Positions 1 through 64,000 of a stretch of DNA of 64,000 nucleotides are shown piece after piece; positions within the stretch are counted from its first letter, which is position 1, and the number at the start of each line of letters is the position of its first letter. The translations under genes were made by a program, and so were the position numbers. Where the stretch lies: positions 928,001 through 992,000 of the forward strand of contig CAWGED010000005.1 of assembly GCA_963821525.1 (NCBI GenBank), given 5' to 3'. The notes beneath the pieces were generated by a model, which searched no databases, was not told where the DNA came from, and saw only the letters and a program-made list of their open reading frames with translations. This DNA comes from an uncultured Gemmatimonadales bacterium (GTDB lineage: Bacteria > Gemmatimonadota > Gemmatimonadetes > Gemmatimonadales > GWC2-71-9).

Positions 1-2
1 TG

Positions 3-1097
3 ATCGAGGCCCGCCTGGTCAACCTCAACGACGCCGAGCCGCGGGATGACTCTCGGCTCTGGTTGCTGCGCATCGCCCCGACCCCGGGCGTGGTCCTTAT
101 TGCGAGCCCGGGAGACTGGGATGCCCGGTTTCTCTATCGCTCCATTCGAGATGTCGCGCAGCTCCCGGTTCGCGGCTACGTCCGGCTCGAGGCGGGAAGC
201 TGGCGGGCCATGGAAACCCTGGCCCCGGCCTCGAGCGAAGATGTGGCGCAGAGCGCCAGGCGCGCCGACCTGCTGGTCATCAAGGGAAGCGCCCCGGAGT
301 TGATGCGAAACAGCCGGGCGCGCGGAATGTGGCTCTGGCCCAGCGGAGAAACCGGTGAGGCCATGATAGCCGCCGACTGGTACGTGTCGGCGGGCGTCGC
401 ATCGCCTATCGCAGGAGCGCTGGTCGGACTGCCGGTGGATTCGTTCCCTCCGTTGAGCGCAATCACTCCGATCGAGCCGGGCCCCGCCGACTGGGTTGCA
501 CTCACGGTTCAGGAGAGCCGCCGTGGAGCCGAGCGGCCGGTGTTCACCGGCAGTCAAACCGGATCAACCCGGCGAGTGCTGACGGCGGCAGACGGGCTTT
601 GGCGCTGGGCGTTCCGCGGCGGGTCGAGCGAGCAGGGCTACCGCTCACTCGTCGCAGCGACGGTGAGCTGGCTCCTCGGCGCCGCCGATTCGACCGGCGC
701 TAAGGCGAAGCCGGTGCGCACCGTTGTAGCCAACGCGCGGCCGCTCGTGTTCGAGTGGAGCGGCGCCGGAGGCCCTCAGCCACTCGCGGTGCAGTTCAGC
801 GACTCGGCAGGGCAACGCAGCGACACCCTGCGGTTCGATGGCTCCGGACACGCGGAAGTCAGACTCCCCGTCGGTACCTACCACTACAGGCTCGAGGGCT
901 CGGGCGAAGGCACCGTCGCCGTGGAGCAGTACTCCGACGAATGGTTGCCCCGGACCGTCGCCCTCCAGGAGCACCCGGTCTCGGGGAAATCGGCCAACGC
1001 TTCCACCAGTGCTCGCCAATGGCTGTGGTTGTTCGGCCTCTGCATCACGGGGCTGGCGGGAGAGTGGTGGACGAGGCGGAGGTTGGGGTTGAGGTAA
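3..1097 (+). CDS. Hypothetical membrane-anchored protein, 5' end outside window
   Basis: Frame is open from base 3 to TAA at 1095-1097. C-terminus LWLFGLCITGLAGEWWTRRRLGLR is a TM helix plus EWxxRR tail, as seen in vWA/glutamine-amidotransferase-like membrane proteins. Confidence 0.7.
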   Translation: MEARLVNLNDAEPRDDSRLWLLRIAPTPGVVLIASPGDWDARFLYRSIRDVAQLPVRGYVRLEAGSWRAMETLAPASSEDVAQSARRADLLVIKGSAPELMRNSRARGMWLWPSGETGEAMIAADWYVSAGVASPIAGALVGLPVDSFPPLSAITPIEPGPADWVALTVQESRRGAERPVFTGSQTGSTRRVLTAADGLWRWAFRGGSSEQGYRSLVAATVSWLLGAADSTGAKAKPVRTVVANARPLVFEWSGAGGPQPLAVQFSDSAGQRSDTLRFDGSGHAEVRLPVGTYHYRLEGSGEGTVAVEQYSDEWLPRTVALQEHPVSGKSANASTSARQWLWLFGLCITGLAGEWWTRRRLGLR

Positions 1098-1100
1098 TCA

Positions 1101-1296
1101 GGGAGACGGGAGACGGAAGACGGGAGAGGTGAGACGGGGCGAAGCGTGACACCTCATCCCGAGGAGGAGACGAGGGACCTAACCTCCCGACTTTGGCGCC
1201 AAGGTCAGGATAGTAGGCTCCTCTCGCTCCGCTCTGGCTGCGGTAGTCCTTCTCAGCTTCTCACTTCTGTACTCCCGTCTCCCGTCTCCCATCTCC
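1101..1296. repeat. Inverted heptamer tandem-repeat element (GGGAGAC)n ... (GTCTCCC)n
   Basis: gggagacgggagacggaagacgggaga at 1101 and the complementary ctcccgtctcccgtctcccatctcc ending at 1296 flank a ~130-nt core. Confidence 0.8.
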
Positions 1297-1318
1297 AACC
1301 CGCTTAGATTTGCGCACC

Positions 1319-2240
1319 ATGCCCACTGGAAGAATCGGGGACGCCCCCAAGCTCGGCCTCTGGAGCCGGATCAAACGCATCGCGACCACGGATGTGGGCG
1401 CGCTCATGCGCGGGATGAATGCGGCCGATCTCGAGGCGATGGAGCGGGTGCTGCTGGAGGCGGATTTCGGAGTCAAGGCGACGGTCGAGCTTACCCAGGC
1501 GCTGGAAGACCAGGTGCGCCGTGGTTCGCTCAAGACCGAGAATGACCTGCGCCGCGAGTTGACCGAACGGATCGCCGGGTTGCTGGCCGGCCCGCCCAAT
1601 CCGGAGCGAATCGCCGTCGGAGATGGCGCCGGGTCCCACGGTGGTTCTCTTCATCGGCGTCAACGGGGTGGGGAAGACGACCAGTGTCGCCAAGCTGGCG
1701 CGTCGTCTCACCAAGGAAGGACGCAAGGTGCTGCTGGCCGCGGCCGACACCTACCGGGCCGGCGCAATTCCTCAGCTCCAGGCCTGGGGCGATCGGCTCA
1801 AGATCCCAACCGTTTCAGGCGCGCCGGGTGGCGATCCCGCCGCCGTGGCCTTCGACGCGATCGAGGCAGCCGACAAGCGGGGCAGCGACACTCTCCTCAT
1901 CGATACGGCGGGACGACTCCACACCCAGGAAGGGCTGATGGACGAGCTCCGCAAGGTGGTCCGGGTGATCGCCCGCCGTCGCCCCGGCGCCCCGCACGAG
2001 ACCCTCCTCGTCCTCGATGCCACGGTGGGACAGAACGCGGTGCAGCAGGGCAAACTCTTTCAGAAAGCCGTCGAGCCTACCGGCATCATCGTGACCAAGC
2101 TGGATGGAACCGCCCGCGGCGGCGCGCTCGTGGCCCTGCGGCGCGAGCTCGACCTCCCCATCCGCTTCCTCGGCGTCGGGGAACAGGCCGAGGATCTTGA
2201 GCCGTTTGATCCCGGCGTACGCGGAACGGTTGTTGAGTGA
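1319..2240 (+). CDS. ftsY: SRP-docking GTPase FtsY (frameshifts near 1635 and 2215)
   Basis: LLEADFGV NG domain, GVNGVGKTT, DTYRAGA, DTAGRLHT, TKLDGTARGG motifs across two frames. Confidence 0.95.
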
Positions 2241-2356
2241 GAGTACTGAGTACTGAGTACCTAGTACCAGCCAGGTTTGATGAGCCGATATCAGTGCCCG
2301 CCATCAGATTCTACTCGACGCAGTTGTCCTCGGTACTCGGTACTCGGTACTCTACT
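2241..2356. repeat. Inverted heptamer tandem-repeat element (GAGTACT)n ... (GGTACTC)n
   Basis: gagtactgagtactgagtacctagtacc and cggtactcggtactcggtactc lie between the ftsY stop and the recG start. Confidence 0.8.
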
Positions 2357-2357
2357 G

Positions 2358-4421
2358 ATGTCCCTCCGCCTCGACACCCCCGTCAAATTCCTGAAGGGCA
2401 TCGGGGAACGGCGGGCCGAGGCGTTCGCGAGGCTCGGGGTGCACACGGCGGGAGACCTGCTGTGGCACATCCCCTTCCGCTATCTCGATGCATCCACCAT
2501 CACACCGCTGGCCAAGGCCCGAGTAGGAGACGAAGTCGCCTGCATCGGGCGGGTCGTGGCCAAACGGTTGCTGCCGACCCGGCGCGGGCTCCGGATCTTC
2601 CACGCGGTCCTGAAAGACGAGAGCGGTCTGCTCGAGTGTGCCTGGCCCGGTCAGGCCTTTCTCGATCGCACTATCGAAGTCGGACAGACCCTTCTGGTCT
2701 CCGGCACGGTCCGCTTCTATCACGGACGCCAGCTCGCCCCGCGAGAGTTCGTCATCCTGGCCGATCAGGACTCGGACGGCGATGAATCGCTCGGCGGCCG
2801 GGTGCTTCCGGTCTATCCCGCCACCGAAGGGCTGAGCCACAAGACGATCCGGGGGTTGGTCAACCGGCATCTCGATGAGTTGGTCAGCCTCGCACCGGAC
2901 GTTCTTCCGGAGACGCTGCGAGGGGACGGGGTTCCGTCGCTGCCCGAGGCGCTCGAGGCGGTTCACCGCCCCGACTCTCTCGAGCACGCCGAACTCGGGC
3001 GGCGCCGTCTCGCCTTCGATGAACTGCTGGATCTGCAACTGATGCTCGCCCGGGCCCGGCTCATCGCAAAGCGAGGACGGAGCGGCGTAGCCTTTCAGAT
3101 CCGGCACGACCTCACCCGTGGTCTGGCGCAGTCGCTTCCCTGGAAGCTGACCGCCGATCAGAAGCGTGCCATCCGTGAGATCACTGCCGACATGACCTCG
3201 CCGGAACGAATGCACCGGATCCTCATGGGCGACGTGGGGACCGGGAAGACGGTCGTGGCCTTGTTTGCCATGCTGCTCGCTCTGGAGAACGGCTACCAGG
3301 CGGCTCTCATGGCCCCGACCGAGTTGCTGGCCGAACAGCATGCCGTAACCCTCACCGAGCTGCTCGCGCCTTTGCGGATTCGACCCGAGCTTCTCCTGGG
3401 TCGTCTTACCAACGCCGAGAAGGCCGATCGGCGGAGCCGGCTGTCCAACGGCAGTCTCCGGCTGGTGGTGGGCACCCATGCGCTGGTTCAGGAGAGCGTG
3501 TCCTTCCAGCGCCTGGGTCTGGTGGTGATCGACGAGCAGCACCGCTTCGGCGTCGAGCAGCGGGCGGCGCTGGTCGCAAAAGGCGCGGCACCCGATGTAC
3601 TGCTACTCACTGCGACTCCGATCCCTCGTTCGCTCGCCCTCACCCGGTTCGGAGATCTCGATCTCTCCGCCATCAAGACCCGTCCGCCAGGCCGTGGCAA
3701 GGTCAAGACCGGCGTACGCACCGCGAAACAGCGGGATCAGGCGTTCGCATTTGTGCGGGAGCAATGTCTCGCGGGACGTCAGGCCTACGTCGTGTTGCCG
3801 GTCATCGAGGAAACGGAGCGGGCCGACTTGAGGGCCGCGACCACCATGGCCGAGCTGTTGAAGCAGAAGTGGTCTGACGTGACGGTGGGACTGGTACACG
3901 GCCGGCTCAAGCCGGAAGAGCGGGACCTCGAGATGCGGCGCTTCCGCGCCGGCGAGATCCAGGTACTGGTGGCCACGACGGTCATCGAGGTCGGTATCGA
4001 CGTGCCGAACGCCACCGTGATGCTCATTGAGCACCCGGAGCGGTTCGGCCTCGCCCAACTTCACCAGCTGAGAGGGAGAGTTGGTCGCGGATCGTCCGAG
4101 AGCTTCTGCATCCTCCTCACCGACGGCTCGCCAGCACCTCGGCTCAAGGCCTTCGCCGCGACCGAAGATGGATTCAAGATCGCCGAGCTGGACCTCCAGG
4201 AGCGGAAGATGGGGGACCTGATCGGCGCTCGTCAGGCAGGGAGCTTCGACCTGAAGCTTGCGCGGTTACCGGACGACGGGGACTTGCTGGAACAGACGAT
4301 GGAAATTGCGAGGACTATTCTGGAAGGAGACCCGTTGCTGGTCCAGAAACGTCACGCCGCGTTGAAGCAGCGGGCGTTGGGGCGGTATCCGAGGGCGGTG
4401 GAGTTGTTTCGGACGGGATGA
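2358..4421 (+). CDS. recG: ATP-dependent DNA helicase RecG
   Basis: GDVGTGKT, APTELLAEQH, DEQHRFGV, TATPIPRS, ATTVIEVGIDVPNAT, LHQLRGRVGRG. Start placed at MSLRLDTP. Confidence 0.97.
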   Translation: MSLRLDTPVKFLKGIGERRAEAFARLGVHTAGDLLWHIPFRYLDASTITPLAKARVGDEVACIGRVVAKRLLPTRRGLRIFHAVLKDESGLLECAWPGQAFLDRTIEVGQTLLVSGTVRFYHGRQLAPREFVILADQDSDGDESLGGRVLPVYPATEGLSHKTIRGLVNRHLDELVSLAPDVLPETLRGDGVPSLPEALEAVHRPDSLEHAELGRRRLAFDELLDLQLMLARARLIAKRGRSGVAFQIRHDLTRGLAQSLPWKLTADQKRAIREITADMTSPERMHRILMGDVGTGKTVVALFAMLLALENGYQAALMAPTELLAEQHAVTLTELLAPLRIRPELLLGRLTNAEKADRRSRLSNGSLRLVVGTHALVQESVSFQRLGLVVIDEQHRFGVEQRAALVAKGAAPDVLLLTATPIPRSLALTRFGDLDLSAIKTRPPGRGKVKTGVRTAKQRDQAFAFVREQCLAGRQAYVVLPVIEETERADLRAATTMAELLKQKWSDVTVGLVHGRLKPEERDLEMRRFRAGEIQVLVATTVIEVGIDVPNATVMLIEHPERFGLAQLHQLRGRVGRGSSESFCILLTDGSPAPRLKAFAATEDGFKIAELDLQERKMGDLIGARQAGSFDLKLARLPDDGDLLEQTMEIARTILEGDPLLVQKRHAALKQRALGRYPRAVELFRTG

Positions 4422-4578
4422 GGCGGACAGGCGGACAGGGCGGACAGGCGGACGGCGGCACGGAGGCAATGGCAGTCATTGCGGAGCCCGCGCCGTGGAT
4501 CTCGCTGCGGGACGCGGCAATCTCGCGAACTCGGGGGCCTCGCAATGACTCGGTACTCGGTACTCGGTACTCGGTACT
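4421..4578. repeat. Composite repeat: (GGCGGACA)n + GTCATTGCG...CGCAATGAC palindrome + (CGGTACT)n
   Basis: Octamer tandem at 4421-4458, palindrome with 9-bp terminal inverted repeat at 4475-4549, heptamer x4 at 4550-4578. Lies between convergent genes. Confidence 0.8.
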
Positions 4579-4582
4579 AACA

Positions 4583-5083
4583 CTAAAACTCCACCCTAAA
4601 CCCCAGCCTCGTCTGACTCCCCACCACACTCACCTCGGGCTCGAACGGAATGTTCTTCGGAGGATTCTTGGGTCGGGTCAGCTCCCAGACAAACAGCGCG
4701 GCCGAACCGAGTAGAGTCACTTCGCCGCCGTAGAGCCAGAGCGCGGGCCTGGTCGTCGTAGTGGAGTGTGGTCTGGTAGAGATCCTCCGCCACCGGATCC
4801 TCATAGGCGCCATCGGAGCCGCGGGTGCAGCGAGGCGGATCACTGAAGCAGAGCGTCTGGAGATCGTCGTAGCTCTCGTCGGCCTTGTCGTGGGTCGTCG
4901 CCGCCTTGATGCTCATCCCGGCCGCAAGTCCCAACAAAAGGAACTTGCCGTACTTCACGTAGAACGGTGACGAGTGGTGGTACAGGGTGTCCGCGGCGCT
5001 TGCGCCGCCAGCGGAGCGGTAAAGCCGAGCGTCACCGCGGCAAGCAGAGCGACAAGCAGACAGCGACTCCCCGGGCATCTCAT
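4583..5083 (-). CDS. Hypothetical exported/membrane protein (frameshifted)
   Basis: Signal peptide MRCPGSRCLLVALLAAVTLGFTAPLAAQ overlaps the upstream stop. Continues in ORFs 4596-5138 and 4583-4843 and ends in LGFRVEF. Confidence 0.6.
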
Positions 5084-6179
5084 ATGCTGAATCGGGAGAG
5101 TTGCCCTTCGGCGCCGACACCGAAGACAGTCGAGTCATTCATCAGAAAGGGCGCCACCTCGACCGGGCGACCGACATGAACTTTCCATGCCTCGGCCCCG
5201 GTGGAATCGATCGCATGGATATCACCATCCGCCGCTCCCACAAGAATCCAGTTCTTCAGGAAGACCGGCTCGGTCGTGACCGGCATGTCGAGCGCTGCGA
5301 TGCGGTCCAGGGTCGGTTCGCCGCTGAGCAGGACGCGATAGATCGAGCCGATCCGGGTCACGACGATCAACGTATCTCCCCGCAAGGCCGGAGACTGCAG
5401 CACGGGCGCATCCACCCGGAGCCGCCATTCGGTGCGGAGAGTCGCACGGTCTACTGCGATAATCGCCGAGTCGGCGGTGACGCCGATGACCTGGCTGTCC
5501 CGTTCGACCCATTCGGTGACCAGAATCCCCGGCGAGCGGACGTGGGCAGTCACGTGCCCGTTTCGCCGCTCGACCAGGAACAGAGAATCCAGTGAGGCCA
5601 CCAGGAGGTTTTGCTGGTCCGCCGCTACCGGCGGCACCCGAGTCCTGCCAAGGTGGGTGCGCCACTGGATCTTGCCCTTGTCCGGGTCGAGTGCCAGCAA
5701 CGTCCCCTCGCGATTCATCACGAACAACTGACCATCGATCAGGCGAAGTGGAACGTCGACGTATCCCGTCCCCGTGGTCCACTCCTTCCCTCCGCTGGTC
5801 GGATGGATTGCGTGGACCTGCCCTCCTGGCTGATCGGTCGCGGCATAGACTAATGTCGGAGAGCGCAGGACTCCCGCATTCCCGGGCCCGGAGAGCCGGA
5901 CCACCCAGCGATTCTTACCCGACGCGAGGTCCACCGCGGTGAGCCGCCGGTCGGTACCGGTGACGTAAATGCAAAGACTGTCCACGGCCAGCGGTCCGCT
6001 GGGCCCCCGCACCGAATGGCGGCTCCAGACCTGAGTGAGCGGTGTGTTGACCACGGGGACCGGCATCGAGAGCGTGGGAGGCGTAAAATCCGGTTCGGGG
6101 CGATATCCAGCCGCAGCCCGCGTTGACGCTCCCTACCAGCAGCGCTAGACTCCACGCCCCCAACCGAACTCGTTTCCAT
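5080..6179 (-). CDS. PQQ-like beta-propeller lipoprotein (BamB-like), N-terminus frameshifted
   Basis: Repeated AxDxxxGKxxW motifs. Lipoprotein-like KRVRLGAWSLALLVGSVNAGCG in the adjacent frame near 6100-6178. Confidence 0.8.
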
Positions 6180-6196
6180 CCTTCAGCCGAACGCTC

Positions 6197-7492
6197 ATGA
6201 CGATTGCCCGGATCGAGGATCTGAAACTGCACGTCGGCCAGCCGGTGACGGTAAATGGCTGGGTGACCACGACCCGTTCCAGCGGCAAGATCGCCTTCGT
6301 CGTCCTGCGCGACGGGAGCGGTTTGGTTCAATGCGTTCTGGCCAAGAAGGAAGTCCCGGAAGAGTCCTGGAATCGCTTCCAGGCCCTTACGCAGGAGACC
6401 AGTGTTGCCGCGACCGGCATCGTGCGGGAGGACGCGCGCAGTCCTGGTGGCTTCGAGTTGCAGCTGTCGCAGATTGAGATCCTGGGAACGAGCGTGGATT
6501 ATCCCATCACTCCTAAAGAGCATGGGACGAGTTACCTCTTCGAGCATAGACACCTCTGGCTCCGGAGCTCACGCCAGACCGCCATCGCGCGGGTGCGGCA
6601 CGAAGTCATCCAGGCCATCCGGGACTTCTTCTACAATAACGGCTTTACGCTGGTCGATACCCCGATCCTGACCGGGTCAATCGGGGAGCAGGCCGGTGAA
6701 CTGTTCAGTACCGACTACTTCGATTTGGGCAAGGCTTATCTCGCACAGACCGGGCAGCTCTATGTAGAAGCCGCCGCCGCGGCGCTCGGCAAGGTCTACT
6801 GCTTCGGCCCCACCTTCCGTGCGGAAAAGTCCAAGACTCGCCGGCACCTCACCGAGTTCTGGATGGTCGAGCCCGAAGTCGCGTTCAACGATTCCGATGC
6901 CAACATGAGGCTCCAGGAGCAGTTCATCAGCTACATCGTCGAACGGGCCCTGGAACGGCGCCAGGAGGAGCTCAAGCTGCTGGAGCGCGATACGGCGCCT
7001 CTGGAAAAGATCAGTCCGCCATTCCCCAGGATTTCCTACACCGATGGGGTTGCCCGGCTCAACTCGCTGGGTTCGGACATGCAATGGGGCGCAGACCTGG
7101 GTGGCGACGACGAGACCACCCTGGCGAAGGAACATGAGAAGCCCCTGCTGGTCTTCAACTACCCGAAGCAGGTCAAAGCCTTCTACATGAAGGAAAATCC
7201 CGACGATCCCCGGACCGTGCTCAACAACGACTGTCTGGCGCCGGAAGGCTACGGCGAGATCATCGGCGGCTCACAGCGCGAGGACAATTACGACCGCCTG
7301 CTCGCCCGGATCAAGGAACAGGGACTCGACCCGGATGCCTACCGTTGGTACCTCGATTTGAGGAAATACGGAACCTTCGTCCACTCCGGCTTCGGACTCG
7401 GCGTCGAGCGGACCGTTGCATGGATCTGCGGCGTGCCGCACGTGAGAGAGTGTATCGCGTTTCCGCGGCAGGTGCATCGTATTTACCCGTAG
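6197..7492 (+). CDS. asnS: Asparagine--tRNA ligase
   Basis: OB-fold LRDGSG, FGPTFRAEKSKTRRHLTEFWMVEPE, GEIIGGSQRE, HSGFGLGVER. Confidence 0.97.
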   Translation: MTIARIEDLKLHVGQPVTVNGWVTTTRSSGKIAFVVLRDGSGLVQCVLAKKEVPEESWNRFQALTQETSVAATGIVREDARSPGGFELQLSQIEILGTSVDYPITPKEHGTSYLFEHRHLWLRSSRQTAIARVRHEVIQAIRDFFYNNGFTLVDTPILTGSIGEQAGELFSTDYFDLGKAYLAQTGQLYVEAAAAALGKVYCFGPTFRAEKSKTRRHLTEFWMVEPEVAFNDSDANMRLQEQFISYIVERALERRQEELKLLERDTAPLEKISPPFPRISYTDGVARLNSLGSDMQWGADLGGDDETTLAKEHEKPLLVFNYPKQVKAFYMKENPDDPRTVLNNDCLAPEGYGEIIGGSQREDNYDRLLARIKEQGLDPDAYRWYLDLRKYGTFVHSGFGLGVERTVAWICGVPHVRECIAFPRQVHRIYP

Positions 7493-7496
7493 GCCA

Positions 7497-7649
7497 TGGC
7501 CGACGGTGAGCTCGCCGTCAGCCGTCAGCCGTCAGCCGTTAGCCGTTAGCTATTAGCTGTTAGCTGTTAGTCCCCACTACCCACCACCCACTACCCACAA
7601 CCCCTCTCACTGCTCACCCTTCTCCCCGTCTCCCGTCTCCCGTCTCCCG
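7497..7649. repeat. Stacked heptamer microsatellites (GCCGTCA drifting to GCTGTTA; CCCACTA; CCCGTCT)
   Basis: Seen directly between the convergent asnS and mazG stops. The last block overlaps the mazG 3' end. Confidence 0.8.
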
Positions 7650-8459
7650 CTGTTTCACCTCCTCCCATAACCCGTCCAACACCTCCAGCCCCGCTGTAGA
7701 CATATCGATGCCGCGTTGGGCCGCGAGACGCTCCAGGGCTTCGAACCGGGCGCGGAATTTTCGGTTGGCGCGGTCCAGCGCTGTGTGAGGCTGCACTCGA
7801 AGCTTCCGCGCCAGATTCACGACCGCGAATAGCAAATCACCGATTTCGTCGGTTATCTCATCTGATGCTGGTGGATTCACAGGTTCGGGTGGCGTCGGGT
7901 CGGACGGGGCGGACGAAGCTGTTACGTCCGTCCTGTCCGTCCTGCCCGCCCCGACCGCCGCCTCCACTTCTTCTAACTCTTCCCGCACCTTCACCATCGG
8001 CCCCGCCGCATCCGGCCAGTCGAACCCAACGGTCGCCGCGCGCTCCTGGAGGCGATAGGCCAGCAGAAGGCCGGGCAGAGCAGAGGGTAAGCCGGCGAGG
8101 ACGCCGTTCGGATTCTCCCGCCGCTTCAGGGCTCCCCAATTGGTCGGTGGTCCCAGATCGAAGAGATGAGGGTGACGCCGCTTCATCTTCTTCTCGAGGT
8201 CGTCGGCGATTTGATCGGCGGTGAATTCGTCGTGCTCGTCTGCGAGGACAAGCTGCCAGGCCAGATGGAGCAGCAAGTCAGCGACCTCGTCCCTGATCGC
8301 AGCGCGATCGTTGTCGCTCAAGGCCTGGTCCAGCTCGAAGACCTCTTCGACCAGGTAAGGCCGGAGAGTCTCCCGGGTCTGGACCCGGTCCCATGGGCAC
8401 CGCCGGCGAAGGTCTTGAACCATCGCGACAGCACGTCCAAGCGCTGAATTCTCTTGCAT
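7614..8459 (-). CDS. mazG: Nucleoside triphosphate pyrophosphohydrolase MazG
   Basis: CPWDRVQT, EEVFE, RRHPHLF, GFDWPD, EIGDLLFAVVNLAR, ANRKFRARF. Confidence 0.93.
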   Translation of the reverse strand: MQENSALGRAVAMVQDLRRRCPWDRVQTRETLRPYLVEEVFELDQALSDNDRAAIRDEVADLLLHLAWQLVLADEHDEFTADQIADDLEKKMKRRHPHLFDLGPPTNWGALKRRENPNGVLAGLPSALPGLLLAYRLQERAATVGFDWPDAAGPMVKVREELEEVEAAVGAGRTDRTDVTASSAPSDPTPPEPVNPPASDEITDEIGDLLFAVVNLARKLRVQPHTALDRANRKFRARFEALERLAAQRGIDMSTAGLEVLDGLWEEVKQRETGDGRRGEG

Positions 8460-8500
8460 TTATCCTCCTTGCCCGATAGAATACCCGCCGGCCAAGAACG

Positions 8501-9556
8501 ATGTCAATTCCGGACGAGACGGCGCGGGCGTGGGCCGAGATCAGCCTCGACGCCCTGGTCGCCAACGCCCGCACGGTGGCCGGAGTTTCCGGCGCCCGCC
8601 TGCTCCCCATGGTCAAAGCGAACGGCTACGGCCTCGGTGCGCCGATGGTGGCCCGGGCGCTCGAGGCGGTCGACCCGTGGGGTTTCGGTGTCGCCACGGT
8701 AGAGGAAGGAACCTCACTTCGCGCCGCCGGCATCATACGACCGATTCTGGTCTTCGCACCGCTCACTCCCCGTCTCATCCCGCGATACCTGGCTCAGGAC
8801 CTTCGACCTGCGATAAGTGATCTTCAGTCGCTGGACGCATGGATCGGCACGGGCAACAGCCCATTTCATGTGGAAATCGATACTGGGATGTCCCGAACCG
8901 GCTTCCGCTGGAATGACGATGCGACCTGGCAGAACCGGCTCCGCAGCGCAGCTGGTTTCGAGGGCATCTTCACCCATTTTCACTCGGCCGAGACCGATCC
9001 GGCATCGGTGGAGGTGCAATGGGGCCGGCTGAGGCAGGTCGTCGGTTCGCTGTCGGGGAAGGGCACTCTGGTCCATGCCGCCAATAGCGCAGCTGCGCTT
9101 CGAGGTCGTGCTTATGCCGGAGATCTCGTACGCCCCGGCATCTTTCTCTACGGAGGAGGAGCGGGAGGCCCGGTTCCTGAACCCGTCGTCAAGCTGCGCA
9201 CTCGGGTCGTAGCGACTCGCCGGATCAACCCTGGCGATACCGTGAGCTACGGCGCCACCTGGACCGCGCCTGGCGAGACCCTGATCGCAACACTCGGAAT
9301 CGGCTACGCCGACGGAGTACCTCGCAGCCTGGGTAATTCCGGCATCGTAGAGTTGAGAGGGAAACTTGCGCCGGTGGTCGGGCGGGTGACCATGGATTAC
9401 ACCATGGTCGCGTGTGAGGGTCCCTGTGCGGTGGGAGATATCGCGACCGTTTACGGTGGACTCGTCTCGCTGGACCAGCAGGCTGAACGCGCGGGGACCA
9501 TTTCCTACGAACTACTCACGTCGATCGGCGCGCGACTGCCGCGCTACTATGTCTGA
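8501..9556 (+). CDS. alr: Alanine racemase
   Basis: VKANGYGLG PLP-lysine motif, DTGMSRTG, HAANSAA, IGYADG, GRVTMD, TISYE. Confidence 0.96.
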   Translation: MSIPDETARAWAEISLDALVANARTVAGVSGARLLPMVKANGYGLGAPMVARALEAVDPWGFGVATVEEGTSLRAAGIIRPILVFAPLTPRLIPRYLAQDLRPAISDLQSLDAWIGTGNSPFHVEIDTGMSRTGFRWNDDATWQNRLRSAAGFEGIFTHFHSAETDPASVEVQWGRLRQVVGSLSGKGTLVHAANSAAALRGRAYAGDLVRPGIFLYGGGAGGPVPEPVVKLRTRVVATRRINPGDTVSYGATWTAPGETLIATLGIGYADGVPRSLGNSGIVELRGKLAPVVGRVTMDYTMVACEGPCAVGDIATVYGGLVSLDQQAERAGTISYELLTSIGARLPRYYV

Positions 9557-9571
9557 GTCACGATCGGAACA

Positions 9572-9823
9572 ATGAACCCTCACTTTGCTTCGCTGGTTAC
9601 CGGCCTGGCCTACCAGGCAGATCAGGCCCTCAACGGAAATGTCCCTCCGCATCCGGGAGGCGAGACGGTCAACCCCCGCGACGTGGCACGCACCCTGATC
9701 GACACGCTGGGGATGCTGGAGGAGAAAACCGCGGGGCAGCTCGACGAGGACGAGTCGAGTTTGCTCGCAAGTGCCCTCACCGCCTTGCGGTTCCGGTTCG
9801 TATCCACGGAGAAGAAGAATTGA
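9572..9823 (+). CDS. DUF1844 family protein
   Basis: ARTLIDTLGMLEEKTAGQLDEDE..LL..AL..LRFRFV pattern. Confidence 0.8.
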   Translation: MNPHFASLVTGLAYQADQALNGNVPPHPGGETVNPRDVARTLIDTLGMLEEKTAGQLDEDESSLLASALTALRFRFVSTEKKN

Positions 9824-9942
9824 GATTGCCGATTGCCGATTGTCGATTAAAAACTGCGGATAAGATTGCTGATTGCCGATTGTCGATTGACAGCGACGGT
9901 CGGTGGATCGCCACCCCAATCGGCAATCGGCAATCGTCAATT
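9824..9942. repeat. Inverted heptamer tandem-repeat element (GATTGCC)n ... (CAATCGG)n
   Basis: Two left blocks of gattgccgattgccgattgtcgatt and a right block caatcggcaatcggcaatcgtcaat. Confidence 0.82.
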
Positions 9943-9949
9943 GACACGC

Positions 9950-11117
9950 ATGCGTCGGGCCGCCCTCATTGTCCTGGACGGCGTCGGTATCGGGCCCGCC
10001 CCCGACACCGACCAGTACGGCGATACCGGCAGCGATACGCTCGGTAACGTCTCCCGCGCCGTCGGGTGGCCTTGCGCTTCCTCATCTCGAGGCGTTGGGG
10101 CTCGGCTGCTGTGCTCCGCTCGCCGGAGTGCGCGCGGTAGAGCAGCCCGCGGCGGCCTGGGGCATCGCCCAGCCGATCAGCGCCGGGAAGGACAGCACGA
10201 CCGGCCACTGGGAGCTCTGCGGTGTGGTGGTCGATAAGCCATTCCCCACCTACCCGAACGGTTTCCCTCAGACCTTCCTCGACGAGTTCTCGGTGCGGAC
10301 CGGCCGCTCCGTGCTGGGCAATCGAGCCGCCTCCGGGACCGCCATCATCGACGAGCTCGGCGCCGAACACATGCGCACCGGCGCCTGGATCCTCTACACC
10401 TCGGCCGACAGTGTTTGCCAGATCGCAGCTCATGAGGCCGTGGTTCCGCTTCATGAGCTCTATCAGGCTTGCCGGGTCGCGCGCGAGCTGCTCACCGGCA
10501 CCGATGGGGTCGCCCGGGTCATTGCGCGCCCCTTCATCGGCTCGCCGGGTGCCTGGCAGCGCACGGCGCACCGGAAAGACCTGAGCCTCCCGCCGCCGGG
10601 TCCCACGCTGCTCGATCATCTGGCCGATGTCTACGTACCACGTATCGGCATCGGAAAGGTGGACGATCTCTTCGCCGGACGCGCAATCACCAGCATTCAC
10701 ATGGCGAAGAACGGCGAAGCGTATCAGGGAATCATTTCGGCGCTGCGCACCATGTCGCGCGGGTTGTTGTTCGCCAACGTGGTCGAATTCGATCAGACCT
10801 GGGGCCACCGCAACGACCTCGCGGGATACGTGGCCGGGCTGCGGGAACTCGACGCCGCGATCCCCCATTTGCTGGCGCCTGTACGGGAGGACGACCTCGT
10901 TATCTTTACCGCCGATCATGGGAATGACCCGACGACCCCCTCGACGGATCATTCTCGCGAGGTGGTGCCGGTGCTGGTGTACGGCCCGCGAATACGCCGG
11001 CGTCCCCTTGGAGTACGCTCGACGTTCGCGGACATCGGGCAGACGGTCGCAGAATTTCTCGGCGCGGCGCCCCTGCCGGCCGGCCGATCGTTCCTGACGG
11101 AGATCTGGGATGGATGA
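9950..11117 (+). CDS. deoB: Phosphopentomutase (frameshift near 10068)
   Basis: [12 protein letters not shown]...[46 protein letters not shown]. Confidence 0.95.
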
Positions 11118-11502
11118 CGTCCTCCTGCGAGCTGCTCGCGAGGCGCAGGCACGTGCGTATTGCCCTTACTCTCGGTTCGCGGTGGGCGCGGCGCTCGAGG
11201 CCGAGGACGGACGAATCTTCGTCGGATGCAACGTGGAGAATGCGTCGTACGGCTTGACCCAGTGCGCCGAGCGCGCTGCGGTCACTGCGGCAGTTTCCGC
11301 AGGAGCGAGACGCTTTCGTCGTTTGGTGCTGGTAACCGAAGCGGAACCTCCGGCGCCGCCTTGCGGGGCGTGCCGGCAGGTGCTGGTCGAGTTCGGTAGA
11401 GACTTGAAGATCGAGAGCGTGGGGACCGCCAGCCGGCAGGAATGGCTGCTGGCAGCGTTGCTGCCGGAGCCATTCGACGGCGGCTCCCTGGGTACCGGCT
11501 GA
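11110..11502 (+). CDS. cdd: Cytidine deaminase
   Basis: [34 protein letters not shown]. Confidence 0.96.
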
Positions 11503-11522
11503 ACCTTGTTCAAAAAGACTGA

Positions 11523-12722
11523 ATGGGACTGAAGAAACTCCTTCTGGGCTGGGTCATTGTGGCGCTGGTCGTGGCTGCCTGTCAGGAACAGCTGACGGCA
11601 CCAGCCGACTGTCCCGCTCTGTGTCCCGGTGGCTACATCATTCGGGATACGGTGCTCGACCCGATCCCCGATGCCGACAGCAGTTTCGAGGGATACGTGC
11701 TTCCGGGGCAGGGCACCACCATTCGCGTCTCGAATGGGCTGCCCGCGAGCGAAGACCGTGGTGTGATCCGGTTCAACACCCGCCCGGACTCCTTGTTCCT
11801 CCGCGACACGCTGCGAACCTACACCATCGACTCGGCGACGATCGAGTTCACCATCACCCGCCGCGACACGGCCGTCGGCGGACTGAAGATGTATCTCTAC
11901 CGCCTGCCGGCGACGACCGATACCTCGGCCACCTTTGCCCAGGTGGCGGCGGACCTGACTCCGGCCAACCTGCTGGACAGCGTCCTGGTGGACGATACCT
12001 CGGACACGCCGCTGGTGAAGGTGGTGTTCAAGGACACCACGACTTACAAGGTGGATATTCCCGCGGCGGACAGCGGAGTTCTCGCCATAGGACTGGCGAT
12101 GGCGGCTGCCTCGCCGACGGGAGTGCGGGTCGGCACCATCCTCACCGGTTCCGCCGCGCCGGTTTTCACCAGCTTTGTCAACGTGGACATCGCGGATACC
12201 ACACTGCAGAAGCGAACGATTCTGCTCAACCCGAAGTTCAGTGACTTCGTCTCCCAGAACCCGCCGACTCTCGATCCCGACCTGCTCACCACCGGGGGCG
12301 CGCCGAGCGCCCGGTCGCTGCTCCGGTTCGATTGGCCGGATTTCATTCGTGATTCGGGTCAGCTGGTCCGGGTCACTCTGGAGCTGATACCCACGGCGCC
12401 GATGAATGGCCTGCCCAACGATCCCGCGTTCCTCGAGGCGCGGATCGTCCTGTCCGACTTGGGATCGAAGAGCTCGCTCTCCCAGAGCACTTTTGCGGAA
12501 TTCGAGTTGCCGGAGGCGTCGTCCGACACGGTGAACTTCGAAATCGTCTCGCTGCTGAGCGCGTGGCAGACGATCCCCACCATCCCTCATGCCCTGTCGC
12601 TTTCCCTCACACCCGAAGGGAGCAGCTTTACCCGGGCGACCTTCGGTTCGACTCGATCGCCGGGTATGAAACCGCGCCTCAAGGTGACCTACGCCGTGCC
12701 CTTCCGCTTCGCGAGGCCCTGA
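11523..12722 (+). CDS. Hypothetical lipoprotein
   Basis: Lipobox VVAAC, CPALCP motif, beta-rich sequence, GC-rich third codon positions. Confidence 0.75.
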   Translation: MGLKKLLLGWVIVALVVAACQEQLTAPADCPALCPGGYIIRDTVLDPIPDADSSFEGYVLPGQGTTIRVSNGLPASEDRGVIRFNTRPDSLFLRDTLRTYTIDSATIEFTITRRDTAVGGLKMYLYRLPATTDTSATFAQVAADLTPANLLDSVLVDDTSDTPLVKVVFKDTTTYKVDIPAADSGVLAIGLAMAAASPTGVRVGTILTGSAAPVFTSFVNVDIADTTLQKRTILLNPKFSDFVSQNPPTLDPDLLTTGGAPSARSLLRFDWPDFIRDSGQLVRVTLELIPTAPMNGLPNDPAFLEARIVLSDLGSKSSLSQSTFAEFELPEASSDTVNFEIVSLLSAWQTIPTIPHALSLSLTPEGSSFTRATFGSTRSPGMKPRLKVTYAVPFRFARP

Positions 12723-13904
12723 GTGCGCATCCACCTGTGGCGGGCCGCATCTCTCCTGACGCTCGTGGTGCTGGGCGGAGCCATCGAGCTCCAGGCCCAG
12801 TCCTCGATGTTTGGAACGCGCGCGGTGGGCTTCCCCAGTCGCTGGCTCAGTGCGCGAGCGCGCGGCACGGCGGGCGCCTTCGGCGTCTTTGATCCTTTGT
12901 CGGGAATCAATCCCGGGGCGCTGAGCCAGGCTACTCGGGTTGCGGTCAATTTCGTGGCGACGCCCGCGAGCCGACATTGGGAGACCCCGGCCGGCGAAGC
13001 CACGCTGAAGGAAACCCGCTTCCCGATGGTGGGTCTGGTCGCGCCGATTCCCAAGCTCCCGCTCTGGCTGGGGATCAATTTCGGAAGCTACGCCGACCGG
13101 GATTTCCGTCTCTTCACCAGCGACACCATCCAGGTCCAGGGGCCGCCCGTAGGCCCGATCGATAGCGCGGTGGTGTTCGACACCCTCCAGTCGCTGGGCG
13201 GCATGAATGAAATCCGTCTCGCGCTGGCCTATGACAAGCTGCGAGGAACCTCCCTCGGTGGTGCCTTCTATCTCCTGACCGGTTCCAGCCGAATCGACGC
13301 ACGACGGAGTTTCGACGACTCGGCCTTCGCACATATCCGGCAAACCGCGGAACTGTCGTTCTCCGGCGTTGGCTTTGCCCTGGGAATCGTCCAGGACGTG
13401 ACCAAGAACTTCCGGATCGCGGCGTCGGTCCGCTCCGACGGAAGCGCCGCCGTCAAGCAGGACTCGAACGAGACCGCATCGGGCCACATCGATCTGCCCT
13501 ATACCTTCGCCGGCGGCATGGAGTTCACCGTCAACAAGAAGCTGACGGCGGCGGCTCAGGGGGTCTACCGGACCTGGTCGGGCGCAAACAGCGATCTCAT
13601 CAAGCAGGGCGGCATAGGCTCGGTCAACAGCCTGGATCTTTCGTTGGGTGCCGAATACCTCACCAATCTGAAGCGCCCGGCCCAGTTTCCCATTCGGGTC
13701 GGGGCCCGCTATGCGAAGTTGCCATTCCCGCTCAATACAGACGGCCGCCCTGAAGAGTTCAGCCTGACCGGTGGAACCGGATTGCGCTTCGCGAATGACC
13801 GAGCGGGCGTGGACTTCAGCCTGGAGCGGGCATGGCGGAAGCAGAGCGGGGGATACAAGGAACAGGCGCTGCTGCTGTCGGTCGGCGTCACCGTCCAGCC
13901 GTGA
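12723..13904 (+). CDS. Outer-membrane beta-barrel protein (FadL/PorV-like)
   Basis: Signal peptide, ARARGTAGA...INPGAL N-terminal motif, alternating beta strands to the C-terminus. Confidence 0.65.
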   Translation: MRIHLWRAASLLTLVVLGGAIELQAQSSMFGTRAVGFPSRWLSARARGTAGAFGVFDPLSGINPGALSQATRVAVNFVATPASRHWETPAGEATLKETRFPMVGLVAPIPKLPLWLGINFGSYADRDFRLFTSDTIQVQGPPVGPIDSAVVFDTLQSLGGMNEIRLALAYDKLRGTSLGGAFYLLTGSSRIDARRSFDDSAFAHIRQTAELSFSGVGFALGIVQDVTKNFRIAASVRSDGSAAVKQDSNETASGHIDLPYTFAGGMEFTVNKKLTAAAQGVYRTWSGANSDLIKQGGIGSVNSLDLSLGAEYLTNLKRPAQFPIRVGARYAKLPFPLNTDGRPEEFSLTGGTGLRFANDRAGVDFSLERAWRKQSGGYKEQALLLSVGVTVQP

Positions 13905-13948
13905 CGGGCTCTTCCGCCTTTCCCTCCCATGCCGCCATCTTTCCCCCG

Positions 13949-15259
13949 ATGAAGAGCGTCTACATCGAAACCTACGGCTGCCAGATGAACGTGGCGGACA
14001 CCGAGATCATGCTCAGTGTCCTTCAGCGTGAGGGTTTCGCTCAGACCGAGACTCCGGACGGTGCCGACCTGCTCCTGGTGAACACGTGCGCGGTGCGCGA
14101 CAACGCCGAGCAGCGGGTCATCGGGCGGCTGGGAGAATTGCAGCGCTACAAGCCGGCTGGGGGCGTGCTTGGAGTGGTAGGCTGCATGGCGCAGCGCTTG
14201 GGGCCCCTGCTGCTGGAACGGGTCCCCAAGGTGGACATCGTCGCCGGGCCCGACGCCTATCGGAATCTTCCGGCGCTGGTAGCGGCCGCCTCCCTGGGCC
14301 AGCGCACCAGCGACACCCAGTTCCGCACCTGGGAGCACTACGAAGACGTTCCGCCGGCCCGGGAGACGGCCGCGAGCGCCTTCGTCACCGTTCAGCGCGG
14401 CTGCGATTACAAGTGCACCTTCTGCATCGTTCCGTACACCAGGGGACCGGAGCGGAGCCGTAAACTGGAGGATGTGGTCCGGGAAGTCGCCGGCCTGGCC
14501 GAACAGGGCACCAGCGAGGTGACACTCCTTGGGCAGACGGTCAACAGTTATTCCGACGGCACCCATGACTTCGCGGATCTGCTCCGCGCGGTCGGGGCGG
14601 TGGACGGTATCCGGCGGCTACGGTTCACCAGTCCGTATCCCACGGACTTCACCGATCGGGTCATCGAAGCGATGGCCACGGTGCCGGCGGTCTGCGAGCA
14701 CGTCCACCTGCCGGTGCAAAGCGGCTCCAACGCGGTGCTCCGTCGCATGCTGCGCCGCTACACCCGGGAGCGCTACCTCGAGGTGGTTGCCCAGCTTCGG
14801 ACGGCAATTCCCGGAATCACCTTCTCGACCGACATCATCGTCGGCTTCCCGGGGGAAACCGAGGAGCAATTCGAGGAGACGCTCTCGCTGGTCGCTGAGG
14901 CTGAGTTCGACGACGCCTACACCTTCAAATACTCGGTGCGGGAAGGAACCCCCGCGGTCCGGATACCGGGCCACATCGCGGACGAGGTGGCTGGCGACCG
15001 GCTCGAACGGCTCATTGCCGCGGTGCGCAATCAGGCGCGGCGCAAGAACATGGGACGGGTCGGGACGGTCCACGAAGTCCTGGTCGAGCGCCCGGCGCGA
15101 CGCGGCAGCCTGCTCCTCGCCAGGACCCGCACCAATCTCCTCGTCCTGGTGGACTTGCCCGCCGAGGCGATCGGGACATACCATCAGATTCAGCTCACCG
15201 GCACCACGGGTTCCACCTTCACCGGAGCGGTCGCGAGGCCGTCCCTGGCGGTGCTATGA
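13949..15259 (+). CDS. miaB: tRNA-2-methylthio-N6-isopentenyladenosine synthase
   Basis: YIETYGCQMN, NTCAVRDNAE, GCMAQ, CDYKCTFC radical-SAM motif, C-terminal TRAM domain. Confidence 0.96.
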   Translation: MKSVYIETYGCQMNVADTEIMLSVLQREGFAQTETPDGADLLLVNTCAVRDNAEQRVIGRLGELQRYKPAGGVLGVVGCMAQRLGPLLLERVPKVDIVAGPDAYRNLPALVAAASLGQRTSDTQFRTWEHYEDVPPARETAASAFVTVQRGCDYKCTFCIVPYTRGPERSRKLEDVVREVAGLAEQGTSEVTLLGQTVNSYSDGTHDFADLLRAVGAVDGIRRLRFTSPYPTDFTDRVIEAMATVPAVCEHVHLPVQSGSNAVLRRMLRRYTRERYLEVVAQLRTAIPGITFSTDIIVGFPGETEEQFEETLSLVAEAEFDDAYTFKYSVREGTPAVRIPGHIADEVAGDRLERLIAAVRNQARRKNMGRVGTVHEVLVERPARRGSLLLARTRTNLLVLVDLPAEAIGTYHQIQLTGTTGSTFTGAVARPSLAVL

Positions 15260-15540
15260 TCAAGAACCTGGTCGAAGACCACGCCCGCGAGCTTTTTGCG
15301 GAGATCCGGGACCGGTTTCCCGATTTCTGCGGCTGCGAGACCTGCACGCAAGACGTGCTGATCTACGCGCTGAACCGGTTGCCCCCGCGGTATGTCGGCG
15401 GGAGGGAAGGGACAGTGGTCACCGACGTGAACCTGGACAAGGATCAGAACCGCGCGTCGATCGAGGTCGCCCTCATGGAAGGGATCCGGAAGGTGACTCT
15501 GGCTCCCCGCTGCGAGAGGAGACGCACCAAGAAAGTGTGA
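15256..15540 (+). CDS. ComFB (late competence development) family protein
   Basis: N.VE...CGCETCTQD..IYALNRLPPRY...V..APRC matches the ComFB pattern. Confidence 0.85.
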   Translation: MIKNLVEDHARELFAEIRDRFPDFCGCETCTQDVLIYALNRLPPRYVGGREGTVVTDVNLDKDQNRASIEVALMEGIRKVTLAPRCERRRTKKV

Positions 15541-15553
15541 GGGAGCGGCCGCG

Positions 15554-17809
15554 GTGAGGCCGCGGCCAGTCATACTGCTGACGTTTGCCTACGGGGCCGG
15601 TCTCGCGACCGGCCTCGCGCGTTTTGTGGATCCTGGACGCTGATTCCGCTCCTCATCGTCGGGGTCATGGGGCGGAAGACACTGAGCGGGTTCGTGCTGT
15701 CTCGCCGCAATGCTCGGAGGTGCCGCGGGCGCGCTCGCCAAGTGGGAGGATGGGTTCGGCTGCGCGGCACGACTGCCGAGTGTCGGTGTGAGCCTGACGG
15801 TAGTTCTGGAAGAGCCGGTGTCCGAGAGCGGTGGCGTGGGCTTGGCCTCGCCGGTTGGGGCTGGTTGCCAGGGCGTTATCGCGGTGCGTTGGCCGGTCGG
15901 CTCCGCCGCCACCGCCGGATCCCGGGTTCGAGTCACCGGACGGTGGATCAAGGATCCCGAATCGGGGATACGGCCAGGAGGTTTGTTCCTGGTCCAGAGG
16001 AGCAGCACCATCCCCGGTCGCCCCTCATTACCCCAGCGGCTCAAGTCGTGGATCAGGCAGACCTCGTCCACGCTCTACGGCACTCGGGCTGGAATCGTGG
16101 ATGCACTGGTGCTCAATGCCCGGGGCGGCATGAGCCAGGAACTGCGCGACCAGTACACTCAGTCGGGACTGGTCCACATCCTGTCGATTTCCGGTTTTCA
16201 TGTCGGATTGATCGCCGCATGGGTGTTGCTGCTGCTGCGCGGGGTCGGAGTCGCCCGAATCCCGGCGATGCTGGGCGCCGCGGGCGTCAGTGTTCTCTAC
16301 GTCCTGTTCCTCGGCTGGCCACCTCCCGCTGCCCGGGCGGCGGCACTCGCTACCTTGCTTGCGCTTTGCCGCGCGAGACAACGGCAGCCACAGACCCAGG
16401 CTCTCCTCGCGGCGACTTGCCTCGGTGTGATGGTGATTGATCCCTGGTCCGTGCTGGATCTCAGCACCTGGCTCTCGGCCGGAGCCTTGTGGGGTGCGGT
16501 GACCTTCGGACGCTGGAGCGATCGTGCGCTGGGGAGCGGCTGGTGGTGGCGAATGCTGAGTTCCTCGCTTGGAGCGACTCTGGCCACGGCGCCGATTACC
16601 GCGGGCGCCTTCGGGACGGTTTCCCTGGCAGGGATCATCCTCAACTTCCTTGCGATTCCGCTCGCCGCACTCGCGGTACCGGGAATACTCGCCAGCCTCA
16701 TCATGGCTCCGCTGTCGGGTCACGTCGCGGCGGCGCTCGCGACCGGTTCGGGTCTCGCCCTGGAGGGACTGGATTTCCTGGCGAGGTGGGGGTCCCACTG
16801 GCCCGGTGCCTGTGTCTGGCTCCCGGCGGAATGGAAATCCAGCTTACCATGGCTGGCGGTTCTGGCGGTCGCACTCTGGGGAATGGCGGGCGGAACAACT
16901 GCGACTGAAGCGTTGCGGCGCTGGGCGCTGACCCTGGCGTGCGCCATCTGGGCTGGAAACCTCGCGGCACTCTACGACGCGCGCAGTGACAACGCCTCGG
17001 ATTTGACGTTACATTTTCTCGACGTAGGGCAGGGCGATGCGGCCGTCTTGCGCACGCCCGGCGGCCACTGGGTGGTGGTGGATGCGGGTCCCCGATCCGA
17101 TAAGTGGGATGCGGGCCGACGGGTCGTGGCCCCTTATCTTGCCCGACATCGTGCCGCGCGAATCGACGTGCTAGTGATTTCCCACGCCCACGCAGATCAT
17201 CTCGGTGGCGTGTCTGCACTGCTCGATCGCTACGACCCGGGTCTCATTCTCGAGCCGGGCGAGCCGGTGCGGGACCCGTTGTATCTCGAGTTCCTCGACC
17301 GGGTCGCGGCGCACGGCCTCGTCTGGCGTCCCGGGCGTCCGGGCGATCACTTCGAGGTGGACGGTGTGCGCTTCTCGGTGCTCCACCCCGATACCGGCTG
17401 GACGCACTGGCGGGAGGACCTGAACGAAGATTCCCTCGTCCTCCTGGTGGAGTATGGAGCGTTCCAGGCTCTTTTCGCGGGAGACGCAGGGGTCGTGGCG
17501 GAATCGCTCCTGATCCGTCGCGCAGGAGCGGTCGATCTCCTAAAGGTCGGGCATCACGGGTCGCGCACCGCGAGCAGCAATGCCTGGCTCGACCGGCTTC
17601 AGGCCAAGGCCGCGGTCCTGAGCGTCGGGAAAATCAACCGGTACGGCCACCCGAATCCGGAAACGCTCGAGCGGCTGAGCCGGCACGGCATGGCCATCTG
17701 GCGCACCGATCGTGACGGGACCGTGGACGTGGAAACCGATGGCCGCAGCATGATCGTGCGCGGCAGGGGTCGCACTGAGCGGTATGATGTGACTGACACA
17801 ACGCACTGA
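15554..17809 (+). CDS. comEC: DNA uptake competence protein ComEC/Rec2 (N-terminal frameshifts)
   Basis: [14 protein letters not shown] competence domain. [19 protein letters not shown] and KVGHHGS beta-lactamase-fold domain. Confidence 0.92.
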
Positions 17810-17837
17810 ACGGGCTCACCTCTATCCCTACGGTCTC

Positions 17838-18850
17838 GTGATCAGCAATAGCCGAGTTACCACGATCGAGCGGTTCATCATCGACCAGGAAAGCAAGTAC
17901 CCCGAGGCGACGGGCGAGCTGTCGAACCTGCTCTACGACATCGCGCTGGCGGCCAAGATCATCGCCGGGGCAATCCGGCGGGCCGGGCTGGTGAACATCC
18001 TGGGCAGTGCTGGGACCACCAACATCCAGGACGAGGAACAGCAGAAGCTCGACGTCTTTGCCAATGAGACGATGACCAACTCGCTCAATCACACCGGGCG
18101 AGTCTGCGTGATGGCGTCGGAAGAGGACGAACATATCATCCCGGTCCCGGACCAGTATCCGGCTGGGAAATACGCGGTCTTGTACGATCCCCTCGATGGC
18201 TCGTCGAATATCGATGTCAACGGTGCCGTCGGCACCATCTTCAGCATCTATCGCCGGGTGACCACCGAAGGGCGGGGATCCGAAGCGGATGTGCTCCAAC
18301 CGGGCTGCAAGCAGATCTCGGCGGGCTATGTGATCTACGGATCGAGCACCATGCTGGTGTACACCACCGGTCAGGGCGTTGCGGGGTTTACTCTCGATCC
18401 TTCCATCGGCGAGTTCCTGCTCTCCCACCCTCGCATCGTCATTCCGCGCGTGGGGAAGTACTACAGCGTCAACGAGAGCAACTTCGCCCGGTGGAACAAA
18501 GGGATTCAGACTGCAGTCCGCGGCTTTCACGGCGATCGCCCCAGGACATCAAGGGCAAGAACAGCCGGTACATCGGGTCACTGGTGGCGGACTTTCACCG
18601 GAACCTGATCGCCGGCGGAGTGTTCCTGTATCCGGCGGACACCAAGAACACTCGAGGGAAGCTGCGGCTGCTCTACGAGTGCTCGCCCATGGCGTTCATC
18701 GCCGAGCAGGCCGAAGGCTCGGCCACCGATGGGGTCAACCGGATCCTCGATATCGTCCCTACCGCTCTGCATCAACGCACGCCGCTGGTGATCGGGTCAC
18801 GGGAGGATGTGGGATACGTGGCGGATACGTTGAGGAAGGTGGGGGAGTGA
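17838..18850 (+). CDS. fbp: Class 1 fructose-1,6-bisphosphatase (frameshift near 18540)
   Basis: [46 protein letters not shown]. Confidence 0.96.
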
Positions 18851-18856
18851 GGGGCG

Positions 18857-18946
18857 GGTCGATGGTCGATGGTCGAACGGCTGATGACGAGTTATGGGCC
18901 GCAAGTGGACTTTTGACCATCGACTATTGACTATCGACGATTGACT
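18857..18946. repeat. Inverted heptamer tandem-repeat element (GGTCGAT)n ... (GACYATY)n
   Basis: ggtcgatggtcgatggtcga and gaccatcgactattgactatcgacgattgac flank a ~30-nt core. Confidence 0.8.
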
Positions 18947-18952
18947 CTCTCA

Positions 18953-20487
18953 ATGCCCTCACCTCGCAAGACCATCTACAATGCCGCCGACGCCCGCCGG
19001 CGACTCCACCGCGCCCGGCACCTTCCCGTTCACCCGCGGGATCTATCCCGGCATGTACACCGAGCGGCTCTGGACCATGCGCCAGTACGCCGGGTTCGGA
19101 ACCGCCGAGGAGACCAACGCTCGGTTTCGTCATCTGCTGGCGGCGGGGCAGAGCGGATTATCTACCGCGTTCGATCTGCCGACCCAGATGGGGTACGACT
19201 CCGATCATCCGATGGCGGAGGGAGAGGTGGGGCGGGTTGGTGTCGCCATCGACACGGTGGAGGACCTGGCGACGCTGTTCCGGGAGATTCCGCTGGACAA
19301 GGTCTCCACATCGATGACCATCAATGCCACCGCGGCGATCCTGCTCGCGATGTACGTAGTGGTGGGGGAAGAGCAGGGAGTAAGCCGAGAGAAGTTGCAG
19401 GGCACGGTGCAGAACGATGTGCTCAAGGAGTACATCGCGCGCGGTACCTACATCTTCCCTGCGGAACCGTCGCTCCGGCTCGCGGTGGATCTCTTCCGCT
19501 TCGTGGCGGACGAGAAGCTCAACTTCAATCCGATCTCGATCAGCGGCTATCACATGCGGGAGGCCGGGGCGACACCGGTGCAGGAGGTGGCGTTCACGCT
19601 GGCCAATGCCATCGAGTATGTGAAGCGCGCGGTCGCGGCGGGGATTCCAGTCAATCGCTTCGGGCCTCGGCTCTCGTTTTTCTTCGCGGCCCACAATGAC
19701 TTGTTCGAAGAGGCGGCCAAGTTCCGGGCCGCCCGGCGTCTCTGGGCCAGGCTGGCGCGGGAGCGTTTCGGGGCCGACGATCAGACCTGCAGGCTCCGGT
19801 TTCACACCCAGACCGGCGGAGTGACGCTCCAGGCCCAGCAGCCGTTGAACAACGTCGTGCGGGTCACGGTGCAGGCCTTGGCCGCGGCGATGGGGGGAAC
19901 TCAGTCGCTCCACACCAATGGCTATGACGAGGCGCTGGCGCTGCCGACCGCGGAGTCGGCGACGCTGGCGCTTCGGACCCAGCAGATCATCGGCTTCGAG
20001 AGTGGGATGAACCAGGTGGTAGATCCGCTCGGTGGGAGCTACTACGTCGAGGCGCTGACCAGCCGGATCGAGCAGGAAGCCGAGACGTTAATCAAGGAAG
20101 TAGACGCGCTGGGCGGTGCCGCCGCGGCGATTCAACGCGGCTTCTTCCAGGAGGCGATCGCGAAGAGCGCCTGGGAGCTGCAGCAGAAACAGGAATCGGG
20201 GGAGGTGACGGTGGTAGGGGTTAATCGCTTCACCGACGATTCGCCCATCCCTTCGATCGAACGGCCTGACTACTCGGCCCTGGCCGAACGCCAGAAGGCG
20301 CAACTCCGTGAGGTAAAGGCGAAGCGTGCCGCTCCCGCGGTCACCAAGGCTCTCGACGCCGTCGCCCAAGCCGCAGCGCGGCTCGGCGCCCCTGATGCCT
20401 CCCATCATCGAAGCCGTCCGCGCCCGCGCCACCCTGGGCGAGATCAGCGACACTTTGCGCGGCGTTTGGGGAGTCTACAAGGGGTAA
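18953..20487 (+). CDS. Methylmalonyl-CoA mutase, N-terminal substrate-binding subunit (B12-dependent; terminal frameshifts)
   Basis: [54 protein letters not shown]. No B12-binding DxHxxG domain in this ORF. Confidence 0.93.
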
Positions 20488-20528
20488 TGGATTGCTTGGC
20501 CATTTGTCGCTCTCTTGATCCCTAACAT

Positions 20529-21426
20529 CCAATTTGAACAGATGAAACGCAGAGGCGCAGAGGGCGCCGAGGCCTGCAGTAGTCGGCATGGGCTGAGTTC
20601 GAGCGAAAACCAATTCTAGTGTTCTCAGCGCCTCCGCGTTTGCAGTTCCATAGCGTCCCCAATTACCAAACATGAACAGCATGAAACGCAGAGGCGCAGA
20701 GAACGCGGAGGATGTGCACAATGCGATTTCAGAACAGGTAATTGGTGCCGCAATTCAGGTTCATCGTTTCCTAGGGCCAGGCTTGTTGGAATCGGCATAC
20801 GCCGCCTGCCTGGCGAGGGAATTTCACCTGCAAGGGATTCAGTTTGACCAAGAACGACCAATCCTGGTGGGTTATAAGGGAATCAAAATCGATAATGGAT
20901 ACCGGGTTGACTTCGTTGTCGAGCAACTCGTTATCCTCGAAATCAAGGCGGCCGACCGACTGCACCCGATTCACACAGCACAACTTCTTAGATATCTCCG
21001 CCTCACCGACAAGAAGCTGGGTTTGCTGATCAATTTCAACGTGCCTGTCCTTCGTGACGGCGTTCGCCGGGTGGTAAACAATTTGTAGTCTTGGGGCCTG
21101 AGTTGAGCGAAAACTACTTTAGTGTTCTCTGCGTCCTCCGCGTCTCTGCGTTTGCAGTTCTACAGCTCCCCGCATAACCAAACTTGAACAGCACGAAACG
21201 CAGCGTTTGCAGTTCTACAGCTCCCGAATGACCAAACGTGAACAGCATGAAACGCGGAGGCGCAGAGAGCGCCGAGGACGGCGGCAATCGGCATGGGCTG
21301 AGTTTGAGCGAAAACCATTTTAGTGTTCTCTGCGTCCTCCGCGCCTCTGCGTTTGCAGTTCTACAGCTCCCCGTATTACCAAACGTGAACAGCATGAAAC
21401 GCGGATGCGCAGAGAGCGCCGAGGAC
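20529..21426. repeat. Tandem array of ~140-nt hairpin cassettes, one unit carrying the GxxExxY gene
   Basis: Units start at 20529, 20666, 21178, 21232 and 21379 with CCAAAC(R)TGAACAGCATGAAACGC. Each complete unit has AAACGC(A/G)GAGGCGCAGAG ... CTCCGCG(C/T)CTCTGCGTTT inverted arms. Confidence 0.9.
20672..21088 (+). CDS. GxxExxY family protein (PD-(D/E)XK nuclease fold)
   Basis: GPGLLESAY, YRVDFVVE..VILEIKA, AQLLRYL, GLLINF. Visibly more AT-rich than its neighbours. Confidence 0.93.
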   Translation: MNSMKRRGAENAEDVHNAISEQVIGAAIQVHRFLGPGLLESAYAACLAREFHLQGIQFDQERPILVGYKGIKIDNGYRVDFVVEQLVILEIKAADRLHPIHTAQLLRYLRLTDKKLGLLINFNVPVLRDGVRRVVNNL

Positions 21427-21501
21427 TTCCTGACCTCACTTGAATCCCCTAATCAAGTCGGCTAAGTTCTTGTCCTGTTTCTCCTTAGGATAAGCCACCG
21501 A

Positions 21502-21905
21502 ATGCCGACGTACGAGTACCAATGCCCTGAAGGGCATGAGTTCGAGCTGTTCCAGAAGATGTCCGAGAAGCCGCGTGCCAAGTGCCCCGTATGCGGGAAA
21601 ATGGCCACCCGGAAGATCTCGGGCGGGGCCGGTCTCGTCTTCAAGGGCTCGGGCTTCTACATCACCGACTACGGGAAGGACGGAAAGGGACCGCGGAAGG
21701 CGGACAAGGCGGACGCGGCGGACAAGCCTGCCCCGAGCGGAAGCGAGGGGGGGCGGCGGACAAGTCGGACAGGGCGGACAAGCATGCCCCGAGCGGAAGC
21801 GAGGGGGCGGGTAAAGCGGACCAGCCTGCTCCCAAGGCCGACTCGAAGACCGACTCGACCCCGGCCAAATCCCATAAGCCCCAAAAGAAGAAAGCCGGCG
21901 AGTGA
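21502..21905 (+). CDS. FmdB family zinc-ribbon protein with low-complexity tail (frameshifted)
   Basis: MPTYEYQC..GHEFE..Q......CPVCG...FKGSGFYITDY. Confidence 0.9.
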
Positions 21906-23540
21906 GCGATCTCATTCGGGAGGAGCTGCAGCGCGTCGCCGAGGTGCTGGGAGGCAACGGGGCGAGCTTCGTGCTGGAGCGGCCGCGGGACCAGGGTCAC
22001 GGCGACCTGGCGACCAATCTCGCCATGGTGCTCGCCAAGGAGCTCAAGCAGAAACCCCGCGATCTCGCCCGCCGGGTGATCGAGGAGATCAAGCTCCCCT
22101 CCTCGGTCATCTCGAAGATGGAGATCGCCGGGCCCGGCTTCATCAACTTCTGGCTGGCGGCCGACGAGCTGTCTGCGCTCCTCGCGACCATTCTCGCCCA
22201 GGGCGCGGCCTATGGTCGCAGCGAAATGGGCCGCGGCCTCCGGGTCAACGTCGAGTTCGTCTCCGCCAATCCCACCGGACCGCTCCACGTGGGGCACGGT
22301 CGCGGTGCTGCGCTGGGTGATGCGATCGCCGCCCTGCTCCAGGCGACCGGCCACGAGGTCGTGCGCGAGTTCTACATCAACGACGCCGGTACCCAGATCG
22401 ACAAGCTGGCCCAGAGCCTCTGGGCCCGGGTGCAGCAGGCGGTGGGGCGAAGCGCCGAGGTTCCCGAGGGCGGCTATCACGGCTTGTACCTGAAGGAGAC
22501 CGCGGAACAGATCCTGGCACAGGAAGGCAGAGGCTTCGCCGATCTGCCGGAGGCGGAAGGGTCTCGAGCGTTGCCGCGCGATCGCGCTCATCACTCAGCG
22601 CCAGGAACAAGACGCGCTGCTCGCCGATTTCGGGGTCCGCTTCGAGGTGATGACCTCCGAGCAGTCGATCTACGATTCCGGCAAGGCGCAGCACGCGCTC
22701 GATGTCGTCGCCAAGCGGGGACTCACCTACGAGCAGGAAGGCGCCCTCTGGATCCGAACCTCCGACTTCGGAGACGACAAGGACCGGGTGCTTCGCAAGA
22801 GCGATGGCTCCTACACCTACCTCGCCCCCGACATCGCCTATCACCTCGACAAGCTGGAGCGGGGATTCCAGCGCGCGATTGACGTCTGGGGCGCCGATCA
22901 CCACGGCTACGTGCCGCGGCTCCGCTCGCTCCTCAAGGCGATGGGGGCACCCGATGACTTCTTCGAAGTGGCGCTGGTCCAGCTGGTGAAGGTGGTCCGG
23001 GGCGGGGAAGAGGTGAAGATGTCGAAGCGCTCCGGCGAGTTCGTCACCCTGCGGGACCTGCTCGACGAAGTCGGCGTGGACGCCGCCCGTTACTTTTTCC
23101 TGATGCGACAGGGCAGCTCACCCTTCACCTTCGATGTGGAGCTGGCCACCCGGCACACCGACGAGAACCCGGTCTACTACGTCCAGATGGCGCATGCCCG
23201 GATGAGCGGCATCTTCCGGGTGGCGGAGCGGGACCCTGAGTCGGTCTCGGGAGACGTGAGCCTGGAGGCGCTCCCGGCGCCCGAGGACCTGGAGCTGCTC
23301 AAGAAACTCGCGGTCTACCCCGAAGTCGTGGCCAAGGCCGCGCGAATGCGGGAGCCGCACCGGGTCACCGATTACCTGGAAGACCTCGCTCGCCTCGCCC
23401 ACGGCTGGTACCACAAGTGCCGAGTGCTCGGCGAACCACCTGCGACCGAGGCGGCGCGTCTCGCCCTCGCCCGTGCCGCCCGCATCGTGCTGGGCAACGG
23501 CCTCTCGCTGCTCGGCATCACCGCACCGGATCGGATGTGA
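21902..23540 (+). CDS. argS: Arginine--tRNA ligase (frameshift near 22560)
   Basis: VEFVSANPTGPLHVGHGRG (HIGH motif), WGADHHGY, KMSKRSG, NPVYYVQMAHAR. Confidence 0.96.
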
Positions 23541-23541
23541 T

Positions 23542-24463
23542 ATGAGCCTGCTTGTCGTCGGCAGTGTCGCGCTGGACTCGATCTCCACTCCCTTCGGTGA
23601 GGTGACCGACGCCCTGGGCGGCTCCGCGGTGTATTTCAGCGCCGCGGCATCGCTGCTCGGTCCGGTTCGCGTGGTCGGTGTGGTCGGCAACGACTATCCC
23701 GGTCGCCCAATTGCAACGGATCCGTCCCGGGGTAATCGACTGGTCGGGGGTCGAATCCCAGAAAGGGGAGAGCTTCCGCTGGAAGGGGAAGTATTCCTTC
23801 GACTTGAGCAGCAGAGAGACCCTCGACACCCGGCTCGGCGTCTTCGCCAACTTCCGCCCGTCGCTGCCGCCTTCGTTCGCCGCGACGCCGTTCGTCTTCC
23901 TCGGCAACATCGATCCCGAGCTGCAGCTCTCGGTCTTGAACCAGATGGAGCGGCCCAAGCTCGTCGCCTGCGACTCGATGAATTACTGGATCGAGAGCAA
24001 GAAGCCCCAGCTGCTGGAGGTGCTGAAGCGGGTGGACACGCTGCTGCTCAACGACAGCGAGCTGCGCGAACTCTCGGGAGACTGGAACGTGCACCGGGCC
24101 GGTCGCTGGGTCCTCGGTCGAGGCCCCCGTCGTGTGGTGGTGAAGCGGGGGGAATACGGCGCGCTGCTGATCGAGCCGGGGAAGACGTTCTTCGTCCCAG
24201 CGTTTCCGCTCGAGGAGGTGTTCGATCCGACCGGTGCAGGAGACTCCTTCGCCGGCGGATTCCTGGGTTACCTCGCCCGAACCGGCGATCTCTCGAGCGA
24301 GGGACTGCGTCGAGCGATGGTCTGCGGCGCCGTCATGGGCTCATACGCCGTCGCCAAGTTCTCCATCAGCGGATTCGACGGGGTGACGCCCGTATCGCTG
24401 CAAAAGCGGATCGCCGAGTTCCATGAACTGACCCAGGTCGATCTCGCGGGAACCATCGGATGA
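23542..24463 (+). CDS. PfkB-family carbohydrate/nucleoside kinase (frameshift near 23700)
   Basis: VVGSVALD..TPFG..LGGSA, DSMNYWI, DPTGAGDSFAGG. Confidence 0.92.
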
Positions 24464-25485
24464 CCGAACGGCAATACGCGGCCGCGGGCGTTGATCTGGA
24501 AAGCGCCGAGGCTGCGAAGGAACGAATTGGCCGGCTGGTGGCGGGGACCCGGACTGCGCTGTCTCTCGGACATGTCGGCGCCTTCGGTGGCATGGTCCGC
24601 GTTCCACCCGGGATGCGGAAGCCGGCGTTGGTGCTGAGCACCGACGGTGTCGGCACCAAGGTCCTGGTGGCGCTTGAGGCCGGGCGCTTCGATACCGTGG
24701 GAGAAGACCTGGTCAACCACAGCGTCAACGACATCCTGGTTCACGCGGCGCGTCCAATCGCCTTCATGGATTACATCGCCGGGTCGGCGCTCACGGTAGA
24801 GCAGATCGCGGGAATCGTGGAAGGGATTGCCCGGGCCTGCCGAGCTCATGAAATGGCGCTGGCGGGCGGAGAAACGGCGCAGATGCCGGGACTCTACCAG
24901 CCCGGACACTACGATCTGGCGGGCACCATCATCGGAGTGGTCGAGGAAGACGAGGCGCTGCACGGAGACAAGATCCGCCCCGGCGATCTCCTGCTGGCGT
25001 ACGCGTCCACCGGGCTACACACCAATGGGTACACGCTCGCCCGCCGAATCATCTTCGACACTCTCAAGCTTTCAACTCGAGATCCCCTACCGGAAACCGG
25101 CCAGAGCGTCGCCGATGCGCTCCTGGCTGTTCACAAAAGCTACTTCAAGGCGGTGTTTCCGGTCTTACCGCACATCCATGGGTTGGCTCACATCACAGGC
25201 GGCGGAATTCCCGGAAATTTGGTGCGGATCTTGCCCCCGGGTTGTGAAGCTGTTGTGCAGCAACGCAGTTGGGCGCTGCCCCCCTTATTCCGGCTCTTGC
25301 AGGGCGCCGGAAAGGTGTCGTCCGCCGAGATGCTGGATGTATTCAACCTCGGTGTAGGAATGATCGCCGTGCTGCCCCCGGCCGACATTAGCGCGGCGCA
25401 GCGTGCGGCGGCGGACGACGGAATCAAGACGTGGCTGCTGGGCGAGATCCGCTCGGGGTCCCGGGGGGTGACAATCATCGACTGA
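24460..25485 (+). CDS. purM: Phosphoribosylformylglycinamidine cyclo-ligase
   Basis: YAAAGVD, STDGVGTK, GGETAQMPG, GLHTNGY, AHITGGG, FNLGVGM. Confidence 0.96.
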   Translation: MTERQYAAAGVDLESAEAAKERIGRLVAGTRTALSLGHVGAFGGMVRVPPGMRKPALVLSTDGVGTKVLVALEAGRFDTVGEDLVNHSVNDILVHAARPIAFMDYIAGSALTVEQIAGIVEGIARACRAHEMALAGGETAQMPGLYQPGHYDLAGTIIGVVEEDEALHGDKIRPGDLLLAYASTGLHTNGYTLARRIIFDTLKLSTRDPLPETGQSVADALLAVHKSYFKAVFPVLPHIHGLAHITGGGIPGNLVRILPPGCEAVVQQRSWALPPLFRLLQGAGKVSSAEMLDVFNLGVGMIAVLPPADISAAQRAAADDGIKTWLLGEIRSGSRGVTIID

Positions 25486-25501
25486 TTCAGGAGGTCCCCT
25501 C

Positions 25502-26455
25502 ATGCGTAGCCGTATCGGCGTCTTGTTCGCCGGCCTTTTGCTGCTCCCCACGACATCACTCCTGGCGCAGAACCCGCAATGCGGCGCCTACTTGGGTAAC
25601 GACGCCAACATCTGTAATGCAGCCATTGATGGCGCTGTATTGTTTCATCCAGTTGCCGGCATACTGGTGAGCGGCGGCAATCCGACGCTCGGCAGCGTGG
25701 GGACGTTGGGAGGCTTCCCCCACTTCACGATTTCGGCGCGAGTAAACGCCACCAAATTTCATCTCCCCGATCTGAATTACAACGGCACCGGCACCACGGT
25801 GGCCTCCGCGGACGAGGTCGTGGCACCGGCCCCCCTGGTCGAAGCCTCGCTCGGCATCTTCCGGGGCATGGGCAATGGCTTGCTGGCGATCGACCTGCTG
25901 GGCTCCGCTCAGCTGCTTCCCACGAACGCGATCGACAATTTCAGTGTGGACAAGGACGCTACCTCGATCGGAGACGTCGCCTTGGGGTTTGGTTTCGGCG
26001 CCCGGGTTGGGGTGACCAATCAGATGGGGGCGATTCCGGCGATTTCGGTTTCCGCGATGCGCCGCAGCATTCCCGAGGTGAGATACGGTGACGTCACCCA
26101 GGGCGACGAATACCGTTTCGGCGTGGACCTGGACGCGACCAACCTCCGCGCGATGGCGGGCTATGGCTTCGGTGTCGCGAGCATCGGCGGCGGACTGGGC
26201 TGGGACAAGTACACCGGCAACGCCGACATCGAATTCATCCCGACGATCGGTCCGGCTCAAGTCGTTGTCAAGGATCTCGACCAGGAACGGACGCTTGCCT
26301 TCCTGGATGCGGGACTCAACTTCGGCGTGCTCAACCTGGTGGGTGAGGTCGGCTGGCAGTTCGGGAAAGACCTGAATCTCAGCACCACCTTCGAGGACAA
26401 CGACCCCAAGGACAGCCGCCTGTTCGGTTCGGCGGCGCTCAGCTTCACCTTCTAG
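25502..26455 (+). CDS. Hypothetical outer-membrane protein
   Basis: Signal peptide, beta-strand pattern and C-terminal Phe. Confidence 0.7.
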   Translation: MRSRIGVLFAGLLLLPTTSLLAQNPQCGAYLGNDANICNAAIDGAVLFHPVAGILVSGGNPTLGSVGTLGGFPHFTISARVNATKFHLPDLNYNGTGTTVASADEVVAPAPLVEASLGIFRGMGNGLLAIDLLGSAQLLPTNAIDNFSVDKDATSIGDVALGFGFGARVGVTNQMGAIPAISVSAMRRSIPEVRYGDVTQGDEYRFGVDLDATNLRAMAGYGFGVASIGGGLGWDKYTGNADIEFIPTIGPAQVVVKDLDQERTLAFLDAGLNFGVLNLVGEVGWQFGKDLNLSTTFEDNDPKDSRLFGSAALSFTF

Positions 26456-26477
26456 TAGAACTTGAACCTGGTTTCAA

Positions 26478-26510
26478 CGAGGCCCGGCAGGCGCCGGGCC
26501 TCGCTGTTAT
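26478..26510 (+). terminator. Probable intrinsic terminator
   Basis: 11-bp stem cgaggcccggc/gccgggcctcg followed by ctgttatt. Confidence 0.6.
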
Positions 26511-26553
26511 TCCGCCCTTGTCAGCCCGCAGATCGTAGCAGATCTTCCGCTCT

Positions 26554-27646
26554 GTGAATCAATTCGATGCAATGGGCCGGGCCCTCGAACTCGCCTGGAA
26601 TGGGTGGGGTCGGGTGGCGCCGAACCCGCTGGTCGGCGCTGTGGTGCTCCAAGGAGATGAGCTAGTCGGGGAAGGGTTTCACGCCGAGTTCGGCGAGCGG
26701 CACGCCGAGGTTGCGGCACTGGAGGCGGCGGGCTCTCGGGCGGCGGGAAGCACCGTCCTCGTCACCCTGGAACCCTGCAATCACCAGGGAAAGCAGCCGC
26801 CCTGTACTGGGGCACTCATCAAGGCCGGCGTGCGCGAAGTCATCGCCGCCGTCGCCGATCCCAATCCCGAAGCGGGCGGTGGCGCGGCAGCTCTGATCTC
26901 CCAGGGCATCAAGGTCGAAATCGGGCTCCGCGCCGAGGAGGCCTCGCGCCAGAACGCGGCATTCCTGCACCAGTTCACCGGGACCGAGCGCCCCTTCGTC
27001 GCCCTCAAGCTGGCCACCACTCTCGACGGCAAGATCGCGGACCACGCCGGCCGCTCCCGCTGGATCTCGGGGGCCAAGGCCCGGGAGTTCGTGCACTGGC
27101 TCCGGGCCGGTTACGATGCGATCGGTGTCGGTGGTTATACCGCCCGGACCGATGACGCGTCGCTCACCGCCCGGGGAAGTGTGGAACCCAGGATCCCTGC
27201 CCAAACGCGTGGTATTCGACCGGCTGGGAGATCTTCCCGCCAGCCTCACCCTGGTGAAGACCGCGCGGGAGATTCCCACGCTTCTCCTCACCACTCCGCA
27301 GGCGTCTCCCGCCAAGGTGGACGCACTCGAATCAGCCGGGGTCGAGGTGCACCAGAGCGCGTCGCTCACCGCCGCACTGGGCCTGCTGGGACGGCAAGGG
27401 GTGCAATCAATGCTGGTCGAGGGAGGGGGCCGCATGGCCGGAGCGCTGCTCGCCGAAGGTCTGGTGGATCGCTATTACTGGATTCAATCCCCAGTCTGGC
27501 TCGGCGACGGTGGCATTCCCGCGGTCGAAGGGTTTCCGGGTTCCCGCCTGATGGAGGCGGAGCGCTGGCAGGTGGTCGAGCGCCGTGCGCTGGGAGAGGA
27601 CACACTCCTCGTGGTGGATCGGGCGGGATGTTTACCGGAATCGTGA
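26554..27646 (+). CDS. ribD: Bifunctional riboflavin deaminase/reductase (frameshift near 27200)
   Basis: PNPLVGAV, HAEV, TLEPCNHQGKQPPC, KLATTLDG, SRWISG, LVEGGG. Confidence 0.95.
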
Positions 27647-28218
27647 CCGCGGTCGGCAGCGTTCGACGCGCGACTCAGGGCTCCGACGGACTGAGCCTCG
27701 AGATCGCGGCACCGTATACCGATCTCGCGGCGGGCGAGAGCATCGCCGTGGATGGCGCCTGCCTCACCGTGGAGCGGATGGGAGAGGGGTGGTTCTCGGT
27801 CCACGTGATCAAGACCTCGCTCGACCGCACCAACTTCGGATCGCTGGAGGCGGGCCGCAGCGTGAACCTGGAGCGTGCCCTCCAGGTCGGGGATCGACTG
27901 GGCGGGCACCTGGTGCAGGGTCACGTTGACGGTGTGGGGACCGTGGAGCGGGTAAGCCAGCAACAGGACGCCCGGCTCCTCGACATCCGCGCCCCCGCCG
28001 AAGTGGCGCAAGTCTCTATTCCACTAGGGTCTGTGACGGTGGACGGGGTCAGCCTGACGGTTAACGCCTTACCGGCGCCGAATTTGATCCAGGTCTCCCT
28101 CATCCCGTTTACTTTACAGCATACGACCCTTGGCCAACGGCAGGCCGGAGATAGGGTGCATCTGGAGGCGGACACGGTCGGCAAGTACGTCAGGCATTTG
28201 CTAAAGGAGAGGGAGTAA
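27628..28218 (+). CDS. ribE: Riboflavin synthase
   Basis: MFTGIV, SIAVDGACLTV, VNLERAL..GDRLGGHLVQGHVD. Confidence 0.96.
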   Translation: MFTGIVTAVGSVRRATQGSDGLSLEIAAPYTDLAAGESIAVDGACLTVERMGEGWFSVHVIKTSLDRTNFGSLEAGRSVNLERALQVGDRLGGHLVQGHVDGVGTVERVSQQQDARLLDIRAPAEVAQVSIPLGSVTVDGVSLTVNALPAPNLIQVSLIPFTLQHTTLGQRQAGDRVHLEADTVGKYVRHLLKERE

Positions 28219-28220
28219 TC

Positions 28221-28319
28221 AGTACCTAGTACCGAGTACCTAGCGAGTACCTAGTACCGAGTACCTAGACCGGTTCTGGCTATTGGCTAACGGCTAATAG
28301 CTAACAGCTAACAGCTAAC
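28221..28319. repeat. Heptamer microsatellites (AGTACCK)n and (GCTAACA)n inside the rib operon
   Basis: agtacctagtaccgagtacctag occurs twice, then ggctaacggctaatagctaacagctaacagctaac directly before the ribBA ATG. Confidence 0.8.
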
Positions 28320-28322
28320 ACC

Positions 28323-29529
28323 ATGACCTTCGGCACCATCGAGCAAGCCATCGAAGACCTCCGGAACGGCAAACTCATCATCGTCGCCGATGACGAGGAC
28401 CGGGAGAACGAGGGCGACCTGATCTGCGCGGCAGAGCTGGTCACCCCCGAGATGGTCAATTTCATGATCACCCACGCTCGCGGCTGGGTGTGTCTCGCCC
28501 TGACGCACGAGCGGTGCGACGAGTTGGGTCTCCAGCAGATGGAGAGCCAGAACTCCGAGTCGATGCGGACGGCGTTCACCGTCACCATCGATGCGGATCA
28601 TCGCTTCGGCGTCACCACTGGCATCTCAGCCTCCGACCGGGCCAAGACGATTCACGTCGCCATCAATCCCGCGACGATCCCTTCCGATCTCCACCGTCCG
28701 GGACACGTGAACCCGGTGCGGGCCCGTCCCGGTGGCGTGCTGCAGCGCGTTGGACATACCGAGGCCGCGGTGGATCTGGCTCGGCTCGCCGGTCTTTATC
28801 CGGCCGGAGTGATCTGCGAGGTGCTCAATCAGGATGGGTCCAGCGCTCGGCGGCCTCAGCTCGAGGCTTTCGCGGAGCAGTACGGTCTCACATTTGTCAC
28901 GGTCGCCCAGCTGGTGGCCTACCGGCTCCGGATGGAGCAGCTGGTTCATCGTCTCGCCGAGGCGAAACTGCCGACCAAGTACGGCGAGTTCACCATCATC
29001 GGCTACAGCAACGATGTGGACCAGGCTCAGCACGTCGCACTGGTGATGGGTGATGTCGCGGGCAAACCCAACATCCTGGTGCGGATGCACTCCAAGTGTC
29101 TGACCGGAGATGTCTTCGGCTCCGAGCGTTGCGACTGTGGTCTCCAGTTGAGTCTCGCGATGGAAAAGATCGGCGGCCGAGGGTGCCGGAGTCATCGTCT
29201 ATCTGGATCAGGAGGGGCGGGGCATCGGGCTGCTCAACAAGCTCAAGGCCTACGCCCTGCAGGATGCCGGCGCGGATACGGTGCAGGCCAATCAGAAGCT
29301 GGGTTTCGCGCCGGATCTTCGGAACTACGGAATCGGCGCCCAGATCCTCCGGGACCTGGGTCTTTCTTCCATCCGCGTCATGACCAACAATCCCCGCAAG
29401 CTGGTCGGCCTCGAGGGGTACGGCCTGGAAATCGTGGAACGCATTCCTCTCGTCACCGATCCCAACCTCCAGAACCGGGCTTACCTCGACGCCAAGCGGG
29501 ACAAGCTCGGGCATCTCCTCACTCACTGA
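28323..29529 (+). CDS. ribBA: DHBP synthase / GTP cyclohydrolase II (frameshift near 29175)
   Basis: [54 protein letters not shown]. Confidence 0.96.
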
Positions 29530-29532
29530 TCC

Positions 29533-30006
29533 GTGGCTGAATTTCGTGGCCGGCTGCGCGCCATCGGGCGCGTCGCGGTCCTGGTGAGTCTCTACAACGA
29601 GCTCGTGACGGCGAAGCTGCTCGAAGGGGCGCTCGCGTGCTGCCGTGAAGCCGGTATTCCGGAAACGGACGTCGACGTGGTCTGGCTTCCGGGCGCATTC
29701 GAGCTGGGCGCCGCCGCCTCGGTGGCGGCGGAGAGCGGACGTTACGCCGCCATCGTGGCACTGGGGGCGGTGATCCGTGGCGAGACGGCGCATTTCCATT
29801 ACGTCGCAGGCGAGGCCGCGCGCGGGCTCAATGAGGTCGCAGTCCGGACCGGCATTCCGGTGGGGTTCGGCGTGCTCACCACGGATGACCTGGAACAGGC
29901 GCTGGCTCGCGCCGGCGGTGCTGCGGGGAACAAGGGACACGAAGCGGCCGAGGCGGCGCTCACGGCAGCCGACGTGCTGGCGCAGATTCGAGCCAGCCGT
30001 GCTTAG
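29533..30006 (+). CDS. ribH: 6,7-dimethyl-8-ribityllumazine synthase
   Basis: PGAFEL, LGAVIRGETAHF, FGVLT, GNKG.EAA. Confidence 0.95.
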   Translation: MAEFRGRLRAIGRVAVLVSLYNELVTAKLLEGALACCREAGIPETDVDVVWLPGAFELGAAASVAAESGRYAAIVALGAVIRGETAHFHYVAGEAARGLNEVAVRTGIPVGFGVLTTDDLEQALARAGGAAGNKGHEAAEAALTAADVLAQIRASRA

Positions 30007-30412
30007 AGCGGAGACCAAGGCGCGGGCCCGTGCGCTGCAGATGCTCTATGCGTGGGAGCTGACCGGCAATCTGCCTATTGCGGAGACCGCCACTCGGCTC
30101 GCACGGTTGACGGGCCCCGACCCCCTCGTGTTCGATCGTGCCGAGGCGCTCGCGACCGGAGTGGTCGCCGCGGCGGAGAGCCTGGACCGGGAAACCGAGG
30201 CCGCGGCCGATAACTGGCGGCTCAGCCGCATCGGCACCGTGGAGCGGAACATTCTGCGTCTCGCGACCTACGAGCTGCGACTGGGAGAAGAACCGCCCAA
30301 GGTCGTCATCAACGAAGCGGTGCAACTGGCGCACTGGTTCGCCGGTGCGAAGGCTCCGGCCTTCATCAACGGTGTGCTGGACCGGATCGCTCATTCGCTG
30401 GGTCGCTTGTGA
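29999..30412 (+). CDS. nusB: Transcription antitermination factor NusB
   Basis: ARARALQMLYAWE, NWRLSRI..VERNILRL, VINEAV.LA, FINGVLD. Confidence 0.95.
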   Translation: MLRAETKARARALQMLYAWELTGNLPIAETATRLARLTGPDPLVFDRAEALATGVVAAAESLDRETEAAADNWRLSRIGTVERNILRLATYELRLGEEPPKVVINEAVQLAHWFAGAKAPAFINGVLDRIAHSLGRL

Positions 30413-31599
30413 ACATCCTGCTGGTGAACTGGCAGGATCGGGAAAATCCCCATGCGGGAGGCGCCGAGATCCATCTGTTCGAGATCTTCGGTCGTCTTGC
30501 GGCACGAGGGCACCGGATCCGGCTGGTCGCCTCGGGCTGGCGGGGTTGTGCTCCGCGTGCCATGCTGGATGGTATCGATATTCAGCGCGTGGGAGAGCGG
30601 AACAGTTTCGCACTTCATGGACGGGGAGCAGTCCGGCGTGCGCTCCGGGCGGAACGACCCGACGTAGTGATCGAGGACATCAACAAGATCCCGCTGTTCC
30701 TCGCGGGACTTACCGACTTGCCGCTGGGCGTCATCATTCCTCATCTGTTCGGTACCACGGTATTTCAGGAGGCCCCATGGCCCATGGCGGCGCTGGTCTG
30801 GCTGCTGGAGCGGCCGATTCCCGCGGCATACCGTCGAGCGGGATTCCACGCCATCAGCGACAGCACCCGAGATGACCTCGTGGCTCGAGGAGTTCCCCGG
30901 GACCAGATCACCGTGATCCGTCCCGGCATCGACGCGAACGCCTTCCGGCCCGACCCGTCCGTGCCTCGCAGCGCACCGCCATCTTTCCTTTATGTAGGGC
31001 GACTGCGACGCTACAAGGGCGTGGATATTGCGATTCGGGCCCTGGCCGTGGCGCGAGAGCAACGACCCGACATCGAATTGGATATCGCGGGGACCGGGGC
31101 CGACCGCCCACGACTCGAAGCGCTCGCAGAACAGCTCCGCGTGAAGGGCGCGGTACGCTTCCGGGGCTTCGTGAGCGAGGCGGAAAAATTGCGTCTGTTA
31201 CGGAGCACCTGGGCCAACGTTTTCCCCTCGCCCAAAGAAGGGTGGGGCATCACCAACATCGAGGCCGCCGCGTCAGGCACGCCCTCTCTAGCCTCGGATA
31301 GTCCGGGGCTGCGAGATTCGGTTCGGGACGGCGAAACCGGATTCCTGGTGCCTCACGGCGACGTAAACGCGATGGCCGCCCGCATGGTGGAACTGGCGGG
31401 CGATCAGGCCCTGGTGAATCGCCTCGGCGTTGGAGCCCGCCGTTTCGCCGAATCCCTGAGCTGGGACGCCGCAGCGGACCAGACCGAGCGCTGGATCGAA
31501 GGATTGCTGGGCCATTCGGGGCAGTGGGCGGGGGCGGAGAACCGCAGGAACCAAGTCGAACCGTTGAATCTGAGCAGACCGATCGCCGAAAGCCGATAG
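30409..31599 (+). CDS. Glycosyltransferase family 4
   Basis: AGGAE, YVGRLRRYKG, EGWGITNIEA (ExxGxxxxE motif). Confidence 0.92.
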   Translation: MNILLVNWQDRENPHAGGAEIHLFEIFGRLAARGHRIRLVASGWRGCAPRAMLDGIDIQRVGERNSFALHGRGAVRRALRAERPDVVIEDINKIPLFLAGLTDLPLGVIIPHLFGTTVFQEAPWPMAALVWLLERPIPAAYRRAGFHAISDSTRDDLVARGVPRDQITVIRPGIDANAFRPDPSVPRSAPPSFLYVGRLRRYKGVDIAIRALAVAREQRPDIELDIAGTGADRPRLEALAEQLRVKGAVRFRGFVSEAEKLRLLRSTWANVFPSPKEGWGITNIEAAASGTPSLASDSPGLRDSVRDGETGFLVPHGDVNAMAARMVELAGDQALVNRLGVGARRFAESLSWDAAADQTERWIEGLLGHSGQWAGAENRRNQVEPLNLSRPIAESR

Positions 31600-31623
31600 C
31601 CTCTGACCATCTGTGGAGGTCTT

Positions 31624-31935
31624 ATGAACACTACCATCACCGCTCGCCATTGCGAGATTTCCGACGAATTGCGGACCCGGGCCGAGGAAGTTCTGGGTCG
31701 TTTGGGCAGCCTGACGGACCGTCCGGTGGACGGCGCCGTTGTCTTCGATGTCGCGCCCAACCTCTGGCAGGTTGAAATCAGACTGCACATCTCCCGCGGC
31801 GACATCTTCGTCGGAACCGGTGAGGAGAAGGACCACCGCACGGCGCTGGACCGGGCGGAAGAAAAAGTCCGCCGCCAGCTCGACAAGTTCGAGCCCGGCA
31901 AGAAGGGGCGGCGCCCATTGAAGGACGCCGTGTGA
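31624..31935 (+). CDS. hpf: Ribosome hibernation factor HPF/RaiA
   Basis: ITARH.EISDELR, ALDRAEEKVRRQL. Located before hprK. Confidence 0.85.
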   Translation: MNTTITARHCEISDELRTRAEEVLGRLGSLTDRPVDGAVVFDVAPNLWQVEIRLHISRGDIFVGTGEEKDHRTALDRAEEKVRRQLDKFEPGKKGRRPLKDAV

Positions 31936-32897
31936 CGATATCGCTGCGCGACCTGCTGTCGCGGCGGACCGATCCGCTACAACTCTCTCCGCTGACCGGG
32001 GACCTGGGGCTGGACCGGCCCATTCCCGACTCGGAGGTCGCGAGCCCCGGCCTGGCGCTGGCCGGTTACACCACCCGTTTCGCCCCGCGCCGGCTGCACG
32101 TCCTGGGCGAAACCGAAATCAGTTACCTGAATTCGCTCACTCCCGAAGAGAGACGCCAGCGGCTCGAGGCGTTCTTCAACTTCGACCTGCCCTGCGTCTT
32201 CGTGACCAAGGGGCAGGAGGTTCCCCGCGAGCTGCTCGATCTCGCCCGGGTTCGCGGGGTGCCGTTGCTGTTGAGCCAGCTCAAGACGGCGGAGTTCTAC
32301 CGCCGCATCAAGCCGCTGCTCGAAGAGGCGTTCGCTCCGCGCACCACTCTGCACGGCTCCCTCGCGGATGTGTACGGGGTTGGACTCCTGTTTGTCGGCC
32401 GTTCCGGTATCGGCAAGAGCGAATGCGTACTGGACCTGGTCGAGCGCGGACATCGTCTGGTGGCGGACGACGTGGTGCAGGTGACTCGCCGGGGCAGCGA
32501 TATCCTGATCGGCCAGGGTCATGAGCTGGCCGGCCACCACATGGAGATCCGCGGGATCGGCCTCATCGACATCCCCGCCTTGTTCGGCGTGCGGGCGGTC
32601 CGGCAGCAGAAGCGGATCGAAGTGGTGGTCCAGCTGGAAGACTGGGAGTCGGCCCAGGACGCCGACCGGACCGGCCTCGCCCAGCTCGAGACCACGATTC
32701 TCGAAGTTACGATTCCCAAGGTGATGATCCCGCTCAACCCGGGGAAGAACATCACCGTCATTTCCGAAGTGATCGCGATGATGCTCCTGCTCCGGTATTC
32801 CGGCGTGGATGTGGCCGCGGCATTCAACGAACGGTTGATCCGCCGGATGAAGGAGAAGCAGGGCGTGCGCGAGTATCTGGCCGAAGACTATGAGTGA
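31932..32897 (+). CDS. hprK: HPr kinase/phosphorylase
   Basis: PGLALAG, GRSGIGKSE, LVADD, MEIRGIG. Confidence 0.96.
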   Translation: MTISLRDLLSRRTDPLQLSPLTGDLGLDRPIPDSEVASPGLALAGYTTRFAPRRLHVLGETEISYLNSLTPEERRQRLEAFFNFDLPCVFVTKGQEVPRELLDLARVRGVPLLLSQLKTAEFYRRIKPLLEEAFAPRTTLHGSLADVYGVGLLFVGRSGIGKSECVLDLVERGHRLVADDVVQVTRRGSDILIGQGHELAGHHMEIRGIGLIDIPALFGVRAVRQQKRIEVVVQLEDWESAQDADRTGLAQLETTILEVTIPKVMIPLNPGKNITVISEVIAMMLLLRYSGVDVAAAFNERLIRRMKEKQGVREYLAEDYE

Positions 32898-33264
32898 AGG
32901 GTTACGAGGAGTGGTGGTCTCTCACGGCGGGCTGGCTGCTGCCATGGTCCAGGCCGTCGAGCAGATCAGCGGCGTGACCGGGGTGCTGTTTCCGGTCTCC
33001 AACACCGGGTGCGATCCCGAGTCGATCGAGCGCAGGCTGTCTGAAGCGATCGGAGAAGGCCCGGCGGTGGTGTTCGTGGACCTGCCCAGCGGTTCCTGCT
33101 TCTTCGCGGCGATGCGGGCCCACAAGTCACAGACGGAGATTCCGGTGGTCACCGGCGTCAACCTGCCCATGCTGGTGGATTTCGTGTTCCATCGCGGCGC
33201 TACCGCCGAGGAAGCCGCGCGGCGCGCCGCTGCCAAGGGCGGCGAGGCGATCCGGACCCGCTGA
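32890..33264 (+). CDS. PTS mannose-family EIIA
   Basis: VVSHG phospho-His, DLPSGS, TGVNLPML. Confidence 0.9.
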   Translation: MSEGLRGVVVSHGGLAAAMVQAVEQISGVTGVLFPVSNTGCDPESIERRLSEAIGEGPAVVFVDLPSGSCFFAAMRAHKSQTEIPVVTGVNLPMLVDFVFHRGATAEEAARRAAAKGGEAIRTR

Positions 33265-33737
33265 TGTCCCTCATGCTGTATCGCATCGATGACCGGCTGA
33301 TCCATGGTCAGGTGGTCATAGGATGGGGCCGCCCGCTCGACGTGGGGTTCATCGCGCTGGTGGATGATCAGGTGGCCGCCAGCGACTGGGAGCAGGACCT
33401 CTACCGCATGGGAGTGCCACCCGAAGTCGAGGTGTTCTTCGCGAGTGTGATCGATGCGGCGCGTCTCGCCCCGGAATGGCGCAGCGATCCTCGACCCGGC
33501 ATCCTGCTCACGGCCGACATCGCGACGATGGTCGCTTTCCGGCAGAAGGCTCCGCCGGTGGAGGAGGTCAACCTGGGCGGACTGCATCACAAGCCGGGCC
33601 GAAGCCCGCGGCTCCCGTTTGTCTACCTCACCGACGATGAGTTCAAATCGCTGGAGGCGCTTCAGGCGTCCGGCACCCGGGTGACCGCGCAGGATCTGCC
33701 GACCGCCGCGGCCGTGCCGCTCGAGGCGCTCCGGTGA
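33264..33737 (+). CDS. PTS mannose-family EIIB
   Basis: RIDDRLIHGQV, VNLGG. Confidence 0.92.
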   Translation: MSLMLYRIDDRLIHGQVVIGWGRPLDVGFIALVDDQVAASDWEQDLYRMGVPPEVEVFFASVIDAARLAPEWRSDPRPGILLTADIATMVAFRQKAPPVEEVNLGGLHHKPGRSPRLPFVYLTDDEFKSLEALQASGTRVTAQDLPTAAAVPLEALR

Positions 33738-34413
33738 TCTCGCTGCACGGAGCGACCCTCGCGTTCCTGCTGGCCTGGGGCACGGCTGTCGGAGTGGATC
33801 TCGTGAGCTGGCCGCAGGCGATGATCTCGCGCCCGCTCATCGCCGGCGCGGTGACGGCAGCCTTGATGGGAGACCTGGAGGGAGGACTGCGGGTCGCGCT
33901 CGTCATGGAGCTGTTCGCGCTCGACGTACTGCCGGTCGGAGCCTCGCGCTATCCCGACTACGGACCGGCGACTGTCGGTGCGGTTGCACTTCGCCGCGGG
34001 TCAGCCGTGGCAGGCGGCACTGGGGCCCGCGGTGCTGGTGGGGCTGCTCGCCGCGGTGCTGGGCGGCTGGAGCCTGCAATGGATCCGGGAAGACAACGCT
34101 CGCTCGATCCAGCGCAACGCCGCCGGGCTCGCCGCGGGAGAGACCAGTGACCATCGCGCGGCTACAATACGCCGGTCTGGCGCGGGATGTGTTGCGCAGC
34201 TTCGGGCTCACCGCCGTTTCGCTGGCGGCGGCCGCCGCCGTGGGAGCGCGCATGCCGATGCTGCCGAGCCTTCGAATCGTTACCGCGGTTGCGATCGGCG
34301 CCGGACTCGCCGCGGCAGCGGGAGGCGCACTGCGTAGCGCAGGCCGCGGTGCCCGGATGAGATGGCTCGCCGCCGGCGCAGGACTTGGTCTCCTGATAAC
34401 GCTGGTCCGATGA
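33734..34413 (+). CDS. PTS mannose-family EIIC (frameshifted)
   Basis: QAMISRPL, EL..L..LPVGA..PD. Hydrophobic, spread over three frames. Confidence 0.85.
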
Positions 34414-35144
34414 CCGGGAAACTGCGCGCCTTCCTGAGGCTGCTCGCGGTCCAGGGAGCCTGGAGTTACGAGCGCATGCTCGGCGTCGGAGTGGGGTTCG
34501 CCGCGACACCGATCCTCGAGGATCTCAAGGCGGCGGATCCTTCCCGATACTCCGAGGCTGTGGTCCGCTCCGCGGAATACTTCAACAGCCATCCCTACAT
34601 CGCGGGGTTAGCGTTGGGAGCCAGCGTGCGGGCAGAGTACGAATTGGTGCCGGGACATCAGATCAGCCGGCTGCGTACCGCACTCTGCGGTCCGCTGGGC
34701 TCGCTGGGAGACCGGTTCTTCTGGGCCGGCGTGCTGCCGGCACTGATCGGCGTGGCCATTGTCGGGGTGGCACTAGGCCATCCTCTCCTGGCGACCGCCA
34801 CGTTTCTGCTGGTCTACAACGGCATTCGCCTCGTGACCAGCGCATGGGCACTCCGGACCGGCCTCGCCTCCGGCATCAGAGTTGGGACGGCGATCGGCGC
34901 GTCGTGGTTGCCGGCCGCGGCAGACCGCGCTGGCCTCGCAGCCGGGGGTGCCATCGGAATGGCGCTCGCGGTCGCCGGGGGGTGGCTGCTGGAACCGATG
35001 CCGCTTCCCGAGGTTCTGCTTGCGCTCGGGGTAATGCTCTTCGGACTGCTGGGCGCCTGGCGGTTTGGATCCCGGTTACCGGCGGTCCGCTTTGCGTTGC
35101 TGACGTTGAGTCTCGCGGCAATCTGGGCCTGGAGGGTAGGTTGA
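34410..35144 (+). CDS. PTS mannose-family EIID
   Basis: QGAWSYERM, YFNSHPY, GPLGSLGDRFFW. Confidence 0.9.
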   Translation: MTGKLRAFLRLLAVQGAWSYERMLGVGVGFAATPILEDLKAADPSRYSEAVVRSAEYFNSHPYIAGLALGASVRAEYELVPGHQISRLRTALCGPLGSLGDRFFWAGVLPALIGVAIVGVALGHPLLATATFLLVYNGIRLVTSAWALRTGLASGIRVGTAIGASWLPAAADRAGLAAGGAIGMALAVAGGWLLEPMPLPEVLLALGVMLFGLLGAWRFGSRLPAVRFALLTLSLAAIWAWRVG

Positions 35145-35407
35145 CGACTCGCGATGCGACCGTGGTCAATCCACTGGGATTGCATGCCCGCCCCGCGGCG
35201 GCGCTGGTGAAGCTCGCCAGTACCTTCCAGTCGCATATCGAAGTCGCCCGAGACGACGTCTCGGTGAACGGCAAGAGCATCATGGGTGTCATGATGCTCG
35301 CGGCTGAGTGCGGCAGCGTCCTCACCTTCAAGGCCGACGGGCCGGATGAAGAGAAGGCGGTGGAAGCGCTCGCCGCCCTGGTAGCGACCGGATTTGGTGA
35401 ACAGTGA
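35141..35407 (+). CDS. ptsH: Phosphocarrier HPr
   Basis: NPLGLHARPAA (His15) and GKSIMG (Ser46). TTG start. Confidence 0.95.
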   Translation: MTTRDATVVNPLGLHARPAAALVKLASTFQSHIEVARDDVSVNGKSIMGVMMLAAECGSVLTFKADGPDEEKAVEALAALVATGFGEQ

Positions 35408-37165
35408 CCGAAGAGAGCCGCACCCTGCAGGGAATCGGGGTCTCGCCCGGAGTCGCCTTCGGGCCGGCTCTCATCGTGCGGCTCGATGTGCCGGATGTGC
35501 CCAACCGCGGTATCACTCCCGACCAGGCCGACGCCGAAGTCGCCCGGCTGCACGAAGCGGTGGCCGCCGTGGTGGAAACCCTGAGCTCCCTGCGCGACCG
35601 GGTCCTGCAGCGTGCCGGCCGGGAAGAGTCGCACATCTTCGATGCCCAGATCCTGATGGTACAGGACGCGGAGGTGCTGGATGATGTCGAGCGGTTGATC
35701 CGGCAGAACCAGCTCAGCGCGGAAACGGCCTACGAATTCAAGGCCCTGGAGACTCGAGCGCTGTGGGTCAATTCCGGGGAAGCGATGCTGCGGGATCGTC
35801 TCGCCGATCTCGCGGCAATTCAGATCCGGGTGCTGCAGCGACTGCTGGGGAAGCAGGCGGACGACATGCTCCAGTTACCCGCCGGTGAACAAGTCATCGT
35901 GGTGGCGCGGGAGCTGGCTCCCGGGCCTTACGGTGCAGCTGGACCGCGACCACGTCCTGGCGCTGGTGAGTGAGGAAGGCACCCGGACCTCTCACGCGGC
36001 CATCCTCGCACACTCACTGGGCCTTCCCGCCGTCATGGGCGCCGCTGGTGCGCTGGACCTGATCGAGAGCGGCACCACGCTCCTTCTGGACGGACAGAGC
36101 GGCACGATCCTGATCGATCCAACCCGCTCCGAGCTGGAGCAGGCCCGGGCCCAGCTTTCGCGGCGGCAGAAGCTGCAGTTCGAGCTCGACGCCGCGGTGT
36201 CCCAGCCCGCGATCACGCCGGACGGCGTTGCGCTGATCCTCATGGGCAACGTGGATTTGCCGGATGAGATCATCGCCGCGGCACGCAACGACGCGCAGGG
36301 TGTTGGCCTGCTCCGCACCGAGTTCCTGATTACCGGGCGCACCTCGCTCCCTACCGAAGACGAGCAGACCGACTACTTCCTCCGGGTGAGCGATTCCTTC
36401 CCGGGGCTCCCCGTAGTGATCCGGAGCTTCGACCTGGGTGGCGACAAGTTCCCGGCCGCCTTCCGCGCTCCCCCGGAAGCCAATCCCTTCCTCGGCTGGC
36501 GCTCCATCCGGGTCTGCCTCGATCACCCGGAAATCTTCCGCCCACAACTGCGGGCCGTGCTGCGAGCCGCCGCGACCCGCAAGCTGCAGCTCATGCTGCC
36601 GCTGGTGACCCGGCTGGAGGAACTGCTCGAGAGCAAGGACATGATGCTCGAGGAGGCGCTGGCTCTCGCCCGCTCCGGGGTGCGGGCGGCTGCCTCGGTT
36701 CCGATCGGTGTGATGATCGAGACACCGGCGGCCGTACTCATAGCCGATCAGCTCGCCGCCCACAGCGCCTTCTTCAGTGTCGGCAGCAACGACCTGGTCC
36801 AGTACACCCTGGCGGTGGACCGGGGGAACGCCCGGCTCGCCGAGCGCTTCACGCCGCACCATCCGGCGATTCTGCGGCAGCTCAAGATGATTCTCGACGC
36901 GGGCCGGGAGCACGACATCACGGTCAGTGTCTGCGGCGAGATGGCGTCCGACCCACTCTCCGCCGTCCTGCTGATGGGTCTGGGCTATCGGATCCTCAGC
37001 GTGGCGCCGCCTTCGCTTCCACTGCTCAAGTGGGTCGTGCGGACGGTACCGGTCAACGTCGCCGAGGAGGCGGCCAGGACCGCACTCCTGGCCGACAGGC
37101 CGGCTGCGATCACGGCAGCCCTGCGGGATGCGGTCAAGGATTACATCGATGTACGGTTGCTCTAG
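35404..37165 (+). CDS. ptsI: PEP-protein phosphotransferase, enzyme I (frameshift near 35925)
   Basis: TSHAAIL, GVGLLRTEF, EANPFLGWR, MIETP, GSNDL.QY, VCGEMA. Confidence 0.95.
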
Positions 37166-37176
37166 TCCCGCGCATG

Positions 37177-37205
37177 TTGCCGCGAGTGGACCGAAAGACT
37201 AGCTT
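37177..37205 (+). promoter_or_regulatory. Putative sigma70 promoter of metK
   Basis: TTGCCG-N17-TAGCTT. Confidence 0.5.
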
Positions 37206-37259
37206 GCCGTTCTGACGACCGAGCTCTACCAGGACTCTCAAAGCGAGGAGCTTTTCCGC

Positions 37260-38468
<1,209 letters not shown>

Positions 38469-38474
38469 CAAACG

Positions 38475-38966
38475 ATGATTGAAGTCACCGTCGCGCACCT
38501 CGGCCTGGACCGCACCACCAATACTCCGGTGGTCATCCTGAGGGAAAAGGACGGCGAGCGGGTGTTACCGATCTGGATCGGGCCTGCCGAGGCCAGCGCC
38601 ATCGCGATGGAGCTGCAGGGACTCAAGCCTCCCCGGCCGATGACCCACGACCTGCTGAAGCAGATCATCGTCGGTCTCGGCGCCGGGGTGGGCAAGGTGG
38701 TCATCAGCTCCCTCAAGGACAAGACCTACTTCGCAGAGCTGCTGCTGGTGCGGGACGGCCAGATCTACCAGGTGGACGCGAGGCCGTCGGACAGCATCGC
38801 GCTCGCCTTGCGGCTCAATGCACCCATCTTCACCGATGCCTCGCTGCTGGAGCAGGGCAGCGTCGAATCGTCCGACCAGCCACCCGATCCGGGCCTCGAT
38901 GCCGAACGGTTGCGCGCCTACCTCGAGAAGATGGATCCCCAGGATTTCGGCAAGTTCAATCCGTAA
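38475..38966 (+). CDS. Bifunctional nuclease (DUF151) family
   Basis: LPIWIG.AEA, RPMTHDL, DARPSDSIALA. Confidence 0.92.
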   Translation: MIEVTVAHLGLDRTTNTPVVILREKDGERVLPIWIGPAEASAIAMELQGLKPPRPMTHDLLKQIIVGLGAGVGKVVISSLKDKTYFAELLLVRDGQIYQVDARPSDSIALALRLNAPIFTDASLLEQGSVESSDQPPDPGLDAERLRAYLEKMDPQDFGKFNP

Positions 38967-38967
38967 G

Positions 38968-40070
38968 CTGCCGCTGGTCTGCAGTCTCATCCTGGCACCG
39001 GCTGGGCTCGCGGCCCAGGCGAACGCTCGCGCCGGCGGGCGGGTGATCCAGGTTCGCGGCTCGGACTCGATTCCCGCGCCGCGGACCAATGTCGTGCTGC
39101 ATCGGATCGGCCGGGACGTGCAGGGGCCGATCGATTCCACGCTGACCGACTCCCGCGGTGCCTTTCATTTCCGCTTCTCGGCCGATACCTCGGCCATCTT
39201 CCTGGTGAGTGCCCGGTTCGCGGGCATCGAATACTTCTCTCCCCCGGTACACACCGATCCGGCGTTGCCCGACACGGCAATGGTCCTGATCGTCTCCGAC
39301 ACCTCCTCCTCGGTCCCCGTGGCAACGGGGTCGCGCCATATCGTAGTGAGCCGGCCAGGCCAGTCAGGCGGCCGGGCGGTGCTGGACATAGTCGTGCTGG
39401 AGAATCGGCACCGATCGGACCCGGGTGGCTGGGGACTCGCTCGCGTCGTCATGGAGTGCGCCGACGCCGAAGGGTGCGGTAGGATTTCAGCCGGGGAACG
39501 GAGACTTCTCACCCGAGGCGATGCGGTTTTCTCACGACAGCGTCGACGCTCGACGCGCCGATCGCGCCGGGTGAAAAGCGGGTGATCTTCTCGTACTTAC
39601 TGCCGACCGGGGAGAACCGGGTCAGCTTTCCGATCTCGGATTCCATCGAAGTCCTGAATCTGCTGGTCGAGGAATCGACAGCGGACATGCACGGCGTGCT
39701 GACCCCCGCCGACACCGAACGGATCGAGGGCCGTGTTTTCAGGCGCTGGACCGGATCGGTCATACCCGGGTCGAAGGTCGAGCTGGTGTTCGCCTCAAAC
39801 CAGGCGCAATGGCTGCTGCCGGTATTGGTGGGGTTCGTGGGGACCGCGTTCCTCGTCGGATTCCTCATTCTCAGGCGGAGAAGCGCTCCGATTCCTGTCC
39901 GCGTCGCTCTCACCGATCCATTGGTTGATTCGCTGGCCAGGCTGGATGCGCGTTATGCGGGACGCGAAAACGACGTCCCGGCCGAGGAGTGGGCGACTTA
40001 CGTTGCGGAACGAGCCCGGCTCAAACGCGAGTTGGAAGCCCATCTTGCGGGCGGTGGGGGATCGACCTAA
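38968..40070 (+). CDS. Hypothetical exported protein with Ig-like domain and C-terminal TM (start approximate, frameshifted)
   Basis: Signal-like LVCSLILAPAGLAAQ, TDSRG.F.F, TM WLLPVLVGFVGTAFLVGFLIL. Confidence 0.6.
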
Positions 40071-40094
40071 GATTGCCCGTCCAACAATTGCTCA

Positions 40095-40235
40095 CCCTGC
40101 GAGCGCAGATGCTCGGAAGCCGGTGTAAATCCGGCGCGGCCCCGCCACTGTAACGGGCACGACTTTCCTCACTCAGATGCCACTGGGATTTTCCCGGGAA
40201 GGCGAGTGAGGGCCCGAAGCCAGGAGACCTCTGTG
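40095..40235 (+). promoter_or_regulatory. Cobalamin riboswitch
   Basis: GGAA.CCGGTG.AAATCCGG, CCCGCCACTGT, GCCACTGGG..GGGAAGGC and B12-box AGCCAGGAGACC, upstream of btuF. Confidence 0.95.
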
Positions 40236-40323
40236 TTCGTGCCACCCGTAACACCCTCGGGGGAGGGAACGGTGGCGCGACGACCCGATTTTCGGAACGT
40301 CCGCCCATGTCTTCCTCTGAGAC

Positions 40324-41232
40324 ATGGGCGAATTTTTTATGCACCTCTGGCGACGAGTCAGCATCCTGCGATCCACGGCCTTCGCGGCCGCGGTGCTCGT
40401 CGCCTGCGCTTCTCCCCAGGCCTCAGCGGGACGCATCCACGTTGTAGATGACGCGGGCGACACCGTGCGCCTCGCGGAGCCGGCGCGCCGCATCGTCTCG
40501 CTGATCCCCGCCACAACCGAGCTGCTCTTCGCCATCGGCGCGGGTCCCAACCTCGTCGGGCGCACCGCCTGGTGCGACTATCCCCCCGCGGCGGCCCAGG
40601 TCCCCAATCTGGGAGACGGGATCCGCCCCAACCTGGAAGCCATCGTCGCCCAGCACCCTGATCTGGTCGTCCTCTATCGCTCGGCGCAGAACACCGAAGC
40701 GGCGTCGGGATTGCGCGCTCTGAAGATCCCGGTGATCCAGATGAGTGTCGATCGCCTCGCCGATGTGGACCGGGTCTCCGCCGTGCTGGGGCGGCTCACC
40801 GGACGGGTCTTCTCCGCCGACTCTCTCGCCACTGCCTTCGATTCCGCGCTGGCACGGGCAACGGTCAGCGCCGATTCTGCCTCACGACCGAAGGTGTTGA
40901 TCCTGGTCTGGGACCAGCCGCCGATGACGGTTGGGGCCGGAAGTTTTCTTACCGAGTTGGTGGAACGGGCGGGTGGTCGCAATCTCTTCGCCGACGTTCA
41001 GGCGTCATCGGCCCAGGTCAGCGTGGAAGCAGTGGTCAAGCGAGATCCCGACCTGGTGTTTGTCACCACGGAAGGGACTCCTGCCTTTGCGGAGCGGCCC
41101 GAGTGGCAGACGGTCCGCGCCATCCGGGAAAAGCGATTCCTTCGGGTGACCAATTCGTCGTACAACCGGCCGAGCCCTCGCGCGCCCGAAGCAATCACTC
41201 AGCTCTCCTCACTCCTTCATCGCGGCCCATGA
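40324..41232 (+). CDS. btuF: Cobalamin ABC transporter substrate-binding protein (alternative start 40339)
   Basis: RRIVSLIPATTELLFAIGAG..VGRT..CDYP, PNLE.I, RPSPR. Downstream of the B12 riboswitch. Confidence 0.88.
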   Translation: MGEFFMHLWRRVSILRSTAFAAAVLVACASPQASAGRIHVVDDAGDTVRLAEPARRIVSLIPATTELLFAIGAGPNLVGRTAWCDYPPAAAQVPNLGDGIRPNLEAIVAQHPDLVVLYRSAQNTEAASGLRALKIPVIQMSVDRLADVDRVSAVLGRLTGRVFSADSLATAFDSALARATVSADSASRPKVLILVWDQPPMTVGAGSFLTELVERAGGRNLFADVQASSAQVSVEAVVKRDPDLVFVTTEGTPAFAERPEWQTVRAIREKRFLRVTNSSYNRPSPRAPEAITQLSSLLHRGP

Positions 41233-42200
41233 GTTCCCGCGCATTCTGGCTCGGTGGAGGAGTCCTGGCCGCCTTCGCTGTCGGCATCCTGACAGGGGCG
41301 GTGTCGATCAGACCGGCCGAGGTATGGGAGGGCTTGGTGAATCCCGCCTCTCCCTCTGCTTCCATCGTGCGCGAACTGCGCCTACCCCGGGTACTGCTCG
41401 CGTTCGCCGTGGGAGGAAGTCTTGGTGTCTGCGGCGGCGCCTTGCAGGCGATGATCAGGAATCCGCTCGCCGATCCATATCTGCTGGGCCTCTCCGGCGG
41501 ATCGGGACTCGGCGCCGTGATCGCGATCTCGCTGGGCGGCGGAGGCCGGCTCAGTGTCCCGCTCGCCGCGTTCGCTGGAGCGATGCTTGCCATCGCCCTC
41601 GTCTACCGCCTGAGCCTGGTCGAGGGCCGGCGAATGGATGTGAGGGTGCTGCTTCTCGCGGGCGTCGTAGTCGGAGCCTTCGCGGTGGCGGTGATGAGTG
41701 CCGTGATCGCGTTGTCCGACTCCAGCCAGCTGCGCAACGCCTTCCTCTGGTTGCTGGGCGGGTTCGGCGGCGCCTCGTGGCAAGGCCTCGGCACCTTCGC
41801 GCTCTACGCGACGATTCCCCTGGCGCTCCTGTTCGCCAATGCGCGAGCGCTGGATCTCCTGGCGCTCGGCGAAGACTCGGCCCAGCACCTCGGGGTCGAG
41901 CTGGAGCGCACCAAGCGCGTGGTTTATCTGTCGACAGGCCTCCTCACCGCAGTTGGTGTTGCCACCTGCGGAATCATTGGATTCGTCGGTCTCGTCGTCC
42001 CGCACGCCGTGCGCCGGCTCTGGGGACCGCTGCATCGCACGCTTCTCCCGATCACGTTTTTCGTCGGCGGCGCGTTTCTGGTACTGGCCGACGCGCTGGC
42101 TCGCACGGTCGTCCGCCCTCTCGAGTTGCCGGTCGGGGTGGTGACGGCGCTCGTGGGTGTCCCGCTCTTCGCGCTGCTGCTTCGCCGGACCCTCGCATGA
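41229..42200 (+). CDS. btuC: FecCD/BtuC family permease
   Basis: LRLPR, RNPLADPYLLG, GIIGFVGLVVPH, ELPVGVVT. Confidence 0.9.
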   Translation: MSSRAFWLGGGVLAAFAVGILTGAVSIRPAEVWEGLVNPASPSASIVRELRLPRVLLAFAVGGSLGVCGGALQAMIRNPLADPYLLGLSGGSGLGAVIAISLGGGGRLSVPLAAFAGAMLAIALVYRLSLVEGRRMDVRVLLLAGVVVGAFAVAVMSAVIALSDSSQLRNAFLWLLGGFGGASWQGLGTFALYATIPLALLFANARALDLLALGEDSAQHLGVELERTKRVVYLSTGLLTAVGVATCGIIGFVGLVVPHAVRRLWGPLHRTLLPITFFVGGAFLVLADALARTVVRPLELPVGVVTALVGVPLFALLLRRTLA

Positions 42201-42989
42201 TCATCGCCGCCGACCACCTCACCGTGCGCTATCCGGCAGCGCCGCGGCGTGCTCTCGATGGGGTGAGTCTCACCCTCGCCAAGGGCGAGCTGGTTGCGGT
42301 GGTAGGACCCAATGGAAGCGGCAAGACCACGTTGCTCCAGGCATTGCTCGGCGTAGTGCCTCACGAGTCCGGCACGGTAAGCGATCAACGGGAGACCAAT
42401 CGGCGAGTGGCGCAGGCCGGAATTGGCTCGGGTGATCGGTGTGGTGACTCAGCGGGAGGAGCCGGCCTTTTCGCTCAGGGTGCGAGAGTCGGTTTTCCTG
42501 GGCCGCTATCCCCATCTCGGTCCGATCGCGCCTCCGCGTCCTCAGGACTGGGCCGCGGTGGAGCGCGCGCTGCAGCGCGCCGACGTGCTTCGTCTCGCCG
42601 ATCGGCGGATCGACACGCTCTCGGGCGGGGAATGGCAGCGTACCCGGGTCGCCCGTGCGCTGGCCCAGGAGCCCGAGGCCCTGGTGCTGGATGAGCCGAC
42701 TGCAGCACTCGATGTCCGCCATGAGATGGAAGTCTTCGAGCTGATCCGGGAGCTGGTGGGAACTGGTCTGGGGGCGATCGTCGTCACCCATCATTTGAAT
42801 CTCGCCGCCCGCTACGCCGATCGGATGCTGCTGCTCGAGGAGGGGAGGGTTGCTGCCGAGGGTCGGCCGGATGCGGTGTTGACCGAGGCCGTCGTTGCCC
42901 GGGTGTTCGACTGGCCGGTCGCGGTGATTCCGTGGAGCGATGGATCACCTCAAGTGGTGCCGCTCCGGCCGGCGGAGAAACGCCGATGA
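42197..42989 (+). CDS. btuD: ABC ATPase, BtuD/FepC type (frameshift near 42385)
   Basis: GPNGSGKTT, LSGGEWQR, LDEPT, HHLNLA. Confidence 0.88.
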
Positions 42990-45033
42990 AGCGCCTCGCG
43001 ATGGTCGGCATGCTTGCGCTCTTGTCTCGAGTGCTGCTCGCTCAGGCGCCCTCGGAGGTGCGGGGCCGGGTGCTGGATGCCGAGTCGGGTGACCCGCTCT
43101 CCGGTGCCGATGTGTCGATCGGTGGGTTCCTCGTCACCACAGGGCGGGACGGGACCTTCCTGTTCGGTTCGCTGGATGCCGGTCGCTATGAATTGCGAGT
43201 GAGACGAGTCGGGTACGCGCCGAACATGCGAGGCATCGAGGTGCTGCCCGGGCAGTCGCAACAAGATCGAAATCCGTCTGGTGGCGCAGCCGGTCGAGTT
43301 GGACACCATCACCGTCATGGCCGCGAAAGCTGCCGGTCTCACCGCCAGCGGTGAGTTCCTGCGCCACCGGGGCAGCAACCTGGGCCAGGCGCTCGACGGA
43401 TGGGAGGGCATTGCGATCCGCCGCGGCGCGGGCGGTGCGGCCGAGCCTCAGGTGCGCGGGGGAGCACCCGACGAAGTACTGGTCCTGCTCGATGGATTCC
43501 CGGTGAACGATCCATTTACCGGTCGTGCCGACTTGAGCCGGATTCCCACCGCTGGAGTGGAGCGCGTGACGCTGGTGCCCGGCGCCCAGGGCCCCAGAGA
43601 AGGGAATCGGGCGATTTCGGGTGTCATCAATGTGGAGACCAAGCGGCACTTCGCTCCCCAGGTCTCCGGCAGCGTCTCCTCGTACAGCGCGGCAAATCTC
43701 TCCGGCGCGGGCAGTGCCGGCCCGGCGACGCTTATTCGTGGCGCATGAGTGGCTCCCCGATGGATACGCCTACGATGTGCCGCCGGTGCGAGGGTCGGGA
43801 GAAGCGGACCGGCAGAACGCGGGCGGCGGCATCTGGAGCTTCAACGGCAGGTTGTCTCTCGGAGCGGATTTCACGCTCCGTGGCACCGCGTCGGATCGAG
43901 GCCTCCCGGGTCCGGTCACCAACCCGACGCCAACGGCTCAAGCCGTTGATCGTTCCGTCCTGTTGGGATTCCGAACGACCAAGGCCATCGAGCTCCGCGG
44001 CTCATTCCAGTGGTTATCCAGCAGCTATCGTGACGCTTCGCCTCCGGTCGGCGCTCCCTATGATGCCTCGACCAGTGGAATCGGAGTCTCGGCTGGTTTG
44101 GGAACCAGCTGGCAGGTGAAGCTGGCGGGGCTCTCGGGCGACGTGGGCACCAGGATCGAAGGACGCCATGATCGGTTCTCCGGCGACCGGATCGCCGACG
44201 ACGCCCGGTTCACCTCGGGCGCGATTCGCCTCGATGCCCGACTGCGCCCTCGGGGAGCGGAGTCATTCAGCATCTCGCCGGTCGTCCGTATGGACATGTG
44301 GACGGATCTATCGTCTCCGGTCGTCTCCGCGCGCGCCGATCTCGCCTGGCAGCATGCGGGAACGGAAATCACCGCGGGTTTCGGCAACGGCGTCACGGTC
44401 CCGGTGCTCGCGGATCTCTTCTTCCGGGAAGGGAATGGGGTCCGGCTCAATCCCGACCTCCGGCCGGAGCGGGTGCGCTGGGAAATCGAAGGCGGCGTTC
44501 GTCAGGAGCTGGGAATCCTCGCCGGTGCCTCGTTATCGGTACGGGGCTTCAAGGGCGAGGTGGGCGACATGGTCCTCTGGGGCCTGAGCCCGGCCTACGG
44601 CTTCGTGTGGACCCCTCGCAACTTCGACGTGCGGCGTGAGGGAGGCGAGTTCAGTCTATCCGTGCGGCCATTCCACCAACTTGCGATCACGGGTTCCGGT
44701 ACCATTGCCTCGGTGACTCGCGATGTGCCGAACGGGTCACAGGTGCTCTATCGCCCGCTGGGCACCGCCGAGGCTGGAGTTCTCTGGCAACCGGGGCCTT
44801 GGTCGTTCGATGCTCGCTGGCATTACATCGGGATCCGCTATCCCAACAGCTCCGGCATCAATCCGCTCCCAGCGTTCGGCCTCCTCGACGCCGCGATCGA
44901 GCGCCGCATCACCCAGTTCCTTCTCTTGCGTGGCGAAGTCCACGATATCACGGATCGCCGCGCGGAATTCATCGCCGGGTTTCCCAGCCCCGGCCGCAGC
45001 TTCACCCTCTCGCTCACAGCAGGAACGCCATGA
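42986..45033 (+). CDS. TonB-dependent receptor, BtuB-like, with N-terminal carboxypeptidase-regulatory-like domain (frameshifts)
   Basis: VRG....VLVLLDG.P plug, AISGVIN, NPDLRPE, C-terminal PGRSF. Confidence 0.88.
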
Positions 45034-46076
45034 AACGTCTTGCCTGTCTTGTCGCCGTCCTTGCAGCCATATCCGCCTGTGCCGATACCACCGCTCCGGC
45101 GCCGCCGGCCACCGAGGTTCTTCTGGTCGTGAACAGCACCGAGGTGAGCCTCAGCGTCGTCCCGGTGGATGACCCCGCCGCGGCAATCACGATCCCGCTC
45201 GGCGGTGTCAGTGCGACACCGGTCAACGTCAGCGCGCTCAACGGCGTTGCGATCGTGCCGATGGGGCTCGACAATGCGGTTGCCGTGGTGGATCTCATCA
45301 CCGGCACCGTGGCCCGCACGATTCCCCTCGAGGCGAATTCCGGCGCCACCGGCTCCGCCATCGTGGACGACTCGATCGCCTACGTGGCGAATCCCAATCT
45401 CAACACGGTCACCAAGGTCAATTATCTGACCGGCGACACCGCGAGCGTGGACGTTGGCGTGTACCCGCAAGGGGTGGTGTACACTCGCGGGCGTATCTTC
45501 GTGATCAACGGCAACCTGGTGAACTTTGCCGTGGCGGGTGAGAGCTGGATTACCGTCATCGATCCCACCACCAATGCGAGGGCTCCTGGCATCGATTCCA
45601 TCCCACTACCGGGGCCGGGCAATGCGGGACTTGGTGCCACGGTGTCTCCGGACGGATTGATCTACGTCATGAATACCGGTGGGTACGCCAGCGCGGACCG
45701 GGGACGCCTCTCGGTCATCGATCCGGTGGACCGTGTCGAGCTGGGCAACTTCGGTGGATTCGGCCGCGCTCCCGGCCCGCTCACCGCGATTACCGGCCGG
45801 GTATACATCAGCTCCTATGACGAAGGGGTCATGACCTTCGATACCCAGAACAGCCGTGTCCTCCACGGAGCGGGAGATGGGGTACCGATTCCGTCGAACT
45901 CCACGGTGCAGGTGGACAGCAAAGGCCGGATCTACGCCCTGGAGACTGGTCCCTGCGCCGGCGGCACGCCGGGAGTCGCCCACGTACTCCGTCAGGATCT
46001 AACCGAAAGCGGAACCATCACGCTGGGTGAATGCCCGGTCGGCGCCACCACGAGCCAGATTCCGCCCTCGCCCTAG
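45030..46076 (+). CDS. YncE-like beta-propeller lipoprotein (BtuG-like position)
   Basis: Lipobox ISAC, YVAN..NTV, VGVYPQG and VSVID-type repeats. Start overlaps the receptor stop. Confidence 0.75.
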   Translation: MKRLACLVAVLAAISACADTTAPAPPATEVLLVVNSTEVSLSVVPVDDPAAAITIPLGGVSATPVNVSALNGVAIVPMGLDNAVAVVDLITGTVARTIPLEANSGATGSAIVDDSIAYVANPNLNTVTKVNYLTGDTASVDVGVYPQGVVYTRGRIFVINGNLVNFAVAGESWITVIDPTTNARAPGIDSIPLPGPGNAGLGATVSPDGLIYVMNTGGYASADRGRLSVIDPVDRVELGNFGGFGRAPGPLTAITGRVYISSYDEGVMTFDTQNSRVLHGAGDGVPIPSNSTVQVDSKGRIYALETGPCAGGTPGVAHVLRQDLTESGTITLGECPVGATTSQIPPSP

Positions 46077-46115
46077 CGCGGGCGGGGGCGAGGCATCGGC
46101 TGTTAGTTTCCCTGC

Positions 46116-46878
46116 ATGCCTCTGGTCTCTACTCCCGCCGTGGTGCTTTCGACGATCCGCTACGGCGAGACCTCGAAAATCGTCCGGCTGGCTACCCGGG
46201 ACTACGGCGTGCAGTCGGTGATCGCCAAAGGCGCCCTGCGTCCCCGGAGCCGCTTCGGCGCCGCGATGCAGTTGTTGAGCCTGGGGCAGGCTCACATCAT
46301 CATCTCCGAGCGGCGCGATCTTCAGATCCTGACCGCCTTCGACCTGCAGCGGCTCCATGTCGCCTTGGCGCGGGACATGGACCGCTACGCCGCCGCGTCG
46401 GCGCTCGCCGAAGTGACGATGCGGTTTGCACCTGCAGATCCCCATCCCGAGATCTACCAGTTTCTCCAACTCGCCCTGGCGCAGCTGGAAGAGGCTCCCG
46501 AGCATGAGATCCCGGCGGTGGGGATCAAACTGCTTTGGGGTCTGGCCGGCATTCTTGGCTTCGCGCCTTCGCTCGAGGACTGTGCCCGCGACGGCGCTCC
46601 GGTCGGAGCCGAGGGACCCATGGCATTCAGCGCCGAGGACGGCGGCGCTCTTTGCGCCCGTTGTGCCGGAGAGACGACAGTCTGCCCGGCTCCCCGTATC
46701 GGATCGTGCGGACCTCGAGGTTCTGCTCTCGGACGAGGACGCCGTACCCAGCCTCGATGAACGCCACGCCGCCGCCCACCGCAGGCTGGTAACCCGATAC
46801 ATCAGGTATCACCTCGGCGAAGGTGCCGAGTTGCCCGGCCTCGAGTTCTGGTGTGCCCGGAGCTGGAGCGCCGCATGA
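46116..46878 (+). CDS. recO: DNA repair protein RecO (frameshift near 46680)
   Basis: YGETSKIV, AKGA.RPRSRF, GFAP.LEDCARDG, GG.LC..C. Confidence 0.93.
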
Positions 46879-48714
46879 TATCGGAACCGCTGGGCACATC
46901 GATCACGGCAAGACTACCCTGCTCGAAGCGCTCACCGGGCGCCGCATGGATCCTCTCGCGGAAGAACAGCGGCGTGGCATCACCCTCGACCTTCACTTCA
47001 CATCACTCGACCTGGGCGACGGAATCACCGCCGGGGTAGTGGATGTCCCAGGCCACGAGGATCTGGTGCGCACCATGGTTGCCGGCGCGGCCGGGATCGA
47101 CCTCGTCCTGCTCGTGGTAGCGGCGGATGAGGGCATCATGCCCCAGACCAGGGAACACCTGGCGGTCGTCCAACAACTCGGCATTCCAGCCGGCATTCCA
47201 GTGATCACCAAGGTGGATACGGTCGAACGCGAGTGGGCCGAGATGGTGGCACTCGAGGTGAGCGAGTGGCTTTCGGAGGGCCCGGTCTCCTTTTCTTCAC
47301 CGATACTTGTTTCGGCGACTCGTGGGTGATGGCATCACCGAGTTGCGCGAGCGGATCAGAGGAACTCGCGAAGGGTCTCCCGTCGCGTCCACTCGATGAC
47401 CTGTTTCGCCTTCCGATCGATCGCGCGCTCTCGGTTGCCGGTGTGGGAACCGTTGTGACAGGGACCGCATGGTCGGGGAGCCTCGCCCGGGGTGAGACGG
47501 TGCGCGTCCTTCCCTCCGGCCGTGTAGGCCGAGTGCGGACCATCCAGAACCACGGCAGCGATCTCGAGCGAAGCGTCCCGGGCGCCCGCACGGCGGTCGG
47601 CATTGCGGGAATCGAGCGCGAAGACATTCACCGGGGCGACGTGCTGGTCCGGGAAAATGAACCCTGGGCCGCGACGACAGTACTCGATGCCGTGGTGACC
47701 TTGATCCCGTCCGCGCCACGCCAACTCTCCCACCGTGGCAGGGTGCGGGTCCATCTGGGGTCTGCCGAGGTTCTGGCAAGGGTGCGTCTCAAGTCTCCCT
47801 TAGCTCCCGGGGCAAACGGGTGCGATTCGCCTGTTGCTGGAAACGCCCACGGTGGCGCGGGGAGGAGACCGGTTCGTGTTGCGCAGCTACAGTCCGGTGG
47901 AGACGATTGGAGGTGGATGGGTCACCGACCCTGATCCTCCCCGCCGCTCTTCGGCGCTCGAGCCCGGCCTGACGGAGCAGGACCCTGCGCGACGCGGGGA
48001 GGCGCTCGTGAGACGCAGGCCCGCCGGTCTCGAGAGTGGGCGACTTCCGCTCCTTCTTGGCATTACATCCGGCGCCTCCGGCCAGGTGGCGATCACGGGT
48101 GCGGCCCGGCTCCCGTCCAATTGGATCGTGCCGGAGGACCAACTCGAGCTGGTTCAGTCACAGTTGATGACTGCGGTCGCGAACTACCAACGCGGGCATC
48201 CTGCGGAGCAGGGAGCCCCTCAGGAAACGTTACGCCACGGCGTCCGGCAACCGCCGCACCTGGTGGATGCGGCGCTGCAACGGCTGGTGGCAGCGAAACG
48301 ACTCGTGGCCGCGGAGGGGTTCGTTCACACCCCCGACTTCAAGCCCGGAGTCGAGGGCGGGTCCGCCCTCATCGGTCGCCTGGTCGAGCTGGTACGAGCC
48401 GGAGGGTTGACCCCGCCGGATCTCGCCGAGTTGGAGCAAGCCGCCGGGGCGAAGGGGGTGCGGGACGCCCTGCGTCTCGCCGCGCGGAGCGGTGCGATCT
48501 CTCAAGTGGAGCCGGAGCGATACTACTCGGCGGAAGCTCTGGGACAGTTTCGCGCGGCCCTGCTTGAGCTCGGCTCCAAGGGTCCGATTACGCCACCGGC
48601 CCTCCGGGAGCGTCTGGGCCTGAGCCGGAAATACCTGATCCCCTTATTGGAGTGGGCTGATCGCGAACGAGTCACCGTCCGCTCGGGGACGCCCGCCGGC
48701 TGGTGGGCCAGTGA
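46875..48714 (+). CDS. selB: Selenocysteine-specific elongation factor SelB (several frameshifts; end inferred)
   Basis: IGTAGHIDHGKT, EEQRRGITLDL, DVPGHE, GIMPQTREH, GDRFVLR.YSP, LSRKYLIPLLE winged-helix C-terminus. Confidence 0.93.
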
Positions 48715-48778
48715 GCCCGCCTTGCCTGCGGTCTCCCAGCCGGACATTTTTGCCTGTAAAGCAATGATGAGGTGACCC

Positions 48779-49198
48779 ATGGTCAGTTTGCGCTGGCCGG
48801 GGTGGAGCCTTGCAATCCTGGCGCTGGCAACTAGTCCAATAGCCGCCCAGGAGCGCGGCCCACCGCCGCCCATAGAGCTGCGTGACAATTTCCCAAATCC
48901 CTTTTTCCCTTCGACGACGATTCCGTTCGTCATTCATCCCGAAGTCTGTGAGCGAGGCCATCAGCCCCTGGTTAGTCTGAAGATCTACAACGTGCTGGTG
49001 CAGGCAGTGGCAGTACCGGTCTTACACAATCTGAACGGAGAACCAATAAACGATATCCATCTGAGCTGCGGGGCTTATGAGGCCTTTTGGGACGGGAAGT
49101 TTGCTGATGGCAAGCGTGAAGTGACGCCCGGGGTCTACTACGCACAGCTCTCGGTGGATGGCCAGAGGTTTACGCTAAAGCTGATCGCGAGGAAGTAG
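48779..49198 (+). CDS. Small exported protein: stand-alone FlgD-Ig / T9SS type-A sorting-like domain
   Basis: NFPNPF.PSTTI.F, SLKIYNVL, WDGK, GVYYAQL after a signal peptide. Confidence 0.7.
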   Translation: MVSLRWPGWSLAILALATSPIAAQERGPPPPIELRDNFPNPFFPSTTIPFVIHPEVCERGHQPLVSLKIYNVLVQAVAVPVLHNLNGEPINDIHLSCGAYEAFWDGKFADGKREVTPGVYYAQLSVDGQRFTLKLIARK

Positions 49199-49385
49199 CG
49201 GACGGGCGGACGAAAAGCGCGGACAAAAAGAGCGGACCGGCGGACGGACGGGCGAGGACGGACACACAGCGCGGCACGGCAGCGGAGGGTGGGCTTAGTC
49301 GTCGGCCAGCCCGGTCTCCGCCGCGGCCCTGGTCCGCTCAGTTAGTCCGCCGGTCCGCTCAGTTGGTCCGCTCCGTTCGCCCGCC
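49198..49385. repeat. Inverted (GCGGAC)-core repeat element
   Basis: Multiple gcggac on the left and multiple gtccgc on the right, upstream of clpB. Confidence 0.7.
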
Positions 49386-49454
49386 CTGTCAATTCGGCAG
49401 GGAAATCGGGTACACCGCTTGCGATCGCGGGGCCCGATAGAGAAAATCCCCCAA

Positions 49455-52086
49455 ATGATCCGACCTGAACGTCTGACCATGAAGGCCCAGGAGGCCTTCC
49501 GCGATGCCGGCGAGGATGCGCGCCGGCGGGGAAACCCCGTGTCAACGACGCCCATCTGCTGGCCGCGCTGCTGCCAGGATGAGGGGTCGTGCAGCCCTGC
49601 TCCAGAAGGCGGGGGTGAACGTCACGGCGCTGCGGGAGGAGGTCGAGCGGGAACTGGCCGGTTCCCACCGCAGGCCGGGGCGACCGCCGAGCCGACCCTG
49701 AGCCGGGAGCTCACCCGGGTCTTCGATCGCGCCGAGAAGGAGGCCAAGACGCTCGACGACGCCTACGTCTCGACCGAGCACCTGCTCCTGGCGCTGGTCG
49801 ATGAGAAGGGCACCACGGCCCGCGCGCTGCTCAGCGCGCAGGGGGTCACGGCCGAGGACGCTGCGGGACGCGCTCGAGGGGGTGCGGGGCGCCCACCGGG
49901 TGACCGACCAGTCCCCCGAGGAGAAGTACCAGTCGCTGGAGCGCTTCACGCGGAACCTCACCGAGCAGGCCCGCAAGGGAAAGCTGGATCCCGTCATCGG
50001 TCGTGACGAGGAGGTGCGCCGGGTGATGCAGGTGCTTTCCCGCCGCACCAAGAACAATCCGGTCCTGATCGGCGAGCCCGGCGTCGGCAAGACCGCGATC
50101 GTCGAAGGGCTGGCCCAGCGCATCGTCAACGGGGACGTGCCGGAGTCGCTGCGCAGCAAGCAGATCGTGGCGCTCGACATCGGCCTGCTGCTGGCCGGCG
50201 CCAAGTATCGTGGCGAATTCGAGGAGCGGCTCAAGTCGGTGGTCAAGGAGCTGACCGAGACCGAGGGGCGGTACATCGTCTTCATCGACGAGCTGCACAC
50301 GATCGTGGGCGCGGGGGCGGCGGAGGGGGCGGTGGATGCGAGCAACCTGCTCAAGCCGGCGCTCGCCCGGGGCGAGCTGCACGTGATCGGTGCCACCACG
50401 CTCGACGAATACCGGAAGCACGTCGAGAAGGATGCCGCGCTCGAGCGCCGCTTCCAGCCGGTCCTGGTCGGCGAGACCGAGCGTCGCGGACACCATCGCC
50501 ATTCTCCGCGGCCTCAAGGAGAAGTACGAGGTCCACCACGGCGTCCGGATCACCGACAACGCGCTGGTGGCCGCCGCGACGCTCTCGGACCGCTACATCG
50601 GCGACCGGTTCCTGCCCGACAAGGCGATCGATCTGGTGGACGAGGCGGCGAGCCGGCTGCGGATCGAGATCGACAGCGCTGCCCCAGGAGATCGACGAAG
50701 TCGAGCGCCGGATGGTGCAGCTCGAGATCGAGCGCCAGGCGTTGCTGAAGGAGAAGGACAAGGCCGCCGAAGAGCGCCGTCGAGCAGCGGTCGAGCAGGA
50801 GATCTGCGCGAGCTGCGCGAGAAGAGCGCGGGGATGAAGGCGCAGTGGCAGGCGGAGAAGAGCGCCATTCAGGAGATCCAGGCCGGAAGGCGGAACTGGA
50901 AACGTTGCGCACGGAAGTGGATCTGGCCACCCGGCGGGGAGACCTGCAGAAGGCGGCCGAGCTGCAGTACGGCCGCATTCCCGAGCTGGAGCGAGATCGG
51001 GGCCAGGACGAAGCCGCCTGCAGGAGGTGCAGCGGAAGGCCCGCTATCTCAAGGAGGAAGTGGACGCGGAGGATATCGCGGAGATCGTCGCCAAGTGGAC
51101 CGGCATTCCGGTGACCAAGATGCTGGAGTCGCGAGCGCGAGCGGCTGACCCGGCTGGAGGCAGGAGCTGCGCCGCCGCGTGGTCGGGCCAGGAGGCGGCG
51201 GTCAGCGCAGTGGCCAACGCGGTGCGGCGGAGCCGGGCGGGCCTGGGCAGATCCGAACCGGCCGACCGGCTCGTTCATCTTCCTCGGCCCCACCGGGGTC
51301 GGCAAGACGGAGACCGCGCGCGCCCTCGCCGAGTTCCTGTTCGACGACGAGCGCGCCATGGTGCGCCTGGACATGTCGGAGTACATGGAGAAGCATGCGG
51401 TGGCCCGGATGATCGGCGCGCCGCCCGGATATATCGGGTACGAAGAGGGGGGTCAGCTCACCGAGGCGGTGCGGCGCCGGCCCTACAGCGTCGTGCTGTT
51501 CGACGAGATCGAAAAGGCGCACCCCGACGTCTTCAACGTGCTGCTGCAGATCCTGGACGACGGGCGGCTCACCGACAGCCAGGGCCGGGTGGTGGACTTC
51601 CGGAACACGGTCATCATCATGACGTCGAATCTCGGGGGCCACCTCATCGTCGAGGCGGGCGATGTGCCGATGCGACGGCCTGGTCGCGGTCGAGCGGAGC
51701 GTGCTGGAGCGAGCTGCGGCAACACTTCCGGCCGGAGTTCCTCAACCGGGTCGACGAGATCATCGTCTTCCGCCCGCTGACCCGGGAGGATCTGGCGCAG
51801 ATCGTGGATCTGCAACTGACCGGGCTGGAGCGCTTGCTGGCGCAGCGGAAGATCGGGCTGGACGTGACGCCCGAGGCGCGGGAGCTGCTGGCGCATCCAG
51901 GGGTACGATCCGGTGTACGGCGCGCGGCCGCTCAAGCGGGTGATTCAGCGCCGGCTGCAGAATCCGATCGCCCTGGAGCTGCTCGAGGGCGACTATCCCG
52001 AGGGAGACACGATCATGGTGGATGTGCAGGGCGGAGCGCTCCGGTTCACCCGCAAGGGCCGGGCACCCGAGGCAGCGAGTGCGTGA
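49455..52086 (+). CDS. clpB: ATP-dependent chaperone ClpB (many frameshifts)
   Basis: [34 protein letters not shown], coiled-coil M domain (AAELQYG), [17 protein letters not shown]. Confidence 0.95.
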
Positions 52087-52554
52087 GTGGCCGCTCCGGC
52101 CGAAGATCGTGCCGGGCTGGAGCGGCGCTCGCCTGGCCGGGGCGGCGGTGCGCAGGAGGTGCCGGTCGGCGCTGTTATAGTGCCGGAGGGAGTGATTCTC
52201 GGCGAGGCTCACAACGAAACGGTCGCTCGGCGGGATCCGACCGCCCATGCCGAGTTTCTCGCGATTCAGCGCGCCCTCTCCCACACGGGCGAGGATCGTC
52301 TTCCCGGCGCCACGCTCTACATCACGCTTGAACCTTGCGCCCAGTGCGCCGGCGCCATCGTGCTCGCGAAGGTGGGTCGCGTGGTCTTCGGGGCGTGGGA
52401 CGAACGGGCCGGAATGGCGGGATCGGTCGACGACCTGCTGCGACATCCCAGGCTCAATCATCGGCCCGAGGTGAGGGGTGGAGTGATGGAGGAGGAATGC
52501 GGCGCGTTGCTGCGGCACTTCTTCGAACAGCAGCGTCGCGCTACCCCTGACTGA
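52087..52554 (+). CDS. tadA: tRNA adenosine(34) deaminase
   Basis: EVPVGAV, DPTAHAE, TLEPCAQCAGA, LNHRPEV. Confidence 0.92.
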   Translation: MAAPAEDRAGLERRSPGRGGGAQEVPVGAVIVPEGVILGEAHNETVARRDPTAHAEFLAIQRALSHTGEDRLPGATLYITLEPCAQCAGAIVLAKVGRVVFGAWDERAGMAGSVDDLLRHPRLNHRPEVRGGVMEEECGALLRHFFEQQRRATPD

Positions 52555-52562
52555 AGGGTTCC

Positions 52563-52597
52563 GTCATTGCGAGCCAGCGAAGCTGGCGAAGCAATCC
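52563..52597. repeat. REP-like palindrome GTCATTGCGAG..CGAAGCAATC
   Basis: Same GTCATTGCG...GCAATC framework as 4475-4522. Confidence 0.65.
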
Positions 52598-52617
52598 CAC
52601 CCGCCATCCATACCACG

Positions 52618-52678
52618 AAAAACGGAGGGAGGCGGCCCTGCACCAAGCTGTCAGAAGCAGTAGCCACCATCCCTCCGT
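52618..52678 (-). terminator. Intrinsic terminator after the SOD-fold gene trio
   Basis: Minus strand: acggaggga..tccctccgt stem followed by tttt. Confidence 0.7.
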
Positions 52679-52721
52679 CTATGGCGGCCGACCGCGCCCG
52701 TCATGCTTGCCCGAATTCGCC

Positions 52722-53240
52722 TTACGGCTTCGGCGCCGTCGTATCGCGCGCCGCCGGCGATGTCGTCTGACCCGAAGGCTCGAGCTTACCGCAGGCGATG
52801 ACCGCCCTGTCCGACTTCGACTTCAGGACGCTCACCGAATACTCTCCTCCCGCTTTGGGCTGGAAGGGAACATTGGCCCGTGCGGTACCACGGCCTTCGG
52901 CGTCCACCTTGATGGGCGGATAGGTGCCCTCGACCGACATCGCCTCGGTGCCGCAGCGGCCGGAGCCGATCTTCCAGGGATACTCACCCGGTGTGGCGCC
53001 GTTGATCGAGATGGCGGCCCACGATCCTCCGGTCGCCTTCGCGGTATCACCCGGCACCTTGGTGGTGTCCGGTTTCTGCATGCTCGGCGCAGCCGCATCG
53101 CTGACGTCTACCGTCGCCGTCCCGGTAATATTCGACCCACCGACCGAGCTGAGAGTCGCCATCCAGGTTGTGTTGAACGGCGTAGCCAGAGCCCATAGAA
53201 CACCGGCTCCGGCACAGAGCGTGAGTTTGCGTACCAACAT
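52722..53240 (-). CDS. Exported Cu/Zn-SOD-fold protein, paralog 1 (His ligands absent)
   Basis: W.A.L..VGGS.ITGTA, EYPWKIGSGRCG, YSVSVL, IACG. Paralog of the two genes upstream. Confidence 0.7.
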   Translation of the reverse strand: MLVRKLTLCAGAGVLWALATPFNTTWMATLSSVGGSNITGTATVDVSDAAAPSMQKPDTTKVPGDTAKATGGSWAAISINGATPGEYPWKIGSGRCGTEAMSVEGTYPPIKVDAEGRGTARANVPFQPKAGGEYSVSVLKSKSDRAVIACGKLEPSGQTTSPAARDTTAPKP

Positions 53241-53291
53241 GTGCTTCTCCGGCTGAGATGAGAGTCCCGTCAGGCCTTCCTGGCTACCCGC

Positions 53292-53832
53292 TTACGGCTT
53301 GGGTGCAGTCGTATCGCGCGGGGGCATTCTGCATCTGCTCGCCGCCGCCCTTCAGATCGCCGCAGGAAATGACGGCCTTGTCCGTCATGGACTTGTGCAC
53401 GTTCACCGAATAGTCGGTGCCGGGCGTCGGCTTGAAGCTGATGCTGGCCTGGGAAGTGCCCTTGCCATCCGCCGAGACCTTGATCGGTTTATACGGGCTT
53501 TCGCCGCCAACCGGGGGCCCTGCCGAGCCACACTTGCCCGTGTGTACATGCCAGGGATACTCGCCTTCTTTCGCTCCACTGATCGTGACGCTCGCCTTAG
53601 CGGTCTCGCCAGCGGGGGCCGGAGCGGCCTTCTTGGCGGAATCGTAGGCGCCCGCAGGCGGAGCCTGATCGGGTTTGGCCATGCCGGCGTCCGGAACGTC
53701 AACCGTCGCTGTCCCGCTGACGGCCGAGCCGCCGACGGGCGAGAGGGTGGCCGTCCAGCTGGTGGCGATGGGCTTGGCCAGCACGAACAGGAGTCCTACA
53801 CCTGCGCATAGCGTGAGTTTGCGTGACAGCAT
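53292..53832 (-). CDS. Exported Cu/Zn-SOD-fold protein, paralog 2 (HxH + H retained; extra base near 53328)
   Basis: EYPWHVHTGKCG, YSVNVHKS, ISCGDL. Stop inferred from paralog 3. Confidence 0.78.
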
Positions 53833-54019
53833 TTTCCTTCCTCCTACTGAGATTCTACGTTCACCTCAGGCACACACTCCGGGATTTACGCCTTCCTGGC
53901 CTGATGGGGCGGTGGCGGAGGAATGCGGCGCCTGCTCCTGCATTGCTTGAGCGCCGGCGTCACAAACCTCCGCCTGACATGAAGCGCGGGAGCGCCCCGC
54001 TCCCGGTCCTGCTACGCGC

Positions 54020-54553
54020 TTACGGCTTGGGTGCAGTCGTATCGCGCGGGGGCATCTGCATCTGGTCGCCACCACCCTGCAGATCGCCGCAGGAGATGAC
54101 TGCCTTGTCCTTGTTCTGCACGTTCACCGAATAGTCGGTGCCGGGCGTCGGCTTGAAGCCGATGTTGGCCTGCGCCGTGCCCTTGCCATCCGCCGAGACC
54201 TTGATCGGTGAATAGGCGCTCTCGGACCCTACGGCCGGCCCATTCGAGCCGCACTTGCCCGAGGTCACACGCCAGGGATACTCCCCTTCTTTCGCTCCAC
54301 TGATCGTGATGCTGGCGCGAGCCGATTCGCCGCCGGGGGCCGGAGTGGCCTTCTTGGCGGAATCGTAGGCGCCCGCAGGCGGAGCCTGATCGGGCTTGGC
54401 CATGCCGGCGTCTGGAACGTCAACCGTCGCCGTCCCGCTGACGGCCGAGCCGCCGACGGGGGAGAGGGTGGCCGTCCAGCTGGTAGCGATGGGCTTGGCC
54501 AGCGCGAACAGGAGTCCTACTCCTGCGCACAGCGTGAGTTTGCGTGACAGCAT
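54020..54553 (-). CDS. Exported Cu/Zn-SOD-fold protein, paralog 3 (His ligands absent)
   Basis: Closely similar to paralog 2 but has EYPWRVTSGKCG and YSVNVQ. Confidence 0.75.
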   Translation of the reverse strand: MLSRKLTLCAGVGLLFALAKPIATSWTATLSPVGGSAVSGTATVDVPDAGMAKPDQAPPAGAYDSAKKATPAPGGESARASITISGAKEGEYPWRVTSGKCGSNGPAVGSESAYSPIKVSADGKGTAQANIGFKPTPGTDYSVNVQNKDKAVISCGDLQGGGDQMQMPPRDTTAPKP

Positions 54554-54742
54554 TTTGCCTTCCTCCTGCTAGAGTATGGATCTGGAAGTCGAAGACTCCC
54601 GGTTCATGTCGTGGCGCGGGATCTGGTTCCGGCGGCCCCGCACCACCATTCCTGCCTGCCGCCGTAAGTGCCTGAGTACGAGTCGTACTCCTTCCTTGCC
54701 TCCGGCCGCCTGAAGGCGGCGGCGTCTTGCAGCGCCGGCCAC

Positions 54743-55174
54743 TCAGGCACTGGCGCTATCCTCCTCGGCGGGCATTGCCCGCAGCGAGCGTCCACCGACA
54801 CCACGGCGCCGGAACTGCTCGGCGAGACGAGTGTATTCGGTGCGGATCTTCTCCTGGGCATCCTCGTCCAGCTCCTCCAGGTCGAGCAACAGATTGCGCG
54901 CAGCGGGGAGCACCCGAATCAACTCGTCGAGCTTGATCTGGAGCGCCATCGTGTCCCGGTTCTGGGTGTTCTGAATCAGGAACACCATGAGGAACGTGAT
55001 GATCGTGGTTCCGGTGTTGATGACCAGCTGCCAGGTATCGCTGAACCCGAACAGCGGCCCGGTCACCGCCCAAATCAGCACGATGGTGACCGCGATACCG
55101 AATGCCACAGGCCGCCCAGTCCAGCGGGCGCCGTGTTTGGCGAATCGTCCAAACCACGTGTCGTTATCCGTCAT
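54743..55174 (-). CDS. Low-affinity iron permease (Fet4-like) family small membrane protein
   Basis: TGPLFGFSDTWQLVINTGTTIITFLMVFLIQNTQNRD..ALQIKLDELI. Confidence 0.93.
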   Translation of the reverse strand: MTDNDTWFGRFAKHGARWTGRPVAFGIAVTIVLIWAVTGPLFGFSDTWQLVINTGTTIITFLMVFLIQNTQNRDTMALQIKLDELIRVLPAARNLLLDLEELDEDAQEKIRTEYTRLAEQFRRRGVGGRSLRAMPAEEDSASA

Positions 55175-55216
55175 GGAATCCTCGGTGCCAGGAACCGGTT
55201 CCACCCGATTGCCGTC

Positions 55217-55444
55217 TTATCGACCCGCCTTGATGTCACGCTCCGTTTGATACTGCTCCCGAAATTCCTTCACCTGACGCTCGGCCTCTTCCTTGGCCTC
55301 ACCGTAATGAGTCTGGATCAAGCCGGTCAGGCGATCCCAGTTACCGCTCACGATGTCGAGCTGATCGTCGGTCAGCTGACCCCAACGCTGTTTGATCTTC
55401 CCTTTGAGTTGCTTCCAGGTGCCTTCGATCTGGTCCGAATTCAT
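55217..55444 (-). CDS. CsbD family general stress protein
   Basis: DQIEG.WKQLKGKIKQRWG.LTDD.L..G..D.L.G.IQ..YG..KEEAE. RBS GGGAG. Confidence 0.93.
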   Translation of the reverse strand: MNSDQIEGTWKQLKGKIKQRWGQLTDDQLDIVSGNWDRLTGLIQTHYGEAKEEAERQVKEFREQYQTERDIKAGR

Positions 55445-55512
55445 GCAATCGACTCCCTTCAAAGGATCACGGTGGATGTCCACCGATGTAATGCATTTGT
55501 TAACTGGCCAGA

Positions 55513-55626
55513 CAAATGAAATGGCGCGAACCCGTCCACCGACGGAATCCGCGCCTTCGACTGAAGGGGCCAACTCCCCTTCCGACCAGGCGGCTTGGCC
55601 CGATGCCAAGCCATCATTGTTCCAAC
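55513..55626 (-). ncRNA. Candidate structured leader RNA, copy A (upstream of csbD), with overlapping terminator-like hairpin
   Basis: Core 55547-55612 matches 56037-56101 with compensatory changes. Hairpin 55523-55555 is followed by AUUUCAUUUG. Confidence 0.65.
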
Positions 55627-55632
55627 GTTGAC

Positions 55633-55675
55633 AGTTTACCAAGCGGCGTGATCACTCGAAGTGCCGAGGATCACA
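55633..55675 (-). promoter_or_regulatory. Putative extended -10 promoter with CRP/FNR-like site centred at -41.5
   Basis: TGG-TAAACT at 55641-55633 and TGTGA-N6-GCACT at 55675-55660. Confidence 0.5.
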
Positions 55676-55897
55676 TTTATTTCACGACTTTACTCCGCAC
55701 CCCGCATAGCCTCGGCGTTGATGCGCCGTTCGGCGCCGTACAATTCACATGGCGAGCCGCGTCATGCGTCGCAGAGTCCAAGCGCGTCTCGGACCGAGCG
55801 ATGGGAGTCTAGGACGTCGGCGTGGATGACTCCTTCGTCCTGCAGCGACGATCATATCCGGCACGAAGCAAGACTGCGATCACTGACTGCGAGCAGT

Positions 55898-55963
55898 TCA
55901 TTCCTGAGCGAACACCGCAGCCATGATCGCCAAGACCAGGAACGCCAGTGCAGTACGAAACAC
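55898..55963 (-). CDS. Small hydrophobic ORF resembling the DUF1328 N-terminus (possibly truncated by an indel)
   Basis: GGAGG RBS, GTG start, MFRTALAFLVLAIMAAVFAQE*. Confidence 0.45.
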   Translation of the reverse strand: MFRTALAFLVLAIMAAVFAQE

Positions 55964-55997
55964 GAGACCTCCAGAAGCGCCTGAGCGCCAAGAGGTT

Positions 55998-56116
55998 GAA
56001 AACACTGAAGGCGCGGGCGACCCCAACAGGGCCAGCATCCGCGCCTTCGACTGAAGGGACTCTATCCCTTCCGACCAGGCGGCTTGACCTTGAGTCAAGC
56101 CTGCACCGTTTGATCC
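55998..56116 (-). ncRNA. Candidate structured leader RNA, copy B, with overlapping terminator-like hairpin
   Basis: Core 56037-56101. Hairpin 56007-56048 (gaaggcgcgg/ccgcgccttc) is followed by AGUGUUUUC. Confidence 0.65.
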
Positions 56117-56122
56117 TTTCGC

Positions 56123-56152
56123 AGGTTAGGGATATCGTGGGGTCCGCGTCAA
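56123..56152 (-). promoter_or_regulatory. Putative sigma70 promoter of RNA copy B
   Basis: TTGACG-N18-TAACCT. Confidence 0.5.
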
Positions 56153-56234
56153 GGGGGCCGCACACATATTGATGACGGGTGCTTCCCAGCTTGCGAGCCT
56201 GCATTACTTTTCGTCCTCGCTTTTTCGTTTCAAT

Positions 56235-56271
56235 GGACAGGTGTCCGAGTGGCTGAAGGAGCCGGTCTCGA
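56235..56271 (+). repeat. Exact 37-bp duplicate of the 5' half of tRNA-Ser(CGA)
   Basis: ggacaggtgtccgagtggctgaaggagccggtctcga is identical to 56365-56401. Confidence 0.92.
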
Positions 56272-56364
56272 CCGGGGCTCAAGCCCCGGCTCGGCAGTTG
56301 TCGCTGAAGCGACATTCAACGATGCTGATGGCTGACGGCTGATGGCTGATGGCTTGCAATAGCA

Positions 56365-56451
56365 GGACAGGTGTCCGAGTGGCTGAAGGAGCCGGTCTCG
56401 AAAACCGGTAAACCCGTAAGGGTTTCGAGGGTTCGAATCCCTCCCTGTCCG
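56365..56451 (+). tRNA. tRNA-Ser (anticodon CGA)
   Basis: Acceptor GGACAGG/CCTGTCC, anticodon arm CCGGT-CTCGAAA-ACCGG, long variable arm, GGTTCGAATCC. CCA not encoded. Confidence 0.96.
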
Positions 56452-56702
56452 TGTTCTCCTCTCACTGAAATTTTCTTCAGCGTCCCCATCTTCTTCTCAA
56501 TGCCTCCCTGTAGCATCGCTTACCACCCTCGCCTGTGGCGGCCTTACCACTCTTACGGAGAGTTCGCCGAGCGGTAAGTTGGCGCCCGTTCCTCCGGCGG
56601 TCCCGGTGAGGTCCGGCCGGATCTTGCAGGTCCCTTTAATAGGAGATGAACAGGATGCGCCTCCCCTCCTAATCACACGTTGGGCCGCGGTCGATCAGGT
56701 CC

Positions 56703-57382
56703 ATGGCGGTTCTCTCGGGATTCATCGCGCTGGGACTCGGAGCCTGCAGTTCCGACGATAACGGCGGCGGCGGTGGTGGCGCGGGGACGTCATCCTTCGT
56801 CGGCACCGTGGTAGGCGGAACCAACAACGACGAAAGCGGATCGCTCACCTTCGATATTGCGGGAGCCGCTCTCGCGCCCCCGGCCTCGTTCACCACGATG
56901 TCGTCGGCAACACTCACGGTGACGGGCACCCTGACCCTGGTGAGTCCCGGCGGCGGGCACCATCCCCTCACCGGAACGTATGATCCGCGACCAACGTACT
57001 CGAGCTTTCGGGCGGCGGCTATACGTTCACCGGCCTCTTCGACGGCAACAGCCGTTTGGAGGGGACCTACAACAGGCAACAACGGCCCCGGATTGTTCGT
57101 ACCGCGCTGATCTCGGCACGCAGTCGCCTTCTGCGGTACCTTCGCGGGGACGACGACGGGACTTGGAATTTCGTAGTGAATGGGACGGTGCTTTCCGGAA
57201 GAGCCCTGAATTCGTCCGGCAGCCCTCCCCTGGACGGGACAGTAGCCGGCGCGGGTCAGATCGTCAACCCGGGCAATCCTGCCGGGCCACCCTGGCTACC
57301 GGTACCATCACCGGTACCAGCGCGACCGGAACCTGGGATACCGGGCAGGTCAAGCGGAACCTGGGCCGGCAACGGCTGCTGA
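56703..57382 (+). CDS. Hypothetical Gly/Thr-rich lipoprotein (multiple frameshifts)
   Basis: Lipobox LGAC. Beta-rich fragments in three frames ending GTWAGNGC*. Confidence 0.6.
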
Positions 57383-57395
57383 ACTCCAGATTGCA

Positions 57396-57450
57396 GCGCG
57401 GCGCGGGGGCCTGAGATCTTCCAACAGGCTTTCCGCGCCGCGTTTTTTTT
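57396..57450 (+). terminator. Intrinsic terminator
   Basis: cgcggcgcgg..ccgcgccgcg stem followed by T8. Confidence 0.85.
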
Positions 57451-57659
57451 GCCGCAGATGAACGCAGATAAACGCAGAGTTCGCGATCATATTAGCCAAT
57501 GCCTCTTATTCAGAGGCAATTTATCGATCGGCAACAGGCTTCATCTCGGAGAGTTTGGTAGAGGCCGCGGATCAACGCGGATGAAGAAGCTCGGTTGATT
57601 CAATAGGTGGGGCCAGTACCCCTGCAGGTTATCTGCGTTTATCTGCGTTTATCTGCGGC
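57451..57659. mobile_element. MITE-like element with 28-bp terminal inverted repeats built of (AAACGCAGAT)n
   Basis: gccgcagatgaacgcagataaacgcaga versus tctgcgtttatctgcgtttatctgcggc (1 mismatch). AT-rich non-coding core. Shares AAACGCAGA with the GxxExxY cassette arms. Confidence 0.6.
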
Positions 57660-57698
57660 TGAATCAAGGCCTCCTATTCACGCGGCAATTCGGTAAGA

Positions 57699-58692
57699 AT
57701 GCAGGGCATCGATCGTTTCGTCGGATCCTTCCTCGGTCTCTGTCTGGGCGACGCGCTCGGAGCCCCAGTCGAGGCCGCCTCACCCGATGTCGCACGTCTC
57801 TACGTCGATCAGGAATGCGGGCCGGAAGAGCGGGCCATCGCGGCCGCGGCGAGTTCCCCTTCGGTCAGGTCACCGACGACTCACAACTCGCGCGCGAGCT
57901 GCTGATCTCCATCGCCGAGCGAAGGGAAGCCGATCCGGCGCACTTCGCAGTCGCGCCTCGGCGATCTGGTCGCCACGAACCGGGTGATCGGGGCAGGGCC
58001 GGGCACTATCGCGACTGGAGGGCGACTGCAGCAGGGCATCCCCTGGAATCAGGCGGGAGAGCCCGCACCATACTGCGGCAATGGCGCCGCCATGCGCGTG
58101 GCACCGCTCGGCGTGCTCTGGGCCGACGATTCGTCGCGCCTCATGCGAGCAGTGGTGGAGCAGGCTCGGGTGACTCACCACGATCCCCGTTGTGCCGCGG
58201 GCGCGGTTGCGATTGCCGCGGCCAGCATGGTCGCCTGCCGGTCCGACCGGCTCGACCCTCACGAGGTGTGTACCGAACTCGCTCGCCTTGCGGGTCAGGT
58301 GGACACGGGGATGGCCGCCGCAATCGAGAAGGTGGAGCGTTTGGTGGCGATGGATCCGGAAGCAGGCCACAGCACTCGTTCATCGCGAACGTCCGGAGGC
58401 CGACTCAGGCAGTACGTGGCGCGGGGTGTCGAGCGAGGTTACCGGCAGCGTGTGCTGGAGTCTCTACGCCTTTCTCCGGTCTCCGGACGATTACTGGGAA
58501 ACGGTCTGTACCGCGATCGGCGCCGGCGGCGACACCGATACCACCGCCGCGATGGCCGGCGGAATCGTCGGTGCGCGTGTTGGCTTGAAGGGTCTGCCGC
58601 AGGAACTTCTCGCCCGGCTGAATGACCAGGGAGAATGGAGGGTCGCCGAGCTTACCAGGCTGGCCCAGCGCTGCTACGAGGCGTGCCGGTGA
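57699..58692 (+). CDS. ADP-ribosylglycohydrolase family protein (frameshifts)
   Basis: LGDALGAPVE, GQVTDDSQ, GNGAAMRVAP, GGDTDTTAAMAG. Confidence 0.92.
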
Positions 58693-58731
58693 AGGGCGGC
58701 GATGTCGCCGCCCTCATCCCGGCTACGAGTA

Positions 58732-59643
58732 TCACTGCTTGAGATTCGATTTGAGCTTGGCGATATCGAGAAGCGGTAGCCCACCTTCGGTAGGAACCAG
58801 CACGACCAAATTGTTCGATGACTTCATGTCGTGCAGCACCTCGAGGTATTGCTTGGTCAGGGCCTCGGCGGTCAGGGTCTGATTCAGCAGCCGCTGCTGG
58901 TCGCTCTGCAGCCGCGCGACCTCGACCCGGTGACGCTCGGTCTCGATCTGCTGTTCCTGCGCGATCTTGTTGTTGATGGCCTGGACGACCTGCTCGGGCG
59001 GCTGCAGGTCACGGAGAAAGAACGCCGTCACCTCGGCGATCCGGAACGGCTCCCCGCCCGCCCGGGCTGGGTAATGAGAGCGGAATCGACCAGGGCCTGC
59101 ATCGCCTCCGCGATCTTGGTTCGCTGGGAAATGTCGTTGATCGAGAACCGCACCATCCCGTCCCGCACGCCTTTGCGGATCGCGTTGCGCACGATCGAAT
59201 GGATCTGCTCCTCGGTCCCGATCTCGTTGAAGATCTTCGGGGCGCCTGGGGGTTGATCTGCCAGCGGAGCCCGCATCCACCGTCATTCCCATCTGTTCGC
59301 TGGAGAGGGCGGCGATGGTTTCCACCTGCTCGCCCTCCGCCGGGTATTGCTCCTCGCGGGCGGAGTAGCGCTCGATGGACGACCACGGCGCCACCATGTG
59401 AATGCCGGGCAGCAGCGGCTGGGGATCCACGGTGCCGAAGGCGTGCTTGACTCCGACCTGGCCCGGGTCGACGACCACCACCAATGCCGCGAGAATGATC
59501 AGGATTCCGAACGTCGCGAATGCCAGGGAAAAGATCCGGAGCAGGCCTGCCACCGGGCGCCCGGCCGTGGTCGAGCCGGAGCGGGCCAGCATGAGGAAGA
59601 ACGCGATAAGCAGCAGCAGACCGCCGAAGATCAGCTTACCCAT
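58732..59643 (-). CDS. SPFH/prohibitin family membrane protein (frameshifts)
   Basis: Two TM helices, VVDPGQVGV...G.V, LRDLQPP..V.QAI..K..QEQ. Confidence 0.85.
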   Translation of the reverse strand: MGKLIFGGLLLLIAFFLMLARSGSTTAGRPVAGLLRIFSLAFATFGILIILAALVVVVDPGQVGVKHAFGTVDPQPLLPGIHMVAPWSSIERYSAREEQYPAEGEQVETIAALSSEQMGMTVDAGSAGRSTPRRPEDLQRDRDRGADPFDRAQRDPQRRAGRDGAVLDQRHFPANQDRGGDAGPGRFRSHYPARAGGEPFRIAEVTAFFLRDLQPPEQVVQAINNKIAQEQQIETERHRVEVARLQSDQQRLLNQTLTAEALTKQYLEVLHDMKSSNNLVVLVPTEGGLPLLDIAKLKSNLKQ

Positions 59644-59684
59644 GGATGGCTCTGGTTGGGGGTGCGGGGAGTATAGGGGGAAAG

Positions 59685-59810
59685 GGTCGAAAGTCGATAG
59701 TCGATGGTCAGTGGTCCTTGGTCTTAGACCTCGCGTCCCTATCCTCGGTTTGGGCTTTGCGCGGACCCAACACCCATGACCTATGACCATCGACCATTGA
59801 CCATCGACCA
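59685..59810. repeat. Inverted heptamer tandem-repeat element (GTCGATR)n ... (GACCATY)n
   Basis: gtcgaaagtcgatagtcgatggtc and gacctatgaccatcgaccattgaccatcgacc. Same family as 18857-18946. Confidence 0.8.
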
Positions 59811-59826
59811 CCTTCGATCGTCTTCA

Positions 59827-59856
59827 TTGACGTTCCCCGGCCGCCACCGCTAATTT
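59827..59856 (+). promoter_or_regulatory. Putative tRNA promoter
   Basis: TTGACG-N18-TAATTT followed by a GC-rich discriminator. Confidence 0.55.
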
Positions 59857-59874
59857 GCCCGCCCCGATCCACCA

Positions 59875-59962
59875 GGACAGATGGCCGAGTGGTTTAAGGC
59901 GCACGCCTGGAGAGCGTGTATACGTCAAAAGCGTATCGAGGGTTCGAATCCCTCTCTGTCCG
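59875..59962 (+). tRNA. tRNA-Ser (anticodon GGA)
   Basis: Acceptor GGACAGA/TCTGTCC, CACGC-CTGGAGA-GCGTG, long variable arm, GGTTCGAATCC. Confidence 0.96.
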
Positions 59963-60472
59963 TTGGCGGCGCAATGACTTCCTGGTCGGTGCGCCGTTCG
60001 CTTTCAGGGAGCCGGGCGAGTCGGTCGGGGCCAAATCGGGGCGTTTTCCCCGGGGAGTGTGGGCCCCGGGATGCGATTTCGTGCTCGGCGGGAGCCAGAG
60101 CGGCCGTCGTCGCCCGGGCCGACGCGGGACTGTGGGTTTGCGGGCCGCACTCGACTATTTTTATGATGCTCCTGCACCCCAAGTCTCGCGAAAGGATTCG
60201 CTGTGTTTCTGCCACTCGCCGTGCCCCACTCCCGAGCCCCAGCGCTCGGCGTACTACCAGCCGCTTGATGTTCGCCATGAATTCCCGCACCCCGACGACC
60301 GCCACGAGGAGGATTACACACCCATCTTCGTAATCGGCGGAAGTGCCATCACGTCCACGGCCACGCCCGAGAGTATCGCGCCGCTGCCCTACCAGATTAT
60401 CGGCCTCGATGGCCAGTACTCCTCGAACACCACGGACGGCCGGTTCGATTAGCACGCGGGGGGCACACCGGG

Positions 60473-61410
60473 ATGGATAGCGACACGTTCTACAAGCACC
60501 CGTTCGCCAGCGCTGTCTTCACGGACATGGGGCCATACTTATCCGCGAGCGTAGAGCACACGTATACCACCTACGAAAAGACCGGAGCGTTCCCGCCCAA
60601 GGTTACGGAACCCGTCGACGCCATATATGGATGGGAGGTCGTGCTGCGGCTCTCTCGCTCAACGTACGCCTCGATCGGCTGAATGAGGCGGTGCGGCTGA
60701 TTGGCTACGCGCCGCCGCCGCCGCTGCTGGCGACATTGCAGGGCGATTGGGGAGCATGGCTGTCCTACCACTACGCGTGCTACACAGTGGCCCTCGCGGG
60801 CGTGGGGACTTGTCGCTCATGATCACCAACGATGTGTTCGCGTTGGGGCTGGCGACGAAGCACTGCCGCGCGGACATCGTCAAGAACCACCGGCGAGCTG
60901 AAGGGCACCCCCGTCAAGGCCGCCCTGGATGAACTAGAGGGCGTGGTGAAGACCCACCGCTCGGCGAAAAATCTGTACTATCACCAAGGGAAAGGACCCG
61001 ATCTCGCCGAGGTTCGCAGAAGGGCGCTTACCCGTACCTTGAGAAGCTCGCCGTTTACAATCGGCTCGCCCCCAAAGCTTCCCGCACTCGCATGATCCGG
61101 CGGGGCTATCGTGCGGAAGCCGCAGCGCTCGTCGCGCGCCTGGAGCCAGAGATGGGCACCCTCCCTCGCCGCGTTGCATCACCTGTTCGATGCGTGGCAG
61201 CCGGAGTACCTCAACGCCGCACATCCGCCGGGGGCGGCTCTCCGCCAACACTCCAAGTACTCCGCCGCCTCGTACACCAGCGCAATCTCCGCCACTGGGC
61301 GGCCAGCAAGGATCAGGTCGAACACGATGGAAGCAGCGAGGTGGTTGGCGCGAGTGAGCATCAAGCCATGTTTGCTGGCTACCGTCGACCGAGCGTCAAA
61401 TCAGGCGTAG
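60473..61410 (+). CDS. Putative Cthe_2314-like HEPN-domain protein (heavily frameshifted; end approximate)
   Basis: Joined fragments: WLSYHYACY, DLSLMITNDVFALGL, HRSAKNLYYHQG (R/KxxxxH-like). Confidence 0.45.
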
Positions 61411-61413
61411 GCT

Positions 61414-62306
61414 ATGATTTGTCCGATTTGCAATGTCGAGGGGGCAACCGTCACTAGCGCGCATCCTACGAAGGATCAGGACGAGCTCGACGCCCGCGCT
61501 GCGGTAGGTTCTGGCTGGATCGGCTTGTTTCGGCCGTGATCGCGCAGTCCTGGAATGCAAAGCGGTATCTCCTCTCCGACGCGATTTGAAGGGCGTCAGA
61601 CAAGGGTGAAAAGCCAGAGGTGTCCGCGGCCACTCTCGAGGCTCTGGCTGATACCGTACGGGCACCTAGAAGCCTCATGGAGGGCGTCGAGCGCGCGCTG
61701 GAGGTCCTGGCTTCAAAGGCGGGACGGTACAACGCACGCGTGAACTTTAACAATGAGGTGGACTACCCACTCATTGTCGCCAGCAGTCCTACCCAGCTCA
61801 ACGAGTTTGTTCACTTTGCCCGCGAGCTCTGGCCTTTACGACAATGAGAGCCGCATCACCTTTAACGGCTGGCAGCGGGTTGAGGAATTACGGGCGCGCC
61901 GTCCCTCTTCGCCTCAAGCGTTCGTCGCGATGTGGTTTCACGCGTCGCTGGAGGACGCTTGGGAAAATGGGTTGAGAAGCCCGGAATAGAGGCCTCCTGG
62001 CTCGATTTACAGCCCTGCGGATCGACAAGTAAAGAACACAACAATAAGATCGATGACGAGATTGTCGCGGAGATTCGACGGAGTGGCCTTGTCGTTGCTG
62101 ACTTCACGGGCGATAGGGGCGGGGTGTATTTCGAAGCCGGGTTGGCTCAGGGCTTGGGAATTCCGGTGATCTGGACATGCAGGGCGGACGGGATAGCTGA
62201 AGTTCATTTCGACACGCGACAGTACAGCCACATTGTTTGGGAAACGCCTGCCGAGCTTCAGAGGTCACTCGACCAACGAATCCGCGCCACGGTACTCCTC
62301 AAGTAG
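61414..62306 (+). CDS. Zn-ribbon + nucleoside 2-deoxyribosyltransferase-like protein (frameshifted)
   Basis: MICPIC...(C)PRCGRF N-terminus. QAFVAMWF, IDDEIVAEIRRS..VVADFTG.RGGVYFEAG.A.GLG.PVI, HFDTRQY. Confidence 0.78.
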
Positions 62307-62325
62307 CCTCAGCGTTATCGCATCT

Positions 62326-62703
62326 TCATCGTTTTACGCCCGGCCCCTCGGCCGCCTCGAAGTGGTGGGTAAAAACGAACCGCCGGTTCGGATTCAGGAA
62401 CGGGTCGCCCGGCGCCTCGATCCACAGCCCCCAGTCCTCTAACGTGTCCAGCACCTTGAACGTCGCACCGCGTTCGAGTGAGGGATACTGCCGAGGGAAC
62501 TGCGCGCGGAGGCGGACGTAGCGGTCATGGCCGAACCTACCACGGCGGACGGATGGGAGCGCAACAGGTCGCCTCAGCCCGGATGCTCGGGGGATGGGCG
62601 CGATCTCGTCCGTCAGGCGGCCGTCCAGCTCGTCGTAGACGCGGTGGAGAAACCAATCGACCGATGTAGATGCCGAATGCCTCATTGAGAGCGGGATCGT
62701 CAT
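62326..62703 (-). CDS. Hypothetical protein
   Basis: 125-aa ORF starting 3 nt after the upstream stop. No recognised motif. Confidence 0.45.
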   Translation of the reverse strand: MTIPLSMRHSASTSVDWFLHRVYDELDGRLTDEIAPIPRASGLRRPVALPSVRRGRFGHDRYVRLRAQFPRQYPSLERGATFKVLDTLEDWGLWIEAPGDPFLNPNRRFVFTHHFEAAEGPGVKR

Positions 62704-62706
62704 GGG

Positions 62707-63675
62707 TCAGCTGAGCATCAAACCACGCACGCTGTCGGCGGCGACCGCCCGGGCCTGCTCCACGTCCAGTCCCTCCGCTTTCGCCGCCCGTCCCACGCGA
62801 AGCAGCGACTCCATTAGGGCGATATTGGTCCGCAACAGGGCCTTGTCCCGCAGCGGCTCCCCGTGGCCGGGAATAAGGACGGTGGCATCCAGGGTGTCGA
62901 TCCCCTTGAGCGTGCGAGGAGCCAGCCGGTTGGATAACATCCGAGCGCGAAGGAAATCGGGTTGACCAGCAGATCTCCGGTCACGACGATCTTCTCCTGG
63001 GGGAGATAGAGAAAGGCGTCGCCGGGGGTGACCGCGCGATCGTAGTGGAGCACCCGGATTTCGCGCTCGCCGAGATAGATCGTCAGCGTCTCGGTGAAGG
63101 TGACGTTCGAGACGGTGTGGTGGACTCCCCGTTTCTGGTCGAGGAAGAACTGGTCATCGCGCAAATGGTGCTGCAGCTGCTCGACCCGCGCCGAGGCGGA
63201 GTCCTTGGCCCTCGCTTCATCAAGCGCCGCGGCAACCGCGCCGATGTGACCGGGAAGCTGCTCGTCGAGTCCCGGTTGGTTGAAGGCCAGGGCGGGCCCA
63301 GCATCATCTCCCGGGTCTTCTCGTGGGTGATGATCTGAATATCGGAAACGCCTCCCGGTAGACTTCCGCGCCGTACCAGTGATCCCAGTGCCAGTGCGAG
63401 ATGACGAGGTAGCGGACCGGCTGGGGGGTGAGACGGCGAATCTCCACGAGGACGGCCGCGGCGCTGCTGCTGGTGTTCCATTAGCGTCGAACACGAGCAC
63501 CCCGTCTCGCGAAACGATCGCGATCGCATTTCCATCGAGCCCACATCGCTGTAGGGCGAGGTCATGAAGAGGTAGATCCCCTCTGCGACCTGGGTCGTTT
63601 GGGCGGCGAGAAGGTTTGCGCGCCGAGTGGTAGGGGCAAAACCAATAGGACCAGGATCCACGCTGGCTTGAGCAT
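62707..63675 (-). CDS. Exported metallo-beta-lactamase-fold hydrolase (frameshifts)
   Basis: Signal MLKPAWILVLLVL, GNAIAIV..DGVLVFD, SHWHWDH (HxHxDH), TPGD, TGDL, IPGHG. Confidence 0.85.
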
Positions 63676-63906
63676 TCCGAACCTGTGTTCTCAGTGGATT
63701 TGAGGTGCCCTGCGGGTAGCATTTGGGACGAGTCGGCGCACCGAAAGGATTCACACCCTGGCCGTGCGTCAGGGTGGCGCGAGACGTACCGTGATCCGAA
63801 GTTCGGGATCTGGCGATACTGGCCGCGCCGGGCTGGGGTGGTCATGCGTGGAGTCGGCGCCCTTCTAATCTTTGCCATTCGTTACGGCATCACTTCCTCT
63901 GATTGC

Positions 63907-64000
63907 TCAGGGATTGATGATCCTCGTCAATCCGGTGTTGACGGTCCCACCTTTCACATCCAGCTCGTTGACGATCCCAACGCCCGGGCAGTAGTACTTG
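63907..64000 (-). CDS. 3' end of a hypothetical protein
   Basis: KYYCPGVGIVNELDVKGG...RIINP* runs off the window end. Confidence 0.55.
   Translation of the reverse strand, partial: KYYCPGVGIVNELDVKGGTVNTGLTRIINP

Follow-up and report, generated by a model that had tools for sequence, protein, structure and literature searches.

In the window (the whole stretch of 64,000 nucleotides analysed here), a methylmalonyl-CoA mutase gene and fmdB are separated by an array of five units, one of which carries a GxxExxY gene between inverted arms. We slightly favour the reading that the array arose through local tandem expansion of this arm-flanked cassette, which would be a selfish, homing-like element whose nuclease cuts its own arms while host repair swaps the cassettes. 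Comparison of relatives shows the site upstream of fmdB to be a reused slot, repeatedly occupied by non-orthologous cassettes. This reuse, with the cassette replaced by unrelated cassettes in close relatives, goes beyond what the earlier note had described from the single sequence.

Array layout, assembly and encoded protein

The 1,014-bp gap between the mutase gene and fmdB accommodates the whole array (Table 1), and upon re-examination the unit boundaries given in the earlier note matched exactly. In a full unit the leader is followed by the left arm (AAACGCAGAGGCGCAGAG...), the loop, the right arm and a tail. The arms are 27 nt long, 85–89% complementary, and consist of runs of the word CGCRGAG at a spacing of 8–9 nt. 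The units do carry a leader, as had been noticed, but it is not uniform, reading CCAATTTGAACAGATG in unit 1 and ...CAGCACG in unit 3; the loss of the interior of unit 3 is borne out by the sequence. Units 1 and 4 share 88% identity over 74 nt, and the right arm of unit 1 is one 9-nt word shorter than the strain version.

Table 1. Features of the array and its neighbours (window positions), and related loci elsewhere.
Feature	Position or locus	Strand	Remarks
Methylmalonyl-CoA mutase N-terminal-domain gene	18981..20487	+	TIGR00641, PF01642; left neighbour of the slot
Unit 1	20529..20665	+	gene-less hairpin; left arm 20545-20571, shortened right arm 20623-20641
Unit 2	20666..21177	+	full cassette: leader, left arm 20684-20710, gene, 34-bp spacer, right arm 21127-21153, tail
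GxxExxY gene, 138 aa	20672..21088	+	stand-alone PD-(D/E)XK domain; second possible ATG 20681
Unit 3	21178..21231	+	collapsed, hairpin interior deleted, AAACGC-A-GCGTTT; missing from co-occurring strain
Unit 4	21232..21378	+	gene-less hairpin; arms 21250-21276 and 21328-21354
Unit 5	21379..21426	+	leader and left arm only
Promoter-like motif of fmdB, TTGAAT-N17-TAAGTT	21440..21468	+	by eye; kept in relatives; below sigma-70 scan threshold
FmdB-family zinc-ribbon gene	21502..21905	+	TIGR02605; right neighbour; assembly indels near 21751-21754
rpsA-slot loci	L069, L074, L076, L077, L081, L083, L084, L090	both orientations	rpsA and acyl-CoA carboxylase gene named by eye
Genes in own inverted repeats	G000:C4:319779, C5:406899, C19:291893, C19:1071200, C8:282890, C1:35835		PF05635 (three), DUF559, GIY-YIG, Y1_Tnp

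With a GC content of 53.5% as compared to 64.8% for the 64-kb window, the array is indeed richer in AT than its surroundings. Folded as DNA, unit 4 surpassed all of 200 shuffled sequences (z −3.6), and folded as RNA it surpassed 199 of 200 (z −2.9). The fold of unit 1 is weaker (z −2.3 as DNA, −1.4 as RNA), and unit 3 gave no significant fold. A search of Rfam returned six weak matches to miRNA models (20–27 bits, with cut-offs of 80–96) and none at the gathering score, and a scan of positions 20400–21600 for sigma-70 promoters and terminators found none. Similarity to same-genus relatives resumes at the promoter-like motif upstream of fmdB, which is the right border of the variable slot. A near-direct repeat flanks the array (20514–20525 and 21439–21452; CTTGATCCCTAA / CTTGAATCCCCTAA); it may stem from a duplication of the slot border that has since decayed, or be a chance resemblance. 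A unit-plus-half architecture like that of the array also occurs at a separate site of the genome of the window (G000; G001–G004 and further numbers denote relatives), where a dispersed unit is followed by a leader and a left arm and is near-identical to the left end of unit 1 (L204, G000:C4:273398–273460).

Short-read contigs from 4 of the 24 sequencing runs were compared with the array. One contig of 256 bp (run X1, record 5) spans positions 21005–21260 with one difference and no gap. An assembly artefact, which the earlier note had entertained, is ruled out, since this independent contig crosses the collapsed unit 3. In another run, a 1,661-bp contig holds the whole array except for unit 3 (21173–21228) and the 34-bp spacer after the stop codon, and these joints recur in contigs of three of the four runs. 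The array is therefore real and the number of units differs between strains. The contigs show the loss of a whole unit and of the spacer, and no sharp excision footprint could be defined in them. Housekeeping genes of the window look frameshifted at 20377, at 21751–21754 and near 18490, 22590 and 23680, and the array had been thought to interrupt such genes. This proved wrong, as the array is intergenic and the break in the mutase gene is a one-base assembly error: contigs of three of the four runs lack one base at 20377 or 20378. The frameshifts at 20377 and 21751–21754 are assembly indels, so that neither the mutase gene nor fmdB is interrupted by the array, and those near 18490, 22590 and 23680 are likely to be assembly indels too. 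The window further contains a ComEC-like competence ORF (15710–17809, named by eye), which would matter should replacement cassettes be taken up as incoming DNA.

The protein encoded in unit 2 scores 142.2 bits with TIGR04256 (cut-off 35) and 139.9 bits with PF13366 (cut-off 22), and lying far above both cut-offs it is a member of the GxxExxY family. Across 68 sequences, the eponymous residues G37, E40 and Y43 as well as D80, E90, K92 and Q104 are invariant and Y108 nearly so; E40, D80, E90-x-K92 and Q104-xxx-Y108 are all intact in the protein of the window. The AlphaFold2 model (pLDDT 91.6) shows a PD-(D/E)XK core together with a long helix at the N-terminus, and model and invariant catalytic set agree on the fold that had been named for the family. 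Cas4 SSO0001, LHK-Exo and lambda exonuclease came out as its closest structural neighbours (best E 1.2e-3, Z up to 7.2), the structure searches giving no match at E 0.001 and none at Z 8. By sequence, the PDB yielded no real relative (best E 0.24), and the ESM Atlas yielded no usable match once the PF13366 clusters had been set aside. The catalytic centre is predicted to be active and to resemble those of Cas4, RecB and lambda exonuclease, and the predicted structure contains no separate DNA-binding or joining domain. According to the earlier note, the left arm supplies the start codon and the N-terminus. Part of this holds, as the arm encodes KRRGAENAE, but both candidate ATGs (20672 and 20681) sit in the leader beside the arm. 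An arm-encoded N-terminus is rejected as a trait of the family, only 19 of 72 homologues with an arm having it.

Gene-less units can be related to the full cassette. In G003, which belongs to the same genus, two such units keep the start and the end of the GxxExxY coding sequence, and the alignment of gene-less loop and gene scored 11.6 as compared to −35 ± 6 for shuffled sequences, 0 of 500 of which reached that score. This shows the G003 units to be internal deletion derivatives of the full cassette. Units 1 and 4 keep sequence that is found after the stop codon in unit 2, which fits a similar derivation from the full cassette, the direction not being proven in this window.

Association of the gene with cognate arms

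Of 78 homologue loci drawn from GTDB and spanning many phyla, 59 have inverted arms, called at a score of at least 14, around the gene, as compared to 0 of 78 shuffled, 0 of 65 far-window and 17 of 78 mismatched controls. These loci remained of the top 80 among 544 confirmed relatives in GTDB once those with too little flank were dropped, and they had been picked by a query containing arm-encoded residues. A set picked by HMM, which avoids that bias, gave arms at 30 of 49 family loci, with 0 of 49 and 0 of 42 in the controls. For this set 57 loci had been given, 8 of which were dropped as partial, short or unmatched; the remaining 49 include two own loci and several orthologous ones. The flank survey proposed in the earlier note has thus found inverted arms in both sets, and 19 of the 78 loci are without arms at the threshold.

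The mean arm score is 18 for matched pairs vs 11 for mismatched ones, and in only 12 of 78 cases does the partner arm of a locus outscore every other arm, which places the specificity of the arms at the level of classes. Mapped onto the protein tree, arm class requires 1 change vs 10.4 in shuffles, with a clade support of only 25 and with labels shared among kin. The outer end of the arm reads (A)TTCAC-C-R-C-AGAG in 72 homologues, the arms being tandem words. The two other GxxExxY genes of the window's genome have arms of their own, different from those of unit 2, and the arms of the paralogue on C4 are of the CGCGGAT type. The third GxxExxY gene of the genome (G000:C8:120644–120956), split by a frameshift that may be an assembly indel, lies beside two hairpins with CGCGGAA arms. 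A much larger array was seen in a relative, where ten full or partial GxxExxY matches occur within 17 kb (G089:C3:1489117–1506472).

The gene is present in 47 of 121 genomes of the bacterial family. At least three arm-triple matches were found in 24 of the 47 genomes with the gene vs 0 of the 74 without it, where the maximum is two; as kin among these genomes are not independent, a Fisher test exaggerates the significance of this difference. The other 23 gene-bearing genomes have fewer than three matches for the pattern of unit 2. Abundant arms occur only in gene-bearing genomes, and not in all of them, so that the gene seems to be required for arm abundance without being enough for it. In the window's genome itself there are 39 arm-motif matches in 22 clusters, some of which are chance matches in genes; dispersed copies, for which the earlier note had suggested a search, are thus present. 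Among 54 loci, arm mismatches on the sense strand of the gene comprise 40 G-T and 46 A-C pairs. This lack of a strand bias fits a DNA-level, orientation-free element, and a sense-strand RNA stem, which should show a wobble bias, was rejected. In the open-access articles searched, we found no paper linking the GxxExxY family to repeats; where one of them names GxxExxY, the passage deals with a reverse transcriptase neighbour.

Occupied slots and other repeat families

The DNA upstream of fmdB was examined in 52 genomes, three of which were chosen because their coordinates showed a cassette. A GxxExxY cassette lies upstream of fmdB in 10 of the 52, forward in 8 and reversed in 2, and the mutase gene is the upstream neighbour at 8 of these 10 loci. 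The other loci comprise 2 with a gene-less hairpin and 15 with a plain mutase–fmdB junction of 55–166 bp, the rest having other upstream genes. The junction, whose comparison had been suggested, therefore varies across relatives between cassette, hairpin and plain sequence. In an unbiased sample, 8 of 114 genomes with fmdB carry a slot cassette, which places 8 of some 96 near-full-length genes at a single junction out of about 3,900.

Nine slot proteins, the decayed copies of G004 being left out, are 47–67% identical to one another and have different arms. An AU test on a quick tree of 52 rows, with two long rows left out, rejected a single clade for the nine proteins (p = 0.007); a quick tree of 134 rows was poorly resolved, with 11 of 129 branches starred. 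At the slot, the flanks of G000 and G003 are about 90% identical in DNA and the proteins only 55% identical. A cassette at another site is stably inherited, being 92–100% identical across five genomes of the genus, and the dN/dS of 0–0.13 for this paralogue indicates purifying selection in place. G003 and G004 have formed their own tandem arrays at the fmdB slot, while fmdB was not found in the fragmented assemblies of the same-genus G001 and G002. Among the loci compared, there was no close empty allele at the fmdB slot and no target-site duplication could be defined.

A second slot lies between rpsA and pccB. Its eight cassettes, 2 forward and 6 reversed, are 47–72% identical, have several arm types and sit downstream of the retained rpsA terminator. 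On the tree, proteins of the fmdB and rpsA slots are intermixed.

Hairpins with periodic arms are numerous in G000, with 234 at a score of 16 and 283 at a score of 14. Some of their loops hold PF05635, DUF559, GIY-YIG or Y1_Tnp genes, as found by scanning six proteins (Table 1), and several gene-plus-repeat families coexist in this genome. When seven G000 hairpin sites were followed in four same-genus genomes, all of the 20 readable orthologous junctions held an arm or a hairpin, 3 of them anchored by the left flank only. About 13 of the 20 were of a different type, as judged by eye. Over an unselected syntenic stretch of 400 kb in G000 and G004, an automatic search called 16 of 29 and 17 of 21 slots as occupied in both genomes, the background fill being 7–13% of junctions. 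Typed by eye, 34 G000/G004 slots comprised 17 of the same type, 5 with one base of the word changed on both arms, 9 with a different word and 3 that were empty in one genome. Nine switched slots among 12 that were switched or empty correspond to p ~2e-6 at 13% fill and to 0.002 at 30%, so that such a ratio is unlikely under random gain and loss, in this one genome pair typed by eye. Nested hairpins are also visible. The three clean empty slots, all of heptamer elements, revealed no clear target duplication.

Several such hairpins lie in the window. One with GATTGCC arms (9824–9941) is located at a gene junction and is cleanly absent in G004, which makes it a usable filled/empty pair for defining element ends. 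More repeat-armed hairpins occupy positions 1101–1296, 49204–49386, 57451–57659 and 59685–59809. A hairpin of a different kind is nested in the first of these, and the one at 57451–57659 is built from 10-nt CGCAGAT words, which belong to the other GxxExxY arm class.

Proposed mechanism and comparison with known systems

In the mechanism that we propose, the enzyme would recognise the CRCRRAG arms in DNA, whether extruded as a hairpin, single-stranded or read as a series of iterated sites. It would make a nick or break at the arms rather than transpose, as no strand-joining chemistry is known for it. Host recombination would then repair the lesion with a sister copy, a different hairpin or incoming DNA as the template, and the homing-like outcomes could be tandem arrays, deletion derivatives, nesting and in-place replacement. 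Replacement may proceed through insertion into an existing hairpin and subsequent deletion of one arm pair, and unit 3 probably arose by slippage across the base of the stem. Elements with heptamer arms that are tied to PF05635 genes, for which no nuclease activity is known, take part in slot switching as well, and switching may thus not need the GxxExxY enzyme.

Such a cassette could also have been domesticated by the host. The nuclease would then cut arm-bearing single-stranded DNA and tune transformation or recombination, as in the Ssn system, and the spread of repeats would be a side effect. The purifying selection on the cassette inherited in place is compatible with such a host benefit, the arm-gene-arm layout resembles NTS-ssnA-NTS, whose enzyme modulates transformation according to the pertinent part of PMC11893778, and the window contains the ComEC-like ORF. 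We nevertheless regard domestication as unlikely, because the gene is patchy within the bacterial family, is often decayed, as are the G004 slot copies, and because the slot turns over between species with 90% identical flanks. The sharing of slots by several unrelated repeat families, together with the Y1_Tnp (RAYT-like) proteins encoded in the genome, would rather suggest that fast-mutating hairpins are spread by another enzyme or by slippage, and that the nuclease ignores the arms as a passive cargo. The slots would in that case be transfer hotspots with alleles exchanged through homologous recombination in the flanking core genes, and hotspots that diversify in this manner are known according to PMC5635113. 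This scenario appears quite improbable to us, as it leaves unexplained why abundant arms are confined to gene-bearing genomes (24 of 47 vs 0 of 74), why three-quarters of the homologues lie exactly between arms and why arm class tracks protein clade.

The good fold of unit 4 as RNA and the PF05635 genes in sister hairpins of the same genome, which encode the 23S rRNA intervening-sequence protein, could point to an element acting at the RNA level. Here, the arms would form a long transcript stem that is processed or stabilises mRNA, like the 23S rRNA intervening sequence, and the protein would act on or ride in RNA. The balanced G-T and A-C mismatches, the two cassette orientations at one slot, the native terminator kept upstream of the cassette at the rpsA slot and the 15 relatives without a hairpin at the mutase–fmdB junction all speak against it and make it very improbable.

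The selfish, homing-like reading might extend to the family as a whole. GxxExxY proteins may be the cutting enzymes of widespread, undescribed selfish elements that compete for slots. They would recognise their own arms, target intergenic sites that already hold a hairpin (their own or those of PF05635, DUF559 and GIY-YIG genes) and replace it through host repair without a transposase. We hold this extension tentatively and with less than even confidence. Were it true, a very large family of unknown function would gain one, the presence of hundreds of repeat-armed hairpins in such genomes would be accounted for, and many small nucleases, each specific for a distinct short repeat, would become available. 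The apparent replacement in place, as opposed to gain and loss at random sites, bears on how intergenic repeats spread. GxxExxY enzymes, like Ssn, could moreover become structure- or sequence-specific tools.

Free-standing homing endonucleases only cut DNA and propagate by way of host repair at a fixed site between genes, and the cassette enzyme would likewise be cut-only and depend on host repair at such a site. Cleavage of an empty allele and its conversion by the host, as expected of a homing endonuclease, would be backed indirectly by the reuse of the slots. In contrast to homing endonucleases, the cassette has no separate DNA-binding domain and comes with cognate arms and gene-less derivatives; it also occupies several slots, with several types of cassette at a given slot. 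With insertion sequences and MITEs it shares terminal inverted repeats and internally deleted, non-autonomous copies, but profile and fold searches found no DDE, HUH or serine transposase in the cassette. A target-site duplication could not be defined among the slots compared. Like the MITE and heptameric repeats of Xanthomonas and Nostoc, as portrayed in part of PMC4692102, the units are intergenic near gene ends, vary in number and include inverted-end deletion derivatives; their arms, however, are made of words other than G-quadruplex ones, and a cognate gene accompanies them.

The likeness to REPIN-RAYT and REP-BIME-TnpA(REP) systems is closer to what the earlier note had in mind. There, too, a gene is tied to inverted repeats, and dispersed gene-less doublets occur in intergenic regions and in tandem clusters. 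According to the passages on REPIN clusters in PMC3116915, these consist of tandem units including flanking DNA, with insertions into or beside existing elements, as seen here. The largest cluster described in those parts of PMC3116915 and PMC8266576, four REPINs and one extra REP, parallels the four units and one arm of the array. Of the note's selfish, RAYT/REP-like cassette, the real array, the armed homologues and the variable locus with dispersed copies stand, whereas the HUH/Y1 fold and the GTAG tag are missing. The cassette enzyme is a predicted PD-(D/E)XK protein instead of an HUH/Y1 tyrosine transposase; it matches PF13366 and TIGR04256 only and not Y1_Tnp, which was detected for another gene of the genome. 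The arms are 7-nt words at a spacing of 8–9 nt instead of the self-folding, GTAG-tagged palindromes portrayed in part of PMC8266576, and the gene is carried within the loop of a single element.

The PF13366 family is common among prokaryotes, and in the table of PMC3424549 it is listed together with TIGR04256 as being of unknown function and subject to multiple transfers; repeats are not mentioned in that passage. A cognate DNA element tied to PF13366 makes the function directly testable, because the substrate is written beside the gene. There is a further parallel to Ssn with its NTS/SRM repeats, for which the pertinent part of PMC11893778 describes a small single-domain nuclease gene flanked by a cognate, genome-dispersed repeat, the gene tracking repeat abundance. 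The two differ in fold, GIY-YIG there vs PD-(D/E)XK here, GIY-YIG having been detected only for a different gene of the genome. In addition, the SRM is itself a short hairpin whereas the hairpin here needs both arms, and cleavage is proven for Ssn according to that source but would follow only from prediction for the GxxExxY cassette. Gene and arms are likely to constitute a selfish element of the nuclease-plus-cognate-repeat design that was not found in the open-access literature. PD-(D/E)XK would be the third enzyme fold in this design, after HUH (RAYT) and GIY-YIG (Ssn).

Follow-up and report, generated by a model that had tools for sequence, protein, structure and literature searches.

A conserved leader RNA that overlaps terminator-like hairpins in Gemmatimonadota and other phyla, with a response regulator as its candidate partner

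Background

For antiterminating response regulators, the RNA-binding output given in reviews of the field is the ANTAR domain (PMC12591593, PMC12471899). The ANTAR regulators (EutV/EutW, AmiR, NasR, PdtaR) join a receiver to a coiled coil and a small helical output and have a kinase partner, and in their leaders a target of two adjacent hairpins overlaps the 5' arm of an intrinsic terminator (excerpts of PMC3369931 and PMC12591593); the hairpins are short, with 3-bp stems and hexaloops that carry A1 and G4 (excerpt of PMC3369931). The RAT of the BglG/SacY/LicT systems is instead a single irregular stem-loop, some 30-40 nt in length; it overlaps a terminator and persists only with the help of a protein (excerpts of PMC12591593 and PMC3369931). 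[quoted passage not shown]

The element described here resembles all of these. Its candidate partner gene encodes a receiver, a coiled coil and a predicted small helical output with a kinase at its side, its core is a single irregular helix that runs into the 5' arm of a terminator, and many copies have a second hairpin adjacent to the core. Unlike ANTAR regulators, the candidate partner has no PF03861 match, and this family is absent among the 25 most-matched families listed for 150 members; nor does any of 121 apical loops fit the A1/G4 hexaloop, the conservation lying in the stem. An ANTAR gene was found neither in this genome (G000, 81% complete) nor in its congener G001 (98% complete), and the CAT domain (PF03123) was found in 0 of 5 genomes, whereas controls were positive in 4 of 14. 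Unlike BglG/SacY, control would be through a receiver and kinase rather than PRD and PTS, and the targets are not sugar operons. Unlike Rfam riboswitches, the RNA is tied to one regulator gene rather than one pathway, and host range sets it apart from WRC-39-1. The RNA-regulator system would work like EutV/EutW and BglG-RAT but, judged by its domains and loops, is a member of neither. We found no description of it in the literature, with terms for it absent from the main texts of PMC8632094 and bioRxiv 10.64898/2026.10.21.760802; an unnamed entry in catalogue supplements (for example, PMC11109978 and PMC5737381) is possible.

Results and discussion

Two copies of the element in the window

The window, a 64,000-nt stretch of one contig of an uncultured Gemmatimonadales bacterium, holds on its minus strand two copies of the repeat as an earlier, sequence-only reading had described them: they lie about 490 bp apart (spacing 489-490), and the letters of both copies show that they differ only in loops or by one compensatory G-C/A-U swap per stem. 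Copy B is preceded by a predicted sigma70-like promoter (56123..56152; TTGACG, 18 nt, TAACCT), of which the -35 hexamer is retained by two congeners. It consists of a 21-nt hairpin P1 (56081..56101; variable in sequence across the family) that ends 1 nt before the conserved core (56044..56079; a putative antiterminator helix, defined by covariance model and covariation), followed by a terminator-like hairpin and U-rich tail (55999..56048), the 5' arm of which starts within the GAAGG of the core. A DUF1328-like ORF truncated to 21 aa follows (55898..55963), with the same start as the full-length gene of G001. Copy A has a predicted extended -10-like site (55633..55641; TG-N-TAAACT, similar in congeners), a 21-nt P1 (55592..55612) 1 nt upstream of its core (55554..55590; again a putative antiterminator helix, from the covariance model) and a terminator-like hairpin with a U-rich tail (55514..55555). 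The first gene behind it is csbD-like (55217..55444; PF05532, E 1.8e-18), and the next encodes a Fet4-like low-affinity iron permease (54743..55174; PF04120, E 4.2e-51). All of these features are on the minus strand.

Folding of the two 131-nt regions beats 200 of 200 shuffles (z -4.07 and -4.30). Core and terminator overlap by 3 bp in copy A and by 6 bp in copy B, with fold differences of 2.7 and 7.7 kcal/mol, respectively. The proposal that the two folds exclude each other holds in that the 3' strand of the core enters the terminator, but the overlap is small in copy A and the U-tracts are imperfect. A strict scan called none of the promoters and terminators of either copy, the sigma70-like site of leader B lying below its threshold. 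The downstream genes had been named correctly as csbD and a permease; the third, a DUF1328-like peptide, is an ORF cut at 21 codons, with no Pfam match.

The interval between the copies (55660-55900) varies by congener, with a whole DUF1328 gene in G001 (matching a DUF1328 protein at 43%) and DUF892 remnants in G004 and at locus L003; neither gene is intact at this place in the window, and copy B is deleted in G004. To judge from these sequences, the locus is decaying within the genus. Small shares of the window (0.10-0.18) are contained in 20 soil or rhizosphere RNA runs. Contigs of relatives from four of these span terminator A into csbD and end at 55570, 55597, 55600 and 55613, and one contig covers 55929-56099, but such contigs are assembled and possibly DNA-derived, and are informative for neither starts nor termination.

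A covarying RNA family outside Rfam

A search of Rfam 15 gave no match at E<=10 in the window or at E<=5 in 16 further loci, in line with the earlier reading, which had matched the copies to none of the c-di-GMP-I/II, glnA, ZTP, SAH, ykkC, fluoride and ANTAR consensus patterns. The exact two-copy pattern occurs in only one relative, also of the Gemmatimonadales, and strict patterns gave four to seven matches in each of four congeners, where the reversed pattern gave 0. Loose sequence patterns were rejected as a count of the family: many matches fell in coding DNA, the reversed pattern rang in 22 of 251 genomes, and 64 of the first 80 loci had neither terminator nor regulator. Because loose patterns matched coding DNA, we replaced pattern counts with covariance models, and the search for relatives that the earlier reading had proposed, together with its table of downstream genes, found the family in several phyla. 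Model R1 (trained on 44 copies, from Gemmatimonadales only) detected 11 copies in this genome at E<=5.1e-6, on contigs C4, C5, C10, C12 and C19, nine of which are its own training rows and two of which are new (the next match, the twelfth, is at E 0.2); nine copies had come from a descriptor search of this genome.

The consensus reads CCUUG-N-CG, a hairpin of about 7 bp, and AG-N-YGAAGGC. CCUU pairs with AAGG and G-N-C with G-N-Y, a G.A apposition closes the lower stem, and one bulged G is present in all 125 alignment rows; the core is a single irregular helix of 36-40 nt with about 14 conserved bases. Apical loops are 3-9 nt long, and the conservation is located in the stem, apart from one position 8 nt ahead of the conserved A, at the end of the apical loop, where 115 of 123 copies have G. 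What had been taken for an invariant internal loop, GGUCG/AGUCGA, consists in the family mostly of paired bases (G-C, a variable pair, C-G, G.A and the bulged G); the alternative pairing of CCUUC with GAAGG is peculiar to the two window copies.

Covariation in the alignment is 0.347, compared with 0.134 after shuffling and less than 0.1 in slid controls, these scores being inflated by relatedness. Other phyla contribute 44 distinct copies, for which it is 0.324 compared with 0.171 in an alignment made to the model and hence biased towards its consensus, and one lower-stem pair in such copies is G-C in 29, U-A in seven and A-U in six. The stems covary, and 41 of 41 matches in other phyla lie on one strand, unlike the random orientation that the sequence-only reading had associated with a REP-like repeat.

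Overlap with terminators

The AAGG strand of the core pairs into a downstream hairpin with a U-rich tail in 116 of 123 distinct copies (the 125 alignment rows minus two, a fragment or duplicate), compared with 14 in shuffles. After removal of three doubtful rows, leaving 121 copies, the entire GAAGG lies within the terminator in 101, the 3' arm of the terminator repeats the CCUU of the core in 107, and the terminator fold is the more stable in 119, by a median of 5.6 kcal/mol. Because the terminator fold is favoured by this margin, the default state is probably OFF, and protein binding could overturn a margin of this size. The terminator test was negative for the copy that follows the regulator gene of G553.

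The adjacent hairpin P1, which is free in sequence, is found in 81 of 123 copies, compared with 24 in shuffles. Of the 69 Gemmatimonadota copies, 30 have a sigma70-like site upstream, where 1.2 would be expected, and of the 54 copies from other phyla, 26 have a sigma28-like site upstream, where 3.0 would be expected; both patterns were selected after the sequences had been inspected. Tandem leaders, each with its own core and terminator, stand before csbD at L019:10348-10600 (G000:C4:115348-115600), L110, L142 and L243, an arrangement that could possibly give a sharper threshold.

A response regulator with an unclassified output domain

Contig C4 of this genome carries a gene for a membrane PAS histidine kinase and one for a response regulator; one copy of the element lies ahead of this pair and three lie behind it. 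The response regulator gene (G000:C4:114499-115230, outside the window) encodes a receiver and an unclassified C-terminal domain. Its receiver is intact, residues D11, D12, D55, T83 and K105 being invariant in 50 sequences, and a kinase gene is directly upstream at 75 of 76 Gemmatimonadota loci and at 34 of 72 loci of other phyla. The C-terminal part is a basic, all-helical stretch of about 120 residues, comprising at least 601 clusters at 50% identity, with the motifs CxxxxCP and a basic LExTKxxFKSKxLGxLR, a conserved basic patch and a net charge of +1 to +5 in 49 of 49 rows; a few family members bear PAS domains. The source annotation of the family is 'DNA-binding response OmpR family regulator', but Pfam and NCBIfam match the receiver only and give no family for the C-terminal part.

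The predicted monomer is all helical (pLDDT 85.9, pTM 0.51). Receivers dominate a full-length fold search, with EutV at rank 46 (rmsd 19.6). For the C-terminal domain alone there is no Foldseek match at E<=0.001; the best VIA match (Z 8.2) covers residues 1-65 only, among generic helical matches; a profile search against structures gave a non-significant Pumilio-protein match (E 0.32) and no ANTAR structure; and the ESM Atlas gave one match, at 0.75, of no family. Sequence and fold searches thus contain no homology or fold match between this domain and a known RNA-binding domain. We do not claim a new fold, which the Atlas, NCBIfam, Foldseek, VIA and profile results do not show.

Regulator paralogues occur in tandem in other phyla, with a motif copy after each, at L185, L191, L212, L383/L387 and L164/L193. 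At L137:3802-3844, in G025, both the regulator (47% across the part that matched) and the core behind it are divergent; the core has swapped lower-stem pairs and a terminator of its own, a hint that regulator and core have diverged together.

Co-occurrence of RNA and regulator

The regulator is present in 38 of 251 genomes of the order Gemmatimonadales. Using R1 at E<=0.001, we detected the RNA in 34 of 37 regulator-positive genomes (all carriers besides this genome) compared with two of 43 regulator-negative genomes (taken from 213 negatives, and including every one of the 20 that belong to mixed genera and of the 12 in which the strict pattern had matched); much of this co-occurrence is physical linkage, and because the genomes include kin and are not independent, P values for it are overstated. 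Training sequences came from 22 of the 37, and 12 of the remaining 15 are RNA-positive. Restricting the comparison to mixed genera leaves 25 of 27 genomes with the regulator and two of 20 without it. In the three regulator-positive genomes that R1 missed, diverged copies that have terminators lie close to the regulator. Unlinked copies (on another contig or more than 20 kb from the regulator; 47 copies in 11 genomes) occur in 11 of 37 compared with two of 43 genomes, a count that fragmented assemblies inflate, and because of these unlinked copies linkage alone does not account for the co-occurrence. Two genomes, G158 (97% complete) and G183 (100%), have the RNA with terminators, and in neither did even a profile search match the regulator. 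At the level of loci, 80 regulator loci of Gemmatimonadota were searched, of which 65 have a copy no more than 3 kb away and 15 have none within that distance.

Outside this phylum we searched 80 regulator loci, some of them near-duplicates, from Planctomycetota, KSB1, Armatimonadota, Acidobacteriota, Deltaproteobacteria, Zixibacteria, Verrucomicrobiota, Chloroflexota and others. R1 gave 41 matches at E<=0.01 in 34 of them, all on the strand of the regulator, and 34 of these matches sit at most 450 nt behind the regulator match; the other 46 loci have no R1 match at this threshold within 5 kb. In a scan that started from the motif (80 of 125 loci had long flanks), the domain lay within 5 kb at 14 of the 15 loci that have both a hairpin and a terminator, or on 10 of 11 contigs, compared with one of 65 others, and that one itself bears a terminator. 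For the planctomycete class of G270, the same five of 146 genomes have the regulator and the RNA (E<1e-5; next best E 0.005), two of the five carriers being in the training set of model R2, and in the phylum of G272 (146 genomes) two genomes carry the regulator and these same two give the best RNA matches. G484 has a good RNA copy at a contig edge, and the regulator was not found there. Weak model matches in regulator-negative genomes were rejected as true copies, 14 of 16 such loci (11 from the phylum of G272 and five from the class of G270) being without a terminator.

Genes behind the element

Genes for CsbD, DUF892 and DUF1328 stress proteins are usually under an alternative sigma factor. 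In this genome, copies of the element precede csbD, DUF892 and other stress-type genes as well as the kinase/response-regulator pair. Scanning 74 downstream proteins for families gave CsbD (10), sigma54 activators (four), PAS or kinase proteins (six), MCP (four), beta-barrel proteins (three), two each of DUF892, DUF1328, DUF4397, CheW and FliM, one each of topoisomerase IB, pyridoxamine-oxidase-like protein, hemerythrin, NMT1-like binding protein and Hpt, and several receivers, including the regulator itself; 17 had no family. Stress-type targets dominate in Gemmatimonadota, and chemotaxis targets elsewhere. Contrary to its earlier description as a stress-gene leader, the element also heads genes of other kinds, and the first hairpin is not conserved in sequence. 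Target genes and promoter type differ by lineage, but the regulator stays constant, and for this reason we favour a protein over a metabolite ligand, two options between which the sequence-only reading had not chosen.

At L220:5573-6964 a copy lies upstream of an NMT1_2-family binding protein; this family includes the nitrate-binding NrtA, a classic ANTAR target. Another copy in this genome (L020:9243-16000, on contig C12) stands at the head of a PAS hybrid kinase gene, behind which lie KaiC- and KaiB-like genes.

Proposed mechanism and alternatives

The repeats are real and conserved copies of a putative RNA switch, undescribed so far, for which the regulator is a strong candidate partner. 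The earlier proposal of an ON-type terminator/antiterminator switch, one that lies outside Rfam, finds support in the covariation, the overlap with terminators and the gene context. Our main reading, to which we give about three chances in four, is that an undescribed two-component antitermination system uses the element as its RNA target, the phosphorylated regulator binding the core and blocking the terminator. A sigma70-like promoter would make a short leader, on which transcription would stop at the terminator by default. The membrane PAS histidine kinase would phosphorylate the response regulator, and the helical C-terminal domain of the latter would bind the nascent core at the bulged G, the G.A apposition and the G at the end of the apical loop. 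Bound regulator would keep GAAGG from the 3' arm of the terminator, so that polymerase reads into csbD and the other targets, and the copy before the kinase gene would give positive feedback.

Control may be less direct: the regulator might act by way of a Nus factor, RNA polymerase or some further protein, or it might promote termination until the signal releases it, with the RNA as a loading site and not a fold to be stabilised. Co-occurrence fits any functional link, the adjacent P1 is enriched yet has no conserved sequence, and the C-terminal domain resembles no known RNA binder; we nevertheless consider this unlikely, because it is the terminator-excluding helix that holds the conserved bases and because the terminator 3' arm mimics the 5' strand of the core (107 of 121 copies), as expected of plain competition, and because tandem leaders with a core and terminator each argue against processive antitermination. 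The element might instead be a riboswitch for a small molecule or ion that is made or controlled by the same two-component system, for example if the C-terminal domain makes or binds a second messenger. Its layout is that of a classic aptamer over a terminator, second-messenger riboswitches govern stress, chemotaxis and signalling genes of the kind found here as targets, and G158 and G183 have orphan RNA copies. Against this, a helix of 36-40 nt with about 14 conserved bases is probably small for an aptamer, the C-terminal domain matches no enzyme or ligand-binding family, and a common metabolite would not restrict the RNA to regulator-bearing genomes, all of which makes a riboswitch unlikely.

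We think it very improbable that the regulator uses the element as a DNA site, or that the element is a repeat without switch function which is carried along in a stress island. Most copies outside Gemmatimonadota do adjoin the regulator gene, copies cluster in stress islands, and the window locus is in decay; but changes are compensatory or preserve G.U pairs, orientation is uniform, the overlap with otherwise unrelated terminators is fixed, and the 47 unlinked copies are spread over 11 genomes.

A broader picture also seems probable: the C-terminal domain would be a new RNA-binding output, unrelated to ANTAR and CAT, that reads a helix with a bulged G and a G.A apposition, and would define a second class of antiterminating two-component system with a patchy distribution among many phyla that are little cultured. 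By read-through from housekeeping-type promoters this class would run a general stress regulon in Gemmatimonadota, and elsewhere it would gate chemotaxis genes behind sigma28-like promoters. A second RNA-binding domain, unrelated to the first and with a predicted RNA site to itself, would be a further class of signalling output and would re-annotate a family of at least 601 clusters now labelled as OmpR-family DNA-binding proteins; csbD, DUF892 and DUF1328 stress genes would then be run by read-through in a common soil phylum. The small regulator-RNA pair could also serve as an orthogonal switch.

Other features of the window

After the permease gene, three tandem paralogues on the minus strand (52722-54553) encode secreted-looking proteins of 172-182 aa with no Pfam match; they have CHRD-like Atlas neighbours at 0.89 (the family being assigned to 26% of members), a similar-looking ORF follows a motif copy in locus L263, and the paralogues may be part of the regulon. 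On the plus strand, a 37-nt copy of the 5' end of a tRNA gene lies 130 nt from the gene (56235-56271 and 56365-56451); it is present in congeners too, and is perhaps the trace of an old boundary at which the stress cassette integrated. ClpB-like and ADP-ribosylglycohydrolase genes span several frames (49419-51780 and 57815-58692), which suggests indel errors in the assembly. Inverted tracts of short oligomer repeats are found in intergenic DNA at 57440-57670 and 59685-59809.
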